NCBI GenBank assembly: GCA_965224085.1
Contig: CBDCYI010000011.1
Location: forward strand, 768,001 to 832,000
Reading direction: 5' to 3'
DNA: 64,000 nt
Source of the DNA: Candidatus Marinacidobacterales bacterium
GTDB taxonomy: Bacteria; Acidobacteriota; Vicinamibacteria; Marinacidobacterales; SMYC01
Shown here: in pieces, positions 1 to 64,000 of the stretch
How the letters are laid out: each line of letters begins with the position of its first letter
Position numbering within the stretch: position 1 is the stretch's first letter
The notes under the pieces: model-generated
Seen by the model: the letters and a program-made list of their open reading frames with translations, nothing else
Databases searched by the model: none
Told to the model about the DNA's origin: nothing
Program-made: the position numbers and the translations under genes

Positions 1-354
1 CTTCTTGAACGAAAGAGCACCGCTGTCGCTTCGTCAACGTGGGCAGAGACCCTATCAGCGCGAACGCAAGCTCTTTTTTCAAATCGCGTCGAGAACATTG
101 TCAAGACAAAAATGAGCTCAACGCAATTTTTTTTTCAACTCTTCCCGGACAGAGCTGGAAACGATGCCCCCGCCCGCGATCTTGTAGCTTGCGTCGGTCG
201 GGTAAGCAGTTGTGAATTTCCCCTTCGGCGCGGTAACGGGAGAACGGAGGTCGGATGATCAAAGTTCACTCGGGGCAAGTCCGCTAGCACTCGAAAAAAG
301 CCGCCATCGTCGGGAACTCCTTGGTAGAATAAAAGTATTCAATCGGTAAGAAGA

Positions 355-1014
355 ATGGGAGTGCAACGTACACTTTGGGCGCTTTTTCTGCTCCTTTCCG
401 CGACCCTCGCTTCGGCTCAATCGCTGGGAGACGTCGCGCGCAAAGAAAAGAAACGAAGGGAACAGAATCAACGATTAGGGGCCACGGCCCGTGTGATAAC
501 CGAGGCCGAAGTTGGCCGGGGCCCGGACGTCGTCACGCGACCAGGAAGCGAGCTCGACAGCAACGCGGATGTCGGCCCCGCTGCTCCCGTCATGCCACCA
601 GGAGCCCCGGCCCCCGACTTCTCGCTCCTTGACCGCTCCGGTCGTTCGTACTCTCTCGCGAACTTTCGCGGTCGGCCGCTGCTGATCGATTTCTGGGCAA
701 CCTGGTGTGGTCCCTGCCGCAAGACCATGCCCGAGATCCAGACTTGGCACCGGAAATACGGGCGCGAGCTTCAAGTCGTTGGGATCAACATCGAAGGCAA
801 CAGCCCGGACGTTCTCGCTTATCTCGACGAGGGTGGCTACACCTTCCCAGTGTTGTTCGATTTGGGAAACTGGGACTCGATCGTCGCGACGAGCTACGGC
901 GTGAACTCGATCCCTCATACGTTTCTCATCGATCGGGACAGTCGAGTTTTGTACGCGGGTCATCCTCAAGGGCTGACCGAGGAGCATATCCAAGCAGCCA
1001 TCGCGGCCCGCTAG
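355..1014 (+). CDS. Exported TlpA/ResA-family thiol-disulfide oxidoreductase
   Basis: Signal peptide; DFWATWCGPC thioredoxin motif; APDFSL and IPHTFLID motifs. Confidence 0.9.
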   Translation: MGVQRTLWALFLLLSATLASAQSLGDVARKEKKRREQNQRLGATARVITEAEVGRGPDVVTRPGSELDSNADVGPAAPVMPPGAPAPDFSLLDRSGRSYSLANFRGRPLLIDFWATWCGPCRKTMPEIQTWHRKYGRELQVVGINIEGNSPDVLAYLDEGGYTFPVLFDLGNWDSIVATSYGVNSIPHTFLIDRDSRVLYAGHPQGLTEEHIQAAIAAR

Positions 1015-1051
1015 GAATCCGCCAGCCCCGCGACTCGGGGAGCTCGTTGGG

Positions 1052-1915
1052 CTACTGAGGGATCATCGACGGAGGAACTCCCGTGCGCTTGCTCCCCATA
1101 TTCTTCCACGCGTCGTAGCGCAGTCGGAGTGTCTTCATCGGGTTTGCGTTCTCGTGCGGCTCGATGTCCTCGTCGGTCACACTGATATAGACGTAGTAGT
1201 CGCCGTCATTGTGCGACCGTCCCACCGCGTCGTCTTGGTTCGCGATCGCGATATAGGCGACATGAGACGTCTTACCGTCGCACGGGGCCGCGGGCTTGGG
1301 CGCCTCCTCGCATGTACAGCGTTGGTCCCCGCCGGCTTTGTCAGCACCTTCCATCGCGGCCATGACGCGATCGGCGAGCGTTCCCTTTGCGCGGGTGAAC
1401 GCGAGCGCGGCGTCTCTGGCCACGTTGTCGCTGAACAGGATGTTTCCTTGAACTTGAAAGAAGATGTCCTCTCCGACCTCACCCGACACGTAGAGCGCGG
1501 CGGCGCGGTTGTTCTCCCCGTTGAACCCCGCCGTGCGGCCTTGCATGTCGACGATACCGAACTGACGGCGTTCCATTTGAGGCTCGCCCTTCGCGTTCTC
1601 GTGCTCCCGGAGAAGCTCGATGATGCGTTCGGGCGCCGTTCCCTTTTTCAGCTCCTCGTAGACAATCATCTGGTTCGAGCGTGTGTTGTCGACCCCGGCT
1701 TGACATGCGGCGACACCCATGCCGGGAACGATCACCGCCTGGACGTCCATCAAATCGCGCGACGGCCGGGGAGGGAAGCGGGCCTGAGGCACGCACGTTG
1801 CCGAGGCGATGATCACTTGTCCGGTGCTTCGGTCCACGGTAATGACCGACCACGTCGCGAAGGCAGACGTTTGCAGACACGACCAGGCAATAAGCGTCAG
1901 AACGGCAGTTTTCAC
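1052..1915 (-). CDS. DUF1028-like Ntn-hydrolase family secreted protein
   Basis: Signal peptide followed by TWSVI (N-terminal Thr); RQFGIVD, VQGNIL and GGDQR motifs. Confidence 0.75.
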   Translation of the reverse strand: MKTAVLTLIAWSCLQTSAFATWSVITVDRSTGQVIIASATCVPQARFPPRPSRDLMDVQAVIVPGMGVAACQAGVDNTRSNQMIVYEELKKGTAPERIIELLREHENAKGEPQMERRQFGIVDMQGRTAGFNGENNRAAALYVSGEVGEDIFFQVQGNILFSDNVARDAALAFTRAKGTLADRVMAAMEGADKAGGDQRCTCEEAPKPAAPCDGKTSHVAYIAIANQDDAVGRSHNDGDYYVYISVTDEDIEPHENANPMKTLRLRYDAWKNMGSKRTGVPPSMIPQ

Positions 1916-2014
1916 GACAACCTCCCTCGAGTTGGATCTTTTTTATTATTGCCATTATTGGCCGGGAGCGATCGGCGAAACAACGTGTCCCGGTTTCGCA
2001 TAAGCTTAGGGCCC

Positions 2015-2752
2015 GTGACGGATCCAAAACTCGACGAAGCCCGTGAGCTCCTGGAACAAGGCGCCCTTGAAGAGGGTCTCGAGCTAGTCGATGGGCTCGA
2101 GGGTTCTGAAGCGTCCTATCTCGCCGCCTTCGCGCTCTTCGGACTCGGCGAGCTCGAGACGGCGCTCACGATGTGCCGGCAGGCGTCCGATCTTGCAGAG
2201 ACGTGCTATCTCGAAGCCGTCATTTTTCTGTGTCTCGTGCGTGTGGACGAAGCGCTCGCTTCGGCGCGGCGCGCCGTCGAGCTCGAGCCCGACTGGGCCG
2301 ACAGCCACCACGTTTTGGGGCTCGTTCGGACCCAACGAGGCGAGATCGAACAAGCGGATCGGAGCTTCCAGAGAGCGTCGGAGCTCGCGCCGGACGACTT
2401 CGAGAAACCGTTTCGCCTCGCCCCTGAAGCGTTCGATCGAGCCGTCGAGGAGGCGCTCGGTCTGCTGCCCGAGGAATTCGCACAATATCTGGAGAACGTC
2501 GAGGTCGCTGTCGAAGAAGTGCCGATGGAGGAGTTGATGCAGTCGGGCTCTAGCTTCGATGATCTGGGACTCTACATCGGAGCGTCCATCCTATCGGACG
2601 ACTGGGACTTTCCCGATCGCATCCTTTTGTTCCAGCGGAATCTGGAGAACATCTCGCCCGACCGCGAGACGCTCATCCGCGAGATCCGCGACACGGTGCT
2701 CCACGAAGTCGGCCATCACATGGGGCTCGAAGAAGACGAGCTCCCGTTCTAA
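2015..2752 (+). CDS. TPR-repeat protein with C-terminal zincin-like metallopeptidase domain
   Basis: TPR helices, then LGLY..RILLF..TVLHEVGHHMG (HExxH); GTG start at 2015 chosen within the longer ORF. Confidence 0.8.
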   Translation: MTDPKLDEARELLEQGALEEGLELVDGLEGSEASYLAAFALFGLGELETALTMCRQASDLAETCYLEAVIFLCLVRVDEALASARRAVELEPDWADSHHVLGLVRTQRGEIEQADRSFQRASELAPDDFEKPFRLAPEAFDRAVEEALGLLPEEFAQYLENVEVAVEEVPMEELMQSGSSFDDLGLYIGASILSDDWDFPDRILLFQRNLENISPDRETLIREIRDTVLHEVGHHMGLEEDELPF

Positions 2753-2864
2753 CCTGGTCGCATTTCGCCGCCTCCATTCCGAGTCTCCCGCTCGTTCCGG
2801 GTTGCGCGCATTCGCGTCGGGACGCGCTACAATACGCTGTTTCACGCCGACTAGGAGGTTCCAC

Positions 2865-4139
2865 TTGCTTTCGAAACAAGACGCCCTCGACTACCACAGA
2901 AGCGGTCGTCGCGGAAAGATTGAGATCCGAGCCACCAAGCCTACGCGCACCCAGCGAGATCTTTCGCTCGCCTACAGCCCCGGTGTCGCGGAGCCGTGCC
3001 TTGAGATCAAAGCGAACCCGGAGGATGTTTTCACCTATACGACCAAAGGCAACATGGTCGCGGTCGTGACCAACGGCACCGCCGTGCTCGGGCTCGGCAA
3101 TATCGGGCCGCTCGCGGCGAAGCCCGTGATGGAAGGCAAGGGGGTCCTCTTCAAAACGTTCGCGGATATCGACGTTTTCGATATCGAGCTCGACACGCCC
3201 GATCCTGACGATCTCATCCGGGTCGTCAGAGCGCTCGAGCCGACTTTCGGCGGCATCAACCTCGAGGACATCAAAGCGCCGGATTGTTTCTACATCGAGG
3301 AGACGCTCAAAAAGGAGATGGGCATCCCCGTGTTCCACGACGACCAGCACGGGACGGCGATCATCTCGGGGGCCGCGTTCTTGAACTGGCTCGTGATTGC
3401 GGAAAAGGACGTTTCCAAGGTCAAGCTCGTTATCAATGGCGCCGGCGCGGCCGGCATCGCTTGTGCGGACATCGCCGAGAATCTCGGCGTCTCGCATGAC
3501 AACGTTATTATGTGCGACTCCAAGGGCGTCATCTATAAGGGCCGCGGTGAGGGGATGAACCCCTACAAAGAGCGCTATGCCCACGACACCAAGGCGCGCT
3601 CGCTGGCCGACGCGATGGAGAACTCCGACATCTTTTTGGGGCTCTCGATCAAGGGCGCGGTCAGCAAAGAGATGGTCGCTACGATGGGGGACAACCCGCT
3701 CGTCATGGCGATGGCCAATCCCGATCCAGAGATCAGCTGGGAAGACGCTATGTCCGTTCGAGATGATGTCATCATGGCGACCGGTCGTTCAGACTTTCCG
3801 AATCAGGTCAACAACGTGCTCGGCTTTCCCTCCATCTTTCGCGGGGCGCTCGACGTCCGGGCGCGCGCGATCAATACGGAGATGAAGATTGCAGCGACCC
3901 ATGCGCTCGCCGACCTCGCAAAGGAAGACGTCCCCGAGGTCGTCATGAAAGCCTATGGTGTCGACTCGATGCGGTTCGGGCCTGATTACATCATCCCGAC
4001 GCCTTTCGACCCGCGGGTGCTCACCTGGGAGGCCCCAGCGGTTGCGAGGGCGGCGATGGAGACGAGGGTCGCGCGCGCCGAGATCGACATCGAAGCTTAC
4101 CCGGGCCAGCTCGAGACGCGCCTCGGCCCGCGGACTTGA
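2865..4139 (+). CDS. maeB: NAD(P)-dependent malic enzyme (MaeB-type ME domain, no PTA domain)
   Basis: [46 protein letters not shown] motifs; AGGAGG RBS before TTG at 2865. Confidence 0.9.
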
Positions 4140-4171
4140 AATCACGTTCTGACGCCTAGGGTCGCGGGCCC

Positions 4172-4888
4172 TTACGGCGCCGTCCACGCGCTTTCGGAGT
4201 TCGGACGTGCCGACCCGTTGCGGAGCTTGTGGTAGCAGGGAGCCAAAGTTCCTGCGGGGACGCCGATCGTGTAGAGCGAGACCATCGACCAGTTCAAGAG
4301 CGTCGTTGCGAGCGGACCGAGTTTTTGCCAATGGCGCCGGCCCGTCGTGATCGGCACGTTCAGTTGCACGAGCTTGCCCATCCTTCTGAGCGCACGAACG
4401 AGGGCGACGTCTTCCATGAAAGGAAGCTCGGGATAGCCACCCACTTGGTCGAACGCACTCCTACGGAGGAACAGTCCTTGGTCCCCATAGGGGATCCCCA
4501 GATGACGGGCGCGGAAGTTCGACGTCGCAGCGATGAGCTTGAGGCCCCAGCTGGCGTCCCGAATGCGCAAGCTAAACGCTCCGCCCACGGTCTTTTTATC
4601 TTCGAGCGCTACCATTACTTTATCGCGTGTATCGGGTCCGAGGACACAGTCCGCATGGACAAATAGGAGGACGTCGCCTGCGGCAGCTTGGGCGCCGCGG
4701 TTCATCTGTGGGGCGCGGCCGCGCTCGCCCGTGACCACCCGCGCACCATGACGTTCAGCGATGGAGACGGTCTCGTCGGTGCTGCCGCCGTCGGAGACGA
4801 TGAGCTCTGCTCCTGGCGGCAAGGCTTCGAGGGTTGTGGAAAGTGTCTCCGCTTCGTTCAGAGTAGGAACGATCACAGCGAGCTCCAT
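4172..4888 (-). CDS. GT2 glycosyltransferase, TIGR04283-like (arsenosugar-associated family)
   Basis: VPTLNEA, DGGSTD, GRAxQMNxGA, LLFVHAD, YGDQGLF, PFMED motifs. Confidence 0.8.
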   Translation of the reverse strand: MELAVIVPTLNEAETLSTTLEALPPGAELIVSDGGSTDETVSIAERHGARVVTGERGRAPQMNRGAQAAAGDVLLFVHADCVLGPDTRDKVMVALEDKKTVGGAFSLRIRDASWGLKLIAATSNFRARHLGIPYGDQGLFLRRSAFDQVGGYPELPFMEDVALVRALRRMGKLVQLNVPITTGRRHWQKLGPLATTLLNWSMVSLYTIGVPAGTLAPCYHKLRNGSARPNSESAWTAP

Positions 4889-4925
4889 CAGGCGAGCATT
4901 TTACAACATGCTATGCTGGCTTACG

Positions 4926-5927
4926 ATGTCATACCGAGTCACACTCATCCCTGGCGACGGTATTGGCCCCGAAATCACGAAGGCCGCGACCGCGATCCTC
5001 GAAGCGACGGGTGTCGCCTTCGACTGGGTCGAGCTCGAGGCCGGTATCCGCGCTTACGAAAAGACGGGAAACCCGCTCCCGCAGACACTTCTCGACTCCA
5101 TCAAAGAGAACAAAGTTGCCTTCAAAGGTCCACTCACGACTCTCGTCGGGGAAGGCTTCCCGAGTGCTACCGTCGCGCTCCGTAAAGGTCTGGACCTCTA
5201 CGCCAATTTGAGGCCGGTGCGCACGGTCGTGGGCGTCGAGTCGCGCTACGAAGACATCAATCTCGTGATCGTGCGGGAGAACACGGAGGACCTCTATTCC
5301 GGCATCGAGCACATGATCATGCCGGGCGTGACGCAAGGCATGAAGGTGATTACGGCCCACGCTTCCAGCCGCATCGCGCGCTTTGCGTTCGACTATTCGC
5401 AAAAGCGCGGCCGAAAGAAAGTCACGGCCGTCCACAAAGCCAACATCATGAAGCTCACCGATGGGCTCTTTCTCGACAGCGCGGGTGCTATCGCCAAGGA
5501 ATATTCCGGCATCGAGTTCGACGACAAGATCGTCGACAACCTCTGCATGCAGCTCGTCCTGAACCCGCATCAGTTCGACGTTTTGCTGCTTTCTAATCTC
5601 TATGGCGACATCGTCTCCGATCTTTGCGCCGGGCTCGTGGGGGGGCTCGGGATGGTTCCCGCCGCGAATATCGGGGAAGATTGTGCAGTTTTCGAAGCCG
5701 TCCACGGCTCAGCGCCCGATATCGCAGGGAAAGGGATCGCGAACCCGACCGCGCTCACCTTCTCGGGCGTACTCATGCTCCGCCACCTCGGCGAGGACGA
5801 AGCCGCCGACGCGATCTTGAAAGCCATCTTCGCCGTGCTCGAAGACGGCGAGGTGCGGACACGCGATCTCGGCGGAAAGGCCTCGACTCAGGAATATGCC
5901 GAGGCCGTGATCCAGAAGCTCGGCTAA
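4926..5927 (+). CDS. Isocitrate/isopropylmalate dehydrogenase family (probable NAD-dependent IDH)
   Basis: IPGDGIGPE, RENTEDLY, HKANIMK, NLYGDIVSD, EAVHGSAPDIAG motifs. Confidence 0.9.
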   Translation: MSYRVTLIPGDGIGPEITKAATAILEATGVAFDWVELEAGIRAYEKTGNPLPQTLLDSIKENKVAFKGPLTTLVGEGFPSATVALRKGLDLYANLRPVRTVVGVESRYEDINLVIVRENTEDLYSGIEHMIMPGVTQGMKVITAHASSRIARFAFDYSQKRGRKKVTAVHKANIMKLTDGLFLDSAGAIAKEYSGIEFDDKIVDNLCMQLVLNPHQFDVLLLSNLYGDIVSDLCAGLVGGLGMVPAANIGEDCAVFEAVHGSAPDIAGKGIANPTALTFSGVLMLRHLGEDEAADAILKAIFAVLEDGEVRTRDLGGKASTQEYAEAVIQKLG

Positions 5928-6094
5928 GTGGGCTCGACGGCGAAGACGCCGTGTGAGTAGGTTTTCTCGTCCAAGTCGTTGGTCGCCTGCGCCTGAAGAA
6001 GCCAAAGATTCCAGTAGGCAAGGAGCTCGTCGTCAGTAAGGTCCTTTAGAGCCAGGTCCTCCTCGCTGAGGAATTCGTCCCGGAGCTCGTTCAC
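5924..6094 (-). CDS. Small acidic hypothetical protein coupled to the upstream gene
   Basis: GTG start 1 nt after the TAG of 6096..6899; 56 aa helical acidic sequence. Confidence 0.55.
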   Translation of the reverse strand: MNELRDEFLSEEDLALKDLTDDELLAYWNLWLLQAQATNDLDEKTYSHGVFAVEPT

Positions 6095-6095
6095 G

Positions 6096-6899
6096 CTAAG
6101 ACTCCTTTTCAGAAACTGCCACCGATGTAGGAAGTACCGTTGCGGCGCGCTCGACAACCACTGCGTGCGCCTTAGTGAGCGACAGCTCCGCTATTTCTGC
6201 CGCGACGCTCGGCCAGAGCTCGTACCAGCGAGCGGCCGCTGCCACGTAAGACGAAAGCCTCACTTCATTGCGGCGTATGGAGTCCCTCCGTTCGCGGTCG
6301 AGCGCTGCCTCGAGTGGCTTTTGTCCTTCGGAAATCGACGAAAGAATCGGGCGTTCGACGAGTAGCCTCTTTACGAGTCCCGGGGATTTTTCTCCGAGCT
6401 TTAGCAAGTCACGAGCACTCCTGGAGTAGCGGAGCTGAAGCTCGGCATCCTCCATCAGGCGGGCCAACTCTCCTATGATGGCATAGTCGCGCTCTCGGTT
6501 TGTTTTCTTCATCTCCGCGAGCTCTGGAGGATCGAGAAACGGAATCTCACGTCCCGCTTGTTCTCTCCAGATACGCGCTAGGTCGGCCTCGGGAATGCGC
6601 GGCGGACGTGTGAAGAAATCCGTGCGGATGCGCAACGGGTCCTCGCGAAACTCCAAATGAGAGCTCCAGCCTCCAGCCATCCATCGAACGTCGAGCGGCG
6701 CACCGTAGCGATAGCGCGCGCCGTGCGCGTCGAGAACCGAGAGAACGTGCTCTAGCGTGCTTTTATCTTCACGGAGAATCCAATCCCCGTCTTTGCTCAT
6801 AATGGCCAATCGGTGCAGAACCACGGCCTGGCCGCTGCAGATGATCGCGCGCAGCGCGCCTTTGTTGAACTCTTCCGTGAGCTCCAGATAGAGGTTCAT
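6096..6899 (-). CDS. Nucleotidyltransferase-fold hypothetical protein
   Basis: SGQAVVLH..SKDGD resembles the GxxA..DxD motif; LAEMKKTNRERD resembles the KxxxxRxKD motif of MNT/AbiEii-like proteins. Confidence 0.6.
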   Translation of the reverse strand: MNLYLELTEEFNKGALRAIICSGQAVVLHRLAIMSKDGDWILREDKSTLEHVLSVLDAHGARYRYGAPLDVRWMAGGWSSHLEFREDPLRIRTDFFTRPPRIPEADLARIWREQAGREIPFLDPPELAEMKKTNRERDYAIIGELARLMEDAELQLRYSRSARDLLKLGEKSPGLVKRLLVERPILSSISEGQKPLEAALDRERRDSIRRNEVRLSSYVAAAARWYELWPSVAAEIAELSLTKAHAVVVERAATVLPTSVAVSEKES

Positions 6900-6906
6900 T
6901 CAAGAG

Positions 6907-6935
6907 ATGATGTCTCGTTTCTCGCTTGCTGACAA
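6907..6935 (-). promoter_or_regulatory. Putative sigma70 promoter for a leaderless transcript of 6899
   Basis: TTGTCA-N17-CATCAT, 7 nt before the ATG, with no SD. Confidence 0.45.
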
Positions 6936-6979
6936 CTCGCCGAGCACTAGGGCCTTTAAAACTGCTGAATTTTTTTAGG

Positions 6980-7008
6980 TTGCCGCCCTCGAAGCCCGTA
7001 GCTATAAT
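6980..7008 (+). promoter_or_regulatory. Sigma70 promoter of the nuo operon
   Basis: TTGCCG-N17-TATAAT. Confidence 0.65.
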
Positions 7009-7180
7009 ATCTCGCTTGAAAGGCCTAAGAAGCGGCTTCGCGCTTTGAATTTGTTCAAACCAAAGGACTTTTCCAATTCACTAGGCCGGGCTCCGCGCTT
7101 GGGTTGCAGCTGCCCTGTGACGTTGGAATAATGAAAGATTGTGTACCTGTGAGTAACGGGGCGATGTTAGGCGACTGAAC

Positions 7181-7591
7181 ATGCTTGAATACGTTGGAGT
7201 CTTGATGTTCCTCGTCGTGGGCGCGCTGTTCGTGGGTGTCGCCATCGCGGCGTCCAGTCTCGTGCGACCCCACAATCCGACGCGCGAGAAAACGATGCCG
7301 TACGAGTGCGGCGAGACCCCAGTCGGCTCTCCTTGGGGTGTCCAATTCAACATCCGCTTCTACGTCTTCGCCCTCGTGTTTCTCGTGTTCGACGTCGAAG
7401 CCGTGATGCTCGTGCCATGGGCCGTAGTTGTGAAGGAGCTCGGGATGCCCGCGCTCGTGGCCGGCTTCATCTTCATAGGCATGCTCGTGCTCGGGCTTGC
7501 CGACGTCTGGCGCAAAGGTGACCTCGAATGGGTGCGCGAGGAAGAGCGCGAAGCCATCAAGAGCTCGTCTACCGGCACCAAAGCCGCCTGA
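7181..7591 (+). CDS. nuoA: NADH-quinone oxidoreductase subunit A
   Basis: PYECGE, FLVFDVE, three TM helices. Confidence 0.95.
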   Translation: MLEYVGVLMFLVVGALFVGVAIAASSLVRPHNPTREKTMPYECGETPVGSPWGVQFNIRFYVFALVFLVFDVEAVMLVPWAVVVKELGMPALVAGFIFIGMLVLGLADVWRKGDLEWVREEEREAIKSSSTGTKAA

Positions 7592-7609
7592 CCCTGCCGA
7601 AGGAGCGAC

Positions 7610-8137
7610 ATGGACCTCGTCAAAGCGCTAAACAACCAACAGTTCGTTCTGACCAAAGTGGATGCCGTAGTGAACTGGTCGCGCCAGTCGGCGCTCTGGC
7701 CGATGGTTTTTGGTCTCGCGTGCTGCGCCATCGAGATGATGGCGGCGGGCGCGACGCGTTTCGACTGGGACCGCTTCGGTCTCATCCCGCGGGCGACGCC
7801 CCGGCAGTCGGATCTCATGATCGTCGCCGGCACCGTAACCCACAAGATGGGTATTCGCATCAAGCGACTCTACGAGCAGATGGCGGATCCCAAATACGTC
7901 ATCTCGATGGGTAGCTGCGCCAACAATGGCGGTCCCTATTGGCAGTACGGCTACCACGTCGTCAAGGGAGTGGACGAGATCATTCCGGTGGACGTGTATG
8001 TTCCAGGTTGTCCGCCCCGGCCGGAAGCGCTTCTTTACGGAGTCATGGCGCTTCAGGACATCATCCGCGAAAGCTCGATCATGGACGATCCGCGCGAAGG
8101 CCGCCGCGAGCCTACCGCCGTGGAGGTGCCCGTTTGA
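7610..8137 (+). CDS. nuoB: NADH-quinone oxidoreductase subunit B
   Basis: [24 protein letters not shown] (N2 cluster ligands). Confidence 0.97.
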
Positions 8138-8691
8138 GCCTCGAGGCCACGGCCGTTCAGCAGAAAGTCGAAGCGAAGTTTCCGGGAAAGATCACTCGAG
8201 CGGAGCTCGAGGTCAAGGACCCTTTCTTGGTCATCGACAAAGATGCCATCATTGACGTCGCGACCTATCTTCGAGAGGAGCCCGAGCTCGCGTTCGAGAT
8301 GCTTCACTGTCACTCGGCAGTCGATTATCTCGGCGCGAAGGACCAAGAAGACCGTATCGAGGTTGTGCTACATCTGACGTCGTTGAAGCACCGGCACTGG
8401 ATCGTGCTGAAAGTCGAGCTTCCCCGGGACAACCCCAAGATGCACACGCTCGAGTCGGTCTGGCCGACGGCCAACTGGCACGAGCGCGAAGCCTATGACC
8501 TCTTCGGGATCGAGTTCGAGGGTCATAGCGATTTCCGCCGCATCTTACTCCCGGAAGATTGGGCCGGACACCCGCTTCGCAAGGATTGGGAGTGGCCTGA
8601 CGAGTGGCACGGCATCAAGGTGAAGCCGGGTGAGAAGTTTGCCGACCGGGCCCAGGGTGGCGAAGACATTGGCATCGGGCCGTTTGATTGA
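8134..8691 (+). CDS. nuoC: NADH-quinone oxidoreductase subunit C
   Basis: [29 protein letters not shown]; TTG start overlaps the nuoB stop. Confidence 0.93.
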
Positions 8692-8717
8692 GTCTGATTG
8701 AGTTCTGAGGCTTGAGC

Positions 8718-9896
8718 ATGAGCACAGAAGCGCAGTACAAGGATCTGGAGCCGGACGAGGCTTACGCATTCAAGCTCGAGGATCTCGAAGAAGACGAGAT
8801 GATCCTCAACATGGGCCCGCAGCATCCGTCGACTCACGGCGTGTTACGGATCGAGCTCAAGACCGACGGCGAAGTCGTCAAGGATGCGCAGCCGCATATT
8901 GGCTATCTCCACCGGAACTTCGAAAAGCACGCCGAGAACATCGACTATCAAGGCGTCGTCCCGTTCACCGATCGCCTCGATTATGTCGGCTCGATGGGCA
9001 ACAGCTTGAGCTACGCCGTCGCCGGCGAAAAGCTCATGGAGATCGAGGTCAACGACCGAGTCCAATCGATCCGGGTCCTCACCGCCGAGCTTCAGCGGAT
9101 CGCTTCCCATCTTCTCGCTCTCGGAACCTACGGGTTGGATATCGGCGCGTTCACGCCGTTTTTGCACGCGTTTCGCGAGCGCGAGAAAATCCTCGACCTC
9201 TTCGAGTGGCTTTGCGGCGCCCGGCTTCTCTACAACTTCAACTGGATCGGCGGCGTTTCGCACGAATTGCCTGACCAGTGGACGGACAGGGTAAAGATTT
9301 TTCTCGATCAGTTCGAGCCCGTCATCGACGAGCTCCATAATCTTCTGAGCTATAACAAAATTTTCACGAAACGCACGGCGACCGTCGGCATCGTCCCGCC
9401 AGAGTTGGCCATTGGCTACGCGCTCACAGGGCCGAACTTGAGAGGCTCCGGCATCAAGTGGGACACCCGCAAAGAAGATCCTTATTGCGGGTACGAGAAG
9501 TACGCGTTCGACGTGCCCGTCGGGCAGGGCCGCTTCGGGCCGATTGGTTCTTGCTGGGATCGGTACTACGTCCGTGTCGAAGAGATGCGGCAAAGCGTGC
9601 GCATCTTGCGCCAGGCGATCGAGAAGCTCCCGGCGGACGGAGACGTGCACGAGACCGTCCCGAAGCGCGTCAAGCCGAAGCCGGGCGAGGTATATGCCTG
9701 CACGGAAGCGCCGCGCGGCGAGCTCGGCTTCTACATCGTGAGTGACGGCGGGCTCATTCCCATGCGCGTGAAAGCTCGCTCACCGTGCTTCGTGGCCATG
9801 AGCACTTTTCGCGAGATCGCGAAAGGCGAGATGATCGCAGACATGATCGCCATCATTGGAAGCCTCGACATCGTCCTTGGGGAGATCGATCGCTAA
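8718..9896 (+). CDS. nuoD: NADH-quinone oxidoreductase subunit D
   Basis: NMGPQHPSTHGVLR, GYLHR, DRLDY, EAPRGE, C-terminal GEIDR. Confidence 0.97.
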   Translation: MSTEAQYKDLEPDEAYAFKLEDLEEDEMILNMGPQHPSTHGVLRIELKTDGEVVKDAQPHIGYLHRNFEKHAENIDYQGVVPFTDRLDYVGSMGNSLSYAVAGEKLMEIEVNDRVQSIRVLTAELQRIASHLLALGTYGLDIGAFTPFLHAFREREKILDLFEWLCGARLLYNFNWIGGVSHELPDQWTDRVKIFLDQFEPVIDELHNLLSYNKIFTKRTATVGIVPPELAIGYALTGPNLRGSGIKWDTRKEDPYCGYEKYAFDVPVGQGRFGPIGSCWDRYYVRVEEMRQSVRILRQAIEKLPADGDVHETVPKRVKPKPGEVYACTEAPRGELGFYIVSDGGLIPMRVKARSPCFVAMSTFREIAKGEMIADMIAIIGSLDIVLGEIDR

Positions 9897-11035
9897 TGGC
9901 TCTGCAACGCCCCGCACTCGAAGCCAAGATCTCGAACTTTCTTTCGGTCCCCGTCGTTGCGGGTGCGGCCGGAGCCCTCGTCGTGTTTGCGCTCCTGCCG
10001 CAGATTGCGGAGCTCATCCGCGAGCAGCTCTCGGACAATCTTTCGCCCACGATGGCGAAAGTGGCCGCGACCACCATCGGAGTCCTCGCCGCCGTCTTTC
10101 TGATCACACAGCTACCCATCTTTCTCATTTGGTGGGAGCGTAAGATCGCAGCCCACATCCAGGATCGTCTCGGTCCGATGCGGGTCGGCTGGCACGGCGT
10201 CTTGCAGAGCTTCGCCGACGGGCTCAAGCTTCTCTTCAAAGAAGACATCATTGCGGATGGTGCCGATCGCTTTCTCTTCAAGCTCGCGCCGTTTCTCGTT
10301 GTTATGGGTGCGTTCTCAGCCTTTGCCGTGCTGCCTTGGGCAGACGGGCTCGTCATCTCCGACCTGAATATCGGTGTTTTGTACGTCATCGCGATCACGT
10401 CGTTCGGTGCGATCGGCATTCTGATGGCTGGCTGGGCCTCGAACAATAAATACGCGCTCTACGGCGGCATGCGCTCGGCGGCGCAGATGGTGAGCTACGA
10501 GATCCCGACGGCCATCATCATCCTCTCCATCGTGATCCAGGTGGGAAGCTTGAACCTACAGGACATCATCGCGGCGCAGCAAGGAGGTATCGGAGACTTC
10601 CAGAACTGGTTCCTCTTCCGCGCGTGGGGGTTGAACGTTATCGGATTCGTCTTGTTCTTCGTCTGCGGGCTCGCGGAGACGAACCGCAACCCTTTCGATA
10701 TCCCCGAGGCGGAATCAGAGCTCGTCGCCGGCTATCACACGGAATATAGCGGCATGCGCTTCGCGCTCTTTTTTCTCGCAGAGTACGGCGCTATGTTCTT
10801 CGTCGCCGGTGTCGCGGTCGTGCTCTTTCTCGGCGGCTGGTCCGGGCCGGTCTTTAGTGGGCCTCTCGTCTTCTTCTTCAAAACCCTCGCTATCGTCTTC
10901 GTTCAGATGTGGATTCGGTGGACGCTCCCGAGGCTTCGCGTGGATCAGCTGATGGCGCTTTGCTGGAAATATCTGATCCCTATCGCTTTCGTGGTCTTGA
11001 TGGGCGCCGCGGTGTTACAGGTTTCTGGAGGCTAG
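9896..11035 (+). CDS. nuoH: NADH-quinone oxidoreductase subunit H
   Basis: ERK..QDRLGP, ADGLKLLFKED, AQMVSYE, PFDIPEAESELVAGY, LPRLRVDQL; TAATG overlap. Confidence 0.96.
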   Translation: MALQRPALEAKISNFLSVPVVAGAAGALVVFALLPQIAELIREQLSDNLSPTMAKVAATTIGVLAAVFLITQLPIFLIWWERKIAAHIQDRLGPMRVGWHGVLQSFADGLKLLFKEDIIADGADRFLFKLAPFLVVMGAFSAFAVLPWADGLVISDLNIGVLYVIAITSFGAIGILMAGWASNNKYALYGGMRSAAQMVSYEIPTAIIILSIVIQVGSLNLQDIIAAQQGGIGDFQNWFLFRAWGLNVIGFVLFFVCGLAETNRNPFDIPEAESELVAGYHTEYSGMRFALFFLAEYGAMFFVAGVAVVLFLGGWSGPVFSGPLVFFFKTLAIVFVQMWIRWTLPRLRVDQLMALCWKYLIPIAFVVLMGAAVLQVSGG

Positions 11036-11038
11036 TCG

Positions 11039-11578
11039 ATGAAAGAATATTTCCTGGATCTCTGGGCCGCCGTGAGCACCACGGCTACAGGCATGGTCAT
11101 TACGTTCAGACATCTGTTCGTGGTTAACGAGACCCAGCAATATCTGTCCGAAGAAAAACCCGAGACTCGCTGGAACTCGGTCATCGTGCCCGAAGGTTTG
11201 CTGCAGGACCGCTCGCGCATGCGGCTCTACGTGAAAATGGAAGACTGCATCGGGTGCCTGCAGTGCGAAAAAGTCTGCCCGGTGGACTGCATCACCATCA
11301 CCACGGAAAAGCGGGCGAAGACGGAGCTTCCGATCTTTGCCGCCAACGGCCAGGGGATCAAACAGAGGGTCGTGCAGTTCGATATCGACATGTCGCTTTG
11401 CTGCTACTGCAGCCTCTGCGTCTATCCATGTCCCACCGACTGTATCGTCATGACGCCCGAATACGAGTTCGCCGAGAGGGACAAGACCAACTTTCTCTAC
11501 CGCTTCGCGAAGGATAAGGCTACGCCTCCGGCGCCTCCGGAAGAAAAAAAGGAGGCTGAGCCGGTCGCGGCAGGTTGA
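11039..11578 (+). CDS. nuoI: NADH-quinone oxidoreductase subunit I
   Basis: Two CxxCxxCxxxCP motifs. Confidence 0.92.
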   Translation: MKEYFLDLWAAVSTTATGMVITFRHLFVVNETQQYLSEEKPETRWNSVIVPEGLLQDRSRMRLYVKMEDCIGCLQCEKVCPVDCITITTEKRAKTELPIFAANGQGIKQRVVQFDIDMSLCCYCSLCVYPCPTDCIVMTPEYEFAERDKTNFLYRFAKDKATPPAPPEEKKEAEPVAAG

Positions 11579-11585
11579 CGACGCT

Positions 11586-12095
11586 ATGGAAGACCTAGCC
11601 CCCAAAATCATTTTCTGGGTTTTTGCCGCGCTCATGCTGGGCTCGGCGCTCATCGTGGTCGCGGGGAAAAACCTCGTGCGCTCTGCCTTCGCGCTTCTCG
11701 CGACCTTTTTCAGCGTCGCGGCGTTTTACGTGATGCTCGGTGCCGACTTTCTCGCCGGCGCGCAGGTTCTCGTCTATGTCGGCGGCATCCTGACGCTCAT
11801 TCTTTTCGGCGTCATGTTGACCAATCGGATTTACAGCCTGGAGTTGAACACACCGAAGTTTCAAGTCGTGCCGGGCGCGCTCGTTTCCGCGGCCGTCTTC
11901 GTGGTTCTCGTCACCGTCATTCGCATGACGCCTTGGAAGAAGGCGTCGATTACGGAAGATGGATGGAACACGACGGAAACGATTGGCCGATCGCTGATGA
12001 ATCAATATGTGCTGCCCTTCGAAGTGGCCTCGGTGCTTCTTTTGATAGCGCTTCTCGGCGCGGCGATGCTCGTACGTCGGAGGACGGATCTGTGA
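11586..12095 (+). CDS. nuoJ: NADH-quinone oxidoreductase subunit J
   Basis: QVLVYVGGI, LPFEVASVLL. Confidence 0.93.
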   Translation: MEDLAPKIIFWVFAALMLGSALIVVAGKNLVRSAFALLATFFSVAAFYVMLGADFLAGAQVLVYVGGILTLILFGVMLTNRIYSLELNTPKFQVVPGALVSAAVFVVLVTVIRMTPWKKASITEDGWNTTETIGRSLMNQYVLPFEVASVLLLIALLGAAMLVRRRTDL

Positions 12096-12397
12096 TTCCT
12101 CTCGAGTACTATCTCATCGTGGCAGCGGCTCTTTTTTCGCTGGGCTTGTTCGGCATGCTGACGCGCAAGAATGCCGTCAACGTGTTGATGTCCATCGAGC
12201 TCATCTTCAATTCGGCGAACATCAACCTCGTGGCGTTCTCGCGATTCGTTGCCGTCGATACCGACGGACAAGTCTTTGCGCTCCTCGTCATCGCGATTGC
12301 CGCCTGCGAAGCGGCGGTGGCGCTCGCTATCGTGATGTCTCTTTATCGCATCACTAAGGGCGTGAGCCTCGAAGATGCTTCGGTATTGAAAGGATAG
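12092..12397 (+). CDS. nuoK: NADH-quinone oxidoreductase subunit K
   Basis: LMSIELIFNS, GQVF, AACEAAVALA; GTGA overlap. Confidence 0.94.
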   Translation: MIPLEYYLIVAAALFSLGLFGMLTRKNAVNVLMSIELIFNSANINLVAFSRFVAVDTDGQVFALLVIAIAACEAAVALAIVMSLYRITKGVSLEDASVLKG

Positions 12398-12400
12398 GAC

Positions 12401-13936
12401 GTGGTTCCCCTCGACGCCGTCTCCAGTCTGAAATATTTCGTTCCAGAGATAGTGCTGGTCGTTACGCTGATGGGCGTTCTTGTTTTTGACTTGATCTCGA
12501 AGAATCGGGCTGCTTGGGAGCGGCGCGTCGTGATCGTCTTACCGTCGCTGTTCGGGCTCATGATCGCGCTCTTTTTCTCGGTGTACATTTACTTCTCGGT
12601 GAAGGGGCCGGACCCCTCGGTAGCTGTCGGCTTGTTCAGCAATATGGTTGCCTACGATGGATTCGGCAATCTTCTACGCATCCTTTTCATCGTCACCGCC
12701 ATCATCATCTTGCTTTTCACGCTCGAGTCCCGCGAGCTTCGCTCTGTCCATCACGGCGAGCTCATGGTGTTGCTGCTCACCGTCACCGTGGCCCTCATCT
12801 GGATGGCGAACTCCATCAACTTGATGATGGTTTACCTTGCGCTCGAGACGGTGTCGGTCGCCTCCTATATCATGGTCGGGTATTTGAAGACGGATCGGCT
12901 GTCGAACGAAGCGTCGCTCAAATACATTTTGTTTGGAGCCGTGTCGACGGGAACGATGCTCTTCGGGTTGTCGCTCCTCTACGGTCTCGCTGGAAGTCTC
13001 GACCTGCACGAAATCCGCGCAGCGCTCGCGAACGAACAAGCGGTCGCGAGCTCGGGACCCGCACTCATGGTCATCATCGTGCTCGTGCTCGCCGGTATCG
13101 GCTTCAAAATGGCGACGGTGCCGTTCCACTTTTGGTGTCCGGACGTTTACACGGGGGCTCCGACGCCGGTGACGGCGCTTTTGTCGGTCGGACCGAAAGT
13201 GGCGGGCTTTGCCGTCCTCGTCCGCTTCTTCTATGGCGGCATGGCTTCGCCGACCGGCGAAGAGACGTGGGCGATGGTCGGGAGCGTCGACTGGCAAACG
13301 ATCTTGATGGGCGTTTCCATTATCACCATGACGCTCGGGAATATTGCCGCCTTGCGCCAAACCAATCTGAAGAGGCTTCTTGCTTATTCGAGCATCGCCC
13401 ATGCCGGCTACATCATGATGGGCGCGGTCGCGCTTTCCGATCGGGGCATCCAAGCCATGCTCGCTTATGTCGTCGTGTACTTGTTCATGAATCTCGGCGC
13501 CTTCCTCGTTATCATCGTCGTCCATAACAGCACCGGTAGCTTCGACATCAAAGACTACGCGGGCACCTGGCGCCGCTCTCCCATGCTGACGATCGTCATG
13601 GGGGTCTTTCTCTTCTCCTTGATGGGCATCCCTCCATTCGCTGGTTTCCTCGCGAAGTGGTATGTCTTCGCCGCTGTGATCCGAGCCGGACTCGTGTGGC
13701 TGGCGGTCATCGGCGTTGTGAACAGCGCGATTGGCGCCTTTTACTACATCAAAATATTGAAAACCATGTTCATCGAAGGATCCGATACGCCGGAGCCTTC
13801 GTCGAAACTCGAGTTCCACCCCATTTACGCGGGTTTACTTTTCGTCCTCGTCGTGCCTAATATTATTGGCCTGCTGTTGTGGGGCTATTTGGACGACGTG
13901 ACGAAGATTTCCAAGACACTTCTCGATGTGATGTGA
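12401..13936 (+). CDS. nuoN: NADH-quinone oxidoreductase subunit N
   Basis: EASLKY, GFKMATVPFHFWCPDVYTGAPTPV, KRLLAYSSIAHAGY (NuoN signatures). Confidence 0.93.
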   Translation: MVPLDAVSSLKYFVPEIVLVVTLMGVLVFDLISKNRAAWERRVVIVLPSLFGLMIALFFSVYIYFSVKGPDPSVAVGLFSNMVAYDGFGNLLRILFIVTAIIILLFTLESRELRSVHHGELMVLLLTVTVALIWMANSINLMMVYLALETVSVASYIMVGYLKTDRLSNEASLKYILFGAVSTGTMLFGLSLLYGLAGSLDLHEIRAALANEQAVASSGPALMVIIVLVLAGIGFKMATVPFHFWCPDVYTGAPTPVTALLSVGPKVAGFAVLVRFFYGGMASPTGEETWAMVGSVDWQTILMGVSIITMTLGNIAALRQTNLKRLLAYSSIAHAGYIMMGAVALSDRGIQAMLAYVVVYLFMNLGAFLVIIVVHNSTGSFDIKDYAGTWRRSPMLTIVMGVFLFSLMGIPPFAGFLAKWYVFAAVIRAGLVWLAVIGVVNSAIGAFYYIKILKTMFIEGSDTPEPSSKLEFHPIYAGLLFVLVVPNIIGLLLWGYLDDVTKISKTLLDVM

Positions 13937-13962
13937 ATCTCGATTTGAAGGAGGAACGCTAG

Positions 13963-14220
13963 ATGTCTTACTACATCGCCGAGCCCTGCATCGGCACCAA
14001 AGACACCGCTTGCGTTGAAGTCTGCCCGGTAGACTGCATCCACCCAACGAAGGACGAAGACAACTTCGAAGAAGCCAAGCAGCTCTATATCGAACCGGAC
14101 ACGTGCATCGACTGCGGCGCCTGCGAGCCCGTCTGCCCGGTCACGGCGATCTTTCCTGAGGAAGAGCTTCCCGAAAAGTGGAACGAATACATCGCGATCA
14201 ACACAGACTACTACGCTTGA
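13963..14220 (+). CDS. fdxA: 7Fe-type ([3Fe-4S]+[4Fe-4S]) ferredoxin
   Basis: Cx7CxxxCP and CxxCxxCxxxCP; GGAGG RBS. Confidence 0.9.
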
Positions 14221-14391
14221 TCTAGACGTCCAATCTGGTTCGAGGTCGGGGATAATTCCCGGTCTCTTTCGCTCTCGCACTGCGACTGACGGGGTGGTAG
14301 TGCACTTCGGCATTCCCCTCTTTTCGAGCTCGGTAGTTCTTCGAACGCGTGTCTCTTCCCGCGAATGCGGTACAATTCACGCGGAACTACC

Positions 14392-15837
14392 ATGAGGCGA
14401 GTCCCTTCGACAGCCATTCTCGCTAGCGCCGCGCTCGTCGTCGTCGCCTGCGTCAAAGACCCCGTCACTGGAAAACGCGAGCTCGTTCTCATCGGGGAGT
14501 CCGAAGAGATCGCGATGGGCCAGCAAGGCTCGGCCGATGTCGAAGCGAGCATGGGGCTCTATCAGGATGAGGAGCTCGGCGCCTATGTGGAAGAGCTCGG
14601 ACAGGGCATGGCGCAGGATTCCGAGCGGCCCCACCTGTCGTGGCAGTTTCGCGTCATCGATTCGCCCGTCGTCAACGCTTTTGCGCTTCCGGGCGGCTAC
14701 GTTTATCTCACGCGAGGCATTCTCGCTTACATGAACAGCGAAGCCGCGATGGCCGGCGTCCTCGGGCACGAGATCGGGCACGTGACCGCCCGCCATCACG
14801 TGGAGCAAATGTCGAAGCAACAGCTAGCCGGTCTCGGTCTCAACGTGGGCACGGTTTTCTTCCCCGAGGCGCGTCCGTTCGGCGACATCCTCGGCAGCGG
14901 CGTAGGACTCTTGTTTCTCAAATTCGGACGCGACGCGGAAAAGGAATCCGATCGTCTCGGAGTGCGTTACTCGCTCGGGCGGAGCTATGACCCGACCGAG
15001 ATGGCGCACTTTTTCGCCGTGCTCGCGCGCCTCGCTGGCCCAGAGCGCCAAGTTCCGGCTTGGGCCTCCACGCATCCCGATCCTCAGGACCGTGAGACCA
15101 CGATCCTCGCTCTTGTCTTGGAACAGGGCGCGGGACGGGCAGATTTGAGGACGGGAGCCGAGCGCTATCGGCGTTTAACGGAGGATCTCATTTTCGGTGA
15201 CAACCCTCGTGAAGGCTTCATGCGCGGCTCGCGCTTCTTGCACCCAGAGCTCGAGTTCCAGCTCGAATTTCCCGAAGGGTGGAAGGTCCAGAACACGCAG
15301 ACGGTCGTCTACGCAGCGGCTCCCGACGGGGGAGCCTCGATGCAGTTGACCGTGTCGCTCGTCCCGCCGGGCACGGCTCCGGAGACGCATGCCCGCGACT
15401 TTTTCCGTCAGAACAAGCTCGAATACGGCACCGGGGAGCGGCTTCGGGTGGGTCCTTTTTCCGCTTATCGCGCGCCGTTCCGGGCGTTGACGCGAACGGG
15501 CGAGCTCTACGGTGAAGCGGGCTTCGTCGCGGACGGGGATCACATATACGAGATCCTCGGCTTAACTAGGCGAAACGCCATCCGGCGCTACGCACCGGTG
15601 TTCCAAGACGCGATCGAAAGCTTCGATCGGTTGCGCGATCGGTCGGCTCTCGAGATCCAGCCGTCGCGCATCCACTGGGTGCAAGCTTCGCGCAACGTGA
15701 CGCTCCGGGAGGCTCTCCTCGAAGCCGGCGCGGATTCCGACGGGCTCGACGTTATGTCTGTGCTCAACAACCTCGGGCTCGATAAAAGCCTCACCAAGGG
15801 CCAGTGGATCAAAGTGCTCGAACGAGGCTCGCCTTGA
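14392..15837 (+). CDS. M48-family Zn metalloprotease lipoprotein (BepA/YfgC-like) with C-terminal extension
   Basis: Lipobox-like VVAC; NAFALPGG, GHEIGHV, STHP. Confidence 0.88.
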   Translation: MRRVPSTAILASAALVVVACVKDPVTGKRELVLIGESEEIAMGQQGSADVEASMGLYQDEELGAYVEELGQGMAQDSERPHLSWQFRVIDSPVVNAFALPGGYVYLTRGILAYMNSEAAMAGVLGHEIGHVTARHHVEQMSKQQLAGLGLNVGTVFFPEARPFGDILGSGVGLLFLKFGRDAEKESDRLGVRYSLGRSYDPTEMAHFFAVLARLAGPERQVPAWASTHPDPQDRETTILALVLEQGAGRADLRTGAERYRRLTEDLIFGDNPREGFMRGSRFLHPELEFQLEFPEGWKVQNTQTVVYAAAPDGGASMQLTVSLVPPGTAPETHARDFFRQNKLEYGTGERLRVGPFSAYRAPFRALTRTGELYGEAGFVADGDHIYEILGLTRRNAIRRYAPVFQDAIESFDRLRDRSALEIQPSRIHWVQASRNVTLREALLEAGADSDGLDVMSVLNNLGLDKSLTKGQWIKVLERGSP

Positions 15838-16973
15838 TAGGGCGCGGGATCCGTCTCGGCGCGATTCTCGGCATACCCATTCGCGTCGATTATTCCTGGA
15901 CGGTCATCGCGGTACTACTCACCGCGGGAATGGCTGTCGGCCTCGGTCAGAGCTTTCCCTATCTCGGACTCTTATCGCGGCTCTTGCTCGGACTGTCGGC
16001 CTGCTTGCTTCTCTTCGCCTCGGTCCTCGCGCACGAGCTGTCCCACGCGGTCATCGCGCTGAGACACGACGTCGGCATCCGGAGTATCACGCTGTTCATC
16101 TTCGGCGGCGCAGCGGAAATGCTCGAGGAGCCTCGTAGCGCCCATGCGGAGTTCTCGATCGCGATTGCGGGGCCCGTCATGAGCGTAGCACTCGCGGGAC
16201 TCTTCGGCGCGTTGTACGCCATGGGCCTCGGCGTGCTTCCCCCGCCTTTCATGGACGTGATGGCGCGCCTCGCCGTATGGAACGTCATTCTTGTTGCGTT
16301 CAACATCGTTCCCGGCTTTCCCCTCGATGGCGGGCGCGTTCTGCGCGCGGTGCTTTGGGGAATCTGGGGTCAGCTCGCTCCAGCGACGAGGGTCGCGAGC
16401 GCCGTAGGCTCGTTTTTTGGAGCGCTTGTGATGTTTCTCGGGCTCATGTTCGTCTTCGTTTTCGACAACCTCATCGGCGGCGTTTGGTTCTTTCTCATCG
16501 GGATGTTCCTGCGCTATGCGGCGCGCTCGAGCTACCGGCAGGTGCTTGTGAGAGAGGCGCTCGAGGGTGTAACGGCACGCGACCTGATGACGAGCGACGT
16601 CCCTTGCGTTCCACCGGGGATGACGCTCGAGGCCGTCGTCGACGAAGTCATCCTGCCGCGAGGGGTCGTCGAGGTGCCCGTGGTAGATCGAGGCCTGCTT
16701 GTCGGGTTGCTCGCCTTTCAGAGTTTTCGAGGGAAGGGACCAGCGGCTCTCGAGAGCCTGACCGCGAGTGACTTGATGACCCGCGATTTCCTGGAAGAGA
16801 CGATAAGCCCCGACGAAGACGCGTTCAAAGTCTTGGCGCGGCTGGGCTCAGACGACCACCGTCTTGCGGTTGTGAGCGGCGGCGTTCTGGCCGGAATCGT
16901 GAGCCGGGAAGACGCGCTCCGGCGGCTGTCGCTCATCCTGGAGCTTCGCCAGCAGCGCTCCAATCGAGCGTGA
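15834..16973 (+). CDS. Site-2 protease (M50) with CBS domains
   Basis: HELSH, FNIVPGFPLDGGR, C-terminal CBS pair. Confidence 0.9.
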   Translation: MIGRGIRLGAILGIPIRVDYSWTVIAVLLTAGMAVGLGQSFPYLGLLSRLLLGLSACLLLFASVLAHELSHAVIALRHDVGIRSITLFIFGGAAEMLEEPRSAHAEFSIAIAGPVMSVALAGLFGALYAMGLGVLPPPFMDVMARLAVWNVILVAFNIVPGFPLDGGRVLRAVLWGIWGQLAPATRVASAVGSFFGALVMFLGLMFVFVFDNLIGGVWFFLIGMFLRYAARSSYRQVLVREALEGVTARDLMTSDVPCVPPGMTLEAVVDEVILPRGVVEVPVVDRGLLVGLLAFQSFRGKGPAALESLTASDLMTRDFLEETISPDEDAFKVLARLGSDDHRLAVVSGGVLAGIVSREDALRRLSLILELRQQRSNRA

Positions 16974-16987
16974 GCTAGCAGCTAGTA

Positions 16988-17230
16988 CTAACAGAGAAGC
17001 GCTACCGCGACGCCCGAGACGATGGCGACGGGTACGAGGACGGGGAGCAGGGCTAGAACGACGAGACCGACGCACAGAAGAGCGGCCGCGGCGAGCTTGG
17101 CGGCGCCGCCCAAAATGGCCCCTAAGAGCTTGAATGGGATGAGCACGAGCGCTATGAGGAGCTTCAAAACGACTACCGCGACCGTCAGGATGAGCACCAA
17201 CCCAAGCACGGCAAGTATCAGAATCTCCAT
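16988..17230 (-). CDS. Small hydrophobic membrane protein
   Basis: GGAG SD before ATG at 17230; nearly all hydrophobic residues. Confidence 0.6.
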   Translation of the reverse strand: MEILILAVLGLVLILTVAVVVLKLLIALVLIPFKLLGAILGGAAKLAAAALLCVGLVVLALLPVLVPVAIVSGVAVALLC

Positions 17231-17294
17231 GACCACTCCCATCAACCTATACGGTCGCCAGCAGATTCCGGTTCCGTAGCGGACCCCGAGCGTC

Positions 17295-18743
17295 GTGAAA
17301 ATCGTCTTCGTCACGCCGGAGCTTGCCCCTGTCGCCAAGGTGGGGGGGCTCGCCGACGTCGCCGCGTCTCTTCCTAGGGCTCTAAAGCGCCTTGGGCACA
17401 GGGTTTACGTGATTGTTCCGCGCTACGCGGGGACTGAGATCGACATCGAGCGGGGCCGGCCCGTTTTGACCGGCGTTGAGCTCGAGGTCGAGATGGATGG
17501 TGTCCGGCGGATCGCGCGTCTTTCCCGCGCTCGCCTCAATGGTGTTGCGACCTATTTCGTCGAAAGCGACGACTACTTCGACCGCCGCGCCGTTTACGGA
17601 GACAGCGGCGGTGACTACGACGACAACCCCTTCCGCTTCGCGTTTTTCTCGCGGGCGGCTCTCGCGGCGACCGAAGCGCTTGGGCTCGCCCCGGACATGA
17701 TTCACGTGCACGACTGGCAGACGGCGCTTCTCCCGGTCTATCAGAGACTCGACGGCCGGTCGTCGCGGACGCCGGTCGTGCTGACGGTCCATAACCTTGC
17801 CTATCAGGGGATCTTTCGAAGGGAGCTCTTGCCGCGTCTCGGCCTTCCCGACTCCCTTTTTCACATCGACGCGCTCGAGTTCTACGGGGGGCTCAACTTT
17901 CTCAAAGGAGGGCTTGTTAGTGCGGAGCGGCTCACGACGGTCAGCCCGAGCTATGCCCGTGAGATTCAACGGGCGGAGCTCGGAGCTGGGCTCGAGGGGG
18001 TTTTGCGCACCCGTGCGGATCGGCTTACTGGCATCGTCAACGGCATCGAGCCCAATGATTGGCATCCGGGGAAAGATCCGGCGCTCACGTCTCGATTCGC
18101 CTCGACGCGGCTTTCGGGCAAAGCGGCGGGGAAGCTCGAGCTGCAAAAAGAGCTCGGTCTGACCCTGTCGCCTCGGATCCCGCTCCTCGCTGCGATCGGA
18201 CGTCTCGATCCTCAAAAAGGCTTCGAGCTTGTGCTCGAAGCTGTGCCCGCGCTCGTCGCAGAGGAAAAGGCGCAGCTCGTCGTGCTCGGCTCGGGGCGCC
18301 AGGAATTTCTCGACGCCTTTCGCCCTCTCGTCGCGCGTTTCCCGAAAGCCATCTCGGTGAATCGTGGCTTTCAGGAGGCGCTCGGCCGGCGCATCTACGC
18401 TTATGCCGATCTTTTCTTGATGCCGTCGCGCTACGAGCCTTGCGGCCTCGGCCAGATGATTGCGCTCCGCTATGGCACCCTTCCCGTTGTGCGCGCGACC
18501 GGCGGCCTTGCGGACACCATCCGCGACCTGGACGAAGACCCTGAGGGAGGAAACGGGTTTTCTTTCGAAGCGTTCGACGTCTCGGCGCTCCGAACGACGC
18601 TTCGGCGCGCGCTCCGCCACTACGAGAACGAGAAGCTGTGGACGCGCTGGGTGCGGCGCGCGATGCGCGAAGATTCTTCGTGGAGAAGCTCAGCGGGCCG
18701 CTATCTCGAAGTCTACGGGCAGGCGATTCGTGACCTCGGCTGA
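17295..18743 (+). CDS. glgA: Glycogen synthase
   Basis: KVGGLADV, HDWQT, HNLAYQG, MPSRYEPCGL. Confidence 0.96.
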   Translation: MKIVFVTPELAPVAKVGGLADVAASLPRALKRLGHRVYVIVPRYAGTEIDIERGRPVLTGVELEVEMDGVRRIARLSRARLNGVATYFVESDDYFDRRAVYGDSGGDYDDNPFRFAFFSRAALAATEALGLAPDMIHVHDWQTALLPVYQRLDGRSSRTPVVLTVHNLAYQGIFRRELLPRLGLPDSLFHIDALEFYGGLNFLKGGLVSAERLTTVSPSYAREIQRAELGAGLEGVLRTRADRLTGIVNGIEPNDWHPGKDPALTSRFASTRLSGKAAGKLELQKELGLTLSPRIPLLAAIGRLDPQKGFELVLEAVPALVAEEKAQLVVLGSGRQEFLDAFRPLVARFPKAISVNRGFQEALGRRIYAYADLFLMPSRYEPCGLGQMIALRYGTLPVVRATGGLADTIRDLDEDPEGGNGFSFEAFDVSALRTTLRRALRHYENEKLWTRWVRRAMREDSSWRSSAGRYLEVYGQAIRDLG

Positions 18744-19200
18744 GATCGAGGGTCTCGCGCGTATCGACTGGGACTACCAACAGATGCACCACGCCCTCGA
18801 GAAGCGCTCCGTGCGTGTATTCGGACTGGCGACGAAGCGGCCCTACAGCTTCGTCGACGCCGCCGCCCGTGCGCTCGTCGACCTTGCCCTCACGAGGCCG
18901 GAGGGAGGCGACACGTTCCATGTTGGCTCCGAGGAGTCCGTCGCTTTCTCCCGTCTGCTCGACGCTGTGGGGCGCCTGCGGCCCGACGTCCGTTTCGAGC
19001 GCCTTGAGCTACTCGCGGACGCCGACCTCTCGATGAAGCCAAAAGACGCGCGCCCTGTTCTCGATGCAGCACGTCTCGAGTCGGTTATCGGCCCGGTTGA
19101 TTGGCGCTTCGTCGAAGAGGGGCTCGAGCAGCTCATGGATTGGTCCGCAGGGTTAGGACGATTCCGGAATGAAGCCTCTTGGCTTGATTCGGCGCAATGA
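18730..19200 (+). pseudogene. C-terminal remnant of an NAD-dependent epimerase/dehydratase
   Basis: RxYxFVD..FHVGS..EEGL pattern with no Rossmann N-terminus. Confidence 0.45.
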
Positions 19201-19783
19201 CGCTTTCGACGACACAGATTGGGTCTTCGAGCTCAAACATGACGGCTTCCGCGCCCTCGCTTATGTCGACGCGGCGAAGTGCCGGCTCGTCTCCCGCAAT
19301 CAACATCGCTTCGACGAGTTTGACGCGCTCGCAACGGCGATCGCCAAGGTTCTGTCCGACCGTCGCGCCGTGATCGACGGAGAGATCGTGTGCCTCGACG
19401 CCGAGGGACGTCCCCGGTTTTACGAGCTTTTGGCGCGGAAAGGTAAACCTTGTTACTACGCGTTCGATTTGCTCTGGCTCGACGGAGAAGACTTGCGAGA
19501 TCGGCCGCTTCTCGAGCGCAAAGCGAAGCTGAGGGCGCTCGTCCCCGAAGAAGACTCGCGATTGCTCTATGTCGATCACATCGAAGCGAGCGGGGTCGCG
19601 CTTTTCGAGAGAGTCTGCGAGATGGATCTCGAGGGCGTCATCGCCAAGCGCAAGAAGGGACTCTACCGAGAGGGCACGACCTGGTACAAGATCAAGAACG
19701 CGGTTTACTCGCAGGCGGAAGGGAGAGGGGAGGTATTCGACCGCAGGCGATCGAGACCAGGCTTCACCGCGGAGGATGGCTGA
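19169..19783 (+). CDS. Stand-alone ATP-dependent DNA ligase adenylation domain (LigC/LigD-like)
   Basis: ELKHDGFR (motif I), IDGEIV, AFDLL, EGVIAKR, WYKIK; no OB domain. Confidence 0.8.
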   Translation: MKPLGLIRRNDAFDDTDWVFELKHDGFRALAYVDAAKCRLVSRNQHRFDEFDALATAIAKVLSDRRAVIDGEIVCLDAEGRPRFYELLARKGKPCYYAFDLLWLDGEDLRDRPLLERKAKLRALVPEEDSRLLYVDHIEASGVALFERVCEMDLEGVIAKRKKGLYREGTTWYKIKNAVYSQAEGRGEVFDRRRSRPGFTAEDG

Positions 19784-19836
19784 CCCGAAACGATGCTCGA
19801 AAGAGCAATTTCGAAGATCAATATAGGAAAAGCGTA

Positions 19837-19860
19837 ACGCAAAGACGCAAAGGCGCAAAG
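19837..19860 (+). repeat. Three tandem RCGCAAAG octamers
   Basis: ACGCAAAG ACGCAAAG GCGCAAAG seen directly. Confidence 0.6.
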
Positions 19861-19929
19861 GAAAGAAAGGGGAAAGGCAAATCCGACGCCCCAGAATTTT
19901 CCGGGCCCCTGCATGAAGACTACGTTACG

Positions 19930-20240
19930 CTCCGTCGTCCACTCGACGGCGTTCGAGGCAAAGTCCGGACTCCGGCTGCTCGAATCCTGCCGTCTTCGCA
20001 TTAAGGATATCGACCTCGATCACCGAGAGATAATTGTCCGAAGCGGAAAAGGGGAGAAGGATCACTTGACGATGTTGCCTCTCAAACTCATCGAGCCGAT
20101 CAAAAACCAGCTCCGTTGGATGCAACGCGTAAACACGGCCGATTTGAAAAAGGGCGCCGGATTCGTTAGATTCTCGTCGCTGGGAGATCCATTGCCACCC
20201 CCAGGCGGTCGCGGCGCCTCGGTATTTTACGTCGCAGAGC
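19930..20240 (+). pseudogene. intI: Integron integrase remnant, partly inverted
   Basis: SGLRLLE.CRLRIKDID..RSGKGEKD on +. The integron-specific segment ALRRKY..AWGWQWI(F)PATR lies on - at 20171-20240. Confidence 0.85.
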
Positions 20241-20377
20241 CTGATCGCAGTGTCGGTCCTGCTCATCGTCCTGATCGCACGGATCGTTGTAGAAGAGAAG
20301 ACCTGCGGAAGACGTTGCCGGGCTACAACGAGTACGTGAAGAAGGTACGGTACCGGCTTGTGCCATTCGTCTGGTAG
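20241..20377 (+). pseudogene. 3' remnant of an isoprenylcysteine-carboxyl methyltransferase-family cassette gene
   Basis: RIVVEE / EDLRKTLPGYNEYVKKVRYRLVPFVW* C-terminal signature with a frameshift; followed by an attC. Confidence 0.65.
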
Positions 20378-20416
20378 TAGTATGCAGCAGCTTACTGACA
20401 GGTAGTGCGATTTGGC

Positions 20417-20536
20417 GCCTAACTACGCGATCGAGCGGGCGGCACCAAGACTTCGTGCAGCCGTGAGACCCTTGGTCGGTGCGTCGAGCCTTCGACGAGG
20501 ATCTTGCCGTGCCGCCGCTCATCCGGACTGTTAGGG
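20417..20536 (+). repeat. attC site 1
   Basis: R'' GCCTAAC..GATCGAGCGGGCGGCAC..GTGCCGCCGCTCATC..GTTAGGG R'. Confidence 0.88.
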
Positions 20537-21513
20537 CGCAATGATCATGACGGTGCGTACTCGGACCCGCTGGTCGGAGACCTCACCCTGCCACCCGCGC
20601 CGAGCGGGTCGAGAATCTCGAAGTGGCCCAGGCGACGGCCGGATTCGAGCACCATTGGCCGTCAGTTATAGCAGATCACCCGCCAGGTGATCCTCCGGAT
20701 GGCTTTGGATCGGAGGTTTCGAGGTGTCCGGCCTGCGGGTGCTCACCTCCTCGGTGCACACGTGTGCACTCGAGCCGGGTTCGGGATAGCGCCTCACTCG
20801 CCTATTCCGTGAACGCGCTTCTAGCGTGTTTACTTCCTGTCGGTCGCACCAATTGGAGAGCCAGTCGGCAAAGCCGCTCTCCGGTTTGGGCGGTTTCGGG
20901 GACGGCGGCCCGTCGAAGATATCGGCGATGACTTCATCGCGCCAAGATTCGTCATCCTCGTCGTCGCACTCGGGTCGGTTCATACCTAGCGCGTTTCTGA
21001 GTCAGCCGGGCAAGCCAGCCGTGGAATTTCTCAGGAAAGAATACGTCGAGGGGCGGTTCGAAGGGCTAGGCGAGATCGCGACACAGTACTACGGTTACCG
21101 GCCTGATGATGAGGCGTTAGCACCTTACTTTTCGCTCGCGGCCGAACTCGACCTACCAGCACATATCCATACGCTCGGCATCGGAGCTCCGCTGCCTACG
21201 TTTCGGTCGTCAGCTGGGAATCCGCTCTTACTCGAGGAGGTGCTCGCGCGTCACTCTAATCTGAGGCTCTTCGTCGAGAATTCCGGTTTCCCCTTCACGC
21301 AGGAGTGGGTAGCGATGACTTACCAGTATCCGCAGCTCTACGGAGAGGTTTCGACCGCCACATGGATTGTCGATCGAAACGCCTTTTACAGACATCTTCG
21401 CACACTCGTTGAATCGGGCCTCTCGAAACGCATCATGTTCGGCTCCGATCAGATGCAATGGCCGGAAACCATCGGTATAGCGGTTGAGGCCATTCAATCT
21501 GCGGGTTTCTTAA

Positions 21514-21702
21514 CCCTAATCGCAAATAAACGTCACCGTGTCTGAGGTCTTTGGCCCCGTGAATAGCACCTTTTCCAGGTTCTGCATACACCGTGCAGAA
21601 TCACCTATAGTGGCGGCGAGCGGGTGCCCCAGCACGAGCTTCTCGCCTGCGCCCAGTGCGGCTGTTTCGCGTTTTCGTGCTTCGAAGATTTTGCGATTAG
21701 GG
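21514..21702. mobile_element. 189-bp MITE with IS1380-type ends
   Basis: Perfect 13-bp TIR CCCTAATCGCAAA; TTAA on both sides (21510-21513, 21703-21706). Confidence 0.85.
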
Positions 21703-21706
21703 TTAA

Positions 21707-23215
21707 CCCTAATCGCAAAAAAAAGAGAGCAAAGTAGCGCGAAAGTATTGACAAAGGAGCCTCTGGGTTTATGTTTGGAGCGTTGCTTCCAAACAAAACC
21801 CCAAACGACCAGAGGCCCCTATAGTGCGCTTGAAACTATCTCGATTTCGCCGGAACTTCAACAAGGATCTTCCGATCGAGTTCACAGAGCAGAACCTGAG
21901 CTCGTTTGGTGGACTGGAACTGTTTTCACGATATTTGCGCCGGGTTGAGCTAAGCCGCCGGGTAGGAAAGGCGTGCAGAGGAAAAGGCATTCGGTCGGAC
22001 TACGGGAGCGTCCGACTGGTTCTGGTGTTGGTTGGGATGCTGCTCGTGGGAGCTCGTCGTCTAGAGCACCTGCAGTATGTCTGTGATGACCCGATGCTGC
22101 TTCGCTTCTGTGGGTTGAGAAGACTACCGAGCCGTCCGACGATCGTGAATTGGCTGAAGCAATTCACGGGAGAGCGGCTCAAGGGCCTATCGGAGTTGAA
22201 CGGTGTATTGGTCCACGAGCAGATCGAGCGATTGGGTCTGAACCGTCTGACGGTAGATATGGACGGCACCGTGGTTCAGGCAGGCAATCAGGTTGGATGG
22301 GCGTTTCGAGGATTCAATCCTCATCGCAAGAAGAATAAAAGTTACTACCCTTTGTTCGCTCACCTGGCTCAGACGGGCCAGATTCTCAAATCCAGAAATC
22401 GTCCTGGCAACGTTCACGACTCCAAGGGTGCCGATGCGTTTCTACGGGAGCTGATAGGCGAGCTACGGGGCCAGTTCGGTCGGTCCCGAAAGCTGGAATT
22501 CCGCACGGATGCCGCGTTTTTCAACGAAAAGATTCTCAAGAGGCTAGAGCGCTCCCGAAGCGAGTTCGCGATCAAGGCTCCGTTCTGGCCGTGGCTCGGC
22601 CTAAAGGAGGTCGTCGCTGGGCGCAAGCGATGGCACCGCGTGAGTGACGAAATCGATGGCTTCTCCATCAAACACTTCATCGAGCCCTGGAATATCACCG
22701 TCCGGATCGCGACCTATCGGAAGCGAGTTCGACATCGAACGCCGAAAAACTTCCAGCTCGACCTGTTTTCTCCAGACGACGGCTACTTCGAGTACTCAGC
22801 CGTCGCCACCAACAAATCGCTCACCGTCCAACGCCTTTGGTACTTCGCTGCTGGGCGAGGCGGCCAAGAGAAAACCTTCGCCGAATTGCGCAGCCAGTTC
22901 GCTCTCGACGTCGTGCCCACTAAAAGCTATGCCGCCAATAGCGCCTGGCAACAGTTGAACGTGCTCGCACACAACCTGTGTCGCAGCTTTCAGCTCGACA
23001 CCATCGCCGAAACGAAAGGCATCTCTCGAAAGCGTACATGCACCCATCTGCTGCACACCATCCGCACCATCCGCTTCCGCATCATCAACAAAGCCGGCCG
23101 CCTCGTTCGCGTTAGTGGTCGAAACGCGCTCCGAATGGCCACAAACTCCTCCACTCAGACACTCTTTGAAAGAATCGAACTCGCGCTAGCGTCATGAATT
23201 ATTGTTCAATTAGGG
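21707..23215 (+). mobile_element. IS1380-family insertion sequence
   Basis: IRL CCCTAATCGCAAAA, IRR TTGTTCAATTAGGG, flanking TTAA duplications. Confidence 0.9.
21824..23197 (+). CDS. IS1380-family DDE transposase
   Basis: SSFGGL, VDMDGT, RPGNVH, RTDAAF, RGGQE motifs; 457 aa. Confidence 0.9.
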   Translation: MRLKLSRFRRNFNKDLPIEFTEQNLSSFGGLELFSRYLRRVELSRRVGKACRGKGIRSDYGSVRLVLVLVGMLLVGARRLEHLQYVCDDPMLLRFCGLRRLPSRPTIVNWLKQFTGERLKGLSELNGVLVHEQIERLGLNRLTVDMDGTVVQAGNQVGWAFRGFNPHRKKNKSYYPLFAHLAQTGQILKSRNRPGNVHDSKGADAFLRELIGELRGQFGRSRKLEFRTDAAFFNEKILKRLERSRSEFAIKAPFWPWLGLKEVVAGRKRWHRVSDEIDGFSIKHFIEPWNITVRIATYRKRVRHRTPKNFQLDLFSPDDGYFEYSAVATNKSLTVQRLWYFAAGRGGQEKTFAELRSQFALDVVPTKSYAANSAWQQLNVLAHNLCRSFQLDTIAETKGISRKRTCTHLLHTIRTIRFRIINKAGRLVRVSGRNALRMATNSSTQTLFERIELALAS

Positions 23216-23327
23216 TTAACTGCCGAGCAGAAGGCGGACATTTTCTACAACAATGCGGCTCGTTTCCTGCGTTTGAGCGAAGAAGAGATCAACACGCATC
23301 GTGGACATTGAAGTCTAAAGGAGGGCC

Positions 23328-23443
23328 GTCTAACCATGAGTTCGAGCGGACGGCACAGAGCCTTCGGCAAAGTATGAGGCATCCTGAAACGGTTAGGTCG
23401 CGGGGGCGCCTCCACCGTGCCGCCGCTCAACTCAACGTTCGGC
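23328..23443 (+). repeat. attC site 2
   Basis: GTCTAAC..TTCGAGCGGACGGCAC..GTGCCGCCGCTCAAC..GTTCGGC. Confidence 0.9.
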
Positions 23444-23501
23444 GGACACGAGATGTTCGCTGCGTTTCTAATTCTGTAGGAGCACTGACGAAGAGCAAAG
23501 G

Positions 23502-23880
23502 ATGAATCCAGATCAAAGCAATGGGTTCACTCGGGTTCTCAAGAGCTGGGACGTGCTCGCGCTGTCGTTTGGCGCGATGATCGGATGGGGCTGGGTACTA
23601 CTGTCGGGAAACTGGATCGTACGCGGGGGCAGTCTCGGCACGGTGGTTGCCTTCGCGGTCGGGGGTGGCGCCGTAGTATTGATTAGTCTCTTGTACGCGG
23701 AGCTCGCTGCGGCCATGCCGAAGGTTGGCGGAGAGCACGTCTACACGCATCGAGCCTTGGGTCCCGGCGCGTCGTTCGTTTGTACTTGGGCGATTCTTAT
23801 GGCGTACGTGGGTATTTGCCTGTTCGAAGCCGTCGCACTACCCACCGCGCTCGTATATCTCGTCCCAGCAATTCGCTCTC
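23502..23880 (+). pseudogene. APC-family amino acid permease cassette gene, truncated
   Basis: FGAMIGWGW, YAELAAAMPKVGGE; similarity lost after about 125 aa. Confidence 0.8.
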
Positions 23881-23961
23881 CGACCTGTGATCTTCTGCAG
23901 CTGTCTTCTGGTCATTATCTTTGAGTCTCCTCAGACCGCAGACGCAACGTGGCGTCAGGCT

Positions 23962-24079
23962 GCCTAACGTTGCGTTGAGCGGCGGCACTGCCGTAAGAGC
24001 CGCCGATGCCGACGCTCGTACAAAGTATCTCATGCCTTCACGAAGGCTCGGTGCCGTCTGCTCGAACGCTTTGTTCGGC
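23962..24079 (-). repeat. attC site 3 (inverted relative to the array)
   Basis: Minus strand reads GCCGAAC..TTCGAGCAGACGGCAC..GTGCCGCCGCTCAAC..GTTAGGC. Confidence 0.88.
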
Positions 24080-24117
24080 GGCGCCCTAAAGACGAGGTTC
24101 GCTTCTCCCTGTCCCAT

Positions 24118-24355
24118 CTCTGAGGCTTATTTCCCACGGGCGGTGCCCAACTGGCTGGAGTACCGATCGAAGTACCACACGACGACGGCGCAATTGGCTG
24201 AGATCGCGAACAAGGCACAGCCGAAACTGCTCATCCTCTATCACCGTGGGGTGGGTCGCGCATCGGGCGACATCTCCGATGCGCAGTACCTCTCCGAGAT
24301 TCAACGGACCTATCGCGGTAGGACCGTCATTGGGAACGATTTGGACGTGTACTGA
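24118..24355 (+). pseudogene. 3' remnant of an MBL-fold (RNase Z-like) metallohydrolase cassette gene
   Basis: YHTT..LAEIA..PKLLILYH..GNDLDVY*. Confidence 0.7.
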
Positions 24356-24456
24356 TTAGCCCATTTAATCGTTCGTCTAGGCAAACATACTCAGATTCTG
24401 GTGCCGACGAAAACAAAGTCGTCGTCCGTTAAGCTTCGGTGTTGCGATTCGGGGCT

Positions 24457-24589
24457 GCCTAACAACGGGATCGAGCGGTCGTGGCCTCTCTTTTCGAGTA
24501 ACGTATGGTGTGTATAGCAGGGAGTCGCTTCGAGTGAGCGTGTGCTGGGCCTCCAGGACTGGCCACGCCGCTCATCCCGCGCGTTATAC
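24457..24589 (+). repeat. attC site 4
   Basis: GCCTAAC..GATCGAGCGGTCGTGGCC..GGCCACGCCGCTCATC..GTTATAC. Confidence 0.88.
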
Positions 24590-24640
24590 CGATGAACCAT
24601 TTGACTGACCGTTATCTTTGACGATGAGAGGAGCAATCTT

Positions 24641-25492
24641 ATGGGCACCACCCTAGTGATTGGGGCGACGGGTAAGGTGGGGCGCGAGGTTGTCGCGCAG
24701 TTGTCGGCGAAAGGAGAGCAGGTTCGAGCGGCAACGCGAGATCCAGCTGCTGCCAAGTTCCCCAAAGGTGTTTCCGCAGTGCGGGTATCCCTGGAGCGGA
24801 AAGAAGACTTACGAAACGCACTCGCGGGTGCCGACCGATTTTTTATGTTGGCGCCGGACGGCGACAAAGAGCCAGATACAACCGTGGGTCGGATCGTCGA
24901 GGAGTGTAAAACGTCGGGAATCGACACGATCGTACTCATGACTGCAATGGGCGTCGATCAGAGTGACAATCCGTTTTCGCGAGCTGAGCGTATCGTCTCT
25001 GAGAGCGCGCTGCGCCACACGTTCATTCGTCCGAACTGGTTCATGCAGAACTTCAGTATTGGCATGTTTGCTCAGTCTATCCGCGATTCAGGAGACATCT
25101 CTCTCCCCGCGGCAGACGCGAAGGTCAGCTTCGTCGACACCCGAGATATTGCAGCCATGGCTGTTGCATCGTTGATTGAAGGCGGGCATGAGGGCATTGG
25201 TTACACAGTGACTGGTAGCCGCGCCATGACACACACGGAGGTCGCAGACATCATCTCAAACGTCTCTGAAAAATCGGTGAGGTATACGAGCATCACGGAT
25301 GACGACTTGCGAGCGTACGCCGCCCAACAGGGGCACGCTCCAGCCGATATCGAGTATTTCGTGTCCTTCTTTCAACCGATGCGTGACGGATTGTACGAGC
25401 CTATTTCTCCCGATGTGTCGACGGTCTTAGGTCGGCCCCCGATTACCTTCGAGCAACACGTTCAGGAGTTCACGGCTCGTTGGCGGAGCTAG
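24641..25492 (+). CDS. NmrA-like/atypical SDR oxidoreductase (intact cassette)
   Basis: GATGKVG, RPNWFMQN, SFVDTRDIA; cassette ends GTTATACCG and CGGTATAAC are complementary. Confidence 0.88.
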   Translation: MGTTLVIGATGKVGREVVAQLSAKGEQVRAATRDPAAAKFPKGVSAVRVSLERKEDLRNALAGADRFFMLAPDGDKEPDTTVGRIVEECKTSGIDTIVLMTAMGVDQSDNPFSRAERIVSESALRHTFIRPNWFMQNFSIGMFAQSIRDSGDISLPAADAKVSFVDTRDIAAMAVASLIEGGHEGIGYTVTGSRAMTHTEVADIISNVSEKSVRYTSITDDDLRAYAAQQGHAPADIEYFVSFFQPMRDGLYEPISPDVSTVLGRPPITFEQHVQEFTARWRS

Positions 25493-25550
25493 CACGCGAC
25501 GCATATTTGAGGTGTGGGCCGTCGGAGTCGTGTCACATTTGTGAGTGACG

Positions 25551-25675
25551 GTATAACAAGGCGATCGAGCGGACGGCACAGAGCCTTGGGGTGGGTGACG
25601 GTTTGCGCAATCGGTAGGTAGGCGTGAGCTTCGGTCCGCGCCTACGCCGTGCCGCCGCTCAACTCCACGTTAGCC
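25551..25675 (+). repeat. attC site 5
   Basis: GTATAAC..GATCGAGCGGACGGCAC..GTGCCGCCGCTCAAC..GTTAGCC. Confidence 0.9.
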
Positions 25676-25762
25676 ATGAAATTTCGGCACTGAAGCACCG
25701 CGCTGAACCGGAACAAGACGACGCGTTTGTGGCGACCTGGCCAACAGAGAGATACTGGGACT

Positions 25763-25996
25763 ATGAGTAAACCGGCGTTGGACATCGAGAGGATGAGCCC
25801 GGAGGAGCGTCTCGAATTGTTGGAGCAACTATGGGACAGCCTGCGGAAAGAGCCATCCAGCGTTCCTTTAACCGAGGCACAGCGGGAAGAATTGGACCGT
25901 CGTCTAGACGATTTGGAAACGGACATCGAGAGTGGAGCGCCCCTCGGGATTCCTTGGGATGAGGTTTTGCATCGCATTCGGAATCGCTCTCGTTGA
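25763..25996 (+). CDS. Addiction-module antitoxin (TIGR02574-like)
   Basis: MSPEERLELLEQLWDSL..ELDRRL..IPWDEV. Confidence 0.85.
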   Translation: MSKPALDIERMSPEERLELLEQLWDSLRKEPSSVPLTEAQREELDRRLDDLETDIESGAPLGIPWDEVLHRIRNRSR

Positions 25997-26286
25997 ATCC
26001 CGTCATAATCCGACCCGCTGCGGCGGCAGAGATCGACGAGGCGCACCTGTGGTACGAATCTCAACGGACCGGCTTGGGCGATGAATTCCTTGCAGAGGTC
26101 AACGGAACGCTCGATAGGATCCGAGAAATGCCGGAACTCTACGCCGTGTTGAGACGAGATACACGTCGGGCGATGCTTGTTAGGTTTCCGTATTCACTGC
26201 TCTATCGGCTGGTCGACGACAATGTGATCGTGGTTGCCTGCTTCCATGGGAAACGCGACCCGAAGCGGTGGCACAACCGGACGTGA
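25993..26286 (+). CDS. RelE/ParE-family toxin
   Basis: WYESQRTGLGDEF, RFPYSLLY, HGKRDP; overlaps the antitoxin stop. Confidence 0.85.
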   Translation: MNPVIIRPAAAAEIDEAHLWYESQRTGLGDEFLAEVNGTLDRIREMPELYAVLRRDTRRAMLVRFPYSLLYRLVDDNVIVVACFHGKRDPKRWHNRT

Positions 26287-26287
26287 T

Positions 26288-26406
26288 GGCTATCTATGAA
26301 TTCGAGCGGACGGCACACAGGCTGCGGTCAAGGCATGAGACATTTTGAAACCCGTGCGGCTTCGGCAGCGACGTCGCCGTGCCGCCGCTCAATTCAACGG
26401 TTCTGT
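26288..26406 (+). repeat. attC site 6 with mutated R'' core
   Basis: GGCTATC (expected GGCTAAC)..TTCGAGCGGACGGCAC..GTGCCGCCGCTCAA..GTTCTGT. Confidence 0.85.
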
Positions 26407-26423
26407 GGACTAGGCGATTGCTG

Positions 26424-26693
26424 ATGCCGTAACTCTCGCGCTTCTTTGGGATCGTGATCCGGATGTTTGTCGAGGTCGGTGGGAGTCATCACCTTGCTCA
26501 CCTGCACGCGTATTGTCAGGAGCACGTCGGAATCTATGGAATCGATCCGATCGAATTGATTGCCGGATCGCTCCCAAAACGTCAGGAGCGCCTTGTCCTT
26601 GCCTGGGCAGAGCTCCACAGGGACGAGTTGCTTTCGAGTTGGAAGACTTTGCAAGAAGGCCGCCCACCCTCTAAGATTGAACCATTGAGGTAG
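26424..26693 (+). pseudogene. DUF4160-family toxin with a nonsense codon at position 3
   Basis: ATG CCG TAA then LSRFFGIVIRMF..HLHA..WAELHRDEL..IEPLR. Confidence 0.8.
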
Positions 26694-26700
26694 CAATTCC

Positions 26701-26932
26701 ATGAGCCATGAGATCCACCGGGTCACCAATGTCGAAACGGTCGCGCCGTTCACGCTCCGCGTGGCGTTCGAGGATGGAACGTCACAAGTAATCGACTTCC
26801 GGCCTGTCCTGCACGGAGAACTCTATGGCCCTCTTCAGGATCAGGCGTTTTTTGATAAGGTTCGAATTGATCCAGAGGCTCACACGCTCGTTTGGCCGAA
26901 TGGCGCCGATTTTGACCCTCGCGCAGATTGCC
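26701..26932 (+). pseudogene. DUF2442-family antitoxin, 3'-truncated
   Basis: FEDG..DF..WPNGADFDP, then reads into the attC without a normal stop. Confidence 0.7.
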
Positions 26933-27037
26933 ACATAACAGTTCGTTCCCGCGGACGGCGCCGAGTCTTCGGGAGGGGCCAGGGAATACTGGTTGGTCTT
27001 CGCGTTCGGTAGATGAATCGAGGCGCCGCCGCTGAAC
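26933..27037 (+). repeat. attC site 7, truncated (R' lost)
   Basis: ACATAAC..GCGGACGGCGCC..GGCGCCGCCGCTGAAC, then IS200-derived sequence. Confidence 0.75.
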
Positions 27038-27495
27038 CCAGTCTTTAATCCCACCATCTGAACGATTCTGCAGGCTCCGAGCCTTGCTTGGATACCGCGT
27101 AGCGGTTTCGTTCAACAGCGGGATGTGGTCCGGTTGCGCGTTGCCTTCTATCAGTTCTACTCCTCACCTGTGTATGAGCATCCCTCCCAAGTACAGCGTA
27201 TCTCACACGATCGGTTTTCTGAAAGGGAAGAGTGCGGTACGCATCCACCGAGAATTGCTGAAAGAACGTCGTATGACGGGCTTGCATTTTTGGGCGAAGG
27301 GGTACTGTGTGAGTACGGTTGGCCTTTACGAGGAGCGAATAAGAAAGTACATCCGGGAGCAAGAAAAGCTTGAGTCTCGCCAAGGTGATCTCGACCTGAG
27401 TTAACGAGAGACGGCCCCAACGGGGCCTTCCCAACGTCATCGGCCCCCTCGGGGGGGCCTTCCTAAACCCACGCCCTATGGCGTGGTGGGTTAGT
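27038..27495 (+). mobile_element. tnpA: Scrambled IS200-family element (tnpA pseudogene)
   Basis: HLCMSIPPKY..FWAKGYCVSTVG..KYIREQ on + (27165-27404); left end and GVELIEGNAQPDHI on -; right-end hairpins at 27412-27492. Confidence 0.85.
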
Positions 27496-27511
27496 GTCTC
27501 ACTCGGGGATG

Positions 27512-28070
27512 GTTGAAACCCCTCGCCTTCAGGCGAAGCCTTTAGGAGGCTTGCGGTACGATCCCCGGATGAAAGGATATCGGAAATCATCGCACACGAC
27601 GTATCAATTAAACTACCATTTCGTATTCATCCCGAAGTACCGCAAGCCGGTATTGAGAGGAGATGTAGCACTTCGCCTGCGGGAGTTGATAAGAGAGATC
27701 TGTGCGACGCACCACATAGAAATACTGAAGGGCCATGTACGGCCAGAGCACGTTCATCTGTTGCTGAGCGTGCCGCCACGGCTGTCGCCGAGCCGAGTAA
27801 TGCAGGCGATCAAGGGGAAGACATCGCACAAGCTGATGCGTGATTTTCGAGCGATCCGCAAGAAGTTTTGGGGTCGGCACCTGTGGGCGCGCGGCTATTT
27901 TGTAGCGACGAGCGGAAACGTGACCGATGAGGTTGTGGCCAAGTACATCGAGCTGCAAGGAGAGCTGCCGGAAGACGACGAGTCGTTCAGGGTAAGCGAG
28001 TAATCCTCCGCCGTGCGCCTTTAGGCGACTTTAGTCGCCCGCGAACCCATCGCCTTTAGGCGATGGAGCG
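27512..28070 (+). mobile_element. IS200-family element
   Basis: Subterminal hairpins TCGCCTTCAGGCGA (27523-27536) and CCATCGCCTTTAGGCGATGG (28047-28066); ends approximate. Confidence 0.85.
27569..28003 (+). CDS. tnpA: IS200/IS605 Y1 transposase
   Basis: YHFVFIPKYR, EHVH (HUH), LWARGYF, KYIELQ. Confidence 0.93.
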   Translation: MKGYRKSSHTTYQLNYHFVFIPKYRKPVLRGDVALRLRELIREICATHHIEILKGHVRPEHVHLLLSVPPRLSPSRVMQAIKGKTSHKLMRDFRAIRKKFWGRHLWARGYFVATSGNVTDEVVAKYIELQGELPEDDESFRVSE

Positions 28071-28852
28071 CACCCGCTCAGTCCCGTCGAGACAAAAGTT
28101 CAGCGCGATAGCGTGTCGTGGCCGCTCGGATTTGTTGGGCGGCGAGCCGTGGATCGTGAGCGGATGGTGGAACGACGCTTCGCCTTTCCCGAGCGTCATC
28201 GGAACGGGCGTGAAGGCTTCGAGCTGCGCGGTTGTCAACACCTTGCGGATCGCGTCCATATCCCCGGTGAGACCCGTGATCGGAAGAGGATCCCAAAGAT
28301 GGCTCTTCGGGACATAGTGCAGGGTCCCGCTCGCTTCATCGACGTCGTCGAGCGGGATCCAGCACGTCAAATGCGCCATCGGCTGGGTCCTCGTCCAATA
28401 CGAGTAGTCTTGATGCCAGGCGACGGATCCCCCGCGCGCGTCTGGCTTGACAAAAAGCTGGTCGTTCCAGAAGCGGACGGCGACACCGAGAAGCTGACTC
28501 GCCGGGACGGCGATGGCGAGGTTCCAGAGTAGGTCGTGAAAGGTGGGCGCTATGCGCCACGCCCCGAGTGCGTGCGTCAGGACCTGCTCGGGATGTTCGG
28601 ACTCGTTCGCGTGGAATTCGTGAAAGAGCTCGTGCCCGGAGTGCTCGAGGTCGAGAAGCGGCTCGAGCTCGAGGCGAAGCTGCTCGACCTGCTGGTCGGT
28701 GAGTACGCGAGTGCCGGTGCAGAAGCCGCGCGCGTGAAAGGCTCTGACGTCGTCATCGGAAAGGCGGGAAAGGCGTTCACTGCGTTCGCTGCGAGAAGTA
28801 GCGACAGATCGCTCAGCGGAGATGATTGATATGAGAGGTCGTCCGTACCCAT
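28056..28852 (-). pseudogene. Phytanoyl-CoA dioxygenase-family gene, frameshifted near 28803 and 3'-truncated at IS200
   Basis: HALGAWR, DQLFVKP, AWHQDYSYW, HHPLTIHGS. Confidence 0.8.
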
Positions 28853-28898
28853 GGCCGGTGCTATTTTATCCGGTTGCCGGACATGGCATAATTCTTAG

Positions 28899-30212
28899 AT
28901 GCAGCCTTCGCGAATTTCTTTGCTCGTGCTGCTCGCCCTCGTCGGGGGAGCGCTGTCGGGACTTCTTCTATTCGATCATCACGGGGTCGGTGCCGCCGGT
29001 ACCGCCGTCGACGCCATGTGCGGCACGGACGAACAGAGCGGTTGTGAGACGGTGTCCAAGAGCCGCTACTCGTCGATCGGGAACATTTCGGTGGCGGCCA
29101 TCGGTCTCGTCTTCTATGGCTCGGTGGTCTTCCTCGCGTCGCTCGCGCTCGTTGCCGGCGAAACGGTGCGAAGCGCCGCCGCTGGTCTCGCAGTCGCTCT
29201 TGTCGGGGCGGGAGTGGTGGCGGATCTCGGACTCTTTGGGCTCCAAGCCTTCGCGATCGGCGCCTTCTGCAAACTGTGCCTCGCGACTTATGGTGTGAAC
29301 CTCGCGCTGTTTGCGCTACTATGGCCGGCGATGCGCCAACTCGGCTCGGCATTTGCAACTCTTCTCGGCGGTGAGGGCCGTCGCGCGTTCGTCGTTTGGG
29401 CTCTCGGCACCTTCGTGGTGATGGTGTCTGTAGTGGCCGTTGAAAGCGCATTGGCCGGAAACGCCGATGCACAACAGCAGAACCTCCTCGGCTCACCCGC
29501 TCCAGTGAGCTCCGGGGATTCCGGTTCGGTTGCTTCTATCGAGGCGGAGCTCGCACGCGTTCGGGCCCAGCTGGGCGAGCTGCAAGAGACGCTGGACGAC
29601 CCGAAGAAGTATCAGGAATACCAGACGGCCAAGGCGATGGCGCAGTTCGCCTCCGAACAGGTCCACACGCTTACGCTCGACACCATTCCTTTCAAAGGTC
29701 CCGACGGCGCTCCGATCCGCGTTGTGGAGTACTCTGATTTTCTCTGCCCCTACTGCCGAAATCTCGCGACGGCTCTTTCGAACTATCTTCCGAATTCAGG
29801 CGACCGGGTCGCTATCTTCTACAAGAACTATCCGCTCGACCAGGATTGCAACCCCGGTCTGTCCCGAACGCTCCACGAAGGCGCTTGTGAGCTCGCGCTC
29901 GGTGCCGTCTGCGCGTCCGAGCAAGACAAGTTCTGGCCCTATCACGACAAGATCTTCGCCCAGCAGCCGCACAACGCTGAGGTCGATGACGTCGTTCGGA
30001 TCGCGGCATCTGTCGGCGTCGAAGAAGGCCAGATGCGCTCGTGCATGGCGTCGAGCTCGGCCAAAGACGAGCTCGCTGCCCAGATCGCGGAAGCCAAGCA
30101 CCTCGAGGTCAACTCGACCCCGACCTTGTTCATCAACGGCAAGCGCTTGGCTCAGATCGGGAGCTTTCTCCAGGCCATCGAGTCGGAATCGAAACGCCTC
30201 GGCCTCGAATAG
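28899..30212 (+). CDS. VKOR-DsbA fusion disulfide-bond formation protein
   Basis: VKOR loop Cys pair and CKLC; DsbA DFLCPYC and STPT. Confidence 0.88.
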   Translation: MQPSRISLLVLLALVGGALSGLLLFDHHGVGAAGTAVDAMCGTDEQSGCETVSKSRYSSIGNISVAAIGLVFYGSVVFLASLALVAGETVRSAAAGLAVALVGAGVVADLGLFGLQAFAIGAFCKLCLATYGVNLALFALLWPAMRQLGSAFATLLGGEGRRAFVVWALGTFVVMVSVVAVESALAGNADAQQQNLLGSPAPVSSGDSGSVASIEAELARVRAQLGELQETLDDPKKYQEYQTAKAMAQFASEQVHTLTLDTIPFKGPDGAPIRVVEYSDFLCPYCRNLATALSNYLPNSGDRVAIFYKNYPLDQDCNPGLSRTLHEGACELALGAVCASEQDKFWPYHDKIFAQQPHNAEVDDVVRIAASVGVEEGQMRSCMASSSAKDELAAQIAEAKHLEVNSTPTLFINGKRLAQIGSFLQAIESESKRLGLE

Positions 30213-30234
30213 CTCGCGATCATCGCCGCGCGGA

Positions 30235-31632
30235 TCAACTCGTCGCGCGTTCTCCGCTGAAATAATCTTTCGTGAGCTTCGCGACGACGCCGCCAAGCCC
30301 AATCAAGCCAATTAAATTGGGCAACGCCATGAAGCCGTTCAGGAGCGTGCCGATGGCCCATACGAGCGGCACGGGAACCACGGCGCCCACGAGGATGAGG
30401 ACCGTATAGATGAAGCGATAGGGAACGATGCCTTTAGTCCCAAACATGAACTCGAAGCACTTCTCGCCGTAGTAGCACCAGCCGATGAGCGTCGAAAAGC
30501 CGAACAAGAAAGAACATAACGCCACCAGCAAGCTCGCGTAAGGAATCTGGGTATCGAGCGCGGCTGCTGTGAGGTCGCCGCTCGATTGCTGGAATTCCGC
30601 GAGCTGCCACATGCCGGACGAAATAATGATGAACGCCGTCATGCTGCACACCACGATCGTGTCCACGAAGACTTCGAAGACGCCGACCAAGCCTTGCTGG
30701 GTCGGGTGGCTGACTTTGGCGATGCCATGTGCGATGGGAGCGCTCCCGAGGCCCGCTTCGTTCGAAAGCACGCCGCGGCTGATGCCCGCGGCGATGGCTT
30801 GGCTGACCCCAGCGCCGACGAAACCGCCGACGGCGGCCATGGGCGTGAAGGCGTTGGCGAAGATGACGCCGAAGACGGCCGGGATCTCGCCCGCATTCAT
30901 GACTACGTAGGCGAGGCCCATCAGCAAATAAACGACGATCATCGACGGGACGAGCTTCTCCGATACCATCGCGATCCGCTTGATGCCGCCAAGGAGCACG
31001 AGGGCGCAGGCCACCGTGATGAGAAGCCCGGGAACCAACGGGTTCACATCCAAGTTGAAGTTCTGCTGCGCCGCTTGGCGGAACGTTTGCGCGATCGTGT
31101 TCGATTGCGCCATGTTTCCTGTACCGAGAAGCGCCGTGGCCGCGCCGAAGACACAAAACGTATAGGCGAGGGGTTTCGCGAAGGGCCATCCTTTGAGCCC
31201 GTTGGTGATGTAGTACATCGGGCCGCTCGCCATCTCGCCACTTTCCGTCGTCACGCGATAATGGACGCCAAGGACGGCTTCCGAATACTTGGTCGCCATC
31301 CCCACGGCCGCGGTCACCCACATCCAAAAAATAGCGCCGGGGCCGCCGACGACGATCGCCGTGGCGACGCCTCCGATATTGCCGTTACCTACGGTGGAAG
31401 CGAGCGCGGTCGAGAGAGCCTGGAACGAGGTGATGGTGCCCTCTCCTTTGCCCTCTTTGCCGGCGAACATCCCGCTGAGCGCTTCCTTCACGGCGGTTGT
31501 GAAGTGACGGATTTGAACCAGTCCGGTTTGGTAGGTGAGGTAGCCTCCGGCGCCGACGAGAAGCGCCGGAAGGGCATAGGGCGCGTAGAGCCAGCCCGAA
31601 GCTTGATTCAAAAGGTTTGTCAATTGATCCAT
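30235..31632 (-). CDS. Sodium:alanine/glycine symporter (AGCS family)
   Basis: TVGNGNI, GGPGAIFWMW, SNEAGLGSAP, DTIVVCSMTA. Confidence 0.93.
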   Translation of the reverse strand: MDQLTNLLNQASGWLYAPYALPALLVGAGGYLTYQTGLVQIRHFTTAVKEALSGMFAGKEGKGEGTITSFQALSTALASTVGNGNIGGVATAIVVGGPGAIFWMWVTAAVGMATKYSEAVLGVHYRVTTESGEMASGPMYYITNGLKGWPFAKPLAYTFCVFGAATALLGTGNMAQSNTIAQTFRQAAQQNFNLDVNPLVPGLLITVACALVLLGGIKRIAMVSEKLVPSMIVVYLLMGLAYVVMNAGEIPAVFGVIFANAFTPMAAVGGFVGAGVSQAIAAGISRGVLSNEAGLGSAPIAHGIAKVSHPTQQGLVGVFEVFVDTIVVCSMTAFIIISSGMWQLAEFQQSSGDLTAAALDTQIPYASLLVALCSFLFGFSTLIGWCYYGEKCFEFMFGTKGIVPYRFIYTVLILVGAVVPVPLVWAIGTLLNGFMALPNLIGLIGLGGVVAKLTKDYFSGERATS

Positions 31633-31650
31633 GGTCGATAGATTCCTGGT

Positions 31651-33033
31651 TCAGCTGAATAGAGGCTTTATGGCAGTCCACAGAAAAGACAGAAAGATGA
31701 GCAGGATGGCGGCGGGAGACACGGTTCGGATCAGAAACCCCCACAAACCTGTATTCGGAAACCACGCGTTTTCCGCGGTGAGCTCCTCGATGGCTTTTGG
31801 AACGCCGAGACGATAGGCGACAAATATGGAAATCAGAAACCCGCCAATCGGAAGGGCGTAATTGTTCCAGACGATGTCCATCAGCCCGAGAAAGCTCCCT
31901 CCTAGCGTCGCGGAAAAGTTACTCAAGCTGGCGACAGCGCCGTTGCCGAGGGCTGAAGGTATCGAAAGAAAAAACGTGAAACCAATTAGCACAACAACAG
32001 CCTTTTTTCTCGGCCATTCGTACTCGTCGATGCAGTGTGATACCGGCACCTCGAACAACGAGATCGTCGACGTGAGTGCCGCCATTGCTAAGAGGACAAA
32101 AAACGCAGATCCGAAGAGCGCGCCTCCTGGCAAGGTTGCGAATAGCTGCGGCAAGACCGTGAAGATGAGCCCGGGTCCACCTGTACTCGGGTTGAAGCCT
32201 TCGATCGAGAAACCCGTGGGAAAGATGATGAATCCCGCCAGGAGGGCAATAGCAGTATCGAGAAGAATGACCCAGAGAGCGGCGACGCCGAGGTTGTCCT
32301 CCCGGCGCAAGTAGCTGCCATAAACGATGAGCGCGCCCATGCCGAGGCTCAGAGAGAAGAACGCTTGGCCGAGAGCGGCGGTTAGCACGTTCCCGTCAAA
32401 GATCCGGCGGAAATCTGGGCGGAGGTAGTAAGTCAGTCCCTCGGCGGCTCCGGGTAGCGTGAAAGCGCGCACCGCGAGAATCAGAAGGAGTGCAATCAAG
32501 AGCGGCATGAGTGTTTTCGTGACGCGCTCGATGCCTGCCCGAACGCCGCCGAGAATGCAGGCCGCGGTGAGGAGAAGGAACCCGAGGGTGAGGCCGATCG
32601 TCAAGGGGCCATTACCCGTGAACGCGCCAAAAAAAGCGCCGATCTCGTCCGCGTTCGAGCCGAGCCCGCCTACCGCGGTGAAGTAGATATAGGCCACCGT
32701 CCAGCCCGCGATCACCGCATAGAATGACAGGATGCCGACACCGCACATGACGCCGAGAGCACCCACCATCCACCAGCTCGTCTTGGGCGCGAGCGCTTTG
32801 AACGCGCCGACGGGACCTTTTTGCGTGCGCCTTCCGAGAATGAGCTCGGAGATGAAGATGGGCGCGCAAACGAAAAAGACGCAGAACAAGTAGACGAGGA
32901 CGAAAACCGCGCCGCCATTTTGTCCGACTTTTGTCGGAAAGCCCCAGATGTTGCCGAGCCCGACCGCGCTTCCTGCCGCGGCCAGGATGAACCCGAGCCT
33001 CGACCCCCACATGCCGCGTTCTGGTGATGCCAT
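31651..33033 (-). CDS. Sodium-dependent transporter (NSS family)
   Basis: GSAVGLGNIW, GQAFFSLSLG. Confidence 0.93.
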   Translation of the reverse strand: MASPERGMWGSRLGFILAAAGSAVGLGNIWGFPTKVGQNGGAVFVLVYLFCVFFVCAPIFISELILGRRTQKGPVGAFKALAPKTSWWMVGALGVMCGVGILSFYAVIAGWTVAYIYFTAVGGLGSNADEIGAFFGAFTGNGPLTIGLTLGFLLLTAACILGGVRAGIERVTKTLMPLLIALLLILAVRAFTLPGAAEGLTYYLRPDFRRIFDGNVLTAALGQAFFSLSLGMGALIVYGSYLRREDNLGVAALWVILLDTAIALLAGFIIFPTGFSIEGFNPSTGGPGLIFTVLPQLFATLPGGALFGSAFFVLLAMAALTSTISLFEVPVSHCIDEYEWPRKKAVVVLIGFTFFLSIPSALGNGAVASLSNFSATLGGSFLGLMDIVWNNYALPIGGFLISIFVAYRLGVPKAIEELTAENAWFPNTGLWGFLIRTVSPAAILLIFLSFLWTAIKPLFS

Positions 33034-33077
33034 GCGTTATGCCTCCGAGCTCAATGGGATGGGTGAAGGCCCAGCGT

Positions 33078-33890
33078 TCACTGCCCTAGCTTGCTGAGCT
33101 CACCTTTTGGAGTGATGAGAAATATAGCTTTGGCGTGCGCGTCGGCGACGAGCAGATTGCGCTTGGCGTCAACGGCCAGACCTTGGGGGCTAACGAGCGG
33201 GTCTCCCTGCACGAACGGTGTTACGGTTCCGTCAGGCGCGACTTTCCAAATCGCTTTTGCGTAGCCGTCGCTCACGTAAAAGTTGCCGTCGGGATGAAGC
33301 ACAGCGTCGTGCGGGAACTCGAATGGCGGTGAGGTGGTGATCGAGGTCGTGGTGCTGTCCTCGACGCGCACGAGGTTCTTGTCCGTGAGCACGAGGATGG
33401 CGCCCTCTTTATCAAATAAGATGGCGCGCGGCGCTCGAATCTCGGCGACATCCGAAACAGCACCGCCCGACTTCACGCGGCGAAGCCTGTGGGTGACGCG
33501 ATCGACGGCGAGAATGTCTCCGGATTTCTCGATCGCGATCCCCCATGGGGTAACGAAGCGATCGTCGTCGGGGACCGGCTCGATCTTTCCCGCGCCGTCG
33601 ATTTTGTAGAGCTTCATCGTGGCAGGGTCGCTTGCGAGCACGTTACCGTCCCCGTCGGGCGCGATGTGCCGGATTCCGTAGAGTGGGGTCCGCGGAAGGC
33701 CTTTACCCGCGGCCACGTTCTCGAAGCCGTCGTCGCCGAGCACCAGCAGCGCGTGGGCCTCGTGATCGGCGACAAAGATCTTGTCGCCGAGCCCCACGGC
33801 GACATCCACGGGATAGATGAGCTCGTCGGCCGCGCTCGCACCTGAAAGGGTGACTGCCGCGCAAAGCGCTAAGTTAAACTGTTTCAACAT
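33078..33890 (-). CDS. Secreted NHL-repeat/beta-propeller protein
   Basis: Signal peptide; repeated PxxxAxD..G.xxVAD motifs. Confidence 0.75.
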   Translation of the reverse strand: MLKQFNLALCAAVTLSGASAADELIYPVDVAVGLGDKIFVADHEAHALLVLGDDGFENVAAGKGLPRTPLYGIRHIAPDGDGNVLASDPATMKLYKIDGAGKIEPVPDDDRFVTPWGIAIEKSGDILAVDRVTHRLRRVKSGGAVSDVAEIRAPRAILFDKEGAILVLTDKNLVRVEDSTTTSITTSPPFEFPHDAVLHPDGNFYVSDGYAKAIWKVAPDGTVTPFVQGDPLVSPQGLAVDAKRNLLVADAHAKAIFLITPKGELSKLGQ

Positions 33891-34086
33891 GTTGTCACCA
33901 GCTGCCGCTTCCTCGGGCCTTCAACGTGGCTAGGCGAATCCGGGAGATTCTATGCGCCGGAGGCTCGTAATTCAACGGAATAAATAACTTCGGACGTGCT
34001 GTTCTGTTTTTGTTAGAATCTCGCCTTTGTGCGTGGGGCGGACCGCCCCCCGAATCCTTTTGATTGTGAATCCCAGGAGATAACTC

Positions 34087-36147
<2,061 letters not shown>

Positions 36148-36151
36148 ACTC

Positions 36152-36776
36152 ATGTGGCTCATCGCGTTTGCGTTTCTTGGTGCAGCGATCGCGAACCCGC
36201 AGCCTAGCGAGCCTGCATCCGCCGAGGAGTTTTTTTGCCCGCGGCCAAGCGGCTTTCAGACAAGGCCGCAACGCGGCGGCGCTTGCGGATTTCGATCGCG
36301 TCGTCGAGCTCGCTCCCGAAATCGAGCCTCAACTCTGGCAGCGCGGCATCGCTCAGTACTACGCGGGGGCGTTCGAGGCCTGCGTGCAGCAGTTCGAGCT
36401 CCACCGCACCGTCAACCCCGACGATGTCGAGAACGCTGTCTGGCACTTCCTCTGCATGGCCCGCAAAGACGGTGCAGAGGTGGCGCGAGCGGCGCTCTTG
36501 CCGGTGGGCCCGGACGCCCGCGTTCCGATGCGGCAGATTTACGAGTTCTTCGAAGGTCGGACGGATACGGAGACTGTCCTAGAAGCTGCAACAACGGAAG
36601 GGCCCGCGAGCCGGCGGCAGCTATGGATCTTCTACGCCGAGCTCTATGTCGGCTTATATCTCGAAGCAGTAGGTGATGGGGAGGCCGCGCGGAAGCATCT
36701 CGCCGCTGCGGCGAAAGCGGGCGTAGGCGGCTATATGGGTGACGTGGCTCGTGTCCACGCCACCCTCAGGCAGTAA
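36152..36776 (+). pseudogene. Secreted TPR protein with a +1 frameshift in a T7 run (36230-36236)
   Basis: Signal peptide in one frame; LWQRGIAQYY and NPDDVENAVWHFLC in the next. Confidence 0.7.
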
Positions 36777-36778
36777 GC

Positions 36779-37119
36779 TCAGTTCTCCAGAATCTTGACC
36801 GAGCCGTTCACCGTCTGGATCTCGTAAGAGGCCTCGCCCCCGCTTCCGAAGCTTCCTTTCAAGTGACGCCGGCTCACGCGGTTCACCGTAGTGGGAAAGT
36901 CGGTCGTAATGCTCCCGTTGACGGTCTGGGCGTCGAGCTCGCCTCCGGCGCCTGCGGGAAGATAGATGCGGACGGACTCGTTGGTCGTGTTGAAATGGTG
37001 CCGGCCCTCGGTGGCCGCGTGACTTTGTCGAAATCTTCGCGCACTTTGGCCGAGGCGTCGGGCGCGAGCGTAACGGAGACGCTAACGAGCGCCGCGGTGA
37101 GCCATGTCGAGAACTTCAT
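36779..37119 (-). pseudogene. DUF4097/adhesin-like beta-repeat protein with a large internal deletion
   Basis: Signal peptide + VREDFDK joined out of frame to AQTVNGSITTDF..QTVNGSVKI. Confidence 0.65.
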
Positions 37120-37176
37120 GCAAGATCCCTCCAAATCCTATTCTGTCATCTTAGACGGAGCGGCGTGGCGGAAGGT

Positions 37177-38151
37177 TCACAGCGAATGCGAGAGGCTTTC
37201 GTCGGCCAGAATGGCCTCTAGCTTAACCGCATCGATGCTGCCCCCGGTGACGAGACAGACGGCCCTCCCGCGCTCGGCGGGGTTCTCGGCGAGGGCCGCG
37301 GCGAGCGCGAGCGCCCCCGAGCCCTCGACGACCAGCTTGTTGTCGAGAGCGAGCGCGCGGATGACGGCCTTGACACGCTCCTCGGAGACGAGGCGCGTCG
37401 CGTCGACGAGAGCATGGAGCCGTGGGAACATCTCGTCCGTCATGTACGGCACCGCGACCCCGTCGCAGAGGGTTTGGCACGAAACTTCGACGGGACGACC
37501 GGCTTTCAGGCTTTCGTGGAGAGCGGGGCAGCCTTCCGGCTCGACCGCGAAGATGCGCAGCTCGGGGTTCCGCGCTTTGAGCGCGGCTCCGACGCCCGTG
37601 AGAAGCCCCCCGCCGCCGACTGGAATGAAAACGGTGTCCACGCCGGGAAGGTCTTCGAGGATCTCGAGGCCGAGACTGCCATGACCGGTCATGACATCCG
37701 TATTCGTCCAAGGATGGATGAACGCGTAAGGCTCGGACTCCCACCCATGCTCTTTGAGAAAGCGAAAGACCTCGGCGACGGGGACGAGCACGGGTTCGCC
37801 GCCGTAGGCGCGGACCGCGTCGATTTTGGTTTTAGGCGCGGTATCAGGCATCAAGCTTCGCGACGGGACGCCGAAGCGCGTCGCCACCCACGCCAGCGCT
37901 TGCGCGGTATTGCCCGCGCTCACGGTGCTCACACCTTTCGCGCGCTCCGCATCGGATAGAATGGAGACGGCGTTTTGGATCCCGCGAATCTTGAACGAGC
38001 CGACCGACTGAAAAGTCTCGAGCTTCAAGAAGACGTCTGGCGCGGCGAAGCGCTCGTGCGCGGGCACGAGCGGCGTGTGGCGCACGACGCCCGAGATGCG
38101 CGTACGGGCCTCCTGGAACGCCTCCAGAGAGGGAAGGGAGAGCTCGCCCAT
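37177..38151 (-). CDS. PLP-dependent threonine/serine dehydratase family
   Basis: KLE..GSFKIRG, SAGN, PVGGGGL. Confidence 0.88.
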   Translation of the reverse strand: MGELSLPSLEAFQEARTRISGVVRHTPLVPAHERFAAPDVFLKLETFQSVGSFKIRGIQNAVSILSDAERAKGVSTVSAGNTAQALAWVATRFGVPSRSLMPDTAPKTKIDAVRAYGGEPVLVPVAEVFRFLKEHGWESEPYAFIHPWTNTDVMTGHGSLGLEILEDLPGVDTVFIPVGGGGLLTGVGAALKARNPELRIFAVEPEGCPALHESLKAGRPVEVSCQTLCDGVAVPYMTDEMFPRLHALVDATRLVSEERVKAVIRALALDNKLVVEGSGALALAAALAENPAERGRAVCLVTGGSIDAVKLEAILADESLSHSL

Positions 38152-38240
38152 GAAAGACGATTCTAACTGATGCGTCGGTGCGCGTCTTTCGTCCAAGTTC
38201 GGCTTCAACTGGCATTACAATGACGCGGTCGAGGAGACCC

Positions 38241-39449
38241 ATGAATCGTCGCGATTTCTTTAAGTTGGGAGCGGCCGCCGGCGCAGGCGCGGTTCTCAAT
38301 ATGCGCAATGCGGCCGGAAGTCCCATTGTCGAGGTGGGCGCGGGCATTCCCCAGGGGGCGATGACACTGCCGGAGAATCCGGGGTTCAAGGCCAAGCACC
38401 TGATCAACATTATTTATGGAAACGGGGTTCGCAAGCTCGACGTCATCGACAACCCCGAAAACGCGCCCTATCAGTCCAAGATGATCCGTGAGGGCACCCT
38501 CTTCACCGAGGATTACGGCGAGACGGCGAACCTTCACGGCTACATGTATACAGAGGTTCTTACCGGACGCGACGCGCCGTCTCAGAGGCCCCTTTATCCA
38601 ACATGGAACGAGTATGTTCGGAAAAAGAGCGCCGGCAAGGCGACCGATTATTGGATGCTGCAAGGTGTTTCCTATTCCCGCGCCTGGACCTGGGATGTAA
38701 AGCATTTCAGCAGCCATCCCGAATACGGCGTCCGCTATGGGGCCACCGGCGTCACGATGAACAAGATGTTCCATCCGGAGAACAAGCGCTCGCCCGCGGA
38801 GATGATGGATCTTCAAATCGAGAAGGATCTCGGGCACAGCCCGGCCGAGCGCAATCGGGTCGAGGAGTGGATCGCGGACGTCATGGCGTCGAAGCGATAC
38901 GAGCTTCCTTCGACGAAAGAGCCTGTCATTGAGCGGGAGCTTCAAATCGGCGACGCAACATCGCTCCACCTGGCAGGGCGGGTCATGAAAGATTTCAAGC
39001 CGCGTGTTCTCACCATTCAGCTGCTCGCAATGGACGACGCCCATGCGGATTACGACGGGTACGTCAAGCACATCAAAACGACGGACGAGCTCATTGGAAA
39101 GCTCTGGGCCGATATCCAAGCCGACTCCTATTTCCGGGAGAACACGTCCCTCATCGTACGCCCCGAGTGCGGTCGTGACGACGAGGTCAATATCTACGGC
39201 CAGCTCGGCCACAGCTTGGGCAACTACCACGCCCACTATGTCTGGATGATGGCCCTAGGTCCCGACTTCAAGAGGGAGCACGTCGTCAAAGAGCGCGTGC
39301 AGCGGCGCGATCTCGTGCCCACCATCACCTACTTGATGGCTGGCGAGAACGCGGAATACTCCAACGGGCACGTGCGGACGCAGCTCTTCAAGGACCGGTA
39401 CCGCATGCCCCAATATGTGCGCCCGTATACTGCCGAGGTGCCGGGGTGA
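38241..39449 (+). CDS. Tat-exported alkaline-phosphatase-superfamily-like protein
   Basis: NRRDFFK twin-arginine signal; DDAH, D..IG.LW, PECGRD, GH and ALGPD motifs; GAGGAG SD. Confidence 0.6.
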   Translation: MNRRDFFKLGAAAGAGAVLNMRNAAGSPIVEVGAGIPQGAMTLPENPGFKAKHLINIIYGNGVRKLDVIDNPENAPYQSKMIREGTLFTEDYGETANLHGYMYTEVLTGRDAPSQRPLYPTWNEYVRKKSAGKATDYWMLQGVSYSRAWTWDVKHFSSHPEYGVRYGATGVTMNKMFHPENKRSPAEMMDLQIEKDLGHSPAERNRVEEWIADVMASKRYELPSTKEPVIERELQIGDATSLHLAGRVMKDFKPRVLTIQLLAMDDAHADYDGYVKHIKTTDELIGKLWADIQADSYFRENTSLIVRPECGRDDEVNIYGQLGHSLGNYHAHYVWMMALGPDFKREHVVKERVQRRDLVPTITYLMAGENAEYSNGHVRTQLFKDRYRMPQYVRPYTAEVPG

Positions 39450-39504
39450 AGGAGACGCCCGCGGTAGATTCAAGATAGAAACGGATCGTTCTGCAGGCCG
39501 TCTG

Positions 39505-39674
39505 TTACGAACGCCTTGCGCGACCGGCTGGCCTGCCTGAAACGGGAGCGCTCCGAGCGGCGTTTGGCCGACGAACTCGACAAGATCGCACAGCATTGTG
39601 CGTCTTTACCAGTGCTCGATGAGAGGAGCCCAGAGGAGATCCTCGCGTACGACGAGAATGGCTTGCCGCGGTAG
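39505..39674 (+). pseudogene. VapB-type antitoxin remnant
   Basis: ALRDRL..LPVLDERSPEEILAYDENGLPR*, overlapping the vapC start. Confidence 0.7.
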
Positions 39675-40045
39675 TGGTCATCGACACTTCAGCAGTGCTG
39701 GCTATTCTGCTAAATGAGCCTGAACGCCGCGGGTTCAACGAAGCCGTCGAGGCCGCTGAGTCCATTGGCCTATCCGCCGCCTTCGTTGAGACTTCGATCG
39801 TCGTTGAAGCGCGATTCGGGTCCGATGGTCTTCGAGGTCTCATGACAACCAAGGACGGCGCAGTCATCAACCTCGTCGGAAGTGGCGTCGGTAGTGCCGT
39901 TGGCGACGGCTTCGAGTACCGTGGGGCGATCTATTTCCATACGTCGGCAGAGAAGTACTCGCATCTGAATACGATTGCGGGCGTGATGGAGTACGGCGTC
40001 GATGGCGACGGCAATACCGTCACCAAGGTCTGGGAGTGGAAGTAG
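39674..40045 (+). pseudogene. VapC PIN N-terminus fused to the C-terminus of an unrelated beta-rich protein
   Basis: MVIDTSAVLAIL..EP..VE, then an abrupt switch near 39835 to ..RGAIYF..KVWEWK. Confidence 0.7.
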
Positions 40046-40166
40046 CGTCAGCCTAATCCCAAACACGACACGAGATTCTGCTCGCTCGTCGCCGTTGTCT
40101 ATTGACGGCATGACCGAGGTGTCAACACTCGAGGAGCACGCGGCCACCCCGCCAAGGTGAAAGAGT

Positions 40167-40700
40167 TCAACCGGTTAGCTCCGAACGGAGTTTTTCGCGC
40201 TCGTTGTCCGATAGAGTCGGCGCAAAGTGCTCGAGCCGTGGGAAAACGTCGGACGTACCGAAATACTCTTTCGCGCAGCCGGCGTGAATGGAGCCCGCTG
40301 GCGAGAATCGACCTTCGACGTCATCGTAGAACACGGTAGAAATGCGCCAGGCGCCTTTGTTAATCGGCTCGCGGCAGCTCTTACAAGTAGACCGACCGGT
40401 GGGCGCGCGCTCCGCCCCGCTCAGACGCGGAAGCCGTCGATGCTCGAGGCCGTACCTGGCCGCTCGGTCGAGGTGCGCTCGATTGACGATCTCTTCCTTC
40501 GTGTCGCTCGCGGCTTCGAGAAACTCAGCGGGGCGCTTGTAGGCCCCGCAGAGAAGATGAAACCACAGCGTCAGCTCTTTCTCTTCATCGAACGGATTGG
40601 GGAGCCGCGCCCCGAGACGCAGCTCTCCTTTCGCGATAGCGTGGCCGCAGCCACGGCACTTCGCCCGGCCGCTGGCGGCTGGCTCGATCGTGTGTGCCAC
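40167..40700 (-). CDS. Protein with two PARP-type zinc fingers
   Basis: ASGRAKCRGC..FHLLC and PTGRSTCKSC..IHAGC. Confidence 0.8.
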   Translation of the reverse strand: MAHTIEPAASGRAKCRGCGHAIAKGELRLGARLPNPFDEEKELTLWFHLLCGAYKRPAEFLEAASDTKEEIVNRAHLDRAARYGLEHRRLPRLSGAERAPTGRSTCKSCREPINKGAWRISTVFYDDVEGRFSPAGSIHAGCAKEYFGTSDVFPRLEHFAPTLSDNEREKLRSELTG

Positions 40701-40865
40701 GGTGCAAGTGTACCTGGGCGGAATGCCTTCGGCCACAAGGATAGCGGAGCGCTGGACTCGACCGGTGCTCGAACCCCCTCTCACGTAGATCTCACACAAC
40801 ACTCATCTCGGTGTTAGCACCCGAAGGCCACAACGCATTAGTCTGGATATGCCGGGGAGGGTCCA

Positions 40866-41369
40866 ATGGGAGACGACAGAACGATGGCGCTTGGAGGAAC
40901 GATTTCCGGGAACTCGCTGGAGCGGTGGAAGACGGACGCGCCTTCACCGGCATCTCCTCCCGATCTCGCTTGGTGGTTCGGCTATTTCAAGAACAACGCC
41001 GCGGAGCCGAAAGATATTCCATGGGAGGCCGTCCAGCCGCTCGCCGCGGAGGAGAAAGAAGCGATAGCGGCCTCCATCGCGGCTTTTCAGCTCGGCGAAT
41101 ATTCCGAAGGCCGAAACTTGATAAGGGTGGCCCGTGAATGCGCTGCGCGGCTAGAGGAGCCTGACTTGGTCGAGATTACCGAGCTCTTCGTCAAGAACCG
41201 GGGGCGTTCGAACGGCCTCGCTGGCGAGCTCTGGAAGGACGAGCTATTGAAGAACACGCTGATGGTACATAGCGCGAGGATGGGTCCAAAAACATCTGCT
41301 TTTTTTCTTGACAGCCTTTTTGGAGCACCTTGCACGAACTTTCAAAGGCGATCGAGGATGCCCGTGTGA
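40866..41369 (+). pseudogene. Ferritin-like protein N-terminal fragment
   Basis: SIAAFQLGE.SEG..LFVK; similarity lost afterwards. Confidence 0.5.
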
Positions 41370-41490
41370 CACATTGTCATCGCGTATAGAGACCAGAACT
41401 CTGCCAAAAGATTTTCAACGTCGCCTCGGCGCGCGTTCGTCGACTGTGCGCGACCCCATGAGGTCCAAAAAGTCCGTGCTCTAAAGAAAC

Positions 41491-41805
41491 ATGGCAGATA
41501 AATTCAAGCTCGATTCGATTTCAGATGAGCTTCTACTTCGACAGCTGTCGGAGATATTGAAAGGGTCGCGGCGCGTCGCGGTCGAGCTCGTCGCACACAT
41601 TGGCGAAGTGGATCGGCGGCGGCTATTTGCAAACCTCGCTTCCCGAGGAGACGTGGAGATGATCGAATACCTCGTATCCGAAGGCGCTGATGTGACGCTG
41701 CTGAATCGGGAAGGGCAAAGCACTGCCGACATGGCGAATGGACCGATGCAGCGCATTCAACCGTTTCCCGAGGCTCGGATCTGCTCGTACGCTTGGGCGC
41801 GGTGA
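41491..41805 (+). pseudogene. Chimera of an HNH/DUF222-like N-terminus and an ankyrin-protein C-terminus
   Basis: SDELLL..LVAHIGEVDRRRLF joined to ASRGDVEMIEYLVSEGAD. Confidence 0.6.
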
Positions 41806-41927
41806 ACCACGACCAATGCGTTTCCTGCTGAGAAAGCCGAAGCAGTCGCGCCGCGCCTCGTCGCATCTGATACGCGAACGGTCTATGTTGCGAGCCTGTC
41901 CGCGGGGGGGTAGAGTGACCGTTCTCG

Positions 41928-43064
41928 ATGCGCGTTACTTTCTATGACCCCCGGCGCGAGTATCTCGAGCTGAAGGAAGGGATCGACCGCGCGATCCGGG
42001 GCGTGCTCGAGAGCGGCGTCTATACCGCAGGTGCTCACGTCGAAGGCTTCGAGGAGGAGCTTGCCGCTTTTTTCCGCACGTCGTTCGTTATTGGTGTTGG
42101 CTCGGGGACCGCAGCTCTCGAGCTCGCGTTCGTCGCCTCCGGTCTCGGAGCCGGCGACGAAGTCGTGACGGCGCCCAACACGGATATCTCGACGACGGCC
42201 GCCATTACCCGATGCGGCGCCCGCGTTGTCTTCGCCGATGTCGAGCCGGACACACTCGTGCTGGATGCGCACGAAATTGAGGCGGCGCTGACTCGCAGAA
42301 CCAAAGCCATTGTTCCTGTGCACTTGTTCGGCCAGCTTGTTGATATGGATGCGATTCAAGGGATCGCCCGGGAACGGAACCTCCTCGTCATCGAGGACGC
42401 CGCTCTCGCGCTCGGGGGTGACTATCGGGGCAAGATGGCGGGCACGATGGGCGACGCCGGCTGCTTCAGCATGAACTCCCGCAAGAGTCTGAGCGCATTC
42501 GGGAATGCTGGCGTCGTCGTCACGCGCCGCGACGAGATGGCCACGACGATTCGCAGCCTTCGCGACTACGGGAAAAAGCGATCGGCGCCACGGGCGTCGA
42601 TGCTGGAGGCGGTCGAGTTCGTATTCGAAGGATTCAACGCCAGGCTCGACGAGCTCCAGGCCGCGGTCTTGCGCGTGAAACTGGCGACGATCGGCGACCG
42701 TCTCATGAGGCGCCGCACGATCGCCGCGCGCTACGACGCCGCATTCGAGTCGCTACCCCTGAAGGTTCCCCCATCCACGAGCGACAGCCAGCATGCTTAT
42801 CGTGCCTACACGATACTACTCGGCTCTCGCGAAGCTCGGGATGGGCTCGCCAATAATCTATTCGACCGATCGATCGATACGGCGATCTACTACGCGCCGC
42901 CACTGCATCTTCAGCCAGCCTATCGCTATCTCGGCCATCGTCCCGGGGATTTTCCCGTCGCCGAGAAAGCAGCCGAGACGATGCTCAGCATTCCCATTCA
43001 CCCGACGCTCTCCGATGATCAGGTCTCCTACGTCATCGAAGCGGTAGAGGACTGGTTTCACTGA
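41928..43064 (+). CDS. DegT/DnrJ/EryC1/StrS aminotransferase
   Basis: SGTAAL, PVHLFG, IEDAA, Lys in SRKSL, NARLDELQAA. Confidence 0.92.
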   Translation: MRVTFYDPRREYLELKEGIDRAIRGVLESGVYTAGAHVEGFEEELAAFFRTSFVIGVGSGTAALELAFVASGLGAGDEVVTAPNTDISTTAAITRCGARVVFADVEPDTLVLDAHEIEAALTRRTKAIVPVHLFGQLVDMDAIQGIARERNLLVIEDAALALGGDYRGKMAGTMGDAGCFSMNSRKSLSAFGNAGVVVTRRDEMATTIRSLRDYGKKRSAPRASMLEAVEFVFEGFNARLDELQAAVLRVKLATIGDRLMRRRTIAARYDAAFESLPLKVPPSTSDSQHAYRAYTILLGSREARDGLANNLFDRSIDTAIYYAPPLHLQPAYRYLGHRPGDFPVAEKAAETMLSIPIHPTLSDDQVSYVIEAVEDWFH

Positions 43065-43179
43065 TCCGGTCGCCGTCACAAACATTATCGTCATCGTGAC
43101 CCTCGCATCCGGCCATCGGGATGGTTGACGCGCTCGCGCTGACGGCTATGGCGCAGTCTGCAGATGAGACTAGAGAAGT

Positions 43180-43291
43180 CTATAGCGCGGAGCTCGTCGC
43201 GATCTTTCTCATGCGCACGGCGATCTTGATCCCTGTGGTAGCACTCCTGACGCACCTTCTCGAGCGCGCCGGTATGCTGGCGGGTTCCTAG
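43180..43291 (+). pseudogene. Possible C-terminal remnant of a YjiH/nucleoside-gate membrane protein
   Basis: ELVAIFLMRTAILIPVVALLTHLL. Confidence 0.35.
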
Positions 43292-43295
43292 CGCT

Positions 43296-43664
43296 CTAAC
43301 GCAAGTCGCGTCCGAACGGGAGGAGGGCGAGCGGGATGAGCTTGAGGTGTTGGAGGGCGAAGGGTATGCCGATGATGCTGATAGCGAGAACGAGCGCCGA
43401 GCCGGCGTGGGCGAGAGCAATCTCCCAGCCAAAGAAAACGAGCCAGATCACGTTTAGAACGAGCCGGGTGACGCTATTGGCGTTTTCGAGCTCCACGATC
43501 TCTTTTCCGAATGGTGTAAACGTGGCGACGCCGATTTTCATCGTTTGGACCCCGAACGGGATCCCGATGATGGTCAAGCAGAACAAGAGGCCCCCGATGA
43601 TGTAGCCGACCCCTGCAATCAAGCCACCGAAGATTAGCCATATGATGTTACCGAGTAGACTCAT
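43296..43664 (-). CDS. YccF-domain inner membrane protein
   Basis: Duplicated N..W..GG..TIIGIPF..PFG. Confidence 0.88.
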   Translation of the reverse strand: MSLLGNIIWLIFGGLIAGVGYIIGGLLFCLTIIGIPFGVQTMKIGVATFTPFGKEIVELENANSVTRLVLNVIWLVFFGWEIALAHAGSALVLAISIIGIPFALQHLKLIPLALLPFGRDLR

Positions 43665-43749
43665 TTCGTGTCCCGTATAGTACTACTGCCGAGGCGGTCT
43701 CGAGGTTCACATTTTTGCCGCGTGGCACTTCCGTGCTAGCGTCGCGGCA

Positions 43750-45327
43750 ATGAAGCTTTCGGATCTCGTGACGGTCTCGCAGGCGATCGCCGCAACGAGA
43801 AGCTGGCTCGAAAAAGCGAGGCATCTCGCGGATCTCCTGAGGCGCGCGCAAGCGGACGAAGTGCCTCTCGTGGTGAGCTATCTCAGTAGCGGCATCCGTC
43901 AGGGACGTATCGGGATCGGCTACGCGACGCTCTCGACGCTCAGGAGTGTAGAGCCCGCGGAAACGTCTTCTCTCGAGCTCCTGCAACTCGACCACGCTTT
44001 TGACGAGCTCGAGGCGGTCTCCGGTGCGGGCTCGTCGCAGCAGCGCGCCGATCTTTTGAGCGATCTTTTCGAGAAAGGGACCGCCGGCGAACAGGATTTC
44101 ATCAGTCGGCTTTTGAGCGGCGAGCTGCGGCACGGCTCACTCGAAGGAATCATGATCGAAGGGCTAGCGAAAGCGGCGGAGCTTCCCGCGCTGGCCGTGC
44201 GCCGTGCGCTCATGATCTCGGGCGATCTTGGGGAAGTCGCCCGTGCCGCTCTCTCGGACGGCGAGGCGGGGCTCGAGCGTTTTCAAATCGAGCTCTTGCG
44301 GCCCGTGAAACCGATGCTCGCCCAGACGGCGGACGACGTCGAAGATGCGCTCGCGACCCTCGGAAGAGCGGCGCTCGAGATCAAGCTCGATGGCGCGCGC
44401 ATCCAAGTGCACCGATGCGGGGACGACGTGCGCGTCTTCACGCGCCGTCTCAACGACGTGACCCACGCGTGCCCGGAAGTGGTCGCGTCGATGCGCGCGC
44501 TTCCCACGGACAAGCTCATCCTTGACGGCGAGGTCATCGCTCTCAAGAACAACGGCCGGCCCTATCCTTTTCAAGTAACGATGCGCCGCTTCGGGTGCCG
44601 CCTCGACGTTGCCGCGATGCGTCGAGCGCTGCCGCTCACATCGTTCTTTTTCGATTGTTTGTATCTCGGCGACCATTCACTCTTGAACAAAACGGCTTCT
44701 GAGCGGTTCGCACTTTTGCGCGACGCCCTTCCGGAGGAGCTCGTCGTCTCTCGCATCGTGACCGACGATGCCGACGAGGCGGGCGCTTTCGCTTCGCGGG
44801 CGCTCGAAGCCGGCCATGAGGGAGTCATGGTCAAGTCCCTCGATGCGACGTACGAGGCGGGCGCGCGCGGCAAAGCATGGCTGAAAGTGAAGCCGGCCTT
44901 GACACTCGATCTCGTCGTGCTTGCGGCGGAATGGGGTAGCGGCCGGCGCAAAGGATGGCTTTCCAACCTGCATTTGGGTGCGCGCGATAGAGAGGATGGC
45001 GGCTTCGTCATGCTAGGCAAGACGTCCAAAGGGATGACGGACGCAATCCTCGCATGGCAGACCGAGCGTCTACAGGAGATTGCGACCGAGTGTTCTGAAT
45101 GGATCGTGCATGTTCGCCCCGAGCTCGTCGTCGAGATCACGTTCAACGATTTGCAGAAAAGCAAGACTTATCCCGGAGGTCTTGCGCTGCGCTTCGCTCG
45201 GCTCAAAGGCTATCGGGAAGAAAAAGGACCCGGGGACGCGGATACCATCGAGACCGTGCGCTCGATTTACCAAAAGCAAACCGGTGAGCTACCGGACGAG
45301 GGAGAAAAGCAGCTCCGTCTGCTTTGA
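43750..45327 (+). CDS. ATP-dependent DNA ligase (LigB-like)
   Basis: PMLA, EIKLDGAR, LDGE, EGVMVK, WLKVK, ALRFAR; DBD + NTase + OB domains. Confidence 0.93.
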   Translation: MKLSDLVTVSQAIAATRSWLEKARHLADLLRRAQADEVPLVVSYLSSGIRQGRIGIGYATLSTLRSVEPAETSSLELLQLDHAFDELEAVSGAGSSQQRADLLSDLFEKGTAGEQDFISRLLSGELRHGSLEGIMIEGLAKAAELPALAVRRALMISGDLGEVARAALSDGEAGLERFQIELLRPVKPMLAQTADDVEDALATLGRAALEIKLDGARIQVHRCGDDVRVFTRRLNDVTHACPEVVASMRALPTDKLILDGEVIALKNNGRPYPFQVTMRRFGCRLDVAAMRRALPLTSFFFDCLYLGDHSLLNKTASERFALLRDALPEELVVSRIVTDDADEAGAFASRALEAGHEGVMVKSLDATYEAGARGKAWLKVKPALTLDLVVLAAEWGSGRRKGWLSNLHLGARDREDGGFVMLGKTSKGMTDAILAWQTERLQEIATECSEWIVHVRPELVVEITFNDLQKSKTYPGGLALRFARLKGYREEKGPGDADTIETVRSIYQKQTGELPDEGEKQLRLL

Positions 45328-45329
45328 CG

Positions 45330-45929
45330 ATGAAAAAGCCTCCTGGCGCCATCTTGTTCGACCTCGACGGTGTCCTCGTCGACAGCTACGCGGTGTGGTT
45401 TCATTTGCTCAATCACGTGGCGCGTGTTCTCGACTATCCCGAGATCCGTCACGAGGTCTATGAATCCGGCTGGGGGCAGAGCACGACCGCCGATCGGGAC
45501 GCGTTCTTTCCGAACCACACCGTCTCCGAGGTCGAAGCCTTTTATGACGAGCACTACTTCGAGCACCTCGAGCATATGCGTGTCGCCCCCGAAGTGCCGG
45601 AGCTCTTCTCCCGCCTGAACGAGCTCGGCATCGTGAGCGCCGTGTGCACGAACACACAGGCCTCGCTCGCGAACGAGATCGTGCGGCGGGCGGGAGCGAC
45701 GCCTGAACACGTTGTCGGCGGCAACGACGTCGCGAAGCCGAAACCAGCGCCCGATATGCTCCTGCGCGCCTGCGAGCTTCTCGAGGTCGCGACCGGCGCG
45801 GCGTGGATGATCGGGGACTCCCGCTATGACCGTGACGCGGCGCAAGCGGCGAGTATCCACTTCGTGGGTGTTCGCTTCGAAGGGGACCAGCGCATCGAAG
45901 CACTCGGCGAGCTAGTCGATCTGCTCTGA
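45330..45929 (+). CDS. HAD-superfamily phosphatase
   Basis: FDLDGVLVDS, KPAP, IGDS..D. Confidence 0.9.
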   Translation: MKKPPGAILFDLDGVLVDSYAVWFHLLNHVARVLDYPEIRHEVYESGWGQSTTADRDAFFPNHTVSEVEAFYDEHYFEHLEHMRVAPEVPELFSRLNELGIVSAVCTNTQASLANEIVRRAGATPEHVVGGNDVAKPKPAPDMLLRACELLEVATGAAWMIGDSRYDRDAAQAASIHFVGVRFEGDQRIEALGELVDLL

Positions 45930-45957
45930 GCTCGAGATCCTATAACATGCGCCGGTC

Positions 45958-47458
45958 GTGGAATCCGTTCAGATCTCGACGATCGATCTGGCGATCGTTA
46001 TCGTCTACCTCGTCGCGGTAACCGCGCTCGGTCTTTGGGAGAGCCGCGGTATTCGGTCGAGCAAGGATTTCTTTCTCGCAGGGCGATCGCTCCCTTGGTG
46101 GGCGGCTGGCATGTCCATGGTTGTTTCCGATATCGGATATCGGCGCCAAAGACATGGTCGGCCTCGCGGGCGATGCCTATCGCTTCGGCATCGTCATGAT
46201 GAACTTCGATTTCGTCGGCTGCACGTTGCCGCTTCTCATCGCTGCGTTTCTCTTCATCCCGTTTTTCTGGACCTCCGAGGTCTACACGATTCCTCAATAT
46301 CTAGGGCTCCGCTACAACCCGGCGGTGCGCACGTTCTTCGCCGTTATTTGGTCCTTTTTCATGGTCGGCACCATCGCGACGATCCTCGTGAGCGCCGCGG
46401 CGATGTTCGAAGGCCTTCTCGGCTGGTCGTTTTGGCTTTCGGTAGGCGTGACTTCTGTGCTCGTAGGGCTCTACACGGTCTCGGGCGGGCTTCGCGCCGT
46501 CGTTTACACGGACGTCATCTCGTGTGTCGTGCTCATCGCGGGTGCGGCACTCATGTGCTTCATGGGACTTCGCAAGATCGGCGGCATTGGCAATCTCGTC
46601 GAGAGCGTCTCCACCCAAACGTGGACGACGGACCATTTCGATTTACTGCCTTCGGCTGCGCATCCCGACTATCCATGGCCCGCTGTCGTTGTTGGCCTTG
46701 GCTTCGTGCTCGGCCCGGCCTATTGGATTGGAAATCAAGCGATCGTCCAGCGCACGCTAGGGACGAAAAGCGCCCGAGATGCCCGCGCGTCCTATGTTCT
46801 TTGTGCCGTCATCAAGCTCGTCTTCCCGGTGTTGCTCGTTCTGCCCGGGCTCCTCGCCATTGGCCTCTTCGCTCGAGAGCTCGGTCCGCCGACAGCAGAC
46901 TGGGATGCCAATCAAGTGCTTCCGATGGTCGTCGCGCGGCTCGTCCCGAAAGGCGCCCTCGGCATTCTCATGGGAGCCTTCGTCGCCGGTGTGATGGCGA
47001 ATCTCGACTCGTATATCAACTCTGCGAGCACGCTGCTCGTGACCGATATCTATCGGCCCTTCGTCAACCCGCGCGCCTCGGATAAACAGTGCCTCGCTCT
47101 CGGCCGCTATCTCGTCATAGCACTTCTCGCGGGCGGGGTGCTCCTGAGCTACGAGGTCAAGATGCGCTTCGCGTCAGTCTTCGAAGCTTTCCAAACGTTC
47201 CTGTCGTTTTTTCAAGGAGCTCTCTTCGCACTTCTTTTGTTCGGCATGTTGACGCGGCGCGCCACACCGGCGGGGGGAGTGGCGGGAATGGTCGTCGGCG
47301 TCGCGGCGGCGGCGGGGCTGAACGCCTCAGGCGTCCTCTTTTTATGGACCGCTTGGTGGTCCTTCGTCGCGGCGTCGATCGCGATCCTCGTCGTGAGCAC
47401 GTTCACGGAGAAAAAGCCCGAAGAAGAGCTTCGCGGGCTCGTGTGCTGGAGGCGATGA
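45958..47458 (+). pseudogene. Sodium:solute symporter frameshifted by a 7-bp duplication
   Basis: FFLAGRSLPW, GGLRAVVYTD, NQAIVQR; GATATCG twice at 46129-46142. Confidence 0.85.
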
Positions 47459-47631
47459 TGGAAAGCCTCGTCGTCATCCTCGCATTTTGCGCCACTCTCG
47501 CGCTCATCCTATCCCCTCCGCGAGGACTCGGCTTCGAAGACGAGGCACCCGTCGCGTGGTGGAGGAACGTGCGCGTCTGGGCGTCGTTCGTTGTCGTCGT
47601 CCAAATCGCCGTCTACGCCCTCTGGGGTTGA
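47455..47631 (+). CDS. Small two-TM protein coupled to the symporter
   Basis: ATGA overlap; WWRNVRVWA..VYALWG. Confidence 0.55.
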   Translation: MMESLVVILAFCATLALILSPPRGLGFEDEAPVAWWRNVRVWASFVVVVQIAVYALWG

Positions 47632-47670
47632 GACGCGGGGCGATAGCCGGTATCCTCCCGTCTACCGCTC

Positions 47671-48774
47671 ATGCGTCTAAGCTTCTGTCTGCTGCTTCTC
47701 GCGGCGCCGGCCACGGCCCAAAACTACAAAGCGGAGCTCCTGGACGGGGCCCGGCTAGGGGATTACCACCGCGTCCACTACGCAACTTCCGTTGTCGCGG
47801 TGGATACGCGAGACAGCGAAGGACGCACGGCGCTTTTGCTCGCGTCGATCGAGGGACACACGCGGATCGTGGCTTTGCTGCTCGAAAAAGGCGCGAACCC
47901 GAACGTTAGGGATACGACGGGAAAAAGCGCGCTCGGCCACGCGCTTTACGCTCATCCCGAGGTGGCGAAAGTGCTGCTCGACGGCGGCGCCGATGCGAAT
48001 CAGCGCGACGGCGACGGGCGTCGGTTGCTGATGAACGCCGTTATCGGCGCTGACCCCGACACGGTGCGCTTGCTGCTCACAGGCGGCGCCGATCCCGGCA
48101 TTCGAAACAACGAAGGGCTGAGCGCGCTCGTGATTGCGGAAGAAGTGGGTGCGAGCGAGGTCGTGAATCTATTGCGAGCGGCGGGCGCGCGAAAGAGCCG
48201 TGAAGAGCAGCTCGATGCTGCGATCCGTGGTGGCGATGTCGCGAACGTGACAGCACTCCTCGAACAAGATGTCGACGTTGACCAGCTCGACACAATGGAC
48301 TACCAGACTCCGCTAATGACGGCGCTCGAGCAAGACAACCTCGAGATCGTGAAACTTCTTCTCGCGCATGATGCGGATCCCACCGTCGAAGGTACTGGCT
48401 TGCGCACCACGGGCCAAAACGCGCTCACACTCGCCGCGGCGCGCGCCAATGTCGAGGCGCTCACACATTTTGTCGAATCGCGGCTCCCGGGTGAAGCGTG
48501 GAACGACGCGGTGTTGACAAACTGCGCGAGCGTCGGGGTCGTCCGCATCAGCTTGGACGCCGGTGCGGACAAAAACGCGAAAGGAAATCGCGACCGCACG
48601 GTGCTCATGTGTGCCGCCGAAGCAGGAGCGAGCGGAGTCGTGTCGTTGCTTCTATCGGCGGGCGCCGACCCCAACGCGGTCTCCAAGGATGGCTGGACGG
48701 CTATCGAGCGCGCCGCGCTTCACGGTCACGCCGACGTGGTAACGGCGCTCGAAGGCGCTGGCGCGACGCGCTAG
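47671..48774 (+). CDS. Secreted ankyrin-repeat protein
   Basis: Signal peptide; multiple G.TAL..A..G..LL..GAD.N repeats. Confidence 0.9.
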   Translation: MRLSFCLLLLAAPATAQNYKAELLDGARLGDYHRVHYATSVVAVDTRDSEGRTALLLASIEGHTRIVALLLEKGANPNVRDTTGKSALGHALYAHPEVAKVLLDGGADANQRDGDGRRLLMNAVIGADPDTVRLLLTGGADPGIRNNEGLSALVIAEEVGASEVVNLLRAAGARKSREEQLDAAIRGGDVANVTALLEQDVDVDQLDTMDYQTPLMTALEQDNLEIVKLLLAHDADPTVEGTGLRTTGQNALTLAAARANVEALTHFVESRLPGEAWNDAVLTNCASVGVVRISLDAGADKNAKGNRDRTVLMCAAEAGASGVVSLLLSAGADPNAVSKDGWTAIERAALHGHADVVTALEGAGATR

Positions 48775-49277
48775 TTCTTAGGCCGCATCGACCAATGCTC
48801 TTCGGGACTTTCCAGCTGTGTGCCGTCGCCGAGCGCGGTCGTCTCGACGAAGCGTTCCCACGCGGGGACGGCCCACTCAGTATCGTTCTCCCAGTAGTAG
48901 AACGTCATGAGCAGCTGAAAAAGTCTGTTCGAGGCGATGAGCCATCGTCCGTGTGCCTCAGTGGCCTCGCCCGTCCGTTTGTCGGCCGAGGGATAGGCGT
49001 AGTCGGCCCACGCCAAACGACGTCCCGTTTCCTCGACGGTGTCGATTTTTGTACCAGCACCGGCTTCCGGCACGTGCTTGAGAAGGCGTTGGAGCAGGAC
49101 GTCGACGGGAACGTTCCGAGCCTGGGGCGGCAGGCGTGCGTAGGAGATCTCGACGCGGCAAGACTCGCTCGGATCCGTGAGGGTTAGGTGGCCCTGCGGG
49201 CTCCGCGTAACCGTCCAGCCGTCCGGACAAAGGAACTCGACGTTCCCGCGGTCCATGACGATGACTTTTTCACCCAT
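48771..49277 (-). CDS. Hypothetical protein
   Basis: Protein-like composition; convergent stop overlap; start uncertain. Confidence 0.6.
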   Translation of the reverse strand: MGEKVIVMDRGNVEFLCPDGWTVTRSPQGHLTLTDPSESCRVEISYARLPPQARNVPVDVLLQRLLKHVPEAGAGTKIDTVEETGRRLAWADYAYPSADKRTGEATEAHGRWLIASNRLFQLLMTFYYWENDTEWAVPAWERFVETTALGDGTQLESPEEHWSMRPKN

Positions 49278-49889
49278 TTGTCGCGAGCAGTCTACCACGG
49301 AGGTTTTCGTGCTCGTGGTCAGAGAAAAACGGAAGTAGGTTCCGTCCATAATAGAGACAGTCCCCGTCGCCCCATTCACAAATAGAAGTAGGAGTTGCTC
49401 CTTTGAACGACGCTTCGCGTGCGTTCTGGTTCAAGCCACCCCTCGAGCCTGGCGGCAACGAGGATACGCTCTTCGTGCCGCTGGCCGCCCGGACCGCGGT
49501 AGGTATGAGCCGGAGGACGCTCTTTGTCGAGTTCTACGATTCCATCCGTCTCTGGATAGAGGAGCACCGCAAGCCCGGCCTGGCGGTGGTTGCTCTCGGC
49601 GGGCGCAGAGTGTCTGGATCGAAAACCGCTCGATGTCCGCCCGAGCTGCCCCTATCACCGGAATCGTTGCCCTTCGTTAACGGGCTCAGCGTGGCTCCTC
49701 GCACGCGAAACCGCACGACATCGTGGCCGCTGCGAGCGATACACGACCCGGCTTGTAGCCGCGTAGCAAAGCCGAGCGATTTTGGGGCCGGCGAGGGTAT
49801 GGATGTCGAGTTAGCATGACGAGGAGGTGCGAGCAGATCCTGTGAAAGGATTCACAGGCCCCGGCCGTGTGGTCTGGTAGAGTAGCGTC

Positions 49890-50657
49890 ATGCGGCGCTC
49901 GAGCTCGGCGGTCGTCCTCTTCACGCTGACGCCGGAAGCGGAAGGGGTTAGAAAACCCCTCGGGCTCCACGGGTCGCAGCGTGCCACGGCTCTTTTTGCC
50001 ACACTGATCGAGCACGTCCAGACGGTGTGCACGGGTCTGAGCGGCGCCGATCTCCTCGTTGCCAGCGAGGCGCCGGTCGATCTCCCCGCGGGAGCTCAGT
50101 GGCTCCGTCAACGAGGGAGAGACTTCGGAGAATCGCTCAGGCTTGCGGTCGAGGAGGCGTTCGCGCGCGGCTACCGGCAGGTCGTCGTCATCGGGAACGA
50201 TGCGCCGGAGATCTGTCAGGATTACGTGAAAACCGCTCTCGACGAGCTCTCCCGAGGAGAACGGAAGGCCGCCGTCGGTCCGGCGACCGACGGAGGCTAC
50301 AACCTTATCGGCCTGACGGAGCCGTGCATCGCGGCCTTCGAAGCGATGCCCTGGGGCTCGGCCGAGGTTGCGCAACTGACCGTGGAGCGGCTTCGGGAAA
50401 GCGGCTTCGAAGTGGCGCATCTTCCGAAGCTCGAAGACATCGATAGCGCTCAGGAGCTCGTGCGCTTTTTGAACCGCATCTCCAGCCATGGACCGCGGGC
50501 CCGAGTAGCTCTGAAGAGGCTCGTTTCTCGGATTCGACAACTTTCCGCACCGGAACTTTGGACCATCGAAGAGGCTCATCACTCTCACAAGCGCCTCTCA
50601 CCCGCCGCCGCCCACCGGCTGCGCGCTCCGCCCCTGCCTTCCTGCACGACGCTCTAA
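49890..50657 (+). CDS. DUF2064/TIGR04282-like transferase
   Basis: QRG.DFGE.L, VVIGND.P, GPATDGGY.LIGL, DID. Confidence 0.82.
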   Translation: MRRSSSAVVLFTLTPEAEGVRKPLGLHGSQRATALFATLIEHVQTVCTGLSGADLLVASEAPVDLPAGAQWLRQRGRDFGESLRLAVEEAFARGYRQVVVIGNDAPEICQDYVKTALDELSRGERKAAVGPATDGGYNLIGLTEPCIAAFEAMPWGSAEVAQLTVERLRESGFEVAHLPKLEDIDSAQELVRFLNRISSHGPRARVALKRLVSRIRQLSAPELWTIEEAHHSHKRLSPAAAHRLRAPPLPSCTTL

Positions 50658-50701
50658 TCCTTCTGTTCGAGATCCGCGAAAGGCGGACCGGGAGTGTATC
50701 C

Positions 50702-51913
50702 ATGGAAAGGCCCATAGACTTGCAAAGACTAGCCATCATCGGCGCTGGCCCGATCGGAATCGAGGCCGCGCTCGCCGGGCGCGAGCTCGGATACGACGTT
50801 CGCGTCTATGAGCGTGGAACCGTCGGCGGGAACCTGCGGCGCTGGGGACGCGTGCGGCTCTTCTCTTCCTTCGAGCTCAATCACTCGGGGCGGGGTGCGC
50901 GTCTTCTCCAAGCCGAAGGTTTCAAGCTTCCCGAGGCCTCCGCGTATCTCACCGGGGAGGAGCACCTCGAGCGCTATCTCGAGCCTCTGTCGCGCACAGC
51001 CCCTCTGTCGGGATGCATCCACGAGAACACGCGCGTGGTCTCGGTCGGCCGCGAAGGCATCGGGAAGGGGGACCTCATCGGCGGTCCGCGGGAGCGGTAT
51101 CCGTTCCGGCTTCTCGTCGAAAGCGAGGCCGGCGACGAGGAGCTCGCGGAGGCAGACGTCCTTTTCGACTGTTCGGGAACGTACGGAAACCACAATTGGG
51201 TGGGAAACGGGAACGTACCGGCTCTCGGAGAGCGCGCGCTCGAGGAGCACATTGCCTACGAGCTCGAAGACGTCACCGGGACGGATCGCGCGAGATACGA
51301 GGCAAAGCGTGTTCTCCTCGTCGGCGACGGTCACTCGGCGAGCACGGCGCTCGACGGTTTGAGGGCCCTCCGCGAAACGACGGTCCACTGGGTCGTGCGA
51401 AAACAGAAGCCGCCCGCCGTCATCGCCGACGATCCGCTTCCCGAGCGCAAGAGGCTCTCCGAGCTCGCAGGTGAGCTCGCAGCGGGAGGCGACGCCCGGA
51501 TCCACTTCTATCCAGAGCACACCGTCGAGTCGGTACGGCGTGGGAGCTCCGCGTTCGAAGTCGAGCTTCGCTCGTCGCGGGCAACCAAGCTCGTGAGCGT
51601 GGACCGGATCCTTGCCCACGTCGGGTACCATCCGGACCGAAGCATCTATCGAGAGCTCCAAGTCCACGAGTGCTACGCCTCGCTGGCTCCGATGAAGCTT
51701 GCCGCAGCTCTTCTCGGCGAAAGCCCGGTCGACTGCTTGGCGCAGACGTCCAAAGGCGCCGAGGTTCTCAGAAATCCGGAACCGAATTTCTTCATTCTCG
51801 GGGCCAAGAGCTACGGCAAAGGCTCGAATTTCCTGATCCGCATCGGGCTCCGGCAGATCGCGGAAGTGTTCGGACTGCTGGCCGCCGAGAGGCGGAAGGA
51901 GCGAGCCTCGTGA
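50702..51913 (+). CDS. FAD/NAD(P)-dependent oxidoreductase (flavin monooxygenase-like)
   Basis: IIGAGPIG, WGRVRLFS, DCSGT, VGDGHSA, PEPNFFILGAKSYG. Confidence 0.85.
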   Translation: MERPIDLQRLAIIGAGPIGIEAALAGRELGYDVRVYERGTVGGNLRRWGRVRLFSSFELNHSGRGARLLQAEGFKLPEASAYLTGEEHLERYLEPLSRTAPLSGCIHENTRVVSVGREGIGKGDLIGGPRERYPFRLLVESEAGDEELAEADVLFDCSGTYGNHNWVGNGNVPALGERALEEHIAYELEDVTGTDRARYEAKRVLLVGDGHSASTALDGLRALRETTVHWVVRKQKPPAVIADDPLPERKRLSELAGELAAGGDARIHFYPEHTVESVRRGSSAFEVELRSSRATKLVSVDRILAHVGYHPDRSIYRELQVHECYASLAPMKLAAALLGESPVDCLAQTSKGAEVLRNPEPNFFILGAKSYGKGSNFLIRIGLRQIAEVFGLLAAERRKERAS

Positions 51914-52800
51914 GCGCGAGCGCCCGGGTCGAGCTTCGCGCCCTCGACGATCTCTGGTTCCAAATCTCGGGAACGCTGTGCAATCTGACGTGCCACCACT
52001 GTTTCATCTCGTGTGGTCCGACGAACCATACGTTCGAGTTCCTCTCCCGTGAGGCCGTGCTCCTCGCACTCGAAGAGTCTCGGGAGCTCGGCGTCAAGGA
52101 GTATTACTTCACGGGGGGAGAGCCTTTCATACACCCGGACATGGTCGAGATTCTCGAGCGCACCCTGGAGCTCGGTCCGGCGACCGTGCTCACGAACGGG
52201 ACGTTGTTGAAACCGGAGGCCGCCGCCCGGCTGCAGCGGGCCGAGGCGCGATCGCCCTACAGCCTGGAGTTTCGGGTGAGCATCGACGGCTACTCGAGCG
52301 AGACGAACGATCCCATTCGCGGGGACGGGACGTTCGTGCGCGCGATGGCCGGTGTGCGGCTTCTTCTGCAGTACGGCTTCCTCCCGATCATCACCGTGGC
52401 GCAAACCTGGGACGACGATCGCAACGACGACGTCTTCGCGCGTTTCGTGAGCGTGCTGCGAGATGCAGGATACGAGCGCCCCCGAGTGAAGATCATTCCG
52501 ACCTTGCGGATCGGCGCCGAGGTCGAACGCAATCGCGGCTATCACCCGTCGGAGAAGGTGACCGTGGAGATGCTTGAGGACTTCGACGTCTCTCAGCTCA
52601 TCTGCACCCACTCGCGGATCGTGACCGAGAAGGGCGTCTACGTCTGCCCCATCCTCATCGACTCGCCGGAAGCCCGCATAGGAACGACCCTGTCCGAGTC
52701 GCTCGGCTCCTATCCGCTCGCGCATGGAGCCTGCTACACCTGCTATGTAGGCGGCGCCATTTGCAGCAATGTGAGCGCGGGAGGTGGCGATGCAGCCTGA
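51910..52800 (+). CDS. Radical SAM enzyme with Cys-rich C-terminus
   Basis: CNLTCHHC, FTGGEP, LTNG; C-terminal C..CP..CYTC....C; GTGA overlap. Confidence 0.9.
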   Translation: MSASARVELRALDDLWFQISGTLCNLTCHHCFISCGPTNHTFEFLSREAVLLALEESRELGVKEYYFTGGEPFIHPDMVEILERTLELGPATVLTNGTLLKPEAAARLQRAEARSPYSLEFRVSIDGYSSETNDPIRGDGTFVRAMAGVRLLLQYGFLPIITVAQTWDDDRNDDVFARFVSVLRDAGYERPRVKIIPTLRIGAEVERNRGYHPSEKVTVEMLEDFDVSQLICTHSRIVTEKGVYVCPILIDSPEARIGTTLSESLGSYPLAHGACYTCYVGGAICSNVSAGGGDAA

Positions 52801-53584
52801 GCGCTTCGAGAGAATCGCCGCTCTCGGCGGCGTCTACAGCAACCATATCGCCCTCGAGGCCGCCATTGCCGACGCCCGCCGGCGCGACGTCGACGCCATC
52901 TTCTGTCTCGGGGATCTCGGCGCCTTCGGGCCACACCCCGACAAGACGTTTCCTTTGTTGCTCGAAGCGGGCGTACGGGTGATGCAGGGGAACTACGACA
53001 ACTCCATCGGGCGAGGACTCAACGACTGCCAGTGCGGGTACACCGACGCCCGCGACAACTTCTTCGCGAAGATTTCGTACGACTACACCTTCGACCGGAC
53101 TTCGGACCGATGGAAGTCGTGGCTGCGATCCCTCCCGGAGTCGATCCGCATCGAGCTCGGCGGCTACCGGGTGCTCATGAGCCACGGCTCGCCTCGAAAG
53201 ATGAACGAGTTCCTCTGGGAGTCCACGACCCCGACGCATTTTCTCGAGAAGATGGTGGAGTCGCATCACGCCGACGTGGTGCTGGCCACGCATACCGGTC
53301 TTCACTGGAAGCGCGAGCTTCCCGGCGACCGGCACTTCGTCAACGTCGGTGTCGTAGGGCGGCCTGCCAACGATGGACGGACCAACGTCTGGTACACGAT
53401 TCTCGACGCCAGCAACGGCTTCGACGCCGAGTTCGTTCCCGTGGACTACGACCACGAGAGCCTGGCGCTTGAGATGAAGCAGGAGGGTCTCCCGGTGGAG
53501 TTCATCGATACGATCCGGCACGGATGGTGGACCACCTGCCTCGAGATTCTCCCGGCGAAAGAGCGAAAGAAAGGAAGCTTCTGA
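52790..53584 (+). CDS. Metallophosphoesterase-fold protein with a degenerate metal site and a CxC motif
   Basis: LGDL, GNYD, HGSP, NVG; DxH replaced by GVY; DCQCGY. Confidence 0.8.
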   Translation: MQPERFERIAALGGVYSNHIALEAAIADARRRDVDAIFCLGDLGAFGPHPDKTFPLLLEAGVRVMQGNYDNSIGRGLNDCQCGYTDARDNFFAKISYDYTFDRTSDRWKSWLRSLPESIRIELGGYRVLMSHGSPRKMNEFLWESTTPTHFLEKMVESHHADVVLATHTGLHWKRELPGDRHFVNVGVVGRPANDGRTNVWYTILDASNGFDAEFVPVDYDHESLALEMKQEGLPVEFIDTIRHGWWTTCLEILPAKERKKGSF

Positions 53585-54750
53585 TGGCGACAACCGAGAT
53601 GAACCCTGAACGAGCCGTGAAGTCGCGTTACTCGCAGGCGGCATCGGCGCGTGAGCGAGAGCTCTGCTGTCCCGTGGACTACGACCTGCGATACCTGTCG
53701 GTCATTCCTGAAGAGATCCTCGAGCGGGACTACGGCTGCGGGGACCCTTCGAAGCACTTGCGCTCGGGAGAAACAGTTCTGGACCTCGGAAGCGGTGGCG
53801 GCAAGATTTGCTACATCGCGTCTCAGGTGGTGGGGCCGAAAGGCCGCGTCATCGGCGTCGACATGAACGACGACATGCTCGCGCTGGCGCGCAACTACCG
53901 TCAGAGCATCGGGGACGCGCTCGGCTTTCACAACGTCGAGCTCCGCAAAGGCAAGATTCAAGACCTCGCTCTCGATCAAGAAGGGCTCGAGGCCCATCTC
54001 GCGGCTTATCCGGTACGTACCCTCGAGGAGCTCGAGGCCGTGGGCCGCTGGAAAGAGAAGGAGCGGAAGGAGAACCCGATGATTCCGTCGGCCTCAATCG
54101 ACGTCGTGGTGAGCAACTGCGTGCTCAACCTCGTCGGCCCGCAGTCGAAATCCGAGCTCTTCCGCGAGATGCATCGTGTCCTGAAGAGGGGTGGACGCGT
54201 CGTCATCTCCGACATCGTGAGCGACGAAGACGTGCCCGAGCACTTGCAGGCCGACCCCGATCTCTGGAGCGGCTGCATTTCCGGCGCGTTTCGTGAAGAC
54301 CTGTTCTTGAAGGCATTCGAGGAAGCCGGGTTCTACGGCGTCGAGATCCTCTCGCGTGACGAAAGACCTTGGCAGAGCGTCGAGGGCATCGAGTTCCGCG
54401 CGCTCACGGTCCGAGCCTTCAAGGGGAAGGAAGGCCCGTGCCTCGAGCGCGATCAAGCCGTGATCTACAAAGGGCCATGGCGGAGCGTCACCGACGATGA
54501 TGGGCACGCGCTTTTTCGAGGCCAACGCATGGCGGTCTGCGACAAGACTTTCAACATTTACAAATCCGAGCCCTACGCAGCGGACATCGAAGCCGTAGAG
54601 CCTTACGAGGAGATTCCTCTTTCAGAAGCGGCGCCGTTCGATTGCCGGAAGGACGCGGTGCGCCATGCGCGGGAGACCAAGGGGCTCGACTACGATGCCA
54701 CCGAGACAACCGACGCGCCGTACTGCGGACCCGACGGTAACTGCTGCTGA
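53584..54750 (+). CDS. arsM: ArsM-like SAM-dependent (arsenite) methyltransferase, long form
   Basis: LCCP, YGCGDP, LDLGSGGG, SNCVLNL, WSGCISGA, terminal CC; TGATG overlap. Confidence 0.75.
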   Translation: MATTEMNPERAVKSRYSQAASARERELCCPVDYDLRYLSVIPEEILERDYGCGDPSKHLRSGETVLDLGSGGGKICYIASQVVGPKGRVIGVDMNDDMLALARNYRQSIGDALGFHNVELRKGKIQDLALDQEGLEAHLAAYPVRTLEELEAVGRWKEKERKENPMIPSASIDVVVSNCVLNLVGPQSKSELFREMHRVLKRGGRVVISDIVSDEDVPEHLQADPDLWSGCISGAFREDLFLKAFEEAGFYGVEILSRDERPWQSVEGIEFRALTVRAFKGKEGPCLERDQAVIYKGPWRSVTDDDGHALFRGQRMAVCDKTFNIYKSEPYAADIEAVEPYEEIPLSEAAPFDCRKDAVRHARETKGLDYDATETTDAPYCGPDGNCC

Positions 54751-54772
54751 CGGCTGGAAAAGCCATGGAAAG

Positions 54773-55516
54773 CTAACTCTCGAGTACATCGTACCGATTC
54801 AAATCGTCGTCGCCTAGAAAACTCTCCACCCAACGAAGCGGCAGCTCGCGGCTAAGTGCCTCCGATTCCTCTTCGCTCGCCGCATGACAATAACGGTACG
54901 CGGCGGGGACGCCCCACGTCATGATGTGATCGCCAAGCTCGAACTCGCCGGGATCCAGCGTTTCCGATGACACCCCGAGGTAGTCCTCCCAGTGCACCAG
55001 CTTCTTGACAAAGCGCGGGAACTGGTCGAACCGCCAAGCCGTATACACCAACACGCCTCTGGAAGCCACACGCGCCGAAACCTCGGTGAGCAGTTTCAAA
55101 CGGCGTGCTCCCCCAGGCACGTGGTGCAGCACGCCAAACAAAACGACCAGATCGAACGTGGCCGACGCGAGCGCATCGGGCAGGAGCTCGGGCCCCGTGA
55201 TAAAGTCGTGCTTGTAAAGCTCGACGGCGTCGAGCTCCGCAAGCCGGGGACGGGCATGCTCCAGTGCAAGACCGCTCGCATCGACGCCGACATAAGTGAA
55301 CCGCATACCGCGCTGCGCCATAAAACGCGCAAAGCGACCGTTACCGCAGCCGAGATCGAGGACCCTGGGCTGAGCTTTCAGCCGAGACCCGATGCGGTCG
55401 AAGAGCACGTCCCACCCCCGCCACGCGCGCTCACGCGTTTGGTTGAACTCGTCCGCGCGCTCGGCGTAAAAACGCCGGTTGATCGCGTTGAGCTTCCGGA
55501 CCGTCTCCTCGTTCAT
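54773..55516 (-). CDS. Class I SAM-dependent methyltransferase
   Basis: VLDLGCGNGRF, GVLHH. Confidence 0.85.
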   Translation of the reverse strand: MNEETVRKLNAINRRFYAERADEFNQTRERAWRGWDVLFDRIGSRLKAQPRVLDLGCGNGRFARFMAQRGMRFTYVGVDASGLALEHARPRLAELDAVELYKHDFITGPELLPDALASATFDLVVLFGVLHHVPGGARRLKLLTEVSARVASRGVLVYTAWRFDQFPRFVKKLVHWEDYLGVSSETLDPGEFELGDHIMTWGVPAAYRYCHAASEEESEALSRELPLRWVESFLGDDDLNRYDVLES

Positions 55517-55935
55517 GGCTCAGTCGTGGGCGGCTTGCGGCCTTCGCGCGGTGTGATCACGACACCCGGAAGCGCCCACGTGAGCGCGCCATCCGTAACG
55601 ACGAACGCGCCGCCGACGAGCACGTGGACGACGCCTTCCGCGTCCTCCGATCTCAATCCGTCCGTGCGGCGGCCGTCCGCATGAGAATGCAGATCGATGA
55701 ATCCTGGAGCCACGGTGAGACCGTTGAGATCCATCCGGCGCGCGGCGGATCGACCTTTGAGATCGCCGACGGCAACGATGAGGCCGTTTCGGATCCCGAT
55801 ATCCGCCTCGAACCACGGATTGCCCGTGCCGTCGATGACGTGCGCATCCGAAAGCACGAGATCGAACTCCTGCGCAGCCGCAGTGTCGCCGATGAATAGT
55901 AGGAGAACCCACCAAAGCAGCGCGTTTTTCTGCAT
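55513..55935 (-). pseudogene. N-acyl-D-amino-acid deacylase with an in-frame internal deletion
   Basis: IDGTG, APGFIDLHSH joined directly to the C-terminal GVVHVLV.G..PG. Confidence 0.75.
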
Positions 55936-55964
55936 GACGGCGAAGTTTATCGCATAATACTCCG

Positions 55965-58730
55965 ATGACAGACGAAACGAGCGGGGAGCGAAAGAAGAAC
56001 GAGCGCCTTCGCGCGGATGTTCAAACGTTGGGACGCCTTCTCGGCGCGACGTTGAAGCGGCATGGCGGCCGCGAGCTCTTTGGGGTCGAAGAAAAAGTGC
56101 GCGCGCTCAGCAAATCGCTTCGAGCGAAGCCCGATTCGGCCCGTGAGAAAGAGCTCTTGACGCTCCTGCGCGGTCTCGATATCGACGAAGCGAACGGCGT
56201 CATCCGCGCGTTCTCGGTCTATTTCCAGCTCGTGAACATCGCCGAACAACATCATCGGATCCGCCGCCGGCGCTACTACGCTCTGCACACGCCGAACCGC
56301 CCACAGGCGGGCTCGCTCGCCGATTGTTTCGAGCGCCTGCAAACCTCTGGCCGCAAGCCTGCGGATATTCGCGAGGTGATCGAGGGGCTCGAGATTATGC
56401 CGGTCATGACGGCACACCCGACCGAAGCTACCCGCAGGAGCCTCCTTGAAAAACATCGCCGTATCGCCGATTTACTCTCCGATCTCGATCGCGCCGATCT
56501 TCCCGAGCCGATGCAGGAGGAAGCCGTCGCCGAACTAGAGCGAGAAGTCGAATCGATCTGGCTCACCGACGAGCTGCGCCAGTTCCAGCCGAGCGTTCTC
56601 GACGAAGTGGCCTATACGCTCTATTACTTTGACGCTGTGCTCTTCGATGCCGTGCCGGATTATCTCGAACAGCTCCACCGGGCGGCGCGCCGCGTGCCAC
56701 GCTTGAAGCTTCCGCGAGACCTAGCGCCCATGCGTTTCGGGACTTGGGTCGGAGGCGATCGGGACGGCAATCCGAACGTCACGCCCGAGACGACCTGGAC
56801 AGCGTTGCAGCTTCAGCGAGGCTTGCTGCTCTCGAAATATATCGATGCTATCGACGACATAGCGGGCCGTGTGAGTGAGTCTTCTAGATTCTGCCCGCCG
56901 CTCGAGCGGCTTTCGGTGAGCCTGGCCGCCGACGCGGCCGAGCTTCCCGAAATAGCACTGCTGGTCGAATCGCGGAATCAAGAAGAGCCCTATCGGCAGA
57001 AGCTCGGTTACGTGCGCGAGCGGCTCGAGCGAGCTCTGAACGAAGAAGAAGGCTGCTACGTGTCCGAAGACGCGCTTTACGACGATCTGGATCAAATACG
57101 CGAGAGTCTCGAAGCGGGATCGTCCCGCTCTGTGGCGCTCGTCGAGCGCCTCCTGATGCAAGTTGCAACCTTTGGTCTCCATCTCGCGACACTCGACTTG
57201 CGCCAGCACAGCGCGCGTCACACGGACGCCGTCGCCGAGCTCGCGCGCGCGGCAGGCGTGGAACACTACGCTCTGATGAGCGCGATCGAACGCACGGATT
57301 GGCTGACGGCGGAGCTCGCTACCGGGCGCCTTCTCGCATCGCCCTACACTCCGTTGAGTGCAGAGACGACGGAGACGCTCGGCGTTTTCGCTGTTGCTCG
57401 GAGAGCCCTCGACGAGATCGGCGATAAAGCCATCGGCACCTATATCGTCAGCATGACTCGCGACGTGAGCGACCTTCTAGCAGTGCTCGCGCTTGCCAAA
57501 GAAGCCGGCCTCTATGCCCCGGCGACGGAGACAAGTCCGGTGCTTGCGCGGATTTCGGTGACGCCGCTCTTCGAGACGATCGACGATCTGCGGCAAGCGC
57601 CAGCGGTGCTCACGCGACTCTTCCAAAATCCCGCCTATGCGCAGGTCTTGAAAGCTCAGGGGAACCTGCAGGAGGTCATGCTCGGCTATTCCGATAGCAG
57701 CAAGGATGGCGGCATCCTCACGTCGAGCTGGGAGCTCTACAAAGCGCAAGAGGCGCTCACTGACGTCGCGCGGACGCACGGCGTCGAGCTCCGCCTTTTT
57801 CACGGACGCGGCGGGACGGTGGGGCGCGGTGGCGGACCGAGCCACCGGGCCATTCTCGCGCAGCCGCCAGGTACGGTTGGCGGCCGCATCAAGATCACAG
57901 AGCAAGGCGAGGTCATCTCGTCCAAGTACGAATTTCCCGAGATCGCGCTCCGCAGCATGGAGCTCGTGACTTCGGCGGTGATCGAAGCGAGCTTGCCGCG
58001 GACGCGCAAAAGGCGCCGGCCGGAACGTTTTGTCGAGGTCATGGAAGCGCTTTCCGAAAGTGCGAACGACGCTTATCGCGACGTCGTGCACGAGTTGCCG
58101 GGCTTTACGGATTACTTCAACGAGGCGACGCCCGTCGGAGAGCTCGCACACTTGCGTATCGGCTCGCGGCCGGCGCGGCGGAAAAAGCGCTCGAAGGGCA
58201 TCGGAGATTTGAGAGCCATTCCGTGGGTCTTTGGCTGGACGCAGAGCCGACATCTACTGCCCGGATGGCTGGGCGTCGGCCGCGCCCTCGCACAGTTCAT
58301 TGAGGACGACCCGAAGGAGAACCTCGCGCTTCTGCGCGAGATGAATCAGAAATGGCACTATTTCGGAAGCACTTTGTCCAACATCGAGATGGCGCTCGCG
58401 AAAGCGGATTTTCAAATCGCGCGGCAATATGCCGAGCGTCTCGCAGACCGCAAACGCCGTCACATCTTCACGCGTCTCGAAAAGGAATACCAAGAGACGC
58501 GTGATCTTGTCTTGAAGGTGACCGAGCAACCTGAGCTTCTTGCTTTAAGCCCGGTGCTCAGGCGCTCCATCGACGTCCGGAACCCTTATGTCGACCCGAT
58601 GAGCTACCTTCAGGTCGAGCTTCTGGCGCGCTACCGGCGTGCCAAGACGCGCGCGTCACAGGACGCCTATCTCTACGCTATTCTTCTTTCGATCAACGGG
58701 ATTGCTGCAGGGCTCCGCAATACGGGATGA
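55965..58730 (+). CDS. ppc: Phosphoenolpyruvate carboxylase
   Basis: TAHPTE, GGDRDGNP, MLGYSDS.KDGG, FHGRGG, LRAIPW, RNTG. Confidence 0.97.
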   Translation: MTDETSGERKKNERLRADVQTLGRLLGATLKRHGGRELFGVEEKVRALSKSLRAKPDSAREKELLTLLRGLDIDEANGVIRAFSVYFQLVNIAEQHHRIRRRRYYALHTPNRPQAGSLADCFERLQTSGRKPADIREVIEGLEIMPVMTAHPTEATRRSLLEKHRRIADLLSDLDRADLPEPMQEEAVAELEREVESIWLTDELRQFQPSVLDEVAYTLYYFDAVLFDAVPDYLEQLHRAARRVPRLKLPRDLAPMRFGTWVGGDRDGNPNVTPETTWTALQLQRGLLLSKYIDAIDDIAGRVSESSRFCPPLERLSVSLAADAAELPEIALLVESRNQEEPYRQKLGYVRERLERALNEEEGCYVSEDALYDDLDQIRESLEAGSSRSVALVERLLMQVATFGLHLATLDLRQHSARHTDAVAELARAAGVEHYALMSAIERTDWLTAELATGRLLASPYTPLSAETTETLGVFAVARRALDEIGDKAIGTYIVSMTRDVSDLLAVLALAKEAGLYAPATETSPVLARISVTPLFETIDDLRQAPAVLTRLFQNPAYAQVLKAQGNLQEVMLGYSDSSKDGGILTSSWELYKAQEALTDVARTHGVELRLFHGRGGTVGRGGGPSHRAILAQPPGTVGGRIKITEQGEVISSKYEFPEIALRSMELVTSAVIEASLPRTRKRRRPERFVEVMEALSESANDAYRDVVHELPGFTDYFNEATPVGELAHLRIGSRPARRKKRSKGIGDLRAIPWVFGWTQSRHLLPGWLGVGRALAQFIEDDPKENLALLREMNQKWHYFGSTLSNIEMALAKADFQIARQYAERLADRKRRHIFTRLEKEYQETRDLVLKVTEQPELLALSPVLRRSIDVRNPYVDPMSYLQVELLARYRRAKTRASQDAYLYAILLSINGIAAGLRNTG

Positions 58731-58748
58731 AGTTTTGAGTACGGGCGA

Positions 58749-58914
58749 CTATGGTATGTTCCACTCCCAACTCACGCCGAGGCGTACGGACCGACCGAGC
58801 GCAGGGTATCCGAGAACTTCCTCATATTGATGGTCGAACAAGTTCTCCGTCACGACATAGGCCTTGAGGCCGCGCGCTAGAGGCGACGCGTGATCGAAAG
58901 TCGAATCGCGAGTA
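58749..58914 (-). pseudogene. C-terminal remnant of a TonB-dependent receptor
   Basis: ENLFDHQYEEVLGYPALGRSVRLGVSW. Confidence 0.6.
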
Positions 58915-59064
58915 GGCCTCGATCCCGATATGAGCTACCTCGTCGTGAAGCTCGAGGCAAGGCAGGTGGCAGGTTCTGCGATGCCGCAAGGAGCCGCGCC
59001 ACTCGACGCGATCGACCTGGCGAATATTCGGAACTGGATCCTGCAGGGAGCAGAAAACAACTAG
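58915..59064 (+). pseudogene. C-terminal remnant of a cytochrome c-like domain
   Basis: DP..SYLVVKL..MP..IRNWILQGAENN*. Confidence 0.55.
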
Positions 59065-59137
59065 ATGTTCCGTCGTCGGAGCCTCCACGTGATACCCCTC
59101 CTGTATCCGTAGCCAGTGGTGGGATCGACGTCTATGA

Positions 59138-59180
59138 ACGGGGGCGGAGGGTAAAGGCCACCCGCTCCCGTCTTTTTTTT
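59138..59180 (+). terminator. Rho-independent terminator
   Basis: ACGGGGGCGG / CCGCTCCCGT stem followed by T8. Confidence 0.7.
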
Positions 59181-59290
59181 GCTCGCCGTCCCGGGCATTG
59201 AACTTGGCATGGCTCGTGCTTTTCTTCTTGACACGCGCGCCACGCTCCGTTTTGTCTACTATGAAGGACATACGGAAGAGGAGAAGAGAC

Positions 59291-59806
59291 ATGAGCTGGA
59301 AAACCCTGACCCTGACCTTTACCTTGACGGGTGTGCTCGCTACCTTGCCCGCCTCGACCGGGGCCCAAGACTCGAAAGGCATTCGTTTGTACAAGGAAGG
59401 CAAGTTCGGAGCGGCTGCGAGCGCCCTGAAGATTCAAGTAGAAAACGAGGCGACCAACGAGCTCGCCTTGACCTACCTCGGTCTTGCGCGGGTTCACTCA
59501 GGGGACGCCCCCGGTGCTTTTGAGCCTTTGAGAAAAGCCATCCAGCTCAACGAGAAAAACGCCCAAGCCCATTACGGATTGGGGCTCGCGAGCGCCAAGC
59601 TAGACAAGCTCGACGACGCCATTTTCGAGCTCGAGAAAACCTGTGGGCTCGCCCCGGATGACGCCTATGCCCACTACCATCTCGGGATGGCTTACAACCA
59701 CAAAGGCAAGAAGGACCTTGCCATCCCTCATCTGCGCCGCTTCGTCGAGCTAAACCCCGAGGCGCCCGAGGCGCCGGCGGTCCGGTCGTTCCTGTCACGC
59801 TTGTGA
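59291..59806 (+). CDS. Secreted TPR protein
   Basis: Signal peptide; AHYxLG TPR repeats. Confidence 0.85.
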   Translation: MSWKTLTLTFTLTGVLATLPASTGAQDSKGIRLYKEGKFGAAASALKIQVENEATNELALTYLGLARVHSGDAPGAFEPLRKAIQLNEKNAQAHYGLGLASAKLDKLDDAIFELEKTCGLAPDDAYAHYHLGMAYNHKGKKDLAIPHLRRFVELNPEAPEAPAVRSFLSRL

Positions 59807-59819
59807 TCGAAACGCTCGG

Positions 59820-62800
59820 TTAAAACGCGTGGCCGAGGCTGAAAATAAAGCGCGACCGCTTCTCACCCTCGCGCCGGTCGAGTACCCGGGCCCAGTCCAA
59901 TCGAAGGAGGCCGAAGGGGAGCTCGAAGCGCACACCCAAGCCCGCGCTCTGGCGGAGGTCCGTCAAGCTCAAATCGGAAGCGGTCTCGAAGACGTTGCCG
60001 GCGTCGTAGAATCCGGCCCCGCTCAACCTCCACAGGAGCGGAAAGCGGACCTCCTGGTTGAATATGAGGACGCTCGCACCGCCGAGAGGGCGTAACAAGA
60101 TCGGGTCGACCGGCCCGAGCGTGTTTTGTTCGAAACCCCGGACCGAGTTGGGCCCCCCGGCCTGGAAGCGATCGTCCCCCACGAGACGCTGACCGAAACT
60201 GTTGGCCGCCCCGACGCGATAGCCCGACGCCCAGACAACGTTGCGCCCGATCGGTATGAAGGCAAAGAGCTGGCCGAACAGCTTCACGAACTCGAGATCC
60301 GATCCCAAAGACTTCGGTGCCCCTTGTGCGGTCACGCTCCAGATAACTCCACGGTGCGGGTCGACGATCCGATCCCGGTGATCGCCGATGAGAGCGCCCG
60401 TCACGATGGCGCGGTCCACGGTGATTCTGGGATCGAAGAACCCGTCATCCGGCAGTTCAAGCTCGGTGACCAAGTGCTTGTAGGAATAGCTCCACTGCAC
60501 GCTCAACGCGTCTTTTGACGCACGCCTCTGCTGAGCGGTGATCGTCCAGTTCCGGTCGCTGAACGGGACGAAGTCCTCATCCTCGTTCGGTGAGTCGGCA
60601 CGGGTCTCGCGTTCGATGAAGACGTCGGTGCTCACACGGTAGCGCGAGAGATAGGGCATGCCGTAAGTGAAACGGAAAATGCGCTGGTTCGTGCCCACGA
60701 GAGCACGGAGCCCGGCACGGTGCGCCCGTCCGAAGAGATTGGGCGCCTGCACGTCGCCGAGAGCTTCGAACAGACCGTTCGTCGTAAATCGGAGACCGTA
60801 GTCGACACTCACGTCGGGCGCCTCCACCACCTGCACGACGACGTCGCGCTCCCCGGTCCCCTGGCCCGGCTCGGTCACCACGACTTCCGCGGAGCGGAAG
60901 ATCCGCAGATCGGCGAGGCGTCTTTCGCTCAGGCTCACGTCCGAAGGCCGGATCGGCGCCCCTGGCTCGAGAGCGAGCTCCCGCCGGATCACGCTCTCTC
61001 GCGTCGCCGTGTTCCCGGCGACCTTGACGTCCTTCACCTTCAGTCTCGCCCCTTCACGGATCGTGAACCGTGCCCGAAGGAGCTCTGGCGCCTGGCCGGG
61101 CTCGACGGCCTGGTCGACCTCGACGTCCGCGAACCCTCGGCTTCGGTAGAGAGTCCTGAGCGCCGCACGGTCCTTCACGAAGTCCGTCAGACGAAACGGC
61201 GCCGCTTCGCGAAGCGATAGGCTCGCGCGCACCTCACTCTCATCGAGTGCTTCGACGCCGCGGAGCTCGATGCTCTCCACGATGGACGGCTCGCCTTCGT
61301 CGACGGGAATGGTGACGCGGAGCATCCCCGTCGCAGCGTCGAAGCTCGTTTCGGGCTCGCCAATGACCGCCCGAAGGTAGCCCATCGACGCGCAACGGAC
61401 TCTCAAGCTCTGCTTCAGACGCGGCCGTTTCGACGTTGTCCACTCGTAGAACACAGAGGACGAACGCTTCGGAAGCACGGCAAGCAGCGCCGTATCGGGA
61501 ATCGCCCGGGTTCCGGGAAACTCGATCGCGACACCCGTGCCGCGTGGGCCGCGCCGCACGTTCACCGAGACGGTAATCTCTTCCGCTTCCTCCCGAATGG
61601 CCGCGTCCACGCGTGACAGGTAATACCCGAGCTCGAACAGTTTTCCTTCGGCGATCCGAGTGAGGTCCGATTCGAGAAACGCGTCCGTGGCGTAGCCGTC
61701 CCACGCGGTCGAGAGCGCCTGACGCGTGGCTTTCTCTATAGGGTCACCGTTCCAATCGAAGTGGACGCGTTTACCCGTGGTAACGATCACGTCGAGTTCC
61801 ACGGCGCTCGTCCCCCGCGACGCGGCGTCGAGATCAACGGTGGCTGAAAGGAACCCGCGCTCGCGAAGCCATGTCCGCAGTCGTTCCGTCTTCTCCCGAG
61901 CGTTCCAGTAGTCGTAACGCTGGCCGGCCTCGAGGCCAAGGCGGTCTCTCGCTTCGTTCTCGAGCTCTTCGGGCTCGCCGCTCACGAAATAGAATCCCAC
62001 TCGGGCGACGGTGGCGCTCGGTTGCCGGGACGGGCGAGACCGGTCCTTCAAATCGAGTTGGATCTGCTGGGAAAGCGCCATCGTGAACGCGTTGTCTTCC
62101 TGGCGCACGAGCTGGGTCCTGGCTCGCCTGGGGAGCGCATAGTCGACGATCCAGATTTGCTTCTCAGTGTCGTCCAGCCCGATCGAGTAAACGAACGACA
62201 GCTGATCGTTCAGCGCCGCCCCGAGCGTGAAACGAGCACTGGGATCCGTCTCGCCCTGGATCAGAGCGGGCTCCACTGTGACAATACGGAACGGCAGAAC
62301 CGTCCCGAGTCCGGTCTCGGCGAGAGCGGCCAAATTCGAACCGGCATAGGCCGCCATCTGCTCAACCACGATCGCTCGCCCCTCGGTCGAGATCTGGTCG
62401 ATCTTTCTTCCCGTGAGGAACAGACTGGCAGCATCGCCGCGCGACAGCGCGGTCGGATCGACCCGGGAGACACCGGTGAACTCCGTCACGAGATCATCGG
62501 TGCGTCCACGAACGCTCAACCGTATGTCGTTGTCACCCACCGAAGTGCGCGCCGTGATGTCGAGCTCAGGCGGCTCGATGGGATAGCCTCGAAGCTCAAT
62601 CCGTGCCGCCTCGACGCGGGAGATGTTACGGCCGAAACGGAACTCCCCACCGGGACGGACGGAAACATTTCCGAAGAGCTCGGGCTGCTCGAGGGTGCCC
62701 GCGAGCCTCAAATTGGCGGACGCTTCAACGCGCGCCAAGTTGTTGTCGACGCGCAATCCTTCGACCGTGCGGATACGCATGTCGAGACGCATGCCGCTCT

Positions 62801-64000
62801 TCTCCGTTTCGACGGGAGTCCATCCGCGCAGGTGTGAAAGCGACTGCAACAGCTCTGTCTCGAGACTGAAGTTACGGCTGAAGATCCCGCGCGTGACGTC
62901 CACGCTACCCGAAAGAAGCAGAGCGGTCGGGGCGCCGCTGAGTCGAAGCTGGCCACTGACTTCACTTCTCAAACCTTCGGGATAGCTGATGCGCACCGCG
63001 TCGGCGCGCCCCGCCAGATCGATCTCCTGAATGGACGCTCTCGAGAAGAGAACGCGCCCGCGCCCCATAAATTTGCCGCCGCCCACGTTCGCCTCGAGGC
63101 GTGAGAGCGAAAACGTCTCGTCTTTGATACGAAGCTCCCCGTTGAGCCTCGTGACCGTGACGCCGGGCTCTCGCAGAGACAGGCGGCCATTCTTCACGGA
63201 TGCATGGCCCGAAAGACGAACGGGTTCGCTCGCTTCGCGGGCTTTTTGGGTGTGACGGGCCTTAAGGTCGAGGTCCACGATTCCACTCACGAGCGCTCCC
63301 CGCTCCGCGAGCATCGGCGAGAGCAACGCCATATCCAATCGACCCCGGCTGCGGGCCTCCCATTCGAGCGTCGAAAGGTCGGACGCCGCGACCAGAAGCG
63401 CACCCTCGAGCTCCAGATCGGTTTCGCCACCCCGAAACCGCATTCCGGAAACGACGAGGCGACCTTGTTCGAGTCGCCACGTACCCCCGTCGCTCTCGAC
63501 CTCCACCTTCGGCCCCAGGCTCACGCGATCGAACCGCCCTTCGCCGCGCCATCGAGACGGGTGGGCGACAGCCCCGAAAAGATCGCCGGCGACCGAAACC
63601 CGCGGACGGGGGCCGGGGCCGTTGATGGCGAGCGCTAGCGGATCGATATCGACGAAGGCGAGCTGCCCGCGCGCATCACCCTGATGCAGTGGGACCCGGC
63701 CGGCGAAATCGAATCTCCCACCGAGAAGCTCGCCGCGAAGCCTATCGATCGAGAGAATCGAGTCGAGAGCACGAATACGCGCATCGACCCCATCGAGAAG
63801 CACGCCGCCCAGACGCGCCGCTCCCTCGGATAGGACGACGTCCCCGACGACGTTGGGTCTCGCGAGCTCCCCGGTCCATCGAACGTCCAGATCTGCACGT
63901 CCCGCAAGCTCCGCGCCGGACACAAAGGCGTTCAAGAGCTCGAGACGCGCGACGCCACGCGCGGCCAAACCCACCGGGCCCGACGCGGCCAAGGGAAGCG
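59820..64000 (-). CDS. TamB (DUF490)-like domain fused to POTRA repeats and an Omp85 (TamA/BamA) barrel; 5' end lies outside the window
   Basis: Beta-taco region with P.LDI.A; POTRA G(N)..T; GGPNSVRGF, FYDAGNV and terminal LGHAF. Confidence 0.85.
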   Translation of the reverse strand, partial: LPLAASGPVGLAARGVARLELLNAFVSGAELAGRADLDVRWTGELARPNVVGDVVLSEGAARLGGVLLDGVDARIRALDSILSIDRLRGELLGGRFDFAGRVPLHQGDARGQLAFVDIDPLALAINGPGPRPRVSVAGDLFGAVAHPSRWRGEGRFDRVSLGPKVEVESDGGTWRLEQGRLVVSGMRFRGGETDLELEGALLVAASDLSTLEWEARSRGRLDMALLSPMLAERGALVSGIVDLDLKARHTQKAREASEPVRLSGHASVKNGRLSLREPGVTVTRLNGELRIKDETFSLSRLEANVGGGKFMGRGRVLFSRASIQEIDLAGRADAVRISYPEGLRSEVSGQLRLSGAPTALLLSGSVDVTRGIFSRNFSLETELLQSLSHLRGWTPVETEKSGMRLDMRIRTVEGLRVDNNLARVEASANLRLAGTLEQPELFGNVSVRPGGEFRFGRNISRVEAARIELRGYPIEPPELDITARTSVGDNDIRLSVRGRTDDLVTEFTGVSRVDPTALSRGDAASLFLTGRKIDQISTEGRAIVVEQMAAYAGSNLAALAETGLGTVLPFRIVTVEPALIQGETDPSARFTLGAALNDQLSFVYSIGLDDTEKQIWIVDYALPRRARTQLVRQEDNAFTMALSQQIQLDLKDRSRPSRQPSATVARVGFYFVSGEPEELENEARDRLGLEAGQRYDYWNAREKTERLRTWLRERGFLSATVDLDAASRGTSAVELDVIVTTGKRVHFDWNGDPIEKATRQALSTAWDGYATDAFLESDLTRIAEGKLFELGYYLSRVDAAIREEAEEITVSVNVRRGPRGTGVAIEFPGTRAIPDTALLAVLPKRSSSVFYEWTTSKRPRLKQSLRVRCASMGYLRAVIGEPETSFDAATGMLRVTIPVDEGEPSIVESIELRGVEALDESEVRASLSLREAAPFRLTDFVKDRAALRTLYRSRGFADVEVDQAVEPGQAPELLRARFTIREGARLKVKDVKVAGNTATRESVIRRELALEPGAPIRPSDVSLSERRLADLRIFRSAEVVVTEPGQGTGERDVVVQVVEAPDVSVDYGLRFTTNGLFEALGDVQAPNLFGRAHRAGLRALVGTNQRIFRFTYGMPYLSRYRVSTDVFIERETRADSPNEDEDFVPFSDRNWTITAQQRRASKDALSVQWSYSYKHLVTELELPDDGFFDPRITVDRAIVTGALIGDHRDRIVDPHRGVIWSVTAQGAPKSLGSDLEFVKLFGQLFAFIPIGRNVVWASGYRVGAANSFGQRLVGDDRFQAGGPNSVRGFEQNTLGPVDPILLRPLGGASVLIFNQEVRFPLLWRLSGAGFYDAGNVFETASDLSLTDLRQSAGLGVRFELPFGLLRLDWARVLDRREGEKRSRFIFSLGHAF

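Follow-up and report, generated by a model that had tools for sequence, protein, structure and literature searches.

Radical formation of carbon-arsenic (C-As) bonds is, in the available portions of the literature searched, known from ArsS and ArsL only. In the arsenosugar pathway of ArsM and ArsS, the accessible text of two sources describes ArsS as adenosylating DMAs(III) to DDMAA (PMC13598754; 10.64898/2026.04.29.721666), and ArsL accompanies ArsM in the arsinothricin cluster arsQML. Other related enzymes belong to ars operons, such as Car1 of Rufibacter tibetensis, an As(V) reductase whose partner is an ArsR operon, and ArsV, a methylarsenite oxidase. With respect to gene control, proteomes avoid RAPP and RGPP, which function as arrest motifs (PMC12992588, available sections), and CruR is the precedent for control by a RAPP leader (PMC9426467, available sections). 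Here, five genes in the window (the whole 64,000-nucleotide stretch of Candidatus Marinacidobacterales DNA that was analysed) look like an unstudied second bacterial route to carbon-arsenic compounds, with a new radical SAM enzyme. The preferred explanation, which is given a probability of roughly 0.6, is an ArsS-independent, arsenosugar-type C-As pathway (reduce, methylate, adenosylate) under arrest-peptide control.

Organization and conservation of the operon

ORF listing and translation confirmed five plus-strand open reading frames at positions 49890-54750, with Pfam matches (genes 1 to 5 in order) to DUF2064, Pyr_redox_3, Radical_SAM, Metallophos_2, and Methyltransf_31. The co-orientation and overlap coupling of the last four genes are as initially annotated: genes 2 and 3 overlap by 4 nt at 51910 (GTGA), genes 3 and 4 by 11 nt at 52790-52800, and genes 4 and 5 by 1 nt at 53584 (TGATG). 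Genes 1 and 2 are separated by a 44-nt gap. The claim that no arsR, arsC, or efflux gene is adjacent also stands, as none was recognised in the flanking ORFs, three of whose proteins were profile-scanned. In an NCBIfam profile search, none of the five genes scored high enough for membership in any named arsenic family.

The initial annotation made its case depend on co-occurrence in other genomes, and the identical five-gene order was found at six further loci (L005, L036, L288, L289, L290, and L301). The association exceeds chance, if unevenly: of 190 genome loci with the radical SAM gene, the best 80 include 71 with the flavoprotein, 54 with the phosphoesterase, 22 with a DUF2064 gene, and only 4 with ArsM. 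The gene 3 enzyme, the flavoprotein, and the phosphoesterase-fold protein form a strict trio that is common to the same 18 of 251 genomes. The conserved core consists of these three proteins, and ArsM is mostly elsewhere in the genome. The operon is real and arsenic-linked, and its role is very probably an arsenic-related one. The proposed organoarsenic pathway, with its non-canonical set of enzymes, is retained in outline, being conserved across genomes and sharing ArsM, TIGR04282, TIGR04283, and TIGR04169 with ArsS clusters, but it required four corrections.

A radical SAM family in the ArsS slot

Gene 3 (51910..52800, plus strand, 296 aa, GTG start) encodes a radical SAM enzyme whose family is unnamed, with C24-x3-C28-x2-C31 and the C-terminal cysteines C232, C246, C275, C278, and C285. 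It falls outside ArsS, scoring 52.7 against the 300-bit cut-off of TIGR04167; in addition, the invariant GGAPE and SLPCY of ArsS are absent, and the canonical GGEP and SIDG are present. No ArsS above the cut-off was found by the TIGR04167 search of the genome. ArsL is longer (428 aa) and has an RCCLKC tail that gene 3 lacks, and the 25 best of 42 NCBIfam matches include no ArsL model and are headed by the Rv1681 family (98.5 bits, below the cut-off of 380). Judged by sequence, gene 3 is neither ArsS nor ArsL, and belongs to an unnamed family in the ArsS slot.

The relation of this family to ArsS is, by profile comparison, distant. Profile-profile alignment (hhalign) covers 276 columns at a probability of 99.4 with five C-terminal cysteines aligned, at 20% identity between ArsS and the gene 3 enzyme; the C-terminal profiles of the two families have no mutual match (best 4.0 and 1.4 bits). 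Against the gene 3-family profile, ArsS proteins score a median of 55.6, little more than unrelated radical SAM proteins from the same genome (up to 50.0). In the tree, the gene 3 family is a clade separate from ArsS, and a sister relation between the two is not settled by it. Since GGAPE and SLPCY are replaced by GGEP and SIDG, the chemistry may differ from that of ArsS.

The two enzymes share a slot beside ArsM. Of 320 metagenome loci anchored on ArsM, the best 80 include 33 with a radical SAM ORF, of which 24 are ArsS-type by motif, 6 belong to the gene 3 subfamily, and 3 to sister clades. In a sample of 251 genomes from one phylum, the gene 3 enzyme is present in 19 (at a loose threshold, the family is found in 34 of 201 genomes of the window's class). 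The 54 genomes with ArsM comprise 37 with ArsS only, 10 with the gene 3 enzyme only, 5 with neither, and 2 with both, each of these last having two ArsM copies (Fisher 6.6e-6 for exclusion, related genomes not being independent). Likewise, ArsS-negative genomes have a gene 5-type ArsM in 10/17 cases with the gene 3 enzyme and in 5/162 without it (6.7e-9, with kin again not independent). Fusions of the gene 3 enzyme to ArsM occur in P0017 and L215-L218, and in P0098 and P0136 of sister clades.

Gene 5 itself (53584..54750, plus strand, 388 aa) has the ArsM cysteine pattern originally described, namely CC(28-29), GCG, SNC(179), GC(231), and a terminal CC. C28/C29, C52, C179, and C231 are kept in 79-81 of 81 orthologs, and their spacing equals BgArsM 30/54/181/233 (a match of spacing only, not an alignment). 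Although the curated ArsM cut-offs are missed (NF040538, 345.9/500; NF008823, 194.2/263; NF038099, 133.5/400), these motifs indicate an ArsM-like As(III) S-adenosylmethionine methyltransferase. The best model and the four-Cys spacing are shared with the arsinothricin ArsL-ArsM system.

Accessory genes provide a further link to arsenosugar clusters. In L091, L092, and L293-L296, neighbours of the trio belong to TIGR04169, TIGR04282, and TIGR04283, although the TIGR04169 cut-off is narrowly missed by three of five matches; the TIGR04283 gene adjoins the trio in L294 and L296. In the window, a TIGR04283 glycosyltransferase (4172..4888, minus strand, 235.8 bits, above the cut-off of 182) is unlinked, 45 kb from the operon, and is a probable downstream partner. 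Overall, the ArsM subfamily, these accessory genes, the gene slot, and the alignable radical SAM core are shared with the ArsM-ArsS pathway, whereas the gene 3 enzyme differs in its clade, its active-site motifs, and its two near-constant partners, which ArsS lacks: only 2 of 72 ArsS genomes carry genes 2 and 4, and both also have the gene 3 enzyme.

If the trio acted in the opposite direction, it would reduce, cleave, and re-oxidise imported environmental organoarsenicals (arsenosugars, dimethylarsinate), with a leader sensing the compound. Consistent with such salvage, trio cohesion exceeds the link to ArsM (the trio is in 18 of the 19 enzyme-bearing genomes, and a gene 5-type ArsM in 12), and in one cluster of a sister clade a phosphonate-type ABC importer is present, with no ArsM on the same plasmid. 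Additionally, many hosts are titled planctomycetes, which are degraders of algal matter, and in published source data a TonB/SusC receptor follows the DUF2064-RAPP leader in 37 of 44 rows. Two further counts weigh against the preferred pathway. The seven enzyme-bearing genomes without a gene 5-type ArsM all have another ArsM-like gene (a raw count), and only one of the five of these that were scanned is above a cut-off. Orthologs of genes 2 and 4 are missing with four fused radical SAM-ArsM proteins and in one further genome. However, an enzyme that stands in for ArsS would account for the direct fusions to ArsM, and for the near-exclusion with ArsS, better than one that runs the opposite reaction, and we infer biosynthesis in preference to salvage, which is considered unlikely.

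A putative reductase and a flavoprotein as near-constant partners

The metallophosphoesterase fold has ligand motifs for a binuclear metal site, against which gene 4 (52790..53584, plus strand, 264 aa) was scored. No complete site was found, as the first metal site is lost: the Asp and His of motif I are replaced, as is the last His (D to G14 and H to Y16, each in 56/57 orthologs; H to G170 in 57/57), and D42, N68, H132, and H168 are kept. A C80-x-C82 pair is conserved (56/57 and 57/57, respectively) and aligns with C74/C76 of two ars-operon phosphoesterases, the same numbers as Cys74 and Cys76 reported essential in Car1 in the accessible text of PMC12124457. By this Cys pair, the protein looks like a remodelled Car1-type As(V) reductase, and not a decorating enzyme. 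It shares fold and Cys pair with Car1, for which the two ars-operon homologs stood in, but differs in the replaced metal ligands, an invariant C250, an added C-terminal arm, and a radical SAM enzyme as its partner.

The C-terminal arm is predicted to dock onto the gene 3 product. The predicted complex scores 0.91, compared with 0.02 for the best control, and the mark used was reached by 116 of 157 solved pairs and 2 of 215 mismatched pairs. Runs were concordant in at least 94% of contacts, with partner pLDDT of at least 93. Interface positions are more conserved than the remaining positions in 17/17 trio enzymes, and this still holds in 3/5 enzymes without gene 2 and gene 4 orthologs. The two proteins are thus modelled as a complex that is likely to form.

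Gene 2 (50702..51913, plus strand) encodes an FAD/NAD(P)H flavoprotein of 403 aa from its ATG, the ORF lister starting at an upstream TTG. As a candidate ArsO it was rejected (no NF040505 match at E 0.001; 425-bit cut-off). The family occurs in ars operons, in an ArsV-like context: the plasmid regions of homologs are ars-type in 4/4 inspected (of 153 records), and homologs at 31-34% identity stand behind arsR or marR, beside MFS or GNAT genes, an arrangement that matches the one given for arsV in the available text of 10.1101/2021.08.12.456183. C345, conserved in 71/72 orthologs, is shared with ArsV as represented by unnamed ars-operon homologs. In the same comparison, gene 2 lacks a Cys-rich C-terminal tail, has C324 (68/72), and is coupled to the radical SAM enzyme, or fused to it in P0007 and P0014.

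These affinities raise the question of whether the locus is a detoxification module built of resistance enzymes (a Car1-type reductase, ArsM, and an ArsV-type oxidase), in which the radical SAM enzyme would be a sink for toxic trivalent methylarsenic and not the source of a useful metabolite. For genes 2 and 4, the nearest relatives with an annotation are indeed in ars operons, and the genome, 95% complete, yielded no Acr3, so that another defence may be needed. Nevertheless, both proteins are remodelled relative to the resistance forms, and no arsR, arsC, or efflux family is among the recurrent neighbours of the 80 loci, as judged on sequences with part of the clusters scanned. Moreover, Synechocystis arsS mutants are not arsenite-sensitive, according to the sections available of 10.1101/2022.09.23.509062. 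Detoxification as the main role is therefore regarded as quite improbable.

A different element or group (selenium, antimony, phosphinate/phosphonate), with ArsM as a mere frequent passenger, is a very improbable explanation. The name 'rSAM/selenodomain-associated transferase' is still used by one source for DUF2064 relatives, gene 3 has its highest NCBIfam score, below the cut-off, with the Rv1681 family, L239 has a phosphonate-type transporter, and ArsV also acts on Sb(III) (10.1101/2021.08.12.456183, accessible part). Against these stand three independent arsenic pointers (the ArsM Cys set, the Car1 Cys pair, and the ars-operon flavoprotein family) and the repeated fusion of the radical SAM enzyme to ArsM; none of the five genes contains an in-frame TGA.

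A candidate arrest-peptide leader

Gene 1 (49890..50657, plus strand, 255 aa) is DUF2064/TIGR04282-like, with a domain at approximately residues 9-190 and a variable C-terminal extension that ends in RAPP. The codons of R245-A-P-P248 (50622..50633, plus strand) lie 7 residues before the stop, with a C-rich, G-poor stretch behind. The protein had been read as a transferase of the pathway; however, it matches PF09837 (89.4 bits) but misses TIGR04282 (121.7 bits, cut-off 134), as do four tail-bearing homologs (95.1-128.9), whereas an unlinked paralog on another contig, without the RAPP tail, scores 179.1. Because a sub-cut-off score and a RAPP tail are combined with a true TIGR04282 elsewhere in the genome, gene 1 is probably a CruR-like leader, that is, an arrest regulator (sensor) and not a biosynthetic enzyme.

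RAPP or RGPP is within the last 25 residues of 42/46 close homologs and 1/8 distant ones, and R245, P247, and P248 are identical in all 42 homologs that reach that far, compared with at most 0.43 at positions 219-243. C exceeds G over the 45 nt after the RAPP codons at 11/11 loci, six of them above the 95th background percentile, several loci being close kin. Stalling at RAPP frees the next ribosome-binding site by at least 0.1 in only 2 of 12 folded loci.

Gene 1 could instead be a plain divergent transferase, its RAPP being incidental or reflecting base-pairing of the RNA with the ribosome-binding site that follows. The transferase core is well preserved (G102-N-D, G130-P-A-x-D-G-G-Y, D183-I-D), and in the lowest-energy fold of the window's own sequence the RAPP codons pair with the gene 2 Shine-Dalgarno region. 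The Arg and Ala codons are also nearly fixed (CGC GCT), so RNA-level selection may explain part of the motif conservation. The Pro codons, however, vary synonymously (CCG/CCT/CCA/CCC), RAPP persists in distant DUF2064 proteins upstream of unrelated genes, the tail motif has a genome background of 1/2482 long ORFs, and a tail-less TIGR04282 protein above the cut-off is encoded on another contig, which together make this alternative rather unlikely. A single protein may also be both regulator and transferase.

Like CruR (DUF2946), ApdA, and ApdP, the candidate leader has fewer than 300 aa, carries RAPP a few residues from its C-terminus, heads an operon, and has a C-rich stretch after RAPP. It differs from them in that its N-terminus is a folded enzyme-like domain, not a signal or membrane segment or CXXC peptide, and its downstream genes are putative arsenic enzymes.

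Discussion

In the preferred pathway, of which we infer every catalytic step, gene 4 would reduce pentavalent arsenic via C80/C82 in the manner of Car1; speculatively, the absence of one metal site may make it suited to methylated As(V), for example dimethylarsinate. Seated on the radical SAM enzyme, it could hand over the trivalent product. ArsM would convert As(III) to MAs(III)/DMAs(III), and gene 3 would use SAM to generate a radical, most likely 5'-deoxyadenosyl, and couple it to DMAs(III), yielding DDMAA or a similar compound with an As-C bond. That gene 3 forms a C-As bond is moderately favoured; that the product is DDMAA itself is tentative, at somewhat under even odds. The unlinked TIGR04282 and TIGR04283 proteins may process the product further, going by their database names alone. 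The flavoprotein could oxidise stray or product trivalent organoarsenic and so protect a genome without detected Acr3, although a reductase and an oxidase in one operon could create a futile cycle. Ribosomes translating gene 1 would stall at RAPP, and release through ligand binding to, or folding of, the transferase-like domain would switch the downstream genes, as in CruR.

A more elaborate combination, judged doubtful as a whole, is a third radical C-As route through a reductase-radical SAM complex, switched by a new arrest-peptide class. The complex would take methylated As(V), reduce it, and pass the trivalent species to radical coupling, giving an undescribed organoarsenical, and the transferase-like domain would sense an arsenic or nucleotide metabolite while ribosome-bound. 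In other phyla, the same leader would also precede ArsS-type accessory genes and stand at the head of receptor operons.

New here are the sub-cut-off TIGR04282 score of gene 1, its RAPP tail, and its probable CruR-like leader role. PMC12992588 asks, in its available sections, about force on RAPP arrest peptides outside protein export, and a soluble folded sensor domain is a candidate answer; the leader's ligand would also hint at the pathway product. The literature search returned no paper with the terms methylarsenate reductase or dimethylarsenate reductase, and a Car1 variant reducing methylarsenates would, if true, fill that gap. Finally, if the assignment of gene 3 is true, a widespread third family (19 of 251 genomes in a sample of one phylum) would add producers missed by arsS-based surveys.

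Operon structure and relation to curated arsenic families

The operon comprises, all on the forward strand, a DUF2064/TIGR04282-like gene (gene 1, 49890-50657), a flavoprotein gene (gene 2, 50702-51913), a radical SAM enzyme gene (gene 3, 51910-52800), a gene for a Car1-like metallophosphoesterase-fold protein (gene 4, 52790-53584), and an ArsM-like methyltransferase gene (gene 5, 53584-54750). The five genes, their coordinates, their overlaps, and their domain calls are as described in the initial annotation, according to an ORF listing, the sequence, and a domain search. In an HMM search of NCBIfam, none of the five genes reached the curated cut-off for a named arsenic family (TIGR04282, 121.7 of 134 bits; TIGR04167, the ArsS family, 52.7 of 300; NF040538, ArsM, 345.9 of 500), and gene 4 had no match. 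The combination had also been described as uncharacterised, and a literature search, with most subscription journals outside its coverage, found no characterisation of it.

The operon has the GC content of the window, and its closest relatives are in Candidatus Marinacidobacterales (96% identity for gene 3), followed by many planctomycetes. Within 49300-55000, no sigma-70-type promoter was found and terminator counts are no higher than chance. Four metatranscriptome contig sets contain scattered low-depth pieces of all five genes and some flanking DNA, although contigs cannot prove transcription or a single transcript and are given no weight here as evidence. A convergent class I methyltransferase gene (54773-55516, reverse strand), assigned to no specific family by family and domain searches, was kept outside the operon. 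Some close relatives (loci L004, L022, and L291) match ArsM only partially or in separate pieces, and there the operon has transposase-like ORFs on its flanks.

The flavoprotein, radical SAM enzyme, and phosphoesterase form one unit

Conservation of the gene neighbourhood, suggested earlier as a check, was observed. Among the top 80 of 190 gene 3-anchored loci, some of them short, 71 have the flavoprotein, 54 the phosphoesterase, 22 a DUF2064 gene, and four ArsM. When genomes were searched for 50 of those 80 loci, 41 had gene 5's ArsM subfamily (E < 1e-100), mostly away from the locus. A control sample of 251 genomes from one phylum (that of genome G027) contains gene 3 in 19 genomes (at least 51% identity; 14 weaker matches, four of them fusions, were excluded); 54 genomes are positive for gene 5's ArsM subfamily and 72 for ArsS. 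Orthologs of gene 4 (E < 1e-100) and gene 2 (E < 1e-70) occur in an identical set of 18 of the 251 genomes, all with gene 3, and co-occurrence of the trio holds even in genomes where the genes are apart (G027, G085, G155, G232, and G271). The three proteins of the trio therefore make up a single functional unit.

Some relatives of gene 3 are fused to the flavoprotein (proteins P0007 and P0014) and others to ArsM (proteins P0017, P0098, and P0136, and loci L215-L218). The last four loci represent genomes that have the gene 3-ArsM fusion without orthologs of genes 2 and 4, a minimal two-domain form. A ThiO-like gene lies close to the trio in 27 of 81 loci (e.g., L021:5485-6636), with a representative that passes TIGR02352; in planctomycete loci it often lies between TIGR04282 and the flavoprotein, and it is regarded as a passenger.

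Modelling supports binding of gene 4 to gene 3. The predicted complex scored 0.91, compared to 0.02 for the best control; among solved pairs 116 of 157 attain the mark for this score, and among mismatched pairs 2 of 215 do, a calibration that is roughly valid with custom alignments. Runs share at least 94% of contacts, with partner pLDDT of at least 93. To the predicted interface, gene 4 contributes residues 143-151 together with an arm spanning 251-260. Gene 3 positions at this interface are more conserved than the remainder in 17/17 trio members, compared to 3/5 enzymes without the partner.

Gene 3 is distinct from ArsS

The possibility that gene 3 is ArsS, or ArsL, another radical SAM enzyme for C-As bonds, was rejected; for ArsS, the TIGR04167 score was 52.7 of the 300 bits. 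Profile comparison with ArsS aligned 276 columns (probability 99.4, 20% identity), and C232, C246, C275, C278, and C285 align with invariant ArsS cysteines. However, C-terminal HMMs of the two families do not cross-match, full-length cross scores barely exceed those of unrelated radical SAM proteins, and a rapid tree built from 43 cores places the gene 3 family (support 96) and ArsS (support 100, on a long branch) in distinct clades without resolving a link between them. A sister relationship is not supported, and gene 3 is not an ArsS family member. The gene 3 model (pLDDT 94.5) folds most like BlsE, SkfB, and anSME. In a PDB search, nothing closely related to genes 2, 3, or 4 was found (the best folds for gene 4 were SapH-like phosphodiesterases), and an ESM Atlas search returned radical SAM clusters only, all unnamed.

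Association with ArsM and ArsS accessory genes

Among the top 80 of 320 ArsM-anchored metagenome loci, 33 have a radical SAM ORF: 24 are ArsS-type by motif, six, found in several gene orders, belong to the subfamily of gene 3, and three to sister clades. The 54 ArsM-positive genomes of the 251-genome sample comprise 37 with ArsS only, ten with gene 3 only, two with both, and five with neither (Fisher p 6.6e-6), and ArsS-negative genomes have ArsM in 10/17 cases with gene 3 versus 5/162 without (p 6.7e-9), although the significance of these tests is overstated because kin genomes are not independent. Exclusion between gene 3 and ArsS alone is not significant across all 251 genomes (p 0.11). Both genomes with gene 3 and ArsS carry two ArsM copies. 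All seven gene 3 genomes without gene 5's ArsM subfamily have another ArsM-like gene, and one of the five scanned passed a cut-off. In other lineages, the trio is flanked by TIGR04169, TIGR04283, TIGR04282, and a PiT-like transporter gene. From this genomic context, gene 3 is inferred to act like ArsS, which is described as adenosylating DMAs(III) to DDMAA (PMC13598754; 10.64898/2026.04.29.721666). A role outside arsenic metabolism is considered very improbable.

The source genome (95% complete) has neither ArsS nor Acr3 detected, and no TIGR04169 match above cut-off. It does encode a TIGR04283 glycosyltransferase above cut-off (4172-4888, reverse strand), alone amid genes of housekeeping appearance and 45 kb away from the operon, and on another contig an ordinary TIGR04282 protein without the RAPP tail (L305:6780-7475, G000:C9; 179.1 bits, above cut-off), behind a TPR-like gene. 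One LMWPc-family gene is present. A second ArsM-like gene (L002, G000:C4:113737-114318) has an in-frame TGA; its best model is the ArsM/AhpD selenoprotein, although the part before the TGA scores 226 bits, below the cut-off of 510.

Additional radical SAM genes were observed elsewhere. Recurrent open frames of 770-910 aa (L223, L224, L226, and L278-L286) represent another ArsM-linked radical SAM family; in the two that were read (L223 and L283), a PqqD-like N-terminal segment (by eye) is fused to radical SAM/SPASM and ArsM-like domains. A Roseomonas plasmid (L239:4992-11952) carries TIGR04282, DUF547, two radical SAM genes (one sister-clade), a phosphonate-type ABC transporter, and a phosphoesterase remodelled similarly to gene 4, with no ArsM on the plasmid. 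In a Marinobacter plasmid (L240:8001-8844), an unannotated radical SAM match of a sister clade, split in two, adjoins a sodium:solute symporter gene.

Cysteines and plasmid homologs of genes 2, 4, and 5

Relative to what we take to be the metal ligands of this fold, gene 4 has a remodelled first site (G14, Y16, and G170) and a retained second site, and C250 is invariant. Both inspected plasmid homologs of gene 4 (40 records overall) are in arsR-arsM operons; they lack the predicted interface arm and have CGC at 74-76. In the Car1 reductase, cysteines at 74/76 are reported as essential (PMC12124457). The gene 4 residues C80 and C82, kept in 56/57 and 57/57 orthologs, align with the CGC cysteines. 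Because trivalent arsenic is described as the sole substrate form of ArsL, a reductase partner, the role proposed for gene 4, would be useful to gene 3.

For gene 2, four plasmid homologs (31-34% identity) were picked for spread from the top 30 of 153 records; all four come from ars-type regions, and three of these regions have named ars genes. Such a region is the described context of the methylarsenite oxidase ArsV (10.1101/2021.08.12.456183), to which gene 2 is likened by genomic context and not by sequence. In alignments with orthologs and homologs, gene 2 retains C345, has an additional cysteine at C324, and is missing the Cys-rich tail. Gene 5 has the same spacing of four ArsM cysteines as BgArsM (as given in PMC8552651). 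Pure detoxification as the role of the operon is distinctly unlikely.

A RAPP tail in gene 1

Gene 1 ends in R245-A-P-P248 followed by seven residues. The motif is present in 42 of 46 close homologs (the remaining four end before the region), with R, P, and P identical in 42/42, whereas conservation does not exceed 43% at positions 219-243; it occurs in one of eight distant homologs and one of 2482 long ORFs of the source genome. Among 53 DUF2064 matches in the loci, RAPP/RGPP occurs in 13 rows (a few sharing a genome), RRPP in one, and neither in 39 (two incomplete). Where the junction was read, motif-bearing genes are immediately 5' of the flavoprotein gene or, in locus L163, of ArsM. No gene 1 relative was found in viral contigs, and plasmid matches are partial, with 80% coverage in 0/62 records.

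RAPP and RGPP are described as avoided across proteomes and as marking arrest peptides (PMC12992588). The Fig. 4B list in the source data of that paper includes at least 44 DUF2064 proteins with RAPP, at least 37 before TonB/SusC receptors and at least seven before TIGR04169 genes; neither "DUF2064" nor "arsen" occurs in its main text. TonB/SusC receptors behind DUF2064-RAPP leaders may import organoarsenicals. Salvage as the function of the present operon is possible but unlikely.

In the RAPP leader CruR, copper is reported to relieve the stall and set off Rho termination (PMC9426467). A SecM-type mechanism, in which stalling would unmask the binding site of gene 2, was unsupported. In 11/11 loci, the motif is followed by 45 nt of C-rich sequence, six exceeding the 95th background percentile; since stall-driven unmasking was obtained in only 2/12 folds, the evidence leans weakly towards a Rho-type switch for the putative gene 1 leader. 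Gene 1 has its last conserved helix ending near residue 218, about 27 residues ahead of the motif, which is roughly the length of the ribosome exit tunnel. This distance would fit release of a putative stall by folding of gene 1.

Direct observations are the operon itself, the co-occurring trio, its association with ArsM and with accessory genes of ArsS, the cysteine pair of gene 4, and the RAPP tail; the complex of genes 3 and 4 is a prediction, and the reactions and the direction in which gene 1 would regulate the others are inferred. Overall, arsenosugar-type biosynthesis is favoured above all rival readings, with a probability of roughly 0.6: the operon would methylate arsenic and form a C-As bond through a radical SAM enzyme that may act in complex with its phosphoesterase partner.
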